64,000 nucleotides of DNA from Azolla caroliniana (taxonomy: Eukaryota; Plantae; Polypodiophyta): positions 7,192,001 to 7,256,000 of the forward strand of contig JBHGNT010000021.1 in the NCBI GenBank assembly GCA_043228905.1, read 5' to 3'. Below are positions 1 through 64,000 of this stretch, piece after piece. The position numbers were made by a program, and so were the translations under genes. Position 1 is the first letter of the stretch. Every line of letters begins with the position of its first letter. The notes beneath the pieces were generated by a model, which was not told the origin of the DNA, made no database searches, and was given only the letters and a program-made list of their open reading frames with translations.

Positions 1-1671
1 GCCGACAAAGACTACCTTATTGGGACAGAAGTGATTATCGAGACGGATTGCCTGCCAATTCTCGGCATGGTCTCCGGATGCGCGACACCGGACCGGGCGA
101 TGCTCAGGTGGATAGCGTACATCAAGTCCCTGGACCCGGAAATACGACACATTTCCGGAAAGGACAACGCCATGGCCGACATGCTTTCGAGGGCGAGGTT
201 TGATGACGAGGGCGGCATGGTTTCGGAGGACGAAGAAGTCGGCGTGGACTTCTTCGAGGCGGCGTACGTGACGACCGATGGGGCGAGCACTCCGGCACTT
301 AACGGCTTCGACGAGAGCAAGTACGACGGGGAGTGGCTACAGATCGGTGGTTTTTTGAGGACAATGACGCCGGATGCGTCATGGACGAGGGACGAGGCCA
401 ACCGGATCCGGAAGAAAGCATACCGATTATTTCTCCGGGACGGATACTTATGGAAGCACCCGAAGAAGAGGAACGGCGTCCCGCTCCGGGTGGTGGCGAT
501 AAGGGAAGAACAGGAGGAGCTGCTGACGGCCTACCACGACAGCCCTTGGGCTGGACACCGTGGAACGTGGGCCACGTTCGAGAAGATAAAGGGGAAGTAC
601 TGGTGGCCGGGACTGTACCAGGAGGTGCATCGGTTCGTGACAACTTGCGAGAGTTGTCAGATGCACTCCATAGTCCGACATCGGGATGAGCTTCACCCTA
701 CGTACCCTCCGACCATCCACTTCAAATGGATGGTAGATCTGGTGACGATGTCGATGGGAGTAGGACAGATGCGGTATCTGGTCCTGGCTCGGGAAGATCT
801 GACGAACCAGGTGGAGGGCCGAGCCCTTCAGAACAAAATGACCACGGCCGTATGTCGGTTCCTGATCGAGGACGTGATATGCCGGTACGGATGCGTCGGG
901 AAGATCGTGGCTGATCGCGGGGAGTTGGACGCCGAAGAGGCCGAGGAGTTGTTCGACCGGCTAGGAGTCAAGCTCTCGCTTACCACTGCGTACAATCCGG
1001 AGGCGAATGGGAAGGTGGAGCGCGGACACGGACCGATCGTCAAGGCGTTAGTTCGGGCATGCAGAGGTCAAGTCGGGAATTGGCCGCGGCTGCTGCCTTA
1101 TGCGTTGTGGGCTGACCGAACTACGCACAATTCGGTAACCGGATTCATGCCGGCAGAGCTCATGTTTGGGCAGAAGCCGATCATGCCGATGGAACGAACG
1201 ATCTCCTCATGGGCAGCCGTGGACTGGAGAGACGAGATGAGCCGGGAGGAACTGTTGGCGGCGCGCATACGACAGCTCGAGCGAAGACCGGAGGACGTGG
1301 AGCAGGCTGCGGGAAAGCTTCGGGTGGCAAGGACGAGGAACAAAGCCCGGTTCGACCGGACGCACCGGCTCCGACCAAAGAAGATCGAGGAAGGCGACTT
1401 GGTGCTAGTCTACGACAGCAGCCTCGACAACCAGCACCGAGCGACACGGAAGTTCGCAAGAAGGTGGTTCGGGCCTTACGTGGTACAAAGCGCCAACGAC
1501 AACGGGGCGTACCATCTGGCGAAACTCGACGGCACGAGAATGGCGATACCGGTAGCTGGGAAGCGGATCAAAGCGTTCAAGAAGCGTCACGACGACGAGC
1601 CGGATCCGGTTAACCTGGACCGCGACGACGAACGATCCGAAATCGAGGAAGAACCGACGGGCGGGGAATGA
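1..1671 (+). CDS. pol: Gypsy pol C-terminus: end of RNase H plus integrase, no chromodomain
   Basis: RNase H end (HISGKDNAMADMLSR), HHCC zinc finger (YHD..GHRG..CESC), DDE core (VDL, ADRG, NGKVER) and GPY module. No stops in the frame. Confidence 0.93.
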   Translation, partial: ADKDYLIGTEVIIETDCLPILGMVSGCATPDRAMLRWIAYIKSLDPEIRHISGKDNAMADMLSRARFDDEGGMVSEDEEVGVDFFEAAYVTTDGASTPALNGFDESKYDGEWLQIGGFLRTMTPDASWTRDEANRIRKKAYRLFLRDGYLWKHPKKRNGVPLRVVAIREEQEELLTAYHDSPWAGHRGTWATFEKIKGKYWWPGLYQEVHRFVTTCESCQMHSIVRHRDELHPTYPPTIHFKWMVDLVTMSMGVGQMRYLVLAREDLTNQVEGRALQNKMTTAVCRFLIEDVICRYGCVGKIVADRGELDAEEAEELFDRLGVKLSLTTAYNPEANGKVERGHGPIVKALVRACRGQVGNWPRLLPYALWADRTTHNSVTGFMPAELMFGQKPIMPMERTISSWAAVDWRDEMSREELLAARIRQLERRPEDVEQAAGKLRVARTRNKARFDRTHRLRPKKIEEGDLVLVYDSSLDNQHRATRKFARRWFGPYVVQSANDNGAYHLAKLDGTRMAIPVAGKRIKAFKKRHDDEPDPVNLDRDDERSEIEEEPTGGE

Positions 1672-2231
1672 AGGGGACCAGTTTTCTCCATCCCAACTCA
1701 ATTTGGCGCATGCCGATGGATGCGCGGTTAGGTGGGGGCGGATGTCGTGAAGAAAACCGTCCACAAGCGGAATCGGTGCACCGGAGCGTAGGAACCGGCT
1801 CTTCATGCACGTACGCCTTATGTTGTACATAAGAGAGAATTAGGTACATAGAAGATCCTAGGTAGGTAGATTCGGTAGGTAGGAAGTTAATGGGAAACGG
1901 CTCCTTTCTTGCCTATAAAAGGAGGGAGGACAAAGTGTTGTGGGGGGTCGGGCCGAAGGCTTCTCTCTCTTCCATACTCCGTAGCTTCTTCCTGTGCAGG
2001 TTTTTCGGGAGGCTCGCGCTGCTCTGAGGAATGCCCGAGTGCTTCCGGCAGCACCTCCAACCTACTCCTTTCTTTCTGAGCGTTTACGAACAGGCATCGG
2101 CATCTGTTCGCCGGCTTGTTCGGTTGTAACCGACTTCATGCTTCTTGTTGTTTGTCCTTGTTAATATATATATACATACATTCGTGTCTCTCTGCGTCGG
2201 TGTCCCACTCGCGTCTTTGTGTCGAAGGGCC

Positions 2232-5200
2232 TGTTGAAGACAAGGCCGTGTCGATGCGGAAGATCAAATAGCATTCGATTCGTGTTGAGAACCTGCGTAT
2301 GACAGTTTGCAAGATCGTGCACAGAGACAGAGAGAGAGAGAGAGAGGCACCAAAGACTTTCTATTCAATAGAAACAATAATACAACCAACCTTACAAAAA
2401 GGTTACAAGGTCACTATATATAGTGACCGACTTAGGGCAACTACCATTTATGCTAATTACACAAATGGCCCAAACTTGATCTATACAAAGGGATAGTGTG
2501 AATACGTCCATTATACACTTGTATTCGACACTCCCCCGTAATGGGCGTATACATGGGTTATCTAAGATTACAGGTATAAACCTAGGTTCTCGGACATATC
2601 AGTTTTGTTCGAGTCGGCAGGGTCCGAAGGCAGAAGACCGGACTGGTCGGGTCGGAAGAGTTGAAGCCGATCATTAAGGAACTGATGTCGGTTGTCTGAA
2701 ACCATCCTGCGCTGTGTCCGGCTCTAACCGGACTGGTTTGTCGTTACGCCCATCTGATGCCGAAGGGACCGAAAGCGGTCTGCCGAAAGACACTTGGTCA
2801 TTCCATCTGCGACATTGTCGGTTGTGGATATTTTCTCTAGACCGATTTTCCCTGAAATGACGCAGTCCCGAACGAAGTGATATCGAACGTCGATATGTTT
2901 GGAGGCGTTGTGGTGAACCGGATTTTTCGACAAGGCAACAGCACCTTGACTGTCGCTATAGACAACTAGGGCCGAGTCATGGTCGACTTGTCGAAACGTG
3001 TGCGCCAGCCGGCCGAGCCACAAAGCTTCTTTTGCAGCGTCGGACGCAGCTACATATTCTGCTTCGGTCGTTGAGGTCGCTGTGCACTCCTGAAGTTTCG
3101 ACTTCCACGAAATTGCTCCATTGCCGAATTTGAAGCAGTATCCGGTTGTTGATTTCCGACTGTCTATACAGCCGGCGAAGTCCGAGTCGGTGTAACCGAC
3201 TACGCCTGAGGTTGAGTTCGGACCGAAAAGAATGCCGTGATCTTTTGTGCCAGCCAGATATTTGAACACATGCTTGACTGCGTTCCAATGCGATCGGCCA
3301 GGATTGTGCATAAATCTGCTAACGACTCCTACGGCATGAGAGATATCAGGCCGTGTCGCGACCATCAGGTACATAAGGGAGCCGACTGCCGGTGCATACG
3401 GTACCGACTTCATATCTTCCCCCTCCGGACCGGATGTCGGGCAGTCTCGTTGAGAGAGCCGAAGATTCATGGGGAGCGGGGTTGAAGCAGATTTGGCTGA
3501 TTGCATGTTGAAGCGTTCCAAGACACGTCCGATATAGTCGGTCTGAGACAAAAAAAGATGTCGTTTGTCGCGATGCCGACTGATCTTCATGCCGAGTATG
3601 TGTCGTGCCGGACCGAGGTCCTTCATGGCAAACTTCAACCGCAGTTGCCGAATGAGATCGGCAAGTTCGCCCGCGTGGCGTCCAGAAATTAGCATGTCGT
3701 CCACGTAGATGATGAGGAAGATGGGTGATCCATCTTGAGCTGTGTTGGTAAAAAGACAATGGTCCTCATCGCTTTTTGAGAAGCAGATCGATTGGATGAA
3801 GTCGTCGAACTTCTTGTACCATTGTCGCGGTGCCTGTTTGAGGCCGTATAGACTCTTCCTGAGTCGGCAGACTAGATGTTCTTGGCCAGTTGCCACGAAG
3901 CCTTTTGGCTGTTCCATATAAATTTCCTCTTCAAGATCACCATGGAGGAAGGCTGTTTTGACATCTAGCTGAATCAGCTCCAAGTTGTCGGCTGCCACTA
4001 CGCCGAGTAGAAAACGAAGGGTTGTCATTTTCACCACTGGTGAAAAAATCTCGTCGAAGTCGACGCCATATTCTTGTCGGAAGCCCTTCGCAACTAATCT
4101 GGCCTTGTACTTTGGGGTGGTCGAATCAGACGTCTCTTTTAGTCGATAAACCCACTTGCAAGGAAGAGCACGTCGATTCTTAGGTAATTCGACCAGATCC
4201 CAAGTCTTGTTTGCCCGAATGGAGTGCATTTCCGACTCCATCGCCAGATGCCAGGTGGCTGAATCGACAGATGTCGATGCTTCTTCGTAAGACGTCGGTT
4301 CGCCGGCGTCGGTGAAGAAAATTCCAGGAGAATACCTCTCCGGAGGTTGCGACAGTCTCTCGGATCGTCGAGGTATGATTGGACTGGTCGCATCGGGTAT
4401 CGAGGTCGGATGGTCCGAAAGCGAATTATTCTGCTGTGCCGAGTCAAAGTTGTCCGAGTCGGTGGTGTAAGGTTCAGCTACCCGTGAAGCTGACCGTGTG
4501 TTAAGAGCGGGGCCTTCTTGAAGGGTCGGCACATCGGAAAATGTTACCCTTCGGACTTCGATCGGTTTTTCGACTGATGGATTCATAGCCGACTCGTTGA
4601 ACACAACGTCCGAACTTCGAACGATTTGTCTGCGTTCGGGGTCCCAGAGTCGGTATCCCATTTCGCCGTCTGATCCATATCCAAGGAAAATGCATTTCCT
4701 GGACCGAGGTGCAAGTTTTCGGCGATCATCTTTCGGAATAAGGGCGTACGCCTCGCATCCGAAGATCCTCAGCTTGTCGTAATTCGGCTTACTGCCGATC
4801 CATAGTTCCTGAGGAATTTGAAGTCCTAGAGGTCTGCTTGGCGACATATTGATTATGTGTACTGCCGTGAGTAGAGCCTCTGCCCAGAAGCCATCCGACA
4901 GTCTGGAGTGTTGGAGCATGGAAACTATCCGTTCTTGGATTGTCCGATTCATGCGTTCTGCAATCCCGTTTTGCTCCGGACTGTGTGGTGCCGTAAATTC
5001 ACGTCGGATGCCGCGTTGTCGGCAGAATTTGACAAATTCTTCTGATTTGAACTCTCCCCCATTGTCGGTCCGAAAGCATTTCAGTTTTCGGTCAGTTTGA
5101 TTTTCTACCATAGCGAGCCAATCGGAGAAGATCGAGAAGACACGATCTTTGGTGCGAATTGGATAAGCCCACACCTTTCGAGTCGAATCGTCAATAAAAC

Positions 5201-7751
5201 TGACGAAGTAAGAGGCACCGCCAAGAGACTGATGCGGCATTGGGCCACAGACGTCCGAGTGGACTAAATCGAGAGGTCTCGTTTCTCTTGGTGCTGATGT
5301 CGGGTGTGATGCGGCTGCTTGTTTGCCATACTGGCAATGTTCGCAGAATTGATGGTCGGAGAAGGAGAGTTTAGGGATGTATCCGGCTCTAGATAGGTGC
5401 GTAATGCCGGCCTTGCTGAGGTGTCCTAATCTTCTGTGCCATAGTGATGACACAGGAATATCCACCAAAAACAGGTTACCCTCTCTGAGCGTAACATGTA
5501 ACGGATACAGTGAGTGTATCTTGGGTCCTCTAGCAAGCAGGAGGTTCCCCCTGTGGAGTGTCCACCCTCCCGAAGAAAAACCGGCACGAATGCCGTCTTC
5601 ATCTAGTTGTCCGACTGAGATCAATGGCCTTGAGAGCTCGGGTACATGTCGGACATTGTGAAGTACAAGTGTAGAGCCACCTGCAAGGTTGAGCTCTACT
5701 GTGCCGATTCCAATGATGTCACAATGTTGCGAGTTGCCGACTCGAACTGAGTCGGAGTGACGGATCGTATATTGCCGAAATTGGGATCGATGAGGAGTCA
5801 CGTGAAATGACGCGCCCGAATCTAAGAGCCATGTGCTCGATTCTTCAGTCGTGAGCAGAACTTCTGATCCGACTGGATCTTCGATTGATAGTATATTCGG
5901 GTCGTTTGGTAGCACATCAGCTGAGAAGCTGACGTAATTGATCTCCTCATGCCGGCCACTCTTCTTGTCTGATTTCTGAGACTTGTCGTTCTTGTTCTTG
6001 AGTGCGCGGCAGTCGGCTTTGATGTGTCTGGGTTTCTTGCAATAGTTGCAGATTCGATTATCCCGTGACTGGCTCCGTCTTCGCTGATTGTTCGGCTGCC
6101 GTGAGGAATCTCTTCCTCGTATGTTCGATCGGTCTGTCGAACCTTGTACTACATAAGCGTCGTCTGTTGAGTCTTTGGCGAAAGACTTTCTCCGAGCTGC
6201 TTCGGTCAGGATTGCGCTCGTCACTTCGGAGTATTTAACAGCCGTGGTTGACGCGTTGCACACGGTTGTGACGAAAGTTTCCCATGATGAGGGAAGGCTG
6301 CTCATGAGTATCATTGCTCTGAGTTCATCCTCGATTGCCGTCCCCTGAGATGAGATTTGGGAGCTTATGCTTTCGTACTCATTGAGATGTGCTTGAACCG
6401 AATCTGATTCTTTCATCCGCAAGTTGTAGAGGCGCCGGATCAGAAACATCTTTGTTGCAGCGACCTTCTTTTCGTAAGTGTCCGACAGTGTTTTCCACAG
6501 TTCGAATGTTGTCGTACACGATTGCACCGTAAAGTATACCGATTCCGATAGGTGCATCCGAATCGTGGCGCGGACGATTCTGTCCAGCTTCTGCCACTCA
6601 ATTGGTTTGTATCCTTCTGGAGGTTCTTCATTTTCGATGGGATCGATTTGCCCCTTGACTATGAGATAGTCCTGCATTTGCTCCTTCCAGAAGTTGAAGT
6701 TCGATCCATCGAACTTTCGTAGACTCATTTCTGACGAGCCGGATGTTGATGCCATCAAATTTGGTTTCGGTTGACGAAGCTCGGTTCGGAGTTGACTACG
6801 AACCTTGTTGGAGTGCAGCCGGTTGGCTCACCCGATATCGTTCTAGTCGGATTTGAACCCGAGTCGGTTCGGCTTCGGATATATGTATTATTGAACTTGC
6901 TCGAATTGACTCCGGTAACTTGAGGGACAGAACCGACTGGTCTTCCCGAATGTTGCCGAGTCGGAGTGAGCCCGGTTCGCTTCCGAATATATATGCCAAA
7001 TACCGATTATTGAAACCGATTGTCTGGACCGATTCTGCTTCGGGTGACTGCAGCGATGAGAGAGACGGATCCAACTGATCCTCCCGAATGTCGATCAGCC
7101 GGATGAAGCACGAATTGGGGTTGTTGTCTTGAGACCGATCTGCACCGAGTGGTTACAATGAGCGGCGAGCAGCGTTTGATGACCTCTTCGGATGCCGTTT
7201 AACCGAGTGGAGCACGATCGTGTCAATGTTGCACAAGGGGATTTCACCTCGAGCGGTTACGATCACAAGGAACAGAGTACAACCTGCTGGCTTACTCCAA
7301 GCGAAGATGATCTAACGCGATGAGATGCAAGCCTCGTTTTTCTTCTTCTTCTCTCTTCTTCGAATGACGCAAGAAACCGAATGTTGTGCAGGCTGAGACG
7401 ACGGCCGACAGCGGGATGAAGGACCGAATACTGTGCAGGCTCTGATACCAGATGTTGAAGACAAGGCCGTGTCGATGCGGAAGATCAAATAGCATTCGAT
7501 TCGTGTTGAGAACCTGCGTATGACAGTTTGCAAGATCGTGCACAGAGACAGAGAGAGAGAGAGAGAGGCACCAAAGACTTTCTATTCAATAGAAACAATA
7601 ATACAACCAACCTTACAAAAAGGTTACAAGGTCACTATATATAGTGACCGACTTAGGGCAACTACCATTTATGCTAATTACACAAATGGCCCAAACTTGA
7701 TCTATACAAAGGGATAGTGTGAATACGTCCATTATACACTTGTATTCGACA
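2232..7751 (-). mobile_element. Full-length, apparently intact Ty1/copia retrotransposon A
   Basis: Two 299-bp LTRs (2232-2530, 7453-7751), identical by eye, with TG..CA ends. Perfect TSD GGGCC (2227-2231, 7752-7756). tRNA-iMet PBS TGGTATCAGAGCC at 7438-7450 and PPT at 2531-2540, both on the minus strand. Confidence 0.98.
2724..6755 (-). CDS. Copia gag-pol polyprotein (gag, PR, IN, RT, RH), 1343 aa
   Basis: Single uninterrupted ORF from the ATG at 6755. Motifs: CX2CX4HX4C knuckle, LLDSGAS protease, LWHRRLGH, integrase DDE, RT YVDD, RNase H (YTDSDFAG..NVADGMTK). Confidence 0.97.
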   Translation of the reverse strand: MASTSGSSEMSLRKFDGSNFNFWKEQMQDYLIVKGQIDPIENEEPPEGYKPIEWQKLDRIVRATIRMHLSESVYFTVQSCTTTFELWKTLSDTYEKKVAATKMFLIRRLYNLRMKESDSVQAHLNEYESISSQISSQGTAIEDELRAMILMSSLPSSWETFVTTVCNASTTAVKYSEVTSAILTEAARRKSFAKDSTDDAYVVQGSTDRSNIRGRDSSRQPNNQRRRSQSRDNRICNYCKKPRHIKADCRALKNKNDKSQKSDKKSGRHEEINYVSFSADVLPNDPNILSIEDPVGSEVLLTTEESSTWLLDSGASFHVTPHRSQFRQYTIRHSDSVRVGNSQHCDIIGIGTVELNLAGGSTLVLHNVRHVPELSRPLISVGQLDEDGIRAGFSSGGWTLHRGNLLLARGPKIHSLYPLHVTLREGNLFLVDIPVSSLWHRRLGHLSKAGITHLSRAGYIPKLSFSDHQFCEHCQYGKQAAASHPTSAPRETRPLDLVHSDVCGPMPHQSLGGASYFVSFIDDSTRKVWAYPIRTKDRVFSIFSDWLAMVENQTDRKLKCFRTDNGGEFKSEEFVKFCRQRGIRREFTAPHSPEQNGIAERMNRTIQERIVSMLQHSRLSDGFWAEALLTAVHIINMSPSRPLGLQIPQELWIGSKPNYDKLRIFGCEAYALIPKDDRRKLAPRSRKCIFLGYGSDGEMGYRLWDPERRQIVRSSDVVFNESAMNPSVEKPIEVRRVTFSDVPTLQEGPALNTRSASRVAEPYTTDSDNFDSAQQNNSLSDHPTSIPDATSPIIPRRSERLSQPPERYSPGIFFTDAGEPTSYEEASTSVDSATWHLAMESEMHSIRANKTWDLVELPKNRRALPCKWVYRLKETSDSTTPKYKARLVAKGFRQEYGVDFDEIFSPVVKMTTLRFLLGVVAADNLELIQLDVKTAFLHGDLEEEIYMEQPKGFVATGQEHLVCRLRKSLYGLKQAPRQWYKKFDDFIQSICFSKSDEDHCLFTNTAQDGSPIFLIIYVDDMLISGRHAGELADLIRQLRLKFAMKDLGPARHILGMKISRHRDKRHLFLSQTDYIGRVLERFNMQSAKSASTPLPMNLRLSQRDCPTSGPEGEDMKSVPYAPAVGSLMYLMVATRPDISHAVGVVSRFMHNPGRSHWNAVKHVFKYLAGTKDHGILFGPNSTSGVVGYTDSDFAGCIDSRKSTTGYCFKFGNGAISWKSKLQECTATSTTEAEYVAASDAAKEALWLGRLAHTFRQVDHDSALVVYSDSQGAVALSKNPVHHNASKHIDVRYHFVRDCVISGKIGLEKISTTDNVADGMTKCLSADRFRSLRHQMGVTTNQSG

Positions 7752-7880
7752 GGGCCGTGTCCCTGTGAATCTACGCCCACACGTAGTGGGTCCCTTCCCT
7801 TCTCCTTTGTCTCTTGCTCTTCGGTACAAGACCCCCGAGGCCCCGCCTCATTCCACGCATCCGCGAGGAATACCTCGACA

Positions 7881-8498
7881 GCATAACTGTGTACAGAGAG
7901 AGTGAGAGAGAGGAAGAGGTCATTGCCTCTGTTGTAACTGCCGCCTGTGGCGAAGATAGCAAGCTCGAGGTCGTTGCTTCGGTGCTTTACTATTGTACAT
8001 TCTGATATAGTGATAGTTTGCAGTCTGTGGGTTGTTGTGGTTTTTCCCTAGTTTGGGTTTTCCACGTTAACATCCTGTGTAATCTTCTCTTCATTGTGTC
8101 GTGCGTTCATTACCCGTTTTTCGGTGTTTTATCCTAGGCTCGGTTGTGGCCGAGCGTTGTTCATCCGGAGTGTGTGTTCTTGTCATCTTATAGGGTTTTC
8201 TTCTTGGGTTTCTTTTAGGGTTTCTATGCTTCTTTGTTTACTTATCCGGTTAGGGTTTTCTTGTAATCGTTTTGGTGCAGCCTATGCGGTCTTGGTTGTA
8301 ATCGTTCGTGGAATCTTAATATAACTTGTTATGTATCTTGCCTCCATCTATTCTATTCTATGTTTATGTGCTATTCTTCCTCTTCTCCTCTTGAGCTAAG
8401 CTTCCATTTTGTATCTTATTCCTTCTCCTCTACTCCCTAGTCCAAGACCCCCGTGGTCCCGCCTCGGATCCTACACGTACTCGCGGAATACCGCGACA
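7881..8498 (+). mobile_element. 3' part of a second gypsy-type LTR (element B), host of element A
   Basis: Ends CAAGACCCCCG..CCGCCTC..CGCGGAATACCGCGACA, clearly related to the U5 end of LTR A, and directly abuts interrupted copia coding sequence. Confidence 0.75.
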
Positions 8499-9879
8499 AC
8501 TTTCATCAGCTTCCCCTTTTGTCCGACATGGCTTAAAGGGACTTCTCCGACATGCACAATCAAGTGAGGGGTGTCGGCTCCGGTTTCGACAATCCCCGGT
8601 TGTTCCGGCTTCTCCAAAAAAGAGAACCACTCTTCATGGCTCGTCATGTGTTTGGACGCTCCGGAATCAACGTACCATACTTCCTCCAATTTGGAAGTAG
8701 TTTTCTTCATCGAGTTAGCCTTGTGCTTCATCACGAAGATTGGCCCTTTACTGGTTTTCCCAGTTCCGGATCCTTCCGATCCTTCTGCGTAGTGCAAGCT
8801 TTGCCGGTTCTCCCGACCGGTTTTGCCTGATCCGGATTTGTCCGAATCGGCACGCTTCTTCCAGCACTCGCTTTCCCTATGGCCCTTTTTGCCACAGTAC
8901 CAGCATTCCGTGTTGGCCTTTCCTTGCCAGTTCCCGATGCCGCTTTGACTCCCCCTGCTTGTGGAGGGTTCGGAACTGGTGTCGGCACCACCTCTATGCC
9001 TCCACTCCTGCTCTTGTCGGCCGCATCCATTGCTTGCAGACCCACCTCGTCCAACACGTCCATGGAGCCGATCTGCCTCTGTGTACAGCATCCAGACGTC
9101 CGATTGAGTGGTCCTTGACCCACTCGCGTGGTTTTCTTCGACCATCAGCATCGATTGCAAGTCAAAGAAAGACGGTGGTTTCTCCCGGGTGTAGATCGTA
9201 GTCTGGATTGGCCTGTACCTTTGCGCTAGACCACCGAGGCAGATTTGTACCATCTCGTCTTCATCCACCGTCACGTTGATGTACCCGAGTGCGTCTCAAA
9301 TCTCCTTTATCTTGGTGGTGTAATCCATAACCGACATGCCTCTTTGCCGGATGTTGTTCAGCTCTTGCTAGAGCTCCAACTTACGGGTTGTGGTACTCGC
9401 GGCGAAAATCTTCCTCAAATTTCCCCAGGCCTCCTTCGGCGTCTTTGCATCCTTGATGTAACCGAGCATCTGATCGTGAACACAGGACGTGAGGCAGTAC
9501 AATACTCGGCTCGCTCCTTGCTCCCATACCGGGAAGTCATTGTGTGCTGGCTCCGACGCTATCGCATTCATTCCTTCCATGAAGCTCCAATATCCATGCC
9601 CCAACAGGTACTGGTGCATCTTGTATGACCAAGACGCGTAGTTGCTCCAGTCGAGCCTCTCTGTTGGAAGTGAACTCACCATTCCTCTGTCTGTTGTTAC
9701 CGGGTTCTAGGGTTCGTCTACGGAAGCAAGTGTCGGCTGCAGAGGTTCTCAACCCTCGCACTCTAATACCATGTTAATGTAAACGTGCAGAAGCGTTAGA
9801 TAGAATTGGCTCAGCCAGATAGCAACAGAGAATAAGATGAAGGTTTAATGGAGAAGCTTAATACACAAAGAGTATACGC

Positions 9880-9920
<41 letters not shown>

Positions 9921-10227
9921 GAACATAAACTCAATTCAAAATATCACTCTAAAACTCAGTACATACAACGTGCTAAACAACACTATTTATACAAGTCCAT
10001 AAAGGACTGACAGGTACTTCAATATTCCTACGTGCGATTGACACTAACTATGAGACAATGATTACCTAGTATTCTAGGCTACTACTAGGCTTCCGGTTCC
10101 CACTCGAATTCAGCTCTCCGATCTGGCCGGTTGTTTCCGGATATCGATCAGGCTCATCCTTCCAGATGCTGATCCGGCTTAGGCGTCTTCAGCCGATCCG
10201 GATCCGGTTGAGCTTGCTTGCTCAACA
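8499..10227 (-). mobile_element. Copia element C, 5' part (5' LTR, PBS, decayed gag-protease)
   Basis: LTR 9772-10227 (TGTTGAG..TAACA on minus strand) and degenerate iMet PBS at 9761-9771. Gag/PR remnants at 8499-9682 (CWYCGKKGHRESEC, WYVDSGAS) contain stops and are similar to element E. Confidence 0.9.
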
Positions 10228-11979
10228 AGAAGCAAGCGTTGAAGCTTATGTGTGGGAGGAAGACGTCAAGCAAAGTATAGAGACAAAAGTGGATGTGTAC
10301 AACAAAGAGTCTGAGCAAAGTATGACAAGGGATGACGATGGCCAAGTGAGCCATCAAGATTCGAAGAATGTGATCAAAACATCTAGCAAAGACGCTAGTG
10401 TGAAGATTTTCAACTCTAACATGAGATTGTATCATGAAACTGGACAAAGTGAGAAATACAAAGCATGGTCGCGTAAGGATCTCAAAGTGGGCATGCACTT
10501 GAAGATACTACATGGGGTAGTCAATGTCATTATTCAGATAAAGGCTTGGGGAGAAAGACACACACAAAAAAATGTGTGATGGGTCAAAGTGCATTGATCA
10601 AGGAGACGATCGGGACAAAGGTGGAACATGCATAAATCTTAAACAGTTATGTTCGGAAGGAGAACAAGGGGCCATGACAATTGATCATGGTAAATCAAAG
10701 AAAAAGCGAATGATATGGTGGATTGGGTGGCAACAATGATTCGAGTGACAAAAATGGACATGCTCAAAATGGAGGAATCGTACTGATCACCATAGCCGAA
10801 ATCTCACACTCTCTCTTCTTGGCAAGTATCAGAGGACGTGCGATTTGGTGGGGGTGCATGTCGTGAAGATTTTCGGCAATGGTGTGAAAAATTGCGAGGA
10901 ACATACAAAATCGAGTGTAGTTCTTTCGACACGATATGAAACAATAATAGTAAAGATATTATTTTAGATTAGTTTAGTATCTTGGTACGAAAAGATGAAT
11001 GTCTTCAAGAGCTTCCGAATATACTTTACTACATTTGAAACAGACAACTAAATGTCAAGTTATGTGAATGTGAAGTTTGAAAAGAAGAAGAGAAAAACAA
11101 AACTATGAGATATCCCACATAGATAGGACAAATCAAGATCCCACAGTATATAAGAAGAGCCAGAACTTATTACTTTTTGTTAATGTGTGGTGCACATAAT
11201 GTTCTTGGGCTAAATTGTGGCTTAACTACTCGTAATGGTTTTGGAGGACCGAACCGGACGGACGGCTACAGAACCGAAATGGACAGACGACGACAAAACC
11301 GAAACCGGACCGGATGGTCCGGATAGACGGATCGATCAGATAGGTTGATCGCGACGATTTCGGTGTGAAACGAAATCATCTAGACTAAATAACCAAGTAA
11401 AAATTTGTAATCAAAGGGATGCAAACAAGGCTTGAACCTTGCACCTCCAAGAGAGGCAATAAACTTACCACTAAGCCAAGTTATTTCTTTAAAAATATTT
11501 TTTCTATCATTATACTTTCTCATATTAGAGCTTGAATGAGTGACATGGTTATCATGCATCACATGTAATGCATGAGCGCCAAATGGCAAACATGCATCAC
11601 ATGCATTCCATGCATTGTATGCATGTCTTGTACCCTCACATGTATCATATGCATGGGGGCATCTATAAAAGAGTGGATGAAAAAGATCAAAAAGGGGAGA
11701 TATGCATGAATCAAGAATTTAATAAGAAGAAAATTCGTTATCCAATTGATGATATATCTTGTTCTTCAAATCTAAAGTCAAGAGTTCAATCTTAATCTCT
11801 CTCTCCATTTCAATCTTTCTCAATCTGTTTCAAAATTGGAATCTTAATCTTAATCAATCTCTCTCAATCTATCTTAAATCCTTTCCCTCTAAAGCTAGTG
11901 CAAACTTCGAATCCTTCCTGTCCAGGACCTCGATGGTTCCGCCTCACGATCTGCACATAGTGACGGATTTTTCACGACA
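10228..11979 (+). mobile_element. 3' end of gypsy-type element D (internal remnant, PPT, 1121-bp LTR)
   Basis: PPT-like GGTGGGGGTGCA at 10847-10858. LTR 10859-11979 has a 9-bp terminal inverted repeat TGTCGTGAA/TTCACGACA, the same start as LTR A and a related U5 motif. The internal part is not recognisably integrase. Confidence 0.75.
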
Positions 11980-12444
11980 ACTGTTCTTGACAACTTGCTC
12001 CATCCACAATAGAGAAACATTTTTGTGGGACCAAGGATGACAAAAGTGTGAAAGATTGCTTGCGGAAGCGTTAGAAAGAACAATACAGAGAGAGAGAGAG
12101 AGAGAGTACGCGGGAGAGACAGAGAGAGAGCAAAACACACTATTTTTCAAAATTATATGAATACTGGGTGCACTCTCTCTACAACGCGCTGCGCTATTTA
12201 TACAAGTCCACACGGGATTGTTAGAAGTACGGTGTACTTCAATGCCCACACGAGCATCTGACACTAACTACGAGACTATAATTGTCTAATAGTTTAACCA
12301 TACTAGGCTTCCGGTTACGGATTCATCTCGCTTACCGACTCAGGCTTATTCAGCCGATCCGGCTCCGGTTGAGCTTGCCGCTCAACACTCCCCCTCAAGC
12401 TCAACCTGAGGTAGGGTCGTGGTATCAACCTCTGTGGCAGCCAA

Positions 12445-12871
12445 TGTCATGATATGGCAAGACTCGAACCCATGACCTTATGCTACATGGGTCGAGCTCT
12501 TGACCATTAGACTATACATTGTAATACGTAGAATATTATTTTCATTTATGTTTTATTCTAGAAAATTGATGTATATTCCAGATTTCTCTAGAACATTCTA
12601 GAAACTTCAGGAGTATTCCTTAGAACACTATAAAAGGAGGCACGAGGCATTATTTCGAACCAAATCGGTTCAATGCCAGTCTTAAGCCTCCTAGCTACTA
12701 CTGTACATTCTCTTCACATAATATATATCTTTTCTTATCATCTCTCTCTCTCGATCTCTCTCTCCCTCCCTCTCACTCCCTCTTTCCTTCTCTCGAGAGT
12801 TCTTCACCTCTCTTAGTACTAATACTTCTTTTAGTACTAATTCCTTCTCTGTCTTAGTAATGTTCCTGACA
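12445..12871 (+). mobile_element. Solo LTR of the chromovirus family found at 53857-59500
   Basis: 427 bp, TGTCATGA..CCTGACA, highly similar to 59067-59500. The flanks (GCCAA / GCTGG) are not a TSD. Confidence 0.92.
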
Positions 12872-15800
12872 GCTGGTTCTTCCAACCGACTTCTCCTAGC
12901 GTCGCTTCGTCTTTCTCGCGCTCCTTGTCCGGTCCGGTCCCGTTTGCCGCGACCCCTTTTGTTCTGCGTGCCTCGACCTTCGGCATGTTTGGTCAATAGA
13001 ATCATCTCAGCTCCTTCGCTGCTATGACTCCGGTGTTTGTCGATCCGTCGGTTCCTCCGCGATCGCATCGACTTCCGCTGCGTCCGTGTCTCCTTGGGCT
13101 CTCGTTGATCCGACTCATCCGGATCCGTCTGTTGATCCAAATCGGCTGTCTCCGACTTGTTCCAGCTCTTGTCCGAATCGGTATCCTCCGATTCGATTTT
13201 CGGCTTCAGGCCTCTCACCACATCGGACCACGTCCGGGTCTTGGCCTTCTCCGTGCTTCCCTTGGCTTCTTCAGCCGGTTCACCGACTTGTTCGGATGTG
13301 CCGACTTCCTTCGTCGACTCGACTTCATTTTTCTTCTTGTCTCCACCTCTACCGGTTCTTCTCTTACCTACGGGTTCAACAGTTTTTTTGCCTTTGCCCG
13401 TTTCGGTAGTGTCTTTGCCCTTGCGTCTCCCCCTCAAGTGCGGCACGTCGAGATGCTGAACACCAAGCATTTCGGTAAAGTGCTGCAACTTGTCCGACCC
13501 GAGCGGCTTGGTGAAGATGTCGGCAACTTGCCGATCCGTGTGAACATACCGTAGTTCAACTTCATCGCTCAGGACTCGCTCACGCATGAAGTGATAATGC
13601 ACTTCTATGTGCTTTGTGCGAGCATGGAACACAGGGTTCTTGGCGAGCTGCATGCTGCTGAGGTTATCGCAGTAGATCAAGATCAGGGTCGGTACCTCGA
13701 TCCGCAGGTCTTGCAGTAGTCGACGAAGCCAAATGGCTTCGCAGCTGGCAATGTTAGCGCCCCGATATTCAGCCTCAGTGCTGAATAGAGCCACTATAGG
13801 CTGCTTTTTGCTGCTCCACGTAACAGCCGCGCTCCCAAGAGAAAACATAAAGCCGGAAGTTGAGCGACAATCCGTTGCATCGCCAGCCCAGTCGGCATCC
13901 GTGTAGCCGACAAGCTCTTCGGTTATACCTTGCCAGTATAAGAGCCCTTGGTCCTTAGTGCCGCTTACATACCTCAGTATTCGTTGCGCGCACTAAAGGT
14001 GCTCCACGGTCGGCTTCTGCATGAATTGTCTTACCACTCCGACCGGATAGCTAATGTCGGGTCGGGTGATGGTCAAGTAGATCAAGCTTCCGACTATTTG
14101 TCGGAACCTTTTCTCATCGTAGGCTGGTCCGGAGTTGGGACGAATCTTCTGATTCCGGTCCAGGGGTGTGGACCCAGGTCGGCATCCCGTCATGCCGAAC
14201 TTGTACAGCATATTCAACACATAATGGCGTTGAGAAAGCAAAATGCCGTCAGGGGTGCGGATCACCTCGATCCCCAAAAAATAATGAAGGTCCCCCAAGT
14301 CCTTCATATCGAATGCGTCCGACAATTGGGTCTTGACACAATTGATTTCCGGAAGACCTGGGCCGGTGATGACTAAATCATCAACATAGAGTAAGATACA
14401 TACCAGACCGTTTGAGCCTTGACGGATGAACAGGGAAGAGTCCGACTTAGAGGCAACAAACCCCATCTTTCGCAACCGGTGCGTGATCTTAGCATTCCAA
14501 GCACGGGGGGCTTGCTTCAAGCCGTACAATGACTTCCTCATCCGGCATACCGTCGACTTGTTCACCTCCGACTGAAATCCGGGGGGCTGAGTCATAAAGA
14601 CTTCTTCTTCAAGATTTCCTTGAAGGAAGGCATTCTTCACATCCATCTGATGAAGATGCCACCCCCTTGCCGCAGCAACCGCCAGTACCACACGAACCGT
14701 CATCATCTTCGCTACAGGAGCGAAGGTCTCATCGTAGTCGATTCTGTGGGTCTGCGCATATCCCTTCGCCACTAATCGGGCCTTGTACCGGTTAATTGTA
14801 TCGTCGGCATTGTACTTTACCTTGTACACCCACTTGCATCCGATCGGTTTACAGTGACGGGGAGGGTCAACCAGGTCCCAAGTTCCGTTGGCATCCAGTG
14901 CCCGCATTTCTTCCTCCATAGCGGCGCGCCAATTTGCGTCCTTTGCCGCTTCCGCATAGCTCTCCGGCTCACGCACTTCCGCGACCTTGGTCATGTACGC
15001 ATAATGATGCGCCATGTACTCGTTATGCCCGTACCGTTTAACGGGATCCTTCTGGCGGGTGGACCAGCGTAACTCACCGTTACCCGGTATGAGACCCTTC
15101 TTGGCTGGTTCGGTCTTCGTTCCTGAAGATCTGCCTATGTCCTTGCCGAAGTCCGATACGCACCGATCCGACTCATCATTTCCGGTCTCGAATTCCGGCA
15201 TCTTCTGCTTCCCTTTCTCTTTGCGTGTGAACCGTCTCCTTGGTTCCTTGCGCGGGGAGAGCACTACAGAGTCTCCACTACTCGTCGTCTCATCATCTAA
15301 CTGGTTGGACTGATCCAGTCTCTCATTCGGTCCGCTTAACCGGAACGATTCCGAACTCTCATCTTGAGTCTCGGCTTCATCTTTCTCTACCTGGGCCGGT
15401 TCAGGGTCACTAGACCCATCCTCCGACATCGGGTCGGGATTGGAAGTCGGAGTTGGTAAGGAATACCACGATGTCGATTCATCAAACTCGACATCTCGAC
15501 TGACTCGGACCTGCTTCGTCCGGGGGTTATAACACTTATAACCCTTTTGCTCTTGAGCATAGCCGACTAGGATGCATTTTTCCAATTTTGCATCCAGCTT
15601 TCTCCGCTTCTCATCCGACACATGTACATAGGCTATGCTGCCGAATATCCGGAGGTGTCTCAAATTTGGCTTATGCCTGAAATACAGTTCGTGAGCTAAC
15701 ACCTTGTCCCCGATCCGGTTCTGGATGTAAACGGTCGTTTGAACCGCCTCCGCCCAGTAGAACTTGGGCATGCTCTTTTCCTCCAGCATTTCCCTAGCCG

Positions 15801-17706
15801 CGTCAATCAGCGACCGATTCTTCCTTTTGGCCACACCGTTCTGTTGCGGTGTGTATCTGCAGCTGAATTCTCACCGAATTCCTTTTTGTTGCAGATAGTT
15901 GTTGAATTGGGCGGAAAAGTACTCTTTTCTGCCATCCAACCGTAGGCATTTGATCTTCCTTTCTGATTCTCGTTCCACCATCTTCTAGAGGCTCCGGAAA
16001 CACTCGAAGACTTCGCTCTTCCGCTCAATGAGGTAGATCCACGTATGCCGCGTGTAGTCGTCGATGAAGGAGACAAAATATCGACTCCCGCCAATGCTAA
16101 CATTTTGTGTCGGTCCCCACACATCCGAATGGATAAGATCGAGCTTGTTACGGCTTCGATTTATTTCGGTGGGGAATGGAAGCCAGTGTTGCTTCCCGAG
16201 TTGGCAGGCTTCACAAATCTGGGCTCTCCGGCCGCTAAACTTCGGCAAACCGAAAACGACTTGTTCTGTTTGCAGGTCTTGAAGCCTCCGGTAGTTGACG
16301 TGGCCGATCCGCTTGTGCCACAGGTCGATATCTGACTCGACCTTCTGTCCTTAGGCAAACAGTGTAGTGCCGACGTCATTGGTGTTGAGGATAAACATCC
16401 TCCCATCTCTGCGCCCTTGTGCAATAACTTCACCCTCGTCCTCAATGAAGCACCCGAGGTGCGTAAACCGCACCTGCATCCACTGGTCGACGATCTGTCC
16501 AACCGACACCAGGTTCTTCGTGATCATCGGAACATGTAATACATTCATCAGCTTCCCCCTCTATCCGACGTGGCTCAAAGGGACTTCTCCGACATGCACG
16601 ATTGGGTGGGGAGTGTCGTCTCCGGTTTCGACAACTCCCGGTTGATCCGGCTTCTCCAAAAAGGAGAACCACTCCTCGTGGCTCGTCATGTGGTTCGATG
16701 CGCCGGAGCCAACGTACCACACTTCCTCCGATTTGGAAGTGGTCTTCTTCATTGAGTTTGCCTTGTGCTTCATCACCAAGGCTGGCCCCTTACCGTTCTT
16801 GGATCCTCCCGATCCGTTTGCGTAGTGCGAGCTTTGCCGACCTTCCTTACCGGTCTTGCCGGATCCGGATTTGTCCGGATCGGCACGCTTTCTCCAACAC
16901 TCGCTTTCCCTATGGCCCTTTTTGCCACAGTACCAGCATTCCGTAGCGGATTTGTCTTGCCGGCCTCAGGCACCACCTTGACTCCCTCTGCTTGTGGAAG
17001 TCTCGAAACTGCTATCGGCACGCTCATTGTGCCTTCGTTCCTGCTCTTGTCGGCCGCCTCGTCCACCACGCCCGCGGGACCGATCCGCTCCCGTGTACAA
17101 CATCCGTCTGTCTGGGGATGCATTGGTAGATGCATCGGCGTGGTTCTCCTCTACAAGGAGCATCGACTGTAAGTCGAAAAAAGAGGGCGTATTCTCCCTT
17201 GTACAAACCGCAGTCCGGAAAGCTCCAAACTTGGACGCCAAGCCTCCAAGACAGACCTGCACCATCTTGTCTTCCTCTACAGTGACGTTAATAGAGGCAA
17301 GTGAGTCACAGATCCCTTTGATACGGTATGTGTAATCTGCCACCGACATGTTCTTCTGTCGAATATTGCTCAACTCCTGTCTGAGTTGTAGCTTCCGGGC
17401 AGTGGTGCTTGCGGCGAAAACCTTTTTCGGGTTTCCCCAAGCAACCTTCGGTGTCTTGGCGGCACGGATATGGCTGAGCAGCTGGTCACCGACACTGAAC
17501 GCGAAGCAGTACATCACCCTACTTGCCGCCTGTTCCCACACTGGGAAGTTCTTGTGTGTCGTCTCCGGTGCTAAGTTGTTCACTCCGTCGACATAACTCC
17601 AGTAGCCATGCCCAAGCAGGTACTGGTGCATCTTTTATGACCAAGATGCGTAGTTGGTTATATCGAGCTTCTCCACCGGAAGCGACGTAGCCATACCTCT
17701 GTCCAT
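12872..17706 (-). pseudogene. Copia E gag-pol broken by stops and frameshifts
   Basis: Collinear fragments in several frames: gag, knuckle, PR, IN (LDLIHSDVWGP), RT (LYVDDL), RH (TKHIEVHYH, QVADIFTK). Confidence 0.93.
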
Positions 17707-18208
17707 TTCTCCTTTTGTGTCTGTTTTCCGATCTGTTAGGGTTTCCTTCACAAGCGTAGATGTCTGCAGCAGAGGTTCTCAACCCACGCGCTCTGATACC
17801 ATGTGAAAGATTGCTTGCGGAAGCGTTAGAAAGAACAATACAGAGAGAGAGAGAGAGAGAGAGTATGCGGGAGAGACAGAGAGAGAGAGCAAAACACACT
17901 ATTTTTCAAAATTATATGAATACTCTGTGCACTCTCTCTACAACGCGCTCATCAGCACTATTTATACAAGTCCACACGGGACTGTTAGAAGTACGGTGTA
18001 CTTCAATGCCCACACGAGCATCTGACACTAACTACGAGACTATAACTGCCTAGTAGTCTAACCTATACTAGGCTTCTGGTTATGGATTGGATCCGGCATA
18101 CTGGCTCCCCAGCTCATCGGTCCTTACTGCTTACCGGCTCGGTTGCTCACTGGCATACCGATTCATCTCGCTTACCGACTCCGGTTGAGCTTGCCGCTCA
18201 ACAAAAAG

Positions 18209-18762
18209 TAGTTGAAACTCAATGGCAAGGAAACACACAAGAAATCAAGGTTGGGATGTTAATTGCCACACCTGCAGATGACAATGACATGGGGCACTGA
18301 TTCTAGATTGGTAAAGTATTGGACATGGTGATGCATGAAAACCAAAATCAGATAAAGTCTACAAAGGTGCATTGGTACAACACTAAAAGCAAGAATGTGT
18401 TTACAGGCAAGTATACATTGGAGATGATTGAATGCCCAACGTCAAGAGGAAATAGAAAACGGAAAAGAAATATTCATAACACATAGACCCTTGACATGCA
18501 AGAGGTGGATATCATTATGTATGACTTTACCCTAACAAAAGCTAGACATTTAAGGAAGTCAACAATAGACATAATAAAATCGAAATTGTCAAGTCTACAA
18601 GGCTTCTCTTATTGAAGGCGGACCAAATCTTCTACACATGATTTGGAGATACAACATTTGATTTTAGATTAAGACAATGGTACATCAGATGATGAGGAGG
18701 ATGAGTCACCATTGTATATTATGCTCTATAGTAGTGATTCTTATGAGAGGAATAACTCTTGA
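18209..18762 (+). pseudogene. Decayed ORF C-terminus of unknown, probably transposon-borne protein; continues 11980-12046 across the copia E insertion
   Basis: Removing copia E restores one frame: FVGPRMTK|VVETQWQGNTQEIKVGMLIA..F*IGKVLD..KVHWY..GKY..FTLTKARHLRKSTIDII, then an acidic tail. It has a few in-frame stops. Confidence 0.55.
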
Positions 18763-18949
18763 GTGTATTTTTGGCATGAACAGTAACAATATAAGCTTGT
18801 AAGAACTTGAATGATATAAAGGTTACTTGTTTTTAAATTAATTGCTCCTTGTGAATATTGTTTGTTATAAAAAACATGAGTTGTTTATTTTACGGTAAAA
18901 AATTAACGTCAATTTGTGACATTTGCCTAATTTTGTAAAAAATATAAAG

Positions 18950-19055
18950 TCGAGCCGAGCCGAGCTCAAACCGTTTAACCAGGTTCAAGCCTAAGCCGAA
19001 CCAAACCAAGTCGCTAAACTGGTTTAGGCTTGAGCCGAGCCGTTGTCAATTCCTA
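18950..19055. mobile_element. Terminus of a hAT-like TIR DNA element
   Basis: Clustered GAGCC/AACCG subterminal repeats end in CCGTTGTCAATTCCTA (reverse complement TAGGAATTGACAACGG, an Ac-like TAGG end). There is a sharp junction into the copia F LTR. Confidence 0.65.
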
Positions 19056-19539
19056 CTAGATAGAATCTAGTTACTGTGTTGACCTTAAAGCCTTAAATAG
19101 GATTCTATACTTAAGTGGGATACATTCTAGATCCTCCACTCACATGTTCATTTAATATAGGACTTACATCTTTGTACCTATATTCTCCTCACACATGTGC
19201 ACTCTTGCACATGAGTATCTATATATACCTCATTGCGGGTATTTTTGTAACTTGATGCTTATTAATATAGAGAAAGGTCTTTATCTACACTCTTGTTAAT
19301 CATCCCCCATTTATCTTATTGTTCATAACTGTAACTTCCTCTCTCTCTTTCCCTCTCACATACACACACACACATCACAAAATCTTCCGTTGCTTAATCA
19401 CATACATGATCAACTACTTACATAATTAGACACTAATTAACCCTTAGTTAATCACCTAATTATTAACATGGTAATAGAGCGTGTGGTTTGGCATATCTAC
19501 TAAGCCCACCCAACTCATTGTGATTGTGTGTTCGAGACG

Positions 19540-19847
19540 CCGAAACCGCGAAACCGCGGCTTAACGGTTTCAACGGTTCGGTTCGGTTCAAGTCGGGTCG
19601 ATTCAGTTTTAAAAGCCAGAAACCACGGTTTAAACGGGGTTTTTTTTTTTGACTTATGTTGAAAACCAAAAGCGAACCATGAAACCGCGGTTTTTACGGT
19701 TTAATGGTTTAACGGTTTGAAAATTGTTTAACGGTTTAGTTTAACGGTTTTGTGGTTCGGTTCGGTTTGGTTTGGTTCAGGTTTCAAAAATTTTAAACGG
19801 TTTGCTTTGAACCCTCTCAAACCGAACCGAACCGTCGCCAATTGTTA
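19540..19847. repeat. AACCG/CGGTT-rich remnant of a hAT-like or MITE end inside copia F
   Basis: Dense AAACCG/AACGGTT/GGTTC repeats end in CCGTCGCCAATTGTTA, resembling the terminus at 19055. Confidence 0.55.
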
Positions 19848-21651
19848 AGCACCGGTGGTGCGGGCTAGGCTTTCGTCACAACGATCGTGTTTATCTCTTC
19901 CAAGGTTTTAGGGTTTAGGGTTGGTTATTTCTAGATCATAGCTCGGGGGTGGTCGGGTGGAACGGGTTCTTCTATCCAATCTATTTTCTTTCTTTTTACT
20001 TTATTTTGGTCTATTGATTAGTATTACACTCTTAACAGTGTCGGACTATACCGTCAAGATAAAGAGTATTTGTGACTCGTTTGGTTCCATCAACGTAAAT
20101 GTTGACGAACACAAGATGGTTCAAGTATGTTTGGGCGGCCTCGCACAATGGTTCGATCCGATAAGGACGGCAATCTTGGTGAGAGAAAACCGTCCATTCT
20201 TCAACCTTCAATCAATGTTATTGGTTGAAGAGAAACACGTCCAAACCAAGAGTAAGACGTCGAAAGGGCAAATCATCTTCTCGAATTCGGATGGGGGCCA
20301 AGGACAACGTCGCAATGGTAGAAACGGTTGATTCAGTCCATCTTACGAAGGAACTCAAACCTTCGACAAGAAGACGAAAACCTTTGAGGAACCCTCGGAA
20401 GAAGGGGGAGCGTCCATGCCAAACAAGGTCATCAAACCATGCCTCTTACTTACAACTATTGTGGGAAGATTGGCCATCGCGAAGATGAGTGCCAAAAGAA
20501 AAGAAGCGAGTCGGCCTCCACAAGCCGACAACTCACAAACTACGCCACCAACTCCGACTTTGAAGACTACGGTGGATTGTTCATCATGCGACATAAGACT
20601 AACTCTATGTCAACATCTGACTCCACTACCATCTCCATTTCGAAAGACGTGTGGTTCGTCGACTCTGGCTCCTCACATCATATGATGTCACACCAAGAAT
20701 GGTTTTGTGACTTAAGAACGCCGGATCAACCTGGCTACATAGAGACGGGAGATGATACCACACATCCCATTTGGCAAAAACAACAAAAATAATTGCATCA
20801 AGAATGTATTGCATGTTCCTACAATAACAAAGAAATTGGTCTCGGTCGGCCAAATTGTGGAGCAAGGATGCTTTATAGAAAAGAATGGCTAACTCATAGC
20901 CAGAGGAAGAAAAGACGGCCGAATGTTTATTCTCGATTCAGACGAGCTAAAATTGTTCATGTATGCAAAAGGTCGCAAAACCGAGGCGAACATTGAGTTG
21001 TGGCACAAGAGAATCGGCCACATCAATCTCCAACGGCTTCAAGCGATGCAATCATAGGGAGTCGTCATCGGACTTCCGGCATTTGTGAGAAGCATGTCAA
21101 CTCGGCAAACAACATCGACTCCCATTCCCAAAGGAGAGCTACGTAAGTAAAGGCCTCCTTGACGTAATCCACTCGGATGTATGGGGACCAGCTCAAACGC
21201 CGACTATCAGAGGATGCCAGTACTAATTTACCTTCATCGACGACTAGTGGTGCTACACATGGATTTTCCCGATGAAGAAGAAGAATGAAGTGCTCTCCCA
21301 CTTCCAAAAGCTCAAGAATCAAGTCAAGAAAGAAACAGGCCGGCATATTTGTTGCCTACGATCGGATGGAGGAAAGGAGTACTTCTCCGACGAATTCATC
21401 AAGTCCTACCTCCAAGGTGAAGGCATATAGAGAGAATTCTCGTGCCAACACATACCCCAACAAAATGGAGTAGCCGAAAGGAAGAATCGGCATGTACTCA
21501 AGGTAGCATGCGTCATGTTGCATGAGAAACAGATGTCGAACTTCTATTGGGCTGAAGCGGCATCCACGGCCGTCTATCTTATGAATCGGTGCACCACTCA
21601 TGGAGTGCATGAGCTAACTCCATATGAGATCTCTATTGGAAGGAAGCCGAT

Positions 21652-22656
21652 CCTTTCGCACCTCAAAGTGTTAAGAGGCATTGTGTATGTACGCATCCTG
21701 AATGAAAAATGACAAAAGCTCGACGAAAGTCGGAGAAATACATCCTCAGAGGATACTCATCCGATCAAAAGGGATACAAGTGCTTCAACCCTTCAACCCG
21801 AGCGGTTTGGGTAAGTCGGGACGTAGTCTTTGATGAATTGGCATCTTGGTATGAGCCCAATTCGGCTCCATCCGAACCGACTACGGAAGAGTTGGACGTC
21901 AACTCGGATGACGACATTCTACCATGGCCTGTACCACAGGAAAGTCCATGCTCAACCATGATGAGAGGACCACAAGAGCCTCCAAGCACCAAAATCATAT
22001 CTCGACCAAGGGTCAGATCGGGCAAAGGTAAGATGCCCAAACATGAAGTCGACCACCCTGACGAAAGTGATTCGGATGTGTCGACTCGCTCACTAGACAA
22101 TGATTTTGGTGTACCCATTATGCGGACACTTGGAGTAAAAAAGGTGCTCACCTTTCGCACCTCAAAGTGTTAAGAAGCATTGTGTATGTACGCATCCCGA
22201 ATGGAAAATGACATACGCTTGACGAAAGTCAGAGAAATACATCCTCATAGGATACTTGTCCAAGCAAAAGGGATACAAGTGATTCAACCCTTCGACCCGA
22301 GCGGTTTGGGTAAGTCGGGACGTAGTCTTCGATGAATTGGCATCTTGGTATGAGCCTAATTTGGTTCCATCCGAACCGACTGAGGAAGAGTTGGACGTCA
22401 ACTCGAATGACGACATTCGGCCATGGCATGTACCACGGGAATGTCCATGCTCAACCATGATTAGCGGACCACAAGAGCCTCCAAGCACCGAAATCATATC
22501 TCGACCAAGGATCGGATCAGACAAAGGCAAAGGTAAGATGCCCAAATATGAAGTCGAACACCCCGTAGAAAATGATTCGGATGTGTCAACTCACTCACTA
22601 GACAGTGAATTTGGTGTACCCATTATGCAGACACTTGGAGTAAAAAAGGCGCTCAC
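21652..22656 (+). repeat. Tandem duplication (about 500 bp, two copies) in the copia F integrase-RT linker
   Basis: Units start CCTTTCGCACCTCAAAGTGTTAAGA at 21652 and 22151 and are collinear but diverged. Confidence 0.92.
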
Positions 22657-22852
22657 ATCGACAAATGAAAAACTCTAACGCTCATGTCGAACGAAGTCTA
22701 ACCCGGACACTTGATTCGGCTACAATGAGTATATGGCCCATCATTATGCCTTCATGTTGAAGGTCATGGCCAAACAAGAGCCCGAAAGCTTTACGGAAGT
22801 TGTTCGTGACCCCTGATGGCTAGCAGCCATGGATGTAGAGATGCAAGCACTC

Positions 22853-23351
22853 TGTTACAGGCATGATCATATAATATCCTGTGGTGAGAATGTACCGTAG
22901 TATTCTATACACATGGATAAAGTGTGAGGGTTAAACGAGAGTCTAAAGAAGGGGAGGATTACTTTTAATCCTCGGGATTGAGACAACCCAGTAGGCCAAA
23001 TGTGAACTTGCCTGGGGCCCTTGGGTCTGGCTATAAATATGAGGCCTAGCTACCCTCATTTCATCATCTCTTGACTACGTCGAGACTCCATTCTTGTGGT
23101 GGGTCAACTCTTGTTGCGAGCATGCCAACACTAGGTACGACTCGACGCCACGACGGTGGTATGGGACGTCGATTGAGGCTCGAGTCCATCTCGATCCCTT
23201 CGCTCGGGGGTGGTTGGGTGGATCGGCACCCTTCTTTCTCTCTCTCCTTTCTTATTAATCTATCTTTGTTATCCTTATTATATGCTTACTTTAGAACATA
23301 ACTCTAACACACTCAGCCTTCGACCTTTTAACACTACAAGCCTTCGTCACA
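22853..23351 (+). mobile_element. Probable solo LTR replacing the RT/RNase H region of copia F
   Basis: TGTTAC..GTCACA ends and CTATAAATA at 23031. The left flank is the RT start (EMQAL) and the right flank is the pol end. No TSD. Confidence 0.6.
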
Positions 23352-24396
23352 GGCTTGAGTGGGAGGAATCAAAACAACCCCAAAAAGGCCGAAGAAAGAC
23401 AGAACCGGACGAAAGTTGACAAGGATATCGGATGCCTCACACTTGAGGTTGAGGGGGCATGTTGAGATATGAAGCTCAACTAAGTTTAGTCATTTAGTCA
23501 ACCACATAACTTAGTATTTACCTAGATAGAATCTAGTTATTGTGTTGACCTTAAAGCCTTAAATAGGATTCTATACTTAAGTGGGATACATTCTAGATCC
23601 TCCATTCACAAGTTCATTTAATATAGGACTTACATCTTTGTACCTATATTCTCCTCACACATGTGCACTCTTGCACATGAGTATCTATATATACCGCATT
23701 GTGGGTATTTTTGTAACTTAATGCTTATTAATATAGAGAAAGGTCTTTAGTGTAACTTCCTCTCTCTCTCTTTCCCTCCCACATACACACACATCACATA
23801 ATCTTCCGCTACATCACATATATGATCAACTACTTACATAATTAGACACTAATTAACCCTTACTTAATTACCTAATTATTAACAATATAGTTAAACTTAT
23901 TACTTATTTATACACATGTTTCCTTTACAATCCATTTGAGCATTTCAATCTTTATACCTTGATTATCTCCTATCCTTTGAGAGACTAATTTCTTTAAGCC
24001 CTTTGTATACATCCTAATGGTTTAAAACGCAGGTATATGTGAAAGAGTGTCATAACACAGCATAGTTTTGTCATTTGATTGCTCATATAAGGTTTCTCTG
24101 AAATTTAGCGCATGTATGTGCTTTATCTTGTGTTTAGAGTAGTTGGTAAGTAACTTCCATATCCTTCTTTTTGTCAATAAGCATTTTGTAGTAATGCAAA
24201 TGCTTTTGGTGATTTTCCTTATCCTTGACTATATCAAAACTCATGAGGTACTTTTGAGTTTCATGGCATTCATTATCAAACAATTATTTCCTCGACCTAC
24301 AATTCTTGGTACCTTTGCATAGTGTGTGCTTAACTTAAAAGTATTTGTTTGCACATGAGAAATCACTACTTTAAAAGCTTTCCATTTGCGTTGTAA

Positions 24397-25790
<1,394 letters not shown>

Positions 25791-26836
25791 TTGCTTCACT
25801 GTGAGATTCATTGCTTGAAGAAGCCTATCTTCAGCAAATTTATCAAAGAAATGCAAACATATTACCATTGGATTTGTAGTCATGATAGTAGGTTACCACA
25901 TTCTCGAACATATCTTGTTTTTCTTGGTTTTCTTTTCCTCTATTTGATGTGTATATTGCTTGTGAGATGGGTATTTCTGTAAATTTGTCCATAGTTCAAC
26001 TCTTCTCCACAAGATCTTATATATTTAAAAAAAAATTATCATACTAGAACAGATATATCCTAAACCAAATTATGGTATGGTGACTCGGTATACATTTATA
26101 TAATGTCTGTATCTTGTTACAGTTTGTATCTCCATGAAAAGCATAAGTTGGAATCTATGATACATATCCATACATATCCATCCATACAACTTATTTCGAT
26201 TGTACGCATCAAACTGTACAGAATGACTTTGGATGGCATGAAATGATACTCTTCAATTGTCAGAGGAATTAGAAGGAAATTAAAAGCTCTAAGAGAAAAA
26301 AGCTTGGCTTGAGGATTAACTAAGAACAAGTTACACTAGGGGTACCATGTGTTCAACTTGGGCATAAGACGCCCAGATGTTTCAATGTAATAGAAGCCAT
26401 GCAAGTTATTCACATGACGAATATGCTTCATCGCAGCAATTTACAATCAAGGAAAAGTATGGCAAGGATTAGGCTCCATTATACGGAAGAATCCCTGTGG
26501 AAGGATATAGAATCATCTACGTTGCATATAATATTATGCAATATATCAGCAACCAGTAATGAACTTGGGACTGAGATTTGCATCCAAGAAACTTTCCTCC
26601 AATGCCACAACATTTTGTGAACATGGCTAAAGAGTAAATTTCTTGTGGGTAAAGTTACAAGAGTGTAATTTTGTTGGCTGTACTTTTCACTGGGAAAAGA
26701 TTGATTGTGTTTTCTGTGAGGGTTTTTCCAGAGTATACTACTTGTTGTGCATGATTTATTTGCTCTAGAACATTGGACCAACATGGTTATGGGAGGAGTA
26801 ATTTTGTTAGTATAGTTTCACCATGAGGGTTTTCGA

Positions 26837-27245
26837 TCATGGATCATAACTTACTCGTAATACATGATTTGCCCTGCAAAGCATGAATATTTCAGGAAAA
26901 CATCGAAATTTTCCCAGCTGATTAAAAGCATTTCGATTTTTAAACAGTTGTACCATATAGCTCCAGATTCAATGCCAAGGCCATTGCAAGTCAATATCAA
27001 CCCTTTAAACCGATTAAGGTATTCCTGGCAAGTTTCCCAGGCAAAAAAAAGTAAGGAACAGAATTCTGAAAAAAGAGATGAAAATTCAAATCCCAATTAC
27101 TAGTTAATAGATAGCTCAAGAATCTAATGTAATTGGAATATATATATAAACCCTAAACTCTAGAATCTAATGCAATTGGAATTTATATATACATATACAT
27201 ACATATATATGTGCATTGCATACACTACATATGTATGTATGTATG

Positions 27246-27288
<43 letters not shown>

Positions 27289-28536
27289 CATACACTACAA
27301 CTGTAGGAAGCTCAAATTCTACATTGGAATAGGCAACCTTACTATTATTGTATACTGGTGTACATCGACATCTCCTCGCATGTCATACTCAAGTCGTTTC
27401 ACAGGATCACTTAAAACTAATGATAAAAAAATATGCAAGCATTAAAATGAGTAGATTTCTAAACAATACTAGCAATACATAATTTGATCTAAAGACAATA
27501 CTTGAGTTATCAAATCAATAGCTTGAAATTCATTCATGGAATGTTAATAAGATGTTCACATATTTCTAAGGTAGATTTCCCTTGAGAATACCTCTATAAG
27601 CCTCCCCGATTTCTTGAAACCGTAAAGTTGCGTATTCCTTTCCGCTGTGCTTGTCTGGATGCCACTTCTGTAGAGAACAAGCACCCATTGAATTTCTTAC
27701 TAACTTCCATGTTTCAGTTGATCTGGTGTCATTTCATATGGTATTTCATAAAAGAAAATATGTGCATGAGTGAGAGAGAGAGAGAGAGAGAGCTCAACCA
27801 ATGCGAGACGCAAATAATTTGTTCTTATCAATTGATCTGTAGCATCATAATCAACCTCCAGAACCTTGTACAAGTCCTGACCATACACAAGAATTAGGGA
27901 AGAAACCATTAATTTATGTTTTAACTCTGTATTTGCTTTCAAGACAACCACATCATTGGCATTCAGTTTTAGATATACCCCACAATCATTCAACAGAAAT
28001 GAGGATCAATATGGAACAATCTTCCTCTTGTTGAGAAAAAAATATGTTCAGACTCCAAATATATCCCTCACTTCCCCTTTAAAATCCTCACACAACTACG
28101 CAAAAAAGCATTGGCTAGTTCAACTAATAGAGAGCTTACATGACAATTTTATATGTGTACGCCAAATATCAATTGTATCCACTTGCCTCATCGACTCGCT
28201 CAGGTCAATATGATCCAATTACTAATTTTCTTGCATTATGTGCAATTAATCTTAAGCTTCATAGCATTATCGTGCTCTAAACATTATCACAGGAAGTAAA
28301 TTTCAATTTGGATGCCGAGCTAAAGGATGAAATTTTAGCATGGTTTAAATCAAATCACTCCAATCTTTGGCCTATGATTGCATACGAAAGTGAAAAACCA
28401 AATATCACTGGTTTCTTAAAAAAGCATAAGAGAACTGAAATAACTGAAAGAATGAAACAGAGGAAGGAAGGAATTTCACCTTGTGGTTTGCAGTGGAGTT
28501 CCCGACAGCAGGGTAATCTGCCTCTTCCCAGTCCAT
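26837..28536 (-). CDS. Small J-domain (DnaJ/Hsp40 type C) co-chaperone, spliced
   Basis: In-phase GT-AG exons 28536-28480, 27876-27799, 27667-27592, 27416-27343, 27024-26954 and probably 26873-26837. Protein: [83 protein letters not shown] motif intact. The last exon is less certain. Confidence 0.9.
27250..27286. repeat. (TA)n microsatellite in DnaJ intron
   Basis: Uninterrupted TA run. Confidence 0.9.
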
Positions 28537-28924
28537 TTGATCTTTTGACCTATATGTGCATATATTATATACACGGATTGTGCCTTAGATCTTAGTATGT
28601 TGGCAGAGGAGGAGGAGGAGGAGGAAGAAGAAGAAGACCATCATAATCTAAGGGACCATGTTAAACAAATTTGATCTTTCTCTCTTTTTCTCTGTGTATA
28701 GTGTGTCTGATCCTGTGTCTCATGATGTTAAAATCTTTTCTCTTATGATTATCATAATCATATATATGTATGTGCAGCAATGAAAGGTCATTCCATTGGA
28801 GAGGGCCCAAGTTCGATCCACGGCCCCAACAGCCCCACCCACACACACAAATCTAATGGTTTCCGTGGACGATAATAATCTCTCCCTTTTCGAGGATTTG
28901 TCGATATCATCCACAACATACGGG

Positions 28925-29085
28925 CAAACAGACAGATGGATGGATGGACAGATAGACAGACAAATAGATGGATGGATGGACAAACAGACAAACAAATAGA
29001 TGGATGGACAAACAAGCATATGGATGAATGGATGGACAATCGCGTAAATGGATGGATGGATGGATGGACGGGACGGATGGACGGG
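28925..29085. repeat. Degenerate GATG/GACA/GACG tetranucleotide repeat
   Basis: Runs of GGAT, AGAC and AAAC upstream of the DnaJ start. Confidence 0.85.
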
Positions 29086-29199
29086 CGGACTTTTACAACA
29101 TCATCTCTTCTCGGTTTATGTCAGACCTTGGCTTTCCGATCCATATTTTTGTCCTGAGGGGCTTGCTTGTTCCCACCGCCCACGTCTCGTGGGGTTGGG

Positions 29200-29201
<2 letters not shown>

Positions 29202-29241
<40 letters not shown>
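29202..29241. repeat. (TG)n microsatellite
   Basis: About 20 uninterrupted TG units. Confidence 0.95.
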
Positions 29242-29244
<3 letters not shown>

Positions 29245-32159
29245 ACGTTTTCATTCACTCCGTAACAACCGCCCTCCGTGGTTTTACGTTCCACGTGTTA
29301 TCGCACCATAACACGTACACAACCAGCAATGTTTCATGGCTTGTCTTCTGTGGTGTTGTGTGGTGTTGTAACGCTTTCATATCGCCCACTCCGAATACTC
29401 ACTCCTCCTCACAAAGCTTTCTCTCCATCTATTGAGGGTATATGTTGTATATGTCTCTAAATTATTCTTATTATCAAAAAAGGTCCTATTGGAAACTAAA
29501 GAATCTATGTAACATTTTCACAATAGGAATATATTATCGCAAAAGGTCCTAATAGAAACTAAGAATCTATGTAATGTTTTATATTTCATCATGTGTGTTT
29601 TATCAATATTTTATTTCATTGTTTCAATCATTTAATGAATTCTTTCTCCCATGGACCGATGCACTAAAGTTAGTGATATGTAAAAGGGAACCATTTATTG
29701 ATCAATAAGGCTAGATTATTAAGAGATTGATGAAAGGAATTGGGATAGGATAAATGCACTAAAAGAGTGGATTCTTGGAGTTAAGGTACTAGAATATTGG
29801 ATTTATCCAATCCAACATTCAAGATGTAAGATTGTTAGAATGTTGGATTAGTGAGATTATGATCATACTATTTGGCTTATTAATAAAATCATGATTCTTG
29901 TAGAGGTTAATAATGGACATATTTATTTGGGTCTTTGGAAGAAGGCGTCTAACTAGTCAACTTCATTTGCAACTTATCCAAGTGAATGCCCAAGAGCCAT
30001 AATAATACATACTTCACCTTCATTAGCACTTACAAGGCTATCCTTAAACATACAACATATCGTGTTCATACTTTTTTGAATCTGCTAGAATTGTAAGCAT
30101 ATTTCTAAAATTTTACCGTATTGATTTGTTCTTTCTCATGCATGACAACCCACTCTCTAAACCTCTTATCATCTAGACCCTTGTATTTGATTAAATCAAA
30201 ATCTTTCTCTCTCCTCCCCCCAATCTCTCTTGCAAATGGTTAGGGTAAAGTGTCTACATTGTGGAGCGATGATTCCCCTAGTTTTTCTTCTTGATTTCCA
30301 CTTTGTTTCCAAATATCCATATTTTGAGTGTTGGTCTGAGGCAAAACACATTTGAGCATGGTCCCATACTTTGAATCATGATTTGGTGAGCACATATTCA
30401 ACAACTACTTACAATTCATGAAAATCTATAAATTACATGCACTAGCTCGCAGATGCAAGAAGCATTGAGGGTGACCTTTTCTGGAACAAAGGAAAATTCC
30501 AATAGCTCCTAAAGCCTCCCGAATACATACACAATAGGTACAAATCTCAGTCCCTCTTGGATAACTAAAATATCTTGATATTTTCCTTTGCAAACATGAA
30601 AATAGATATGATGACCTTTAGAGTATGACACCTTTGTCATCTTCCCCCTATTAAATATGTGACAAAGGCTTGGGTAGAATATGGTAGCATTATCAATAAG
30701 TCTTAATCGCTTTTGTCAGAAACATAAAATTATGTACCTAAGAGAGTGTCTATATGGTCTATACATCTCCACATTACCTATTGCGATGTGGTTGATGTAT
30801 CGCCACCTTTCACTATTTGATCTAGTTTCTAGTTTCTTATGTATATTCCATATAGAAGCCACATCCTACATCACATAGATCTTATTTTGTCTATTTCATA
30901 AGAGCTCAATGAACACATCTTACTCCTTTTCAAAAGTAGAGTATTTTAGTCATACATATATGCCAACAAATAAGCAAAGGTGGACGCTCCAAAATGTTAA
31001 AGTGATTTTGAATCATATTTAGTTCAACATCTTCACCTCGACAATTTTCCTTACAAAACATGCTCTTTCCTCATTGCTAATAATAATATCAATGTTATAG
31101 TTTTCAACGCTTGGGTTGTGGCAATACTAGTTCATAAAGTATTTTGTGACATCAAAGAACACTTCCAATAAATGAGCTTACAAAGGCATTTTTTGGCAAA
31201 TAATGTCAATGACATGACATCAAAGCCACAATATGAATCACAAGAAAACGCCCATGACTCTCAATATCAAAAGCTTCAACCCATAACATTGAGTTTAAAT
31301 AGCTTCATGTTTACTCTGAACACAATCACATGACACATAATATCAACTTAGCATCGTGCCTTATCACATAATATATCGTTACTCTCTCTGCCTTGGCTTG
31401 CAAACAACATCGATTATGTACAACAAAAATGGTCAACAATCAGAGACAAAAAAGCAGGAAATGTTCATAACTGTTTGTAGAACTTAGTTTTTGAATCATA
31501 TGAAGCATCTTGTTTCAATGGCTTGGGAGAAATACAACCATAAAAGTAAGTACAACAGTTTTACAAATTATTTTTGTACAAGGTCGGAAAGTTCTTTCAT
31601 GCCTCAGAAACGTACAAGCTCATGAGCTGCAAGGAAATGGGTTGGGTATTTGAGAGAAGGTGAGAAAAACAGTCATCTCACAATCCTCATTGCGACTGGA
31701 AATTTACAGAAAGAGAAAAGAGATATTTTCTACACTTGTTACACATGACAATTTCCTAGATACTCAGACAGTAAAAATGAATCATTTTCGAGTGTCTCCA
31801 TTAGAATTTGGAAATGGTAAAGAATATACACTTGATAAATGTATATATTTGCAAGTACAGGGATTTATAGGGGAATGAAAGAACATCGCATGCCATTGGA
31901 ATTTACATGATAAGTCCCTACCACTACATTTTGGTTATATAATACAGCTATGAACTCTAGTAGTATTTTGACAAAGGGCTATACAGCATTAGCAACAACC
32001 TTTAATTCCATTTAAAGTACAAAGGAAATTTCATCCGGAGCTAAAATAGCACAGCATGCTAGGCTTAAATATTCTAATCCATCACCAATGTCACCTGTCT
32101 TGTACAGCCACTTTCTATGGAGTATCAAGCACTATGGGTTTGAAAACGTACAAACCCCA

Positions 32160-35100
32160 TTACCATTGTTTAACTGCTGAGTTCAACCATACCTGAAACG
32201 CATAGCTTGTTAACCGCTCAGGTATCTCATCCTGTCAAAAAGTTAACATATATCACATTAATTAGTTAAACAGTTCCATGGAATATAAAAGAACAATCAC
32301 CAGTAAACAAAGCTAACAGAACAAAACAAAGGAAGGACATAAAACTTAAAATGTGATTGATAGACACACAAAATATGCTACATCATGTGCTGCTTGTATA
32401 GAATATTACATTCCAATTCTTTTCTTGCCAGCATCTCTCTCCCACAAAACAAATGGCTTACAATAGAGAAAGAGGTCACAAACCGCATCACAATGCAATC
32501 TCGCCATTATAATTGGTGAATGAAGAATTGGTATCAAGTGTGTCCAAAACTCAATTGCAAACATAGATATGACGGAGAAGAAAGCATGATGTGTGTGCCA
32601 AATCATACAAAATGATGAGAATCAGATGAACACCCTTACCCTTGATTGGGACTCCAGACATTAGTGAGATATCAGTGAGATATCAGTGAGATATAAAAAC
32701 CTATATAAGTGGACAAGATGCATACCTCTCAGAAAAAGAGCTTGTGAATGCATATATTTATTTGAGAATGTACATAAGAACAATAGGAACTGCAAATGTT
32801 CATGAGAGAGCAAATGATAAATAATTACACTGCTGAAAAAGGACGCTATATTATATACCTTAAAATTATGCAGGAATCCATAAATAGCCATATGTCTTAG
32901 TCATACCAAAGCAACATTACATTTTCACAAACAAAGACTAACTACCTTTACAGAGAAAAGAAAAGTGTACCTTTTCCATGACCATGTTAAAGTTTCCGTG
33001 AGTAAGATACCACTTCTTTTCACTGTCAGTAAGGCTGCATCCATCATAGTCTAGATCACTTTCACTGCTATCAAGCCCTTCACTATCACTCAAATCATCA
33101 TTTCTCCTCCTCTTTTTCCTCTTCTTTTTCTTCTTCTTCTTCTTCTTTCTCTGCTCCCTTTTATTCATTTTTGTCATGGATTGTTCATCATCAGGACCAT
33201 GATGAAAATTGAACGAGTTTGCTGAAAATAAAAGTTTTAAAGATGCCACTGAAGTGCATTCCTCAGTAATTAGAATTTGAAGAGATATAGACTCCAAAGC
33301 CAAAATTTTCACCATATTCCACATGCCCATATTCAAGTGTTCTATTAGTAAAGACCAAAGTTTCTTTGCACACCTTGCCTTGCTACACTTCAGTTTTATT
33401 AAAATTGATTTTAGGGAATCATACACTTCCAAGTTTTCCTCATCACGAAGCATATGCAAAAGCTGACGTGAGCGCGTAATGCAAGTGTTACAAAGCATTA
33501 TGCAATCAAGAGAAGGGCATCCTCCTCCTTTCATGAGAAGCTGTATTAACCAGTTATTTTCAAAAGTTGTTTCCCTTTGAGAAGCACTCCTACTCTGTGA
33601 TAATACAAACCTTAGATTATTTATAAATCCAAGAAGTTGTTCATCACCGAAGAAGGAAAGAAGGTGTTGACATAAACCAGAAAACTCCTCCTCAGAAAGA
33701 AAATGTTCAAGCATCTTCCATACATCTGAACAACCACCTTGCATTCTTTGAAACAACTTGTCAATAAAATAATTTATGTCCAGAGATATTATATCACCTT
33801 CCCTAAGAGAGTCCCATAATTCATCAGAGCTCCAAAACTCCGGAATATAATCCAGAAAGTTCTCCACTGTCTTCAGAACATCAAGATCAAGAAAATAATA
33901 AGGTTTTGATGCAACAATTGCTGGTGATTGACCATGAGATCCTTTCCATTCCAATTCTTTCCAATACCTATCTCGATGGATGAAAGCAAAATGAGCCAAA
34001 GCTTGAGCCCCTAGAAGATTTTCTTTCTTTAGAGAACTAGAAAAATTCTCAAACCAACCTAGAATTCTCTTTGGTTGCCCTGAAAAACATGAAAAAAATG
34101 AGGAAAACCAAGATTCTCAGGCATGTTATGGGGCATTCTGCATACATTAAGCACATGGATATTCCTGAGTGAATGCAATTACTACTATTTATGCATAGAG
34201 CAGGTTGGCATGTTGTCTTTTTGCATGACTGCAACAACTACATGGCCTCTAATCTTCATAAGACACTGTAATTACTCACATCATCAAGATGGGTGTATGC
34301 AGTTTACATGCAAGAAAGAAGCTCACTTTGTACCAACAAAACCACCGCTGACAACCCTGCAGGTAGCCAAATTGTTCTTCAAACATATATTTAAATATCA
34401 TGGCATGCCTGCGGCCATTGCATCAGATAGGGATCTGCATTTTACTAGTCAATTTTGGCAAGAACTTTTCAAATTGCTAGACACACAACTTCGAATGTCT
34501 TCAACGGCTCATCCCCAAACAGATGGCCAACCGGAAAGGGTAAATCAGAGTCTTGAAGACTACATTCGTTGTTATGTGCAGGCGGATCAGAAGGATTGGG
34601 TGGATCATATCGATATGCTGGAATTTTGTTATAATTCCTCTAAACATTCTGCCACTGGTTTTTCTCCTTTTGAATTAGCTACAGGGAAGCAAGTTCTTAC
34701 ACCATTGACTTTGGTCTCTCATGCTGTTCGAGATAAAATTAAAGAGCCTGATGTCAACCTTTTTCTAGCAGACTGACAAGCAACAATGCAGGCTGCACAA
34801 CAAGGATTACAACAATCGAAGGAACGAATGGTTCAGGCAGCCAACAAAAAACATCAACACATCGAATTTTTCAAAGGTGATTTGGTCCTCGTTAGTGCCG
34901 CTCATTGACCATTACCTGGATGACTCTCGCCAAAATTTAATCATCATTATTACGGGCCATATAAAGTACTACAAAGTTTTAATGGAATTACTGACAAGCT
35001 GAAATTACCTAGTTCCATCAAGTTGCATGATACATTTCATGTAAGTTTGCTTAAAAGATTTCATGCAAATAAACATTGGAGCTGGAAGACTAACCTACGT

Positions 35101-36626
35101 GAGGAAGCTGAAGAACCTGAAGCAATCTAAAAACAACAACTGTGCAATGCAAATACGAAATTTTTTATGAAGTGGAAAGGGCGACAACTTTCGGAAGCCA
35201 CATGAATCTCTGACGAAAGTTTGTTTTGTTTGGATCCCACATTGTTGTTTGGGTACCCTAGCTATAATTAGTATTACAATGGCAAGGGTTAAGACACTGC
35301 CTACTGTATCAGTATGGTAAGACCATTTTTGCCATTGTTCTTCTTTCTCTCTTTTTCATTATGTTTTTAGACTTAGCAGGTCATGTTAGCATACTAGTGT
35401 TTCAGTTTCGAGGACGAAACCCTACGCCTCGTGGGAGTGTTTTATGGAGAAGTTAGGATTAGAGAAATTAAGGGAAGATTGATTGGGAGTAGCTAGAGAA
35501 ATTAGTGGTCAAGTAGTTGAGTCCATGGGTAATTAAGTAACTTGTGTGCACAAAGAATAGGAGGCCATTTTCTGGAAATTAGGGGAATGCCCCCCATGTA
35601 ATACTTCCTCTTTAATACAACAATAACCTTTTCTCTTATTCTACTGAGTACCCCTCTCTATAATTTCTTTCTCTCTTCAGTGTTCTCTAATACTGAGAGA
35701 TTCAGTCAAACGCAACAAATGTGAGGTGTCAATACTTATCAAAATCAGACCTTTTGTTGGATTGATGGAATCTTGCAATGATCACCATGTTATGTGGATT
35801 TTAGATAGAAAAGCCGATGAATAGGAAGACAAAAAAGCTCAGGATAACTTTGAACTACAAGCAACAATGATGAGATGAGAAAACTCCCAGATGCAGACAT
35901 TGTGTAGAATGCCATATTTCTATATGCATTTTACACAGTAAAAAAATCAGCTAATGTCAAATATATAAGATTAAGGTAGAATCAATAATATGTGTAAAGA
36001 ATCACCACAAATGTTCGTAACAGTGAAATACAACTCGTGGATACAGGCAAGCCAAGCGATAAGATTCAGAAACCACCATAAAATTATGTATGAATTCTCG
36101 TGGAGGAAATACATTGAATATATCATCGTGAAAAAACAACTGTAATTATTAGAAGAAGCAAAAATAAGAGCTATTCACGGATACCTGAAAAGAACTGGCG
36201 TATAAACCGGCTATCTTTGCTGAACAATTGCATAACCTTATGAGGTTGCTTTTCACAAGCTAAACGCAAGGCCTGTCTGCACAAGAGCTCGTCGGAACGA
36301 CAAATAGAAGAGTTCTTATTAGATGGTCTGATGAGATCAACAAACAGAGACGAGGTTTGTATGTGGCGAGAAACGAGGTTCTGCAGAGATCCGATTTCTG
36401 TGCAGAGCCAAAGACGAGCTTCTGAGCGAGCGATAACTTGCCAAATTAGGTTTTCTAGGGATTCAAGAGTATCCTTTCTCTGCATAGCAAGATGAAGGAG
36501 TCGACGGTCTCCAGAAGAGGTTTTCGCTTCTTCTTCTTCCTCTCCATCTTCTTCTTCTGCGTATGAAGAGGAAGATATATCCTCTTCACGCAAAGGAGAG
36601 AGGTGAAGACATAAGGAAGCGTCCAT
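32160..36626 (-). CDS. Conserved uncharacterised plant protein, 3 exons, with a basic NLS-like tract
   Basis: In-phase exons 36626-36185, 34079-32971 and 32231-32160. Contains SEARLWLC, RILGWFENF and GAQALAHFAFIHRDRYWKELEWKGSHGQSPAIVASKPYYFLDLDVLKTVENFLDYIPEFWSS, which I recall from a plant-wide unknown-function family. A poly-K/R tract is followed by an acidic stretch. Confidence 0.88.
34310..35717 (+). mobile_element. 5'-truncated chromoviral gypsy remnant in intron 1 of the 32160-36626 gene
   Basis: Integrase core (IASDRD, HPQTDGQPERVNQ), GPY motif near 34950, decayed chromodomain (EPEAI..FMKWKG..SEAT*) near 35110-35210 and a probable LTR at 35438-35717. Confidence 0.8.
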
Positions 36627-36920
36627 CGCCAGTATCGTGTACAGAGAAGAGGTTCCTGCGAGAATGATAGGGCTTTTCTAGTGTTTCTCTGTCATTAGGG
36701 TTTCCTTACGTCTTCGAAAACGGGTAGACGAAGACGTGTCGTATTCGAGCAGACGAGGGAGGTGCGGGCTTCCCGTCGCCATATCCAAGGAGCTTTGGAA
36801 CAGTTGGGGTCATCAGGAGTTTCTAGGGTTTGGTAACAAGCAGGGAAAGCGAGTCTTTAGGTTTCCATAGCCAAGAGCTACTACTGTGTACATACTTACT
36901 TGTCCGATCGATGCGTTTTA

Positions 36921-37412
36921 CTGAGGGATTAGGGTTTGGGGTTAGTTTTTAGGGTTTAGGGTTATGGCTTAGGGTTAAGGTTAGGGTTTAGGGTTGGGAG
37001 TTCAAGAGTTAAAGAGTTTTGGTCATGGGCACCATCTGAACACGTGAAAATTTAACCGGCACTTTGGGCTCGGACCTCAGCTCCGCTAAGGGATTAGGGT
37101 TTGGGGTTAGTTTTTAGGGTTTAGGGTTGGGAGTTAAGAGTTTCGGTCGTGGGCACGATCTGGTGGCAGTAGACCGCGCACGTAAAAAATTTATCGGCAC
37201 TTCGGGCTTGGAGCTCGGCTCACGAGAGAAACGGATGGGCTGCAGACAAGCGGTTTTTTAGGTTTTAGGGTTGGGAGTTTAGAGTTAAAGAGTTTTTCTT
37301 TGTCGTGGGCACGATCTGGCGGCACTGACCGACCAGACGCGTGAAAAATTTCTCAGCACTTTGGGCTTTGAGCTCAACTCGCGGGAGAAAACGGACGGGC
37401 GACAGAGAAGCG
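36921..37412. repeat. Three diverged tandem units (about 165 bp) containing degenerate telomeric TTTAGGG repeats
   Basis: TTAGGG/TTTAGGG clusters at about 36928-36997, 37094-37130 and 37257-37275 are each followed by a shared GTCGTGGGCACGATCTG..GGCACTTTGGGCT block. Confidence 0.8.
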
Positions 37413-37815
37413 GGTGGAAATTCCACCATCACATCTATTTATCCTTGTCCTTGATCCTCACCTCAACTTGCTCTGTGGCTCCGTGACTCCATTGAGCATG
37501 CTCCGATCAAATAAAAGGAAACTTGAAGAAAATAAACCGGTGAGTTGCCATATGGCTGCAAAAGAGTTGGCTTCTCATGCCTTGATACGATTTTGCATTG
37601 CATTTTACCATATTCAAAATCTACTTTCTGAACATTGTCAAATATGATCTACTGCCTCCACACTCTCCTCGAACGATAACAATTGCGAACTCTCTCAATT
37701 GCAATGTTTTATTAATGAAATATTTGAACATTGAGAGTTAGCAACCAAATCCACACATTCCACAAAAATGGACCCTTTTGTCATATTTGAAGTACAAGGA
37801 CCATAATAAAATCGA

Positions 37816-38127
37816 GGGAAAAGTACCAGGATACCCCTGGAAGTTCCAAATTTACCATAATGCCCCTGGAAGTTCCAAATTTACCAAACTACCCATATGT
37901 CCAAAAAAATATACTTTATAAAGTAATTATACGCTCAAATCTTTGGTAAATAGGGCTAGTTCGGGTTCATTTCTTCCATCTTTGGTAAATAGGGCTTGTA
38001 GATTTGAGTGTATAATTACTTTATAAAGTGTAATTTTTTGGACATAGGGGTAGTTTGGTAAATTTGGAACTTCCAAGGGCATTCTGGTAAATAGACGAAC
38101 TTCCAGGTGTATCCTGGTACTTTTCCC
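37816..38127. mobile_element. Mutator-like foldback MITE
   Basis: Long TIRs (GGGAAAAGTACCAGGATAC.. / ..GTATCCTGGTACTTTTCCC) cover almost the whole 312 bp. The 9-bp TSD TAAAATCGA / TAAAATCTA matches at 8 of 9 positions. Confidence 0.9.
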
Positions 38128-39892
38128 TAAAATCTACCTATCTATCTTTTGAAGCTCCATTCCATTTAGCCATTGTTGGGAATTGCCCAAACTTTACTAA
38201 TTGAGTTCGTGCATTGTGTGCACGTTTGTAAGCAAGGTTGGCTCCTACAAAGTTGTGTTATCATATGCCTGGATGGGCTAGCATGAACCCCTTCATCACA
38301 TTGAGTGTGTTATTGGCCCACTAAAATATTCTTTTTTATATATTTTGCTCCACTCAAGCAATGGATGGAGTGGTGTTATTGAATGGTTATATGGCCTTTA
38401 TTGACCCCTTTATCCTATATAAGGCATTTTTGAGATCTATCTCAACCCCACCTCTTAACATTGTGGACAAAGCCTCTTTATTTGTTTGTAAAAAGGATAG
38501 TGGGGATTCTTTAATATATTATCCAATAGGATATCTCCACTAACTGAGTTGCTTTTATGCACAACTTCTTTTATCACTCTAGTGGCTAGTTGCATTATTC
38601 AATGTATGAATCCCTATTTACGGTTATAAGCTATCACGTGTGTATAGAAGGGGATGCTGCAAATGGGATCATTTTGTGTATTAAATAGCGTAGAAATTCT
38701 AAATATAGCCATTCTCTTCATTGATGCAACCAAATATTTCTTTCAAATGGTTAAAGTTCTTTCATGTTTTTGTCCTTATTATAGTTTTACTTATAGTAGA
38801 CAAAATGTCCAAGAGTAGCAACTACACCATAGTTAGGAAGAGGGCATGTAGTCCTATTTATAGGATTATATTACTCCCATTTTATTAAGAGTGAGTTCAC
38901 ATGATAAAGGTCAATGGACTTATCATATTGTTAACACCCATCCAAATGTCTATTGAGAATATTTAAGTTCCCTCGCGAATAGCTTTGTTTGATCTTCATG
39001 GGAAGTTTTAAGAGTTGCTGAGGATTTGGAGTTTTCATACGGTACGTAATGTAGTAGAGTTATTCCATTGTGATGCACTTTTTTGAAGTGGCATCTAAAA
39101 TCATATGTGCTTAAGCTTTGATGAAAGGCATGTGACATTCTTTGGCAAATTACCAAATTGAAAGGAAATCAATAGTGCGAAAATGAAAAAGGTTACTAGT
39201 CGTTGTTTTTGTACCTTTAAATTGGAAACCTTTGGAGTTCATGTGTTTTATGAAATTGGAAACCATTGATGATTGGTAGATTATAAAGTCAGTTAGTTAA
39301 TATTGAAATTTTCATTAATAACATTTCTTCATGACACTTCAAGTACATTTTCAAATGGAAGAATCATTTTTTGGTTTCATAAGGGTTTAAGGTATATGGG
39401 ATAAGAAGGGATTGGTTGAAATTGTACAAAACATTTAAACAAACAACAAAACTCCAAACTTGGGCATTTTGTCATTTGCTCTTAAGGCCCATTGAGTGAC
39501 TAAAGGTAACTCTAGCACCAAACATAGTTCTCAAAGTTCCTCACAAATGGTTTGTCTCAAAGCGTTCATGTACACAAACATACATATACACCATGTTAAT
39601 TCTTTTTATGAAGTGACGTCTCAAGCTCTCATAGACACAAAGGCCCACCATGTCAAGTCACATTATCTTTCTCTACACACATTTTAATATAAGCACATCA
39701 ATCTTTCATATCATACCCACACATGCACAAATGTTAGTCTCTCTCGCTCTCTCTCATGATATAGTTGCTCACTTGAATTCTCTCCGCTAATTGTCATGTT
39801 TGTCTTTCACAACTCTCTCCACACAATCACACAAACTCTTCCTATTTGTTGCTAATTACAAACCTTTTTTTTAGCTAGGCTAATTTTATGGG

Positions 39893-42800
39893 TTAGAAGG
39901 AGGCGAGGTAGGCAAGGGCACCCACTAAGGGTGCATTGATGTAGAGGGTTGGTTCAGATTGTTTGTAATTGGATCGATCATCAGAGTATTCATCATATAG
40001 TCCAGGACCACCAGAGACGGCACCTACAAGCAAATTCGGGTTTTGCTCTATACTAGAGAAGAAGGAGAAACCTTCCTTGCACCCTATCCTTTGTGGATGT
40101 GAAGTCACACATGGTAATGAAGACCCCCTGTGATGGAGCTTGCGTGGGAATCGCCCCCCTGCACCATCATATCCCACCATGTATGACATCTTCATTGGAT
40201 TCTCCCCTAGTATGTAATCCACCTACATTTGAATCCAACCAACTAGTCACATCACTTATGTTTCAATTGTAGAAAGTGATCAATAAGCCATGTGTTGTTT
40301 CTTTCACAATTTTTTAGGATCTCCTCATGCATCTTTCTTTTTTATATTCTTAATGCTTCTAAAACATATTAGCCTTACTTTCCAATGGGCAATGTTATTG
40401 TTTAAAACCCTTGGGTTTTAAGCTATCTATCTTTAGGTGCAAAATTCAATACTCTAAGCATTGCATAATAATGTTTCAATGTTTGGGTTGTGGAAGTGGC
40501 TTGTAGAGCCATAATTTTAAGTGGAAACTAACTTAAAAAGCTATTTATATCAACGAAGATATTTCCTTAAGTAACTCAACTTACGACCAGTTGCATTAAT
40601 TACAACTTGGGCCACAATTGTAAGGTTGTGAAACACAACATTTCCAAACCAAATTGTTGCAAATGTTATTGAAACATAAATGTCATGTTTTCATATAATG
40701 CTTTAGTATGCAACTTCTTGTTTGTAATAGTGGTCCACATCATGGCTTGTTTGTATGGATTGCTTGGATCCATTCGTTGTTGTTGAGTAATATATCGTAG
40801 ATTGTTATTTTGATCAATTAAATCATCATTGTTGATTTTCGTTCATTCACCATTCATACATCTTCCAATTTGGGTTCCTAATTGATAATGTTGTTGCACG
40901 CTAGCCACCTCCTTAGATTGTAGAACAACCTTTACTACCATGCCATTGTATTTATATTGAAGTTCTTAATTCAATTCGGTAACCTTGTGAAGCAATAAGT
41001 AATCGTTTGTGGGGGCATCAATATCTCTATATGTTATATGTATAAAGGCAAATCTTTCATATTGTGCTTTAGAAGCTTTTGCTATATCGGTCAATTTAAC
41101 ATTCATTCATCAATCTTTCAATAAGTTTTTGTTTGGTGGTGGTGTTTTCATTATGTTTAATTAGTCCATTTCATTCCTTTCATTTTTTACCTGGTGCTTT
41201 GCAAATACCCATAGTTCATGTGGGTGTATTGAAGAAGAATCAGTGCCACGACAGGATACCATGCTTGATGCCTTGTTCAAATGCTTTCCATATGTAAATA
41301 GAAGAAAAGCTGCCGACGTAACATATTGTAGGTTCTCATCATCCGACACAAATAGAAGTCCCCCTACATAATTGTCATCACGTCACATCCTTTTATCACA
41401 TAGTGTACAAACTTCTAGGATGTATGATGATGCATACAAATTTATGCATCCATCCACGTACGCGTCAAATTAGTGATGATGATGTACATGCATAGCATAT
41501 ATATTTTTTAGCATGTACACATGTGAGGAACTAGCGCTAGACTGTATGATGTTATGATGTATACATCTATGCAAACCATGCACATACTTCTAAAATGAAG
41601 GATGTATATATGTATATGCCATTCACACATGATTGTACACATCTATGCAAATTGACACATTATATACGTACACATAGTGTACATACTTGTAGCATGTATG
41701 GTGTGAACGTTTATGCAATAACCACTTGATATATGTACACGATACATAGCCCACACACTAGGAGCATGTATTATGCATGAATCTATGTGAAAGCCATACC
41801 TGGTGTGGTGCTTAGTAGAGATTGTTGGGTGTAGGAAATGTCGTTGGGTAGAACCGCGCAAACAAAATCGTCTGCTTGATCTTTGAATGCTTGTAAGCCA
41901 GTGTGAGCTTCACTCAAGAGTATCTACCAAAACCATGGTGAAACATAGGGTCATGTGCGCATTGAGATTATTGAAATTCGACCTTACAACACTGCCATTA
42001 CCCACCATTGCAGAAAATGGCCTATTTTTGTTTACATATGAATGAGAATATGTGGTTAAGACAATGTTGTGGGTGTGACAAAAGAGTATATCAAATCTTA
42101 TCCATGCATGGGTCTATTTGAAATACCTGAGAAAGGAGCACATGGACACCAGCATGTTTGTCATCCCAGCTGAAAGGGGGGCTTCTCTGAGCAAGTTGCT
42201 GTTTGTTGTTGAGGATAAAGTTGAAGTAAAGTGGTTGCTTAGAAGCCTTGTAGAGCCATGCAGCACCCCAGAGCAGCTCATCCTGAATGATAAAAAAGGT
42301 TACAAGTCTCTATATGCAATGTATGTATGTAAGGTATGCTTATAATGTATGTATTTATGTATGTAAGGTATGCTTATAATGTATGTATGTATGTAAGGCA
42401 TGCTTATGTGCCTATGCATATAGACACAGAGAGATTCGGAACCTGGTATCCAGAGTAGGAGCAATAGAAGGGGCACACGGCATTGCTAAAAGCATTGCTA
42501 TAGCTTCCTCGATAAGTATCTGCGAATGCGAAAACCTGCGGAATTTCGATAGTTCCACAGGAAGAGATTATGCTTAAGTTTACATAATGATTTGGGTTTC
42601 CTAACTAAAAAAATGATAGACAGTTTTTAGGTTCTGGACTCTTTTTTGCTAGGTAGTATCAACATGGGAAAAACAATCCAGATTTACACTTGTTTTTCGT
42701 CTCGGTTACTGAATGTATTCATCCCATGCCATCCACAACCAAAGACCATCCAAATTTACATAGGAAACGAAATGCATAGCAAACAACAAATGGGTAAAAA

Positions 42801-43893
42801 AAAGATTTCCTTACATTGTGGGCAGTAGAAAGGAGGAGGTTAGAGTAAGAGGGGTCAGAAGCCTTAAAAGCAAGAGAAGAAGCCGCAAAAGCGGCCGCAA
42901 TTTCAGCCGCGAGGTCAGAGCCGGGGCGTGCAGGATTAATGGAGTACACATTGCGAGGAGTGTCCATGTCTTCGGGACGCTCCCAACAAGAGTGGTCGGA
43001 ATTCGGGTCTCCCACCTAGATGAATGTAAAATAAAAGAAGAAAACATATCAACAGGTATATATGGTAGGTAGCATTATCATGCATACACACATGCAAGCA
43101 CATACATAGATATACATAGACATACTGTACATATATCAGGTACATACATACATATTGTATATATATATATCAGGTACATATACATACATACAATGCATAC
43201 ATACAGACACCACACACACATATATACATACATACATGCATACTTTTGTTATTTGTTATTTTGTTTTGAGGCGTGAGAGTGTGGCTAATATGTCCACCTG
43301 AGCATAGATGGTGTTAGGCTTAGTGGTGGTGGTCTTGAGGAGGTAATTTGTGGCCCATCGGATGGTTGCCCGGGCATTTTGGAGCTCGCCAGCCATATCG
43401 AGCTCTTGGCCAAACTCCACCACACTCCAAGCTAGCATGGTGGTAGCAAAGGCCATAGGGAAGCTGAACTTCACTCCATCCCCTGCATCATAATAACCCC
43501 CTACCAGATCTACCTGCATTTCAACAATAATGGCATCCATTAAGTATACCTACATTTAGACCACATTAAAGAGGAAGCATGATCATCACCATTCTTATAG
43601 AAAACTCTTGTACTTACATTCTCCATCATTCCGTCATTCAGCCCCGAATCGCCCCTCCATCTGAGCCGCTGCTCATTGGGTAGCTTCCCGGACCTCTGGC
43701 CTTCGAAGAAAAGTATAGATTTCGACAAGGCATCCTTATAGTCGTGGCGAAACTCCTTCTCACCATCCATATCCCATGATTTCCATGCATATGCCACCCT
43801 TCCATGAATATGAGGACTCACTATGGCAATCACAAGCAATGCTAATAACATTTGTAGGCTACATACAAAGAACACCCCTACAATGTTAGCCAT
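39893..43893 (-). CDS. GH9 endo-1,4-beta-glucanase (secreted class B type, no CBM49), 8 exons
   Basis: Exons 43893-43618, 43513-43298, 43015-42815, 42535-42443, 42282-42127, 41923-41800, 41363-41191 and 40222-39893. Motifs [55 protein letters not shown]. Hydrophobic N-terminus. Confidence 0.96.
42321..42410. repeat. Minisatellite (about 30-35 bp, three copies) in a GH9 intron
   Basis: Repeated GTATGTATGTAAGGTATGCTTATAAT. Confidence 0.75.
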
Positions 43894-46800
43894 CTCTAAT
43901 GAGCTTCACAATACTAGCTGAACTAGATACTTATAACTAACAAAACTACTTACCGGGCCACATCATTGGATCCTTTATATATATATGTATATATATATGA
44001 GAGAGAGATGGGTCACTTTTACATGTATGAGGGGGAACCTCTGTTTTTACCTTCCATGATAACTGACCATAGTTATGGCATTACTAACCATCATAGTTAT
44101 ATGTGAGTATGGGACTTTTACCTCATGGTAACTATGAACATCCCAAGTTCCAACTGAAATAACTTCCTTTGTGTCCCAATGTGTGCTAGTGAAGTAGTAG
44201 TGTCATAGGATTTCTGTATAGTCACGAGTCTTTTCCTTTTCACTCTCTCTCTATCTCTGTCACACACTTCTCACCCAAGAAGCTTGGAGTTACACCACTC
44301 TTCCCTATCCTAGTGGAAAGGCAAAGTTTTCACTACTTCGCGTGTTTGGGCTTAAATTGCCCTACATGCCATTGTGGAATGTAGGGTTGGATGCCACAAC
44401 ACAAGCTTCTTGTCTATCTATACCAACATTAAACCTTACCAATCAAGTTGGACAACCTTTTGGTCTTCCCCTCACAAGTTTTTGTTTTCAACTAGAAAAT
44501 CTCACCAACTCAACCACAACCATGTGATCTCTCTCTCTCTCTCTCTCTCCTCCATGTGCATATCCACTAAGTATACAGTATGCTATCTCAGCCTATAACT
44601 GTAACTGCTATAGTATCAATATGGATATCATCATTTTTTATTTAAGTCTTGTTCAAAGTGCCTAAGTTCAAATAGCACAAGTCACGATAGTCATGCTTTT
44701 CTCACCTTTCAAGTACATTCACATGCATTGATAGAGAGAGAGAGAGGGAGGGAGAAATCTCACATGAAAATGACTTTTCAGTTATAAACCAACTTTTGCA
44801 ATGAAGAGGGGGGTGGCACATGCACATGCCCATTAACTCATCAAATTATCAGCTGACATTAAATTAGACCAACACCTAATATTGAGGCCTTCATAAAAAA
44901 AATTCTCATTTCTTTGATTTGTTATTGGTGCTTTGGAATTTTGTCATTCTTCTTATGATAGAATTTGTTTAATCTCCTCCAATGGGCTAAATATATTCTC
45001 AATGTCAAGATACTTTACATCATTGATACAACATTATTGTAATTGGTAACGCCCAAATATAATCCACCTTTACCATTGTTGGTTGTCATGTGAAGGTTTG
45101 TGCACATTTGATCTTGGTACTATTTCTAGCTTTGGAGCATAAAGCACTTGATTCCCCTTTCACTCTTCTAACAAAATGGTTGAAATCCCTAAAATAGATG
45201 TTCCCAATATCCATTGCCTATCTATTATCTTACACACATTAGGAATAATATATACATTTGTATTGGGGAGTAATTAATGTCTTCTAATATGTATCTTTCA
45301 AATTCCTACGATAAATCCCACAAGTTTGAAATTTTAAGTTTAAACTATTGGCGTATATTTATAATGAGTATATCTTTATGTCCTTAGGGCTCAAATCCCA
45401 TAAGATCTCATATTCCCCTAACTACTCTTTCGAGACATGAATAAACTCGTCACTACTGTTATTATAAGATTGAGAATGATTTAGGATTTTGGGTGTCCTT
45501 TGCACATAAAAAAACAATTATACTTGTCTCAACTTATTATGTGATGGGATGGCATCAACAAATCGTGAATATATGTTCTTCATATGAAAATGAAGAAATC
45601 TATCAATTCCTAGATGATTTAAGACTTGTATGCATTTATGTTCAATTGAGTTGCTCAAGAGTGACGAAGGGAGGGAACTGAGGGTTCCTCGATGGAATGT
45701 CATGTGAATAAGTCCTATTTATTTGTGGTCACTTTAGGCAGAGAATCCCAATGTAGACAAACTTCGTGATCTACTCGGTTTGTGTATGCTTTTGATGATC
45801 ATATGATTCACATGTATATGATTAAGTTGGTGTCATGAATAATTTCTAGAAGGGAGGTAATCCTCTTGATTACATTTGTTGTATGTGTGAGTTTCTCTTG
45901 AAAAAGAAAGCTCAAGTACACTACTCTTCATAATTACTGACAAATGACTAAGTTGGTTTCATGGGTAATTTATAGAAGGGGGTGATCCCCTTGCTAGTAT
46001 TTACTAGGTATGGGTTTCTTCTCAATAACGTTTAAGACCTCCAACTGACAAATACCAGTTATGGGAGAGCTTAAGCTTTATGATATATGACCAAGCCCCA
46101 TCATATGTAGAGAGGGCACAAACAAATGAGGGCAGGGGTGAATGTGGGAAAGCTTTGGGTTTACCACCTAGAAGTTATAGAATGTGCCCCATTCACTAAA
46201 TGCATACTAAGAAAGTTTATGTATGTTCTATGAAGTTCTAAGTTACATATCACATCGCACCAATTCATAATGGGCAAAAGTGAACGCAGGAAAGCAATAG
46301 GCTTTGTAATCTACAAAGTGTCATCATATGCATAATGACTCATGAGCATGAACACCAATATTCACATGGTACAGTTTGTGCAGCTTTAGTGATGAAACTA
46401 CATGAGTGAACCATCCTTAGCGTGATTGTATTATATATAAATTGTAAGTCATTATCGATACTTCTTTTATTGATGGTGATCAATTACATATACATTGAGC
46501 AACTGAGAAAAATTATTGCACACACACTATTGGATAAATCCAATAAAATCTCGAAACTCCAAATATTTTCACATGCTTCATCATGTTGTTTTTGGAGATC
46601 AAAGGTGTGTGGATATGTGCATGCAGAATGCATGTATTTCATCTTATATCCGTAAAGAGACCATTATTTCTTTGACCTCTATGAAAGATCTGGAAGACAA
46701 TTCGATATCTCGAATAAGATAAAGTCTTAATGTGTTGTGATTTGCAATGCATTCTCATTACTACGTGTTATATATAGTCAAGATATTTCCCTTATTATGT

Positions 46801-49800
46801 ACAGTTACAAGAATGTCTTGGAACAAGATGTTGTTTGGCGAATATAACTCTATGAGTTGGTGAATCTTAAGAAGTGCCCCCAAAATCCACTTCATCTATC
46901 TTTCTTCTAGTAAAAGTAGGGTACATATGTATTAAATCAACATCTCGATGCAAACCACTCATATTTTATCTACACCATAAAGGTGTTGTAAGATTAGTTA
47001 ACATAAAGATAACTCCTTTGAGGAGACGATGCTTGTACAACTCATTCGCGAGACCTATGTAATCAAATTCCCTTTCAACCTATGTACTTGTTGTGGTACT
47101 CCATGGAGACAATGAAATAAGAACCTATTTCTTGTACTCTAGTTGTACCATGGACCCTTCATCTCACTCACCCTCTCTTAAAGAGAATGCATCACCATCT
47201 CTTCAATTATTGTAGTCATGTATACATGCATGATCGAGTCCACATTGTCCACAATTTGTCATTGAATAACTAGGACAAGCTAATGTAAAAATTTGGTATT
47301 GCTTTTACATTTGATAGATGATTGAAACCACATGCAACATATGATGTCCGAAAAACCATCTACATTTTCTGTCTTTTATCATTTATTCTGAAGGTGTGGT
47401 AAGGTCAACATACATTGGAGACCGTGACAACTTGTATCTGTGATGCATCAAACACTAATTTGTCCTGACTTATGGGTTTTTTTATGCATGTGAAAGGTTG
47501 AGCTGATGTTTTCTCTCTCTTGCATTCTACATGTGCATTTGAGTGGCAAGATTCTACCAAGTGCTTTCACAAGGAGATTGAATGGATAACCACTCCTCGA
47601 CAGTTCTTCGAGTTAAATACAACGACTTTTTATAAATAGTTGGTTATTTTTATAGAATTTGTTGAGCTTTCTTATTAGGATTCTTGCCGATTTCATTGCT
47701 ACTTACAATTAATTCTTTTCTTTTGACCCCATAAATTTTGAAATATATAAGTGAATTTACTTCTAGTGTTGTATGGACCACATTTTTAGTTATGATGCTT
47801 GAATCTCCGGTACATAATAAAATAAATTGTTTGTTTCTCTTGACATCAAGTGATTTATCTATTTGTAAATGTACACATTCGCGTTTCCATATCCACAAAT
47901 ACCATGTACATATATATGTATGAGTATGTGTACACAAACACATCCACACATTATCAATTTCCTCGAAGGTCGAATGTGACCTACGGGCCAAAAAGGCATG
48001 AGAGGGATCATGACGATACAAGAAAACTGTGATATGCTTCTACAATAGTAAGGATCGTGTGGTAAGGCAAATCCTCTAAGGTGTAGCAAACTAAGTGATA
48101 TAAGCATACATTTGCAAAAAGAGATAGATATAGAGAGATTGGATATATGTGAGGGAAGATGAGAAGTATATGCGTGAAGACCTCTCTACTTACTACAAGT
48201 GGGGCTTTTTAGTGCCATTATCTAACATTAAATTTGTCATTATTGCTCCAACACACCCATTGTCTATGTATATGACGCTCATAGTTTTCATGTGCAAACC
48301 CAACATAATAAAAAAATACACATTTTGTTTTTCTTTTTTTGGCATGGTCATAGGGAAGCAAGAAGCCGTTGTGAGTTCTATTCCTTTTTATCCTTCTCTC
48401 AATGTCCATGCAAGAAAATTTGTTTATGAGTATGAAAGTAGATGTAATAATATATGTGTATTGATTGGATTAGGCCTTCCGAATCATTAAATGGACCATT
48501 CTCGCATTAAGTGTTAGTATTACATGTAGAATACTATGTACTCAATGGAGTTTTAGAGGCATTATGGTTTTTAAATTAACCGTCAAGCAAACCTTGTTCT
48601 TGAACCTACAACGACTAAGTATCACTTGTTGGTTTCATCAAAACCATCTCACCTTTCAATATCTTCATCTCTCTAGCTCTATTGTCGAAGTTTTCATTCA
48701 ACCATCAACAATCCAACCCCTACACATTTTTCTCTCACATCAAAATGTTCATAAAATTCTTGAATGTTGGGAGTTGTTGCTCAACTCCAAACATACCACA
48801 TTAAAACATTTCATTTTTAGTCCAATATGTAATATTTTGGCCTCCAATGATAATAAAATAAACAAGTCTATTATCTCCTCAATCCTTCATCGTAGGAACA
48901 TGATGGCGTTATTATTACATTTTCCGTATTAATTTGTCATTTTCCGGTTTTCTAGCCTTTCTTCTTCAATCATTCAGACACTTGTAATAGTACACATTTC
49001 AACCCACATCACATTAAATACATGCTTGGCTTGTGGTGTCACACAACTTCATGTTGACTTTTCAAATACTTCGTTGCAAAACACTCGTTCACTTATTACA
49101 TTGCCCTCAATGCATGCACAAAGTAAATCCATCATTGTTTACATACATCTCCCTTTTTGGTAAAAAATGCATTGTAGTCTCTTGTCAAACAACAACCATT
49201 GACATAAGTAAATAAACCAGGGCAACGATCTTTTGAACCATAAGATCTCACTAGTCTAATTTCATGGCACTAAAGATGTCTCGAGGTGTGGACACAATTG
49301 AGCAAATTATGCATTGCATAACATGCATTTTGACAAGAAAGGTTTGTTAAGGTGCTCAAGTAAAACTCCAACTTGAAAATGGATTGGGAAATGAGAACCT
49401 CAAAGGACTACTTCATATTGGAGGTCCCATATCTTTTCCTAGTGTTTTGATAAATCATGGGTTTTTATAGGTGTTACACTTAAGCTTCAACTCATGGAGT
49501 GTGTAATCCTCTCGTATGCCATAGTAAATATAAGCAAGGGCAAATGTGGATGCAAAGTGCCTAAGTACAATCATGTCAAAATAGGGAATATATTTGCTCT
49601 TGCATAAGCTTAATCTCCTTGTTAGAATCCTTATATGATCTCTTGACTAGAATTATGAAGAGTTTTCAAATATTTTCAGCATCAAATTGATTGTTCGAGT
49701 CTTCAAGGGACAATCTTAATTGTCCAAAGCATGTGTATTAACCCTACTACATAATTCTTACACACATATTCATGTTGAATGACATCAATTTTTTTTTACA

Positions 49801-52800
49801 TGAGGTTATACTTTCACATATAATGCCCAATTTAATTCTCGTTTGTTGTCAACACTATTGCTGCAAGTGACCCTTTGCCACTCTACAGGTTTGCAAATCT
49901 CGTGTATGGGTAACCCCATGACCTTAGTGTATTTTAACACCAAATAAGACTTAATGCTAACCAAGGGTTTGACCACCTTCTTAGGTCTTCACACTTTACT
50001 AGTCATTTCAAAATGATAGCAACAATTACACAATTTCACTAAGATTTACTTGTCATTGAGAGGTCTTACAATCACGAGTGAATGCAACCAATTTAGTTTC
50101 GTAACATTGTGAGAACATCATAACAATGATCAACTCCAAGTATAAATGTAGCTTCATTCTTATAACTAAATAAAAATAATGAATCACAAAACCAACATGG
50201 AAGATAATAATGATGGCATTGGTCATGACAAAATTAATAAAGCATTTGCTAATTTTGTTGAGAATGGAACTCAACTTCCTGTGAGTGGCAACACACTCTA
50301 GGATACTCAAATGTATGAACTCCCCACCTCCTTGTATAATAACTAGTGTGTCATAGATGTTAAGTCCTATGACACATATTCCTTAGGTAGTTAAGACACG
50401 ACCTCTTTCCCAAGAGGTTGTATTGGTGAGAGAACTTAGAAAGAAGGTGACTACATAAGCACCTTCTCCCTCTCTTTGTAATTGTTGGTCATTCTTGCTT
50501 CCTAGTAATACAGTTTTCTATTTTTTCTGTAATTGTGAGGTCTCTCTCTCTCTCTCAAGACGTTAATATATCTTTCTTTCTTTCACTCACAGACACTCTC
50601 TCTCTACACACACACACACACACACAATTCTTCCTCTGCAACCAAGAGCAACCCCGAGAACACAACTTCTATTACCGACAAGACGTCTCGAACGCGCGAG
50701 GCAGAGCGTCCGGAAGAAGGGGGAACAATCATGCCGGACCCAGCCGACAAAACAATCTCGCTCAGTGTGGATACTATGGTAAATTCAGCCACTATGAGGT
50801 AGAGTGTTAGAAAAAGAAGAGTGAGTCGGCCTCCACAAGCCGACAACTCACAAACTATGCCTCCAACTCTGACTATGATAATCGTGGCAGAATGTTTGTG
50901 ATGAGGCACAGAGCGCACTAGATGACAGCCTCAAACCTGGCCAACACTTCCAAACCAGAAGATGTATGGTTTGTCAACTCGGCTGCATCGAACCACATGA
51001 CATGCCACGAGGATTGGTTCAAGGAGCTACAAAAGCCCGAACGACCCGACTATGTGGAAACTCGGGATGACACAATTCACCCCATATCAACAATGCCCCA
51101 TTTGGGGAAGACGACAACCAAACATACATCAAGAATGTTTTGCATGTTCCTACAATAACAAAGAACTTGGTCTTAGTTGGCTAGATAGTCAAACAAGGCA
51201 TGCAAGTCCACTTCAACGATGGAGGATGCTTCATCGAAAAAGAAGGTCGACTCATCGCTAGGGGTCGGAGAGAAGGTCGGATGTTCATCCTCGACTCTCA
51301 CGAGATGAACTCGACAATGTATGCCAAGGGCCAAAGAGTCAACACCAACATAGAGTTGTGGCACAAGAGGATAGGCCACATCAATCTCCAAAAGCTCAAG
51401 GGAATGCAGTCGAAAGGAGTTGTCACCGGACTCCCGACCTTCACCGAAAAGGAAATTATAGGCATGTGCGAAGCTTGTCAATTCGGCAAACAACACCGAC
51501 AATTGTTCCCAAAGGAGAGGAACACAAGCAAAGGGATCTTGGATGTAATGCATTTAGATGTATGGGGACCAGCTCAGACGACAACATTCAGTGGTTGCCG
51601 GTACTACATAACGTTCATCGACGACTTCTCTAAACATACATGGATCTACCCCATGCGACAGAAGAGCGGAGTGTTCGGACACTTCCAAAGGTTCAAAAAC
51701 AAAGTCGAAAAGGCAACCGGTCGGCATGTCTGATGCCTTCCATCGGACGACGGCAAGGAGTATTTCTCTGACGCCTTTACAACATATCTTCGACAAAAAG
51801 GAATCCGATGGGAGTTTACCTGCCGACACACACCTCAACAGAACGGAGTAGCCGAACGCACATACTCGAGGTGGCAAGGGCAATGATGAACGAGAAACAT
51901 CTGCCAAAGTCATATTGGGCTAAAGTGGCGAATACAACCGTTTATCTGATGAATCACTGCACAACATCAAGAGTGCACGAAGTTACCCCCTACGAAAAGT
52001 TCTATGGGAAGAAACCAGATCTATCTCATGTCAAGATATTCAGTTCAATTGCATATGTACATATTCCCGACGACCTGTGGTAGAAGCTCTCAAGTCGGAG
52101 AAATGTATACTCGTAGGGTACTCACTCGAGCAAAAAGGGTATAAGTGCTTCAACCCTTCCACCAAGAAGGTACGAATGAGTAGGGATGTAGTATTCAATG
52201 AGTCAACATCTTGGTATACAGTCGAATCAGCCCCATCCGACACAATCGAAACCAAGTTCAACACAGATGCAGAGGAGGATGATCGACCAAGGTTCACATA
52301 AGAGGAAAGTCCAATCTCAACTAGGTTGAGTGGACCACAAGAGCCTCCAAGCGACCAAAGCACATCGCAGCCAAGTCCGAAACATGACAAAGGAAAGGCC
52401 AAAATGCCTGAGTACGAAGACTCAGTTGGAAATGAATCACCTCACTTATCCAACAGTAAGGTTGGTGGATTGGATGTGCCCATCATGAGGACACCAGGAG
52501 AACCACGTCGATCCACTCGAGAAAAGAACATAGTCAGCCGATTTGGCTACAACGACTACATGGCATATCATTATGCATTCATGATGAAGGTGTTGACAGT
52601 CTGAGAACCGGAAAACTATTCCGAAGCCGGGAAGGACCCTAGATGGGTCGAAGCGATGAATGAGGAGATGCAAACACTCTCCAAGAATGAGACATGGGAT
52701 CTCGTTCCTTCCTCAAACCATCAAAAGGCAATTGGATGCCGGTGGATCTTCAAGATAAAGCACAACGCCGACGACATTGTCCATCGGTACAAGGCTCGGC

Positions 52801-54149
52801 TTGTGGCAAAGGGGTATGCGCAGATGCATGGTGTCAACTACGAAGAGACCTTTGCCTTGGTGGCAAAGATGACTACAATTCGAATCGTGATCACGCTTGC
52901 AGCAGCAAACGGGTGGCACCTCCACCAAATGGACGTAAAGAACGCCTTTCTACAAGGCAAGTTAGACAAAGAGGTGTACATGGTGCAACCACCCGGATTC
53001 GTGTCGACTACACATCCAACTGCTGTTTGCCGACTCAAAAAGCTTGTATATGGCCTGAAGCCGGCATTGAGAGCATGGCATTTGAAGATAACGCAATATC
53101 TTCATCAAATCGGCTTCAACATGTCCAAGTCTGACAACTCTCTGTTCATCCGGAGCGACTCTAGAGGACAGGTAATTATCAAGAGCATTTAACGAATATT
53201 GAGCACAACAAGAAGCTCCTCTCCAACCGATTCGAAATGACCGATATGAAGGTCCAGACGACATCATGCTTTCTCAAAAGCACTATACTCTCAATCTTCT
53301 GAAATTGAGAAAGCACTATACTATCAATCTTCTTAACAATTTTAGGATGACACAATGTAAGCCTGCCATTACTCCTCTCGATCGAAATCTAAAGCTAGAT
53401 GCTGACTAAGGCACTAGAGAGTGTGAGCCAACGCATTATCGTCAACTAGTCGGAAGCCTCATCTAGCTCACAATTACCTGACCCGACTTGAGTTACCCGA
53501 TCGGCCTCCTTAGCCAGTTCATGCAAACTCCGCGAGATATCCATCTCGACTGTGCTAAGCGAGTGCTTAGGTATGTGAGTGGAACCATGGATTTCGACAT
53601 CCTTTACAAATCGGCCACACTGATACGACACAAAGGTTATACTGATGCCGATTGGGCCAACTACAGAGCCGATCACCGATCGACATACGGATTTGTTTTT
53701 TCTCTCGACAATGGCGCCATATCACGGGGTAGAGAGAAACATCTGACAGTTCCACAGTCAAGCACTAAAGCCAAATACAGGGGCGCAATCGTAGCCACAT
53801 GCGAAGCCATTTGGCTGAAGAGAATCGTGAAGGATCTGGGCGTTCCCATCAAGATCAGTAATGAAATGGCAAGACTCGAACCCATGACCTTATGCTACAT
53901 GGGTCGAGCTCTTGACCATTAGACCACACATTGTAATACGTAAAATATTATTTTCATTTATGTTTTATTATAGAAAATTGATGTATATTCCAGATTTCTC
54001 TGGAACATTCTAGAAACTTCAGGAGTACTCCTGAGAACACTATGGAAGGAGGCACAAGGCATTATTTTGAACCAATTCGGTTCAATGCCAGTCTTAAGCC
54101 TCCTCGCTACTATTGTATACTCTCTTCACATAATATACATCTTTTATAA

Positions 54150-54186
<37 letters not shown>

Positions 54187-54438
54187 CACTCTTTCCTTCT
54201 CTTGAGAGTTCTACACCTCTCTTAGTACTAATCCTTATCTTTTAGTACTAATTCCTTCTCTGTCTTAGTACTGATCCTGACAGTTTGAACCGATTTTCCG
54301 TCCTCCTTCCGTCTCCTCCTTTCCTCCTCTTCCTTTTATCTTCTTACATATCCCCTTTTTCCGGTCTTCTTTTCGGTTTCTCTCATCTTCTTACCCCTTT
54401 CTTCCTTTCATACTAATCCTCTTATCCTCCCTAGTAAA

Positions 54439-55578
54439 ATGGAAATTGTTAGCACTCAGGAATACCAATCTGTTTGCTCGGAGCTCCAATGCTTAAAGGA
54501 GAAATTTGTAGCACTAGAACAAGAAAATCACCGTTTGTTGGGGGATCTTCAACAAATAGCTCTGGAAAAACAACAACAACACGGGGAGCTGACGTTACAT
54601 GTGCAACAACTCGAAGCAACCATCGTAGCGATGCAACAACAAGGACCCAGAACACAAGGGATTCATAAAGAACCCAAGATCGGCCTTCCCATGAAATTCG
54701 ATGGAACGCGATCGCAGTTTAGAGGGTTCCTTAATCAGGCACGACTAGTTATTCAAATGCATCCTTCCCGATATCCCACCGATGCATCACGAGTGGGTTT
54801 AGTAGGCACGTTGTTAAGTGGCTCAACGTTGGCATGGTTCGCTCCTTTGTTAGAAAAAGAATCTCCATTACTAAACAATTTTGAAGAATTTATAAGTGAG
54901 TTTAAAGCTTGTTTTGGAGATACTGACAGCATAAGGACAATCAACAAAATCCGACGACTACGTCAAGGCAATCGTCTAGCCTCTGCATACGCTGCAGATT
55001 TTTGTCTACTGGCCTCCGATATCCCCTGGGATGATCAAGCGTTAATGGAGCAATTTCGTTATGGTCTACGTAATGATGTCAAAGATTTACTCTTGACCTT
55101 TCCCGAAGAACCAAAGTCATTAACAGAAGCAATCAGTCGTGCAGTGAGATGCGACAATCGCCTCTTCGAATGGCGTTCGGAACGTCAGTTCCAGATGCCA
55201 AGGGCAAGATCTGAGCCTACCTACGCCTCAGTGGTAGCGAAACTTTTTTCAAGGGAGTCATATAATGCGCCTCCAGTAAGTACTCCAACTCCGATGGAAA
55301 TTGACACTACATGTCGTCGTGGACCGCTATCGGAAGAAGAAAAGCAACGACGGCGAGCAAATCGACTATGTCTTTATTGCGGCGGACTAGGGCATACCGC
55401 GGTAAACTGTCCCCATAGGCCAAGAAGGCAAGTAAACAAAAAATTTGCTAGTTTTGATTGTACTAAACCCGAGTATATTTCAGTAGGGATATCTGATAGT
55501 CCTAATAGTACTAATAGCCCAAATCTAGCGAACAAATATGATGTCCTTAGTCAGTTAGAAGAAGAGTTAAACGACTAA
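54439..55578 (+). CDS. gag: Gag (sushi/PEG10-like capsid plus zinc knuckle), 379 aa
   Basis: Coiled-coil N-terminus, PMKFDGTRSQFRGFL, LRQG..YAADF and CLYCGGLGHTAVNCP. The frame is open. Confidence 0.93.
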   Translation: MEIVSTQEYQSVCSELQCLKEKFVALEQENHRLLGDLQQIALEKQQQHGELTLHVQQLEATIVAMQQQGPRTQGIHKEPKIGLPMKFDGTRSQFRGFLNQARLVIQMHPSRYPTDASRVGLVGTLLSGSTLAWFAPLLEKESPLLNNFEEFISEFKACFGDTDSIRTINKIRRLRQGNRLASAYAADFCLLASDIPWDDQALMEQFRYGLRNDVKDLLLTFPEEPKSLTEAISRAVRCDNRLFEWRSERQFQMPRARSEPTYASVVAKLFSRESYNAPPVSTPTPMEIDTTCRRGPLSEEEKQRRRANRLCLYCGGLGHTAVNCPHRPRRQVNKKFASFDCTKPEYISVGISDSPNSTNSPNLANKYDVLSQLEEELND

Positions 55579-58500
55579 GTCTAGCCAAAATAGGAGTCGT
55601 TTGGTTGGACAACCCTAGATTTGTGCAACCCATTAGTGGTTCCATTCCCTCTAAGCAACTTAGCAATGTGTTCGTGGCCCAAGTAATAGTTAGTAAAAGT
55701 ACCCCTCCAGTACATGTCTTAGCACTTCTAGATTTCGGAGCTAATTCTTGCTTCATGGATAGGAACTTTGCCCAAGCTCATCAGATATCTCTCAGAAAAC
55801 TCCCGTGTCCAGCCTCTATAGGTTTCATTGATGGTCGTCCCATTGCTTTCGAAAATATCATAGAAGAGTAAGAGCCCGTTAATATTGTCCTAGATAATCT
55901 AGCATGTGTAGTATCATTTAATATAATTAGCATCCCAGAACACCCCATTGTTTTAGGATTACCATGGTTCGAATTACATAACCCAGACATAGATTGGAGA
56001 ACAAGAGAAATCCGGTATCGAAAAACCCAAGGGTCTACTCATGAGATTGCAACCATTTTGCTACATCAGTTGCAAGAAGAAGGACGCAAGGAGGAAATGT
56101 TTCTCTTCGCAATATCAGTATAGCCCTCAGACACCATTAAAGGGGAGTCCACCGTTCAACTTCCAAAGAAGTATCATCATTATGCTGATGTGTTCGATAA
56201 AGTACAAGCCAATATGCTTCCTCACCATCGACCATATGATTGCCCCATCGATTTACAACCGGGGAAAGAGCCACCATGGGGACCGATCTACAATTTGTCA
56301 CCAACCAAGCTAGAAGTCTTGCGAGCCTATATAGAGGAGAATTTGGAAAATGGTTTCATTCGGCATTCGAAATCTCCAGCCGGCGCACCCATTTTCTTCG
56401 TCAAGAGAAAGGATGGATCACTTCGTCTCGTTGTAGATTACCGTGGCTTGAATAAGGTTACAATCAGAAATAGGTATGCACTTCCCCTTATCTCAAGCTT
56501 TTTAGAACGGATCAATGGTACCGTGCAAGGTTCTTCACGAAGTTCGACTTACGGGGAGCCTATAACCTCGTACGGATCCGACCAGGAGATGAATGGAAGA
56601 CCGCGTTTCACACCAGATATGGGCACTTCAAGTATACGGTCATGCCGTTCGGCCTCACTAATGCGCCAACAGTTTTCCAACACATGGCAAATGATATATT
56701 TCGAGATCTCTTGGATGTTTGTTTGATCATCTATTTGGATGATCTACTGGTTTATTCGAAGACCCAAGAAGAGCATGATTCTCATGTACTGTTAGTACTA
56801 AAACAACTTCGAGAACATGGTCTTTATGCAAAGCTAGAAAAATGTAGTTTTGGGTGCAACCAGGTGGAATTTCTGGGCTATGTCATTTCTTGGGAAGGCA
56901 TCTCCATGGACCCAGCTAAGGTCAAAATTGTGGTAGAGTGGCAGACTCCGCGTTCGGTGCGAGATGTGCAATGCTTTTTAGGCTTTGCCAATTTTTACCG
57001 GAAGTTCATACAGGATTACTCAAAGCTCGTTCTGCCTCTCACACAACTTACCAGGAAGGGACAATCATTCGTTTGGTCTGAAGAAGCGGACGTGGCTTTC
57101 GAGAGTCTTAAAAAGGCATTTACATCGGCTCCAATTCTAGCTCATGTCGATCCAGAAAAACCATTCATTATCGAAGCAAACGCATCGGATTTCGCATTGG
57201 GGAGCATTCTGTCACAATGGGGTAATGATGAGAAGCTACATCCTGTGGCTTTTCACTCACGCAAGTTTGACGCCGCCAAAATCGACTACGAAATTCATGA
57301 TAAGGAGCTATTGGCAATAGTAGACTCTTTTACGCAATGGAGGCATTTTCTAGAGGGATCCTCTCATCAAGTCGCCATATTCAGTGACCACAAAAACCTT
57401 GCCTACTTTCAGGACGCTCGTGTGTTAAATCGACGTCAAGCTCGGTGGGCCCACTTCCTCACGCGTTTCGACTTCAAAATTACACATCGTCTGGGGAAGC
57501 ACCAAGGGAAGGCAGATGCATTATCACGATGTTCATACCTAGCACCGCGTCCCGGCGAGCCAACTTTTGATAACCAAAAGCAAGTAATCTTGGGATCAAC
57601 ACGATTACAAGCAACACAGGTCTTTGGCATGCCCATGGATTCCCACGTTATCGATACTATACGTGAGGACTTGAAGACCGATGCTTTCGCCCAAGCCATT
57701 CTAGCGCAAATTGATCCCTCTCGAGCATCTTGTTCACAGTCACAACCACCAGGTACGGACTATCGGCAATTCAAATACCATGATGGATTACTATTCTTTA
57801 ATGAACTCTCGTATATTCCTAATGGTTCTTGCCACCTTCAAGTAGTCCAAAACTGTCATGACACATATACAATTGGGCATTTTGGTAGTACTAAAACATT
57901 AGATTTAGTACAACGATCATTCTGGTGGCCCCGTATGCGACAATTTGTCGAAGATTTTGTTCGGATTTGTGATATATGTTGCAGAGCGAAAATGCCAAGG
58001 CATCATTCATATGGTTTATTAGAACCATTACCCATTCCAAGCAAGCCATGGCAATCCATTGCTCTAGACTTCATCACAGATCTTCTAGTTTCAAAGGGGT
58101 TCAATGCGATTCTATCAGTCATAGATCGATATACGAAGATGGCTCATTTCTTGCCATGTACTAAGGAAATCTCCAGTGAAGAAACTGTTGAAATTGTCAT
58201 GCATGAAGTATGTCGGCATCATGGCCTTCCCAATAGTATCATCAACGATTGTGGACCCCAGTTCGTATCGAAATTTTGGAAGCACCTTTTTAAAATGTTC
58301 AAGGTCAATTGTAACCTCTCCTCCGGCTACCACCCACAAACCGATGGCCAAGCAGAACGAACAAATCAAACGCTAGAGCAGTATCTTCGGTGCTTTGTAA
58401 GCTATCATCAGGATGACTGGGCAAATATTCTCCACTTCGCCGATTTTGCCTATAATAACTTTGTCTACGCATCGACTAAAGTTACACCATTTTATGCTTA

Positions 58501-59066
58501 TATGGGTTGTCACCCCCGATGATGTGTATTTGAAACCCCAGAGTTGTCCACAAATCCTTGCGCAGAGGATCGTTTAGAGCGGTTATGCAAGATACAAGCC
58601 GATTTATCTACTCATCTCCAACAAGCTCAATAAACACACAAGGTTTATGCGGATCGTCATCAACTTCCATCCAGTTTTAACATTGGAGATCGGGTATGGC
58701 TACTACGACGACACATCAAGACTACTCGCCCATGCGAGAAATTGGATTATCGGCGATTAGGTCCTTTTTGTATTATAGGAAAGATTAATGATGTCGCTTT
58801 ACACAACCTCCACCCCCGATCGAGCTTGAAGATGGACCTGAGTACGAGGTTGCCACCATCCTTGATTCCAAGATTGTTCACAACAAGCCCTACTATCTAG
58901 TCGATTGGCTAGGACATAGTCCCAACGAGCGTACTTGGGAATCGATAGAGAATGAATGTGACCAATGCTCGTGCTCTTCTTGACGACTTCCATCGTCAAT
59001 ATCCAGACAAACCGGGTCCTCAATCCAAAACGACTCGTGACACTCATCGTTTTAAAGGGGGGATAG
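55566..59066 (+). pseudogene. pol: Chromovirus pol (PR, RT, RH, IN, chromodomain) with stops and frameshifts
   Basis: ALLDFGA protease, MPFGLTNAP and YLDD RT, YEIHDKELLAIV RH, integrase HHCC/DDE. Chromodomain EYEVATILDSK..YLVDWLGHSPNERTWE at about 58840-58950. Confidence 0.93.
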
Positions 59067-59071
59067 TGTCA

Positions 59072-59143
59072 TGATATGGCAAGACTCGAACCCATGACCT
59101 TATGCTACATGGGTCGAGCTCTTGACCATTAGACCACACATTA
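59072..59143 (-). promoter_or_regulatory. tRNA-derived Pol III A-box/B-box module in the chromovirus LTR (also at 53862-53933 and 12450-12521)
   Basis: A-box TGGTCTAATGG (59136-59126) and B-box GGTTCGAGTCT (59092-59082) at exact tRNA spacing. AGGTC variable loop and a 6/7 acceptor stem. The anticodon stem does not pair. Confidence 0.7.
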
Positions 59144-60218
59144 TAATATATAAAATATTATTTTCATTTATGTTTTATTATAGAAAATTGATGTATATTC
59201 CAGATTTCTCTGGAACATTCTAGAAACTTCAGGAGTACTCCTGAGAACACTATAAAAGGAGGCGCAAGGCATTATTTCGAACCAAATCGGTTCAACGCCA
59301 ATCTTAAGCCTCCTAGCTACTATTGTATACTCTCTTCACATAATATATATCTTTTATAATCATTCTCTCACCCTTTCTCTCTCTCTCTCTCTCTCTCTCT
59401 CGCTCACTCTTTCCTTCTCTCGAGAATTCTACACCTCTCTTAGTACTAATCCTCATCTTTTAGTACTAATTCCTTCTCTGTCTTAGTACTGATCCTGACA
59501 GGATCCGATTCTCTTCTACTGTGACAACATGAGTAGTATTCACCTCACTCGGAACCCAGTCTTCCATCCTCGAACAAAGTACATCGAAGTGCACTATCAC
59601 TTCATTTGAGAGCATGTTTTGGTCGGGGATGTTGACCTACAACACATCAACACAAACATGCAAACGACCGACATCTTCATTGAGGCCCTGGGAGTCGATA
59701 GGTTGTGACAATTCACGACTGGCCTGGGTTTTCTAACCATCGACCAACCGAACTTGAGGGGGAGTAGTAGGACTACACCCGGCCATTTGAAGCCAAAGCC
59801 GAAGCCGCCGTAGTCGCCGTAGTCGTCTAGTCGTCACATAAAGATGGCTCGAAGATCAATCCGAACCAATCATCCAGAAGCCGAAGCCGGAAGTTGTGTT
59901 TGAAGGGGCGTGTTGAGAATCAAACTCAACTTCCCGTGAGTGGTAACACACTCTAGGATACTCAAGTGTGTGAACACCCCACCTCATTGTATAGTAACTA
60001 GTGTGTCATAGAAGTTAATGTCCTATGACACATATTCCTTAGGTAGTTAAGACACGACCTCTTTCCCAAGAGGTTGTACTGGTGAGAGAACTTAGAGAGA
60101 AGGTGACTACATAAGCACCTTCTCCCTCTCTTTTTAATTGTTGGTCATTCTTGCATCCTCGTAATACAGTTTTCTGATTTTTTTGTAATCATGAGCTCTC
60201 TCTCTCTCGCTACACACG

Positions 60219-60258
<40 letters not shown>

Positions 60259-61426
60259 TCTTCCCTTGCACAAAATCCATCCGATTCTTTACAAATTTAC
60301 CCAAGGTATTACAATTGCAACTACTCGCAACATGCTTGCATATTACACACGGTACATGGTTTGGGAATAATCATAACCATTACTCGTGTTATGACAATAC
60401 GTGGCACATTTCTCCACATTCAATGCTCCTTTTAGTTTGTAGATGCACGAGGGGCCAAATAATGTTGACATGACTAGGTTCAATGTATTAGCTATGTTTC
60501 TTTCTTTTGGGTCAGCTTACCACATAAAAAAAAATGAAACATTTAGCTCGAAAAAGGACGAGGATTTCAACATCAACTAACAACCCGTCGTGTGCATGGA
60601 AACTCCATTCATTTGCTACCCAATTGTGTGCATGGCTCCTTCAATTTCCTGCTAAAGTCGGATTAATGAATTCCCTCCAGCCCCAGAGCTCCTTTAAAAA
60701 AAAAACCATTTAGCCAATGAAAATGGCCTCCAATGATCGGTAGGCAGGCGACATGTATCCAAAAGAGCTATCCCTTCCACATGTGAACCGAATCCGGCCT
60801 CGTTTTTTTGCCCCTGTCTTCTTTTTGGTTTGGTTTGTTTCAAGGCAGAAGAGTGTGGATGGAGAGTGGCTAGGCAGGTGAAACACGGTATAGTTCTTCT
60901 TCGGGCAAAACCATCTCTCAATTTCTTCCTTTCTATGGCCGCATGCCGGAAAATGTCTCTCAGCCGAAGAAGTAAAAACCACACACCCCCATCTAAATCT
61001 CTTTGTTTTACTTACATATTTACATACATCATTGTATGAACCATACGCACCATACACGCATTCGCATTCGCATTCGAGAATGTTTCAATCATTCAAGTAT
61101 AATAAACACTGTCGAAGTATGGTAAATACATACTATACTTTTGTATTCATTGCTTATTATAAGGTAAATTTATTTTTTTTAAGGTAAAAAAGTTAAAAGT
61201 AAAAAGTGTCAAAAGAAAACACACACACACACACACAAAGAATGTTTTGATAACATACGCATTCGTATAAAAAAGAGAATGTTTGCCAATGCATTCGAGT
61301 ATATTAAGTTGACATATGTCTCTCTCTTTTTTTGATCTCTATTTCTATCCTTTCCACTTTATTTTGCGTTCTTTTTCTTTGCCTGCAGTTTTTCCTTCTT
61401 TGATTTCTATCTTTTCCGGTCCCGCC

Positions 61427-61716
61427 ATGGCTTCTCCCGTAGCTCTGCTCCACGGCCTCCTGTTCCTCCTTCTCCTTCTCGCCCCCCCCTCCGCCTCCAT
61501 TCCCATTCCTTCTCGCTACGATGGATTCGTCTTCAGACCTTCTTCTTCTTCTTCTTCTTCTTCGTCATCATCGTCTTTCTCTTCCGCTACCGTCTTGCTC
61601 GAGGCTTTCTTTGATCCCCTCTGCTCCGACACTGCCGATGCGTGGCCTGTTGTCAAGGAAGTTGCTGAGTATTACGCCGATAATTTGACATTGATCGTTC
61701 ATCCATTCCCTCTTCC
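61427..61716 (+). CDS. First exon of a secreted thioredoxin-fold (DsbA-like) plant protein; later exons not found in the window
   Basis: Signal peptide, IPSRYDGFVF, poly-Ser, then LLEAFFDPLCSDTADAWP..LIVHPFPLP, ending at a CC|GTGAGT donor. Confidence 0.85.
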
Positions 61717-61819
61717 GTGAGTGCGCACACAACTCTCTTTTCTTCTTCTGACAGATTGATGAATATTGTTGTTTAAGATTCGCAATTATAAATGATCCGA
61801 ATTTTTTATTTGCCTAATC

Positions 61820-62545
61820 TATTTTTTCTCCCAAATCAGTGCTCAAAGTTGCACTTCAAAGATGATTTGAAATCAAGACTTTTTTGAGTATATATTTTCC
61901 CCACCTTAAATCAGCATGAAAATATTGCATTTGAAGATGATATGAACTAAAGTTTCAAGGGTTTGTTACAAATCAACTTTTTCACGTGCATTTTAAGTTT
62001 ATCATAAATAAAAAAGATTAGACGATTTTGTTCCCATTTCACATATTTTGTTTTTCCAAATCAGCATTTAAAAGCTGCATTTGGACATATAAAAATTAAA
62101 TTATTTTTTTTCTATATTTCCCCAAACCAGCATTTAAACCTTGCATTTGAAGATGATATGAAATCTGGATTTGTTTTTGGTGTACTTTTTTCCTTCTCTA
62201 AATCAGCGTTTTAAAACTGTGTTTGAAGATGATATAAATATCAAGATTTTCAAGATTCTTTTGCATACATTTTCAAATCATCTGAAATCAAGATTTTTTG
62301 CGTTTTTTTGGACTACTTCTCATTATTGGTCACATATATTCTTCTTTTCGGTTTGATATATTGAATCTTTTTGCAGAATTTTGCGCTGATCTAGAATTAA
62401 CTTTTAAGGATGTATTTTTAAATATATATTTTTATTGTTTCAACGGGTTGAAATGTTTCTCAAATATGTATTCAAAGTTCATCTGAAATCAAGACTTTCA
62501 AGATGGATGTGAATCCCCTGTTTTCCCCATTTTAAAAGTTGTTTA
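61820..62545. repeat. Degenerate AT-rich intronic repeat
   Basis: CCAAATCAGCATTTAAAAGTTGCATTTGAAGATGATATGAAATCAAGA-like block recurs several times at irregular spacing of roughly 70-150 bp. Confidence 0.65.
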
Positions 62546-64000
62546 AAGCCATCGTCATGTGAGATTTCTCTCTATCCCTCCATCAATGCATGTGAACATA
62601 CTTGAAAGGATGAGAATGTGATTAGACACTTTGAACATGATCTAAATCAAGAATGATGATAGCCATATTGGTACTATGGCAGTTGTTGCATTCTATTTTT
62701 GAGAGAGAGAGATTAATGTCTTTTAAAAGGCCAAAATGGCCTATAAGACTAACAAGAGATTACGGCTTAAGTGTTGTTTTGTCTTTGAGAACAACAAAAC
62801 AAAATAAATGCTACTAAGTAAAAATAAAAGTAAATAAGATAAAAATAGACTAAAGATTCTTGTTATTGGTATATGTAAGATTCTCAAGCCAATATATATT
62901 GTAATTTTTGTCTTTGAAAGATCTCTACCATAGGTCGATCCATTATGGAGAGGTCTCCGAAGCGATGAAAGCACCTACGATGGCGGGAGATAATGGCCTT
63001 TATTTGTTGATGACAAGGGTGGTGAGATCGTGGTCCATGAGGCTAGGGGCTACATGTACGACAAATTTCTATTGCCCGATCTAATTGTAACCCCTTCATT
63101 ATATCTTTGTTGAGAGCCCATTGGTTGAATGTGTGGAACGTATAGGCAAATGTGATCAAAGGTAGAGCATTGTATCAAAGTGTGATACTCTGACTCCTGA
63201 GCTTGTTTAGGGAAAAGTGTGCATAGTCTCCTACTTACATACCTTGTGCCCCAATGCCCTGTCTCACATTGTAGTGAGTTGAGTGAAGTTGTATGGAAGC
63301 AATGGTTCGGATGGTAGACAATGGGATGGGCTCATACATGTATTGATGTGCACAATTTCCCCGTCCAGTGAAGGATATGATTTTGTAGTTAGATGCACAT
63401 ATGAAGTATAATGTGTGAAACGTGAACCTCCACAAATTTCCCATGTCGAGATACATTTGTGTTGCAAAAAGGTCTCCTTCATATAGGAATTTATTGATGC
63501 ATCATGAAGCAAGTGTGTTGCATCTCATCTCCCTAACCAATTTTCTATATCTTGCATCCAACTAGAACACACAATTTTGCTTTGGTGTGTCTTTTGGATA
63601 TTTTTGCTTGCTTCCCATGCGATTCTAGGAAGTTGATGTGAGGGACTTTTTTGAACCTTAAGCATGTATTTGACAACCTTTCCCATGGCCATGATCTTAA
63701 TGGGTGGTGATCCTATCTCAAGATGTAGGGAGGTTTATGGTGTTTATTTCTTGACTTGGAGAAACTTTGTAAGAAAATGCTTTTGGACTTTTTAAAACTC
63801 TTTCCAAGTAGACTTAGGGATGCTACTGCCCCATACTTCCACCCTGTAGAGAAGCACTAGTGTCACCAAAGTGTCAAAAAGGTATTTCTCGAGGACCTAA
63901 CCTTTAAATCCTCCGCCACGGCATGTGTTCTCAAGTGCATAATATGCTCTCTTTCTTGTTCTATGCGATGGTAGGACATCCATTCTATCTATGATTTGAG

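Follow-up and report, generated by a model that had tools for sequence, protein, structure and literature searches.

A conserved antisense tRNA-derived module in the LTRs of Tcn1-like chromoviruses, a putative outward-facing Pol III assembly site

Three LTRs in the window, by which we mean the whole 64,000-nucleotide stretch of Azolla caroliniana DNA analysed here, open with a sequence that looks like a tRNA gene read on the opposite strand. Is it a tRNA gene, a leftover of one, or a part of the retrotransposon that selection has kept, and what might it do there? The original prediction described a tRNA-derived Pol III module that replicates with a protein-coding chromovirus and that may insulate the element from silencing or promote outward transcription. 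Papers that are represented here by excerpts are marked as such.

Results

The module and its host element

We found that a 72-nt stretch at the start of each of the LTRs at 12445, 53857 and 59067 parses in tRNA numbering on the minus strand. As predicted, all three LTRs carry a minus-strand A box, an AGGTC variable loop and a B box, and the distance from T8 to G53 is 46 nt in each.

59072..59143, minus strand: tRNA-derived module (tRNA positions 1-72) in U3 of the 3' LTR
59126..59136, minus strand: Pol III A box (T8-G19) of the 3' LTR; T8, R9, R15, G18 and G19 kept, positions 10-13 variable
59083..59092, minus strand: Pol III B box (G52-C61) of the 3' LTR
53862..53933, minus strand: module of the 5' LTR; A box 53926-53916, B box 53882-53873
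12450..12521, minus strand: module of the lone LTR; A box 12514-12504, B box 12470-12461

The strict A+B pattern at tRNA spacing occurred 12 times in 464 kb (the window plus 400 kb picked without regard to the motif), compared with a mean of 0.65 and a maximum of 2 in 20 Markov shuffles. With both boxes at tRNA spacing and above chance, the window module has the boxes of a tRNA-derived type 2 Pol III promoter. Genome-wide, A/B patterns returned 1417, 825 and 1058 matches, which overlap one another and include true tRNA genes, and reversed controls returned 0. Copies picked by box pattern were excluded from the conservation statistics, which they would have made circular. The claim that the module replicates with the element was supported.

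The element that carries two of these LTRs (53857-59500) is a Ty3/gypsy retrotransposon of 5.6 kb, nested in a copia element.

53857..54282, plus strand: 5' LTR; outer terminus mutated, 95.8% identity with the 3' LTR
59067..59500, plus strand: 3' LTR
53852-53856 and 59501-59505: target-site duplication, 4 of 5 bases matching
12445..12871, plus strand: lone LTR of the same family, without target-site duplication, primer site or purine tract
54285..54296, plus strand: self-priming primer-binding site, not complementary to a tRNA
54439..55578, plus strand: gag (Retrotrans_gag, Ty3_capsid)
55551..58980, plus strand: pol in several pieces (protease, RT, RNase H, integrase, chromodomain), broken in this copy
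58792-58980, plus strand: chromodomain
59054..59066, plus strand: polypurine tract
59213..59230, plus strand: array of alternating GAA/TTC units, which we take to resemble the heat-shock-element consensus
59251..59257, plus strand: TATA box of the putative sense Pol II promoter
59284..59295, plus strand: self-primer at the predicted RNA 5' end; complements 54285-54296 over 12 of 12 nt

Its domain order is that of Ty3/gypsy with a C-terminal chromodomain. The chromodomain is of Group I with an aromatic cage, whose Y, W and Y we saw by eye at the residues named in PMC3350952 (excerpt). A tRNA primer site is absent after the 5' LTR; the self-primer occupies LTR positions 218-229, about 30 nt beyond the TATA box, and this self-priming layout has been reported for Tcn1-clade elements (PMC6317226, excerpt). 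Judged by domain order, cage residues and priming, the element is a Tcn1-like chromovirus, and the prediction of a protein-coding member of that group, with gag-pol domains, chromodomain and self-priming, held up. The commonest phylum in the nearest Atlas clusters is Basidiomycota, a lead only, as the phylum is known for 3 members of each. An open pol of 1194-1203 aa together with LTRs 99.5-100% identical was found in 6 of the 19 larger loci checked, so the family is autonomous and young. Between the module and the TATA box, 20 of 23 cluster representatives carry heat-shock-like three-unit arrays, which are expanded in sister lineages; the clade may be heat-inducible. Elsewhere in the window, a copia element (2232-7751) with 299-bp LTRs 100% identical and an open 1367-aa ORF has no module.

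Conservation of the boxes across lineages

We chose LTRs independently of the boxes from two sources: the R motif (4461 genome matches, with 84 places on one contig examined) and integrase similarity in metagenome contigs of related hosts (10 stretches). Dropping stretches without a recognisable LTR start and merging identical ones reduced these 94 stretches to 70 LTRs. Among them, 66 of 70 had an antisense A+B score of at least 14 of 15 consensus positions, and the A-to-B spacing was 43-45 nt in all 68 LTRs that scored 13 or more. The stretch from the B box to the LTR end ranged from 11 to 52 nt, and U3 length varied by about 100 nt. Extrapolated to all R-motif matches (4461 x 66/70), about 4,000 LTRs of one clade carry the module.

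The key test for the original prediction was whether conservation is higher in the boxes than in other parts of U3, and it is. In comparisons that treat the lineages without a tree, and whose statistics therefore ignore phylogeny, identity over 13 box positions set beforehand from tRNA numbering was 0.91 among 8 lineages, compared with 0.53 outside the boxes of the module and 0.63 in the remaining U3 (position 78 to the TATA box), with a random-column permutation p of ~1e-5 and 0.81 for the best of 116 shifted masks; among 23 finer clusters the values were 0.88, 0.66 and 0.69 (p 3e-5), with only a narrow margin over the best shifted mask (0.877).

Within the largest cluster (53 copies), T8 (53/53) and G19 never vary, A and G share position 9 in a ratio of 27:26, positions 10 and 12 are free, and A14 has become G in 11 copies. 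Across lineages, position 59 takes all four bases, and A44, G46, T47 and G52 are also well kept. This scattered conservation, with a free position 59 and fixed spacing, fits protein binding to DNA, and the fact that the A box is kept as well as the B box suggests that a complete Pol III complex is assembled. The same positions bear on the possibility that the genome RNA, whose sense strand past the purine tract would bind the T and D arms of a host tRNA, uses the sequence as Ty3 uses its U3 half-site. The module has the very orientation and location of the U3 site in Ty3 (PMC5371799, excerpt), which would account for the antisense bias; by eye, the T arms of host tRNAs match it over runs of 12-16 nt, and the retention of A44, G46, T47 and G52 is consistent with pairing. 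However, the clade self-primes and needs no tRNA, and pairing to one tRNA predicts neither the retention of T8 and R9 beside variable positions 10-13, nor the free position 59, nor the fixed spacing. Given also that the modules of a second lineage, described below, do not follow that lineage's own primer tRNA, we regard this explanation as quite improbable.

Two further observations concern the boxes. The B-box CpG had decayed in 5 of 36 resident copies, other CpGs in 3/36, 6/19 and 2/18, and A/T sites in ~1% (small numbers), giving no visible sign at the B-box CpG of local protection from methylation (5/36 versus 11/73). The window type has no CAA at its usual place, -10 to -3 (position per PMC13578239).

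Relation to tRNA genes and SINEs

The predicted tRNA architecture did not survive as an RNA fold. ARAGORN found no tRNA in the window modules, with loosened thresholds yielding noise only, and the Rfam tRNA model had no match even at E<=10, on a 131-nt stretch or on 12 related loci; the sequence instead folds as a long hairpin. A 6/7 acceptor stem had been described, and it exists in the 3' LTR copy but not elsewhere, with 1-5 of 7 pairs in 70 other copies. Pairing of the cloverleaf stems was 0.34-0.63 overall (acceptor 0.38, anticodon 0.34), and Watson-Crick pairing of the T stem was 0.27. With no cloverleaf or covariance-model match and the stems not kept, we rejected the identity of the module as a tRNA gene.

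In a weak comparison with about a dozen isotype groups, in which all copies entered the observed score but 6 copies per isotype entered the null, so that the z-scores come out too high, the nearest host tRNAs were Ile, Thr or Lys for the interior of the window-type module and Arg for two modules of a gypsy lineage that is not a chromovirus. Weak as this comparison is, the difference suggests separate captures. All window-type copies inspected were LTR-bound, and no free-standing donor SINE was found among the inspected loci of the part of the genome scanned. A 1-kb interspersed repeat without coding matches (L423:3710-4650, L424-L426) contains tandem, partly decayed A/B modules; we considered it as a donor of the window-type module and rejected it. 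Host tRNA-Lys, -Ile, -Arg and -Thr genes form tandem arrays with many diverged copies (L031-L039, L048, L232, L244, L246), and complete tRNA-Arg(TCT) copies with a CCA end adjoin gypsy sequence at two loci (L084:1485-1560, L090:1494-1569).

Distribution among LTR retrotransposons

An integrase tree of 16 rows (midpoint root, long outgroup branch) separated a single outgroup from the 15 rows with the module, which fell into three groups, and the integrases of module-bearing lineages are 61-72% identical. Of 86 3' ends defined by their chromodomain, a sample in which this clade is over-represented, 76 also scored at least 14. The full module is missing from a sister contig (L265, 67 nt seen) and from the outgroup (55-57%), where the LTR shows no more of it than an antisense B-box core within a palindrome at its terminus. 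This outgroup LTR, seen in one region (L213, G000:C1 ~16427453-16427805) and in a copy beside the window, opens with a perfect 8-bp palindrome whose loop is the B-box core, and it has no A box at tRNA spacing.

We also found modules in a second gypsy lineage, whose pol is 22-32% identical, which lacks a chromodomain and whose U3 regions hold differing antisense modules. Among 30 LTRs of this tRNA-primed lineage picked by primer site, 3 scored 14 of 14 and one more scored 13, while 26 had no module; shuffles of these LTRs never reached 14. One second-lineage LTR (L091:395-1482) has three different A/B modules, of which two are antisense and the third, downstream of the TATA box, is sense; another family has a tRNA-Arg-like antisense module, and short non-autonomous elements of the lineage (L383/L384 and the L225 region; LTRs of 645-787 bp, ~2.8 kb apart) carry an antisense module as well. 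A census of LTR pairs in the 464 kb, with boundaries from self-BLAST that are possibly partial, found 15/15 modules in the window family (1/1) and the second lineage (2/6), and none among further gypsy (0/3) or copia pairs (0/17); a bare B core occurred in one doubtful copia LTR. All 15/15 modules of the census, and those of all further LTR types inspected, are antisense. Two apparent sense matches were rejected: a 13/15 score in one LTR we take to be the near-palindromic B box read from the opposite strand, and a match at L396 was the antisense module of a neighbouring element. At one place (L366/L367; G000:C2:22058973-22059247) two LTR starts lie back to back, ~220 nt apart, with both modules facing outward. 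The module thus proved wider than first noted, occurring in many lineages and two unrelated gypsy groups.

Could it still be no more than a remnant of an inserted tRNA or SINE that U3 has carried along neutrally? Most families lack the module, as do the 67 nt seen of L265 and the outgroup, and 'not a few' Repbase LTRs are said to contain tRNA-like pieces (Kojima, PMC10886601, excerpt), all of which such a relic would accommodate. Box-specific conservation and fixed spacing, across lineages whose integrases have diverged as far as noted above, argue against it, and we consider a neutral relic very improbable.

Hairpin, terminator and transcripts

59076..59129, no strand assigned: 20-pair imperfect hairpin or inverted repeat overlapping the module; z -5.0, window-type lineages only
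59027..59030, minus strand: T4 run, unconserved in the family

A different function would follow if the module were an outward Pol III gene with a functional RNA, either a short antisense hairpin diced into anti-U3 small RNAs or a decoy. Pol III microRNA cassettes in the U3 of foamy viruses provide a precedent (PMC3993851, excerpt). Window-type modules fold with z -4.8 to -6.5, and a fold with z <= -2.9 is found in 9 of 21 module types, in both lineages. The stem of the 20-pair hairpin has 96% of its cells paired over 53 copies, and shared variants are rarer in the stem (5/31) than in the loop and 5' flank (12/22; Fisher p 0.006). In one young subfamily (L330, L342, L344, L354), A14 and the LTR terminus have changed together and the stem has gained pairs through changes on both arms. 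However, 11 of the 21 types keep both boxes without a significant fold, the comparison of the stem with the rest of U3 gives only p 0.07, and the stem is mostly invariant, with few compensatory changes. Template switching can perfect inverted repeats without selection.

The RNA reading also meets difficulty at the terminator. The T4 run at 59030-59027 is present as predicted, but the ~115-nt antisense RNA that would end there is not a product of the family: in 32 3' LTRs, the first T4 lies at 9 nt in 5, at 36-37 nt in 10, and at 69 and 124 nt in one each, with none within 300 nt in the remaining 15. The T4 is also changed in reads of a related organism. A conserved oligo-T terminator is thus absent from these 32 LTRs, and an unconserved terminator implies no fixed RNA product. 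Libraries of the related organism contained 20 and 8 poly(A) reads over the LTR among ~12.6 million, without a pile-up of starts or ends; poly(A) libraries would miss a short Pol III RNA, and these counts decide neither way. Overall, we consider a functional RNA unlikely as the general explanation; in a subclade the hairpin may have a small-RNA role.

Discussion

Sequence comparison indicates that the conserved antisense module is real, selected and recurrent, and from this we infer its function. What the LTRs display is a module with a set position and orientation, box-specific conservation and loss of the tRNA stems, recurring in a second lineage and present in intact young elements. Our best reading is that it is a selected, outward-facing assembly site at which TFIIIC and Pol III are predicted to bind; that the LTRs of the clade carry a decayed tRNA gene working in this way, as a DNA site for the Pol III machinery, is a proposal that we favour tentatively and put at slightly less than even. 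A tRNA gene or SINE head would have been captured into U3 in the ancestor of the clade and then copied to both LTRs at every reverse transcription. TFIIIC, followed by TFIIIB and Pol III, would assemble beside the element's own Pol II promoter, and the complex would probably shield that promoter from surrounding heterochromatin, with a barrier or nucleosome-clearing benefit; any antisense RNA would be a by-product. On this reading the outward boxes likely recruit the tRNA-gene machinery and keep the element's promoter open. Heterochromatin is the target of such a chromodomain in a fungal element (PMC3350952, excerpt); here the chromodomain would be expected to steer the element there, which would give the element reason to keep a barrier at the outer border of U3. 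The retention of both boxes fits the barrier at the fission-yeast cen1 tDNA, which requires the A box together with a complete Pol III complex (PMC2040200, excerpt).

Several observations do not sit easily with an assembly site that shields the promoter. The B-box CpG decays like other CpGs, and the window type lacks the CAA. The yeast barrier is orientation-independent (PMC2040200, excerpt), which leaves the strict antisense bias unexplained. Most LTR families thrive without the module, as in the 17 copia pairs of the census and 26 of the 30 tRNA-primed gypsy LTRs. Finally, the young, intact subfamily lost A14 (11/53 copies) while its hairpin grew.

The same box conservation would equally serve a complex that dampens the adjacent Pol II promoter, as in the tRNA-gene position effect, until the heat-shock elements switch it on. 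The heat-shock-like arrays lie in the 114 nt between the module and the TATA box, PMC2040200 (excerpt) mentions that tDNAs can exert position effects on Pol II genes, and very few poly(A) reads cover the LTR. However, the distance to the TATA box varies by lineage, low read counts are expected of any silenced element, and the same excerpt of PMC2040200 reports the absence of a negative position effect in fission yeast. Dampening seems to us rather improbable.

Should the module be an assembly site, the capture of Pol III sequences would extend from miniature non-coding elements to protein-coding ones, in a role other than making the genome RNA. More speculatively, autonomous Ty3/gypsy elements may repeatedly have captured tRNA promoters, placed outward in U3, as portable Pol III chromatin barriers, creating several thousand TFIIIC/Pol III sites in a plant genome; we think this possible but doubtful. 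To our knowledge, how retrotransposons remain expressible inside heterochromatin, and whether plants have barriers of the tDNA/TFIIIC type, are open questions. If the portable-barrier reading is true, the module would act in cis against the silencing of retrotransposons that dwell in heterochromatin, and plants would have in it a mobile source of insulators. A 70-nt module with known invariant bases, absent from sister families in the same genome, offers a ready contrast for tests. In repeat-rich non-seed plants, boxes within LTRs could also raise the number of tRNA-like sequences counted, yet ARAGORN and Rfam missed the modules tested here; one fern has >7500 predicted tRNA genes (PMC13578239).

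Tcn1-clade chromoviruses of non-seed plants share with the window element the Group I chromodomain, self-priming, short LTRs, and gag and pol in Ty3/gypsy order, and the excerpts that describe them do not mention a tRNA-derived LTR module (PMC6317226, PMC2864245, PMC3350952). Our literature search, which covered sources other than Repbase and subscription journals, found no description of antisense tRNA-derived boxes in autonomous plant LTRs; the Helenus supplement was searched by term only, so an existing annotation of the module is possible.

The place of a tRNA counterpart of Cassandra, which the original prediction gave to this family, is already held by Helenus TRIMs/TRIMp3 (Kojima 2024, PMC10886601, excerpt). 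Like the window element, Helenus has tRNA-derived LTR sequence with conserved boxes A and B and no working tRNA, and it includes one lycophyte family. Unlike it, Helenus elements are short (~0.3-1.3 kb) and non-coding, and their boxes, which are sense in the two consensus LTRs that we examined, promote their own genome RNA. Module-bearing elements are 5-7 kb long, encode gag-pol and keep a TATA promoter, and their boxes face outward, apart from the one sense module in a second-lineage family. Because the genome RNA must start at the sense TATA promoter, the outward boxes are not its promoter, unlike those of Cassandra and Helenus. The Helenus survey, as excerpted, retained TRIMs only. Cassandra and Ajax, described in the same excerpt, likewise have a Pol III internal promoter within the LTR, but of the 5S type, in sense orientation and in non-autonomous elements.

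The foamy-virus cassettes are similar in that an autonomous LTR element carries Pol III A/B-box units and hairpins in U3 (PMC3993851, excerpt). They have terminators, proven small RNAs and non-canonical boxes, whereas the boxes of the window modules are canonical at tRNA spacing, terminators are not kept and any RNA is putative. The bipartite primer site of Ty3 (PMC5371799, excerpt) also puts tRNA-complementary sequence in the U3 of a Ty3/gypsy element, but there the pairing with the primer tRNA is contiguous, whereas the window element self-primes and keeps scattered box positions. The fission-yeast cen1 tDNA (PMC2040200, excerpt) shares with our proposal a Pol III complex that depends on A and B boxes and is proposed as a heterochromatin barrier; it is a real host tRNA gene at a fixed locus that works in either orientation, and the window module is a decayed, mobile copy.
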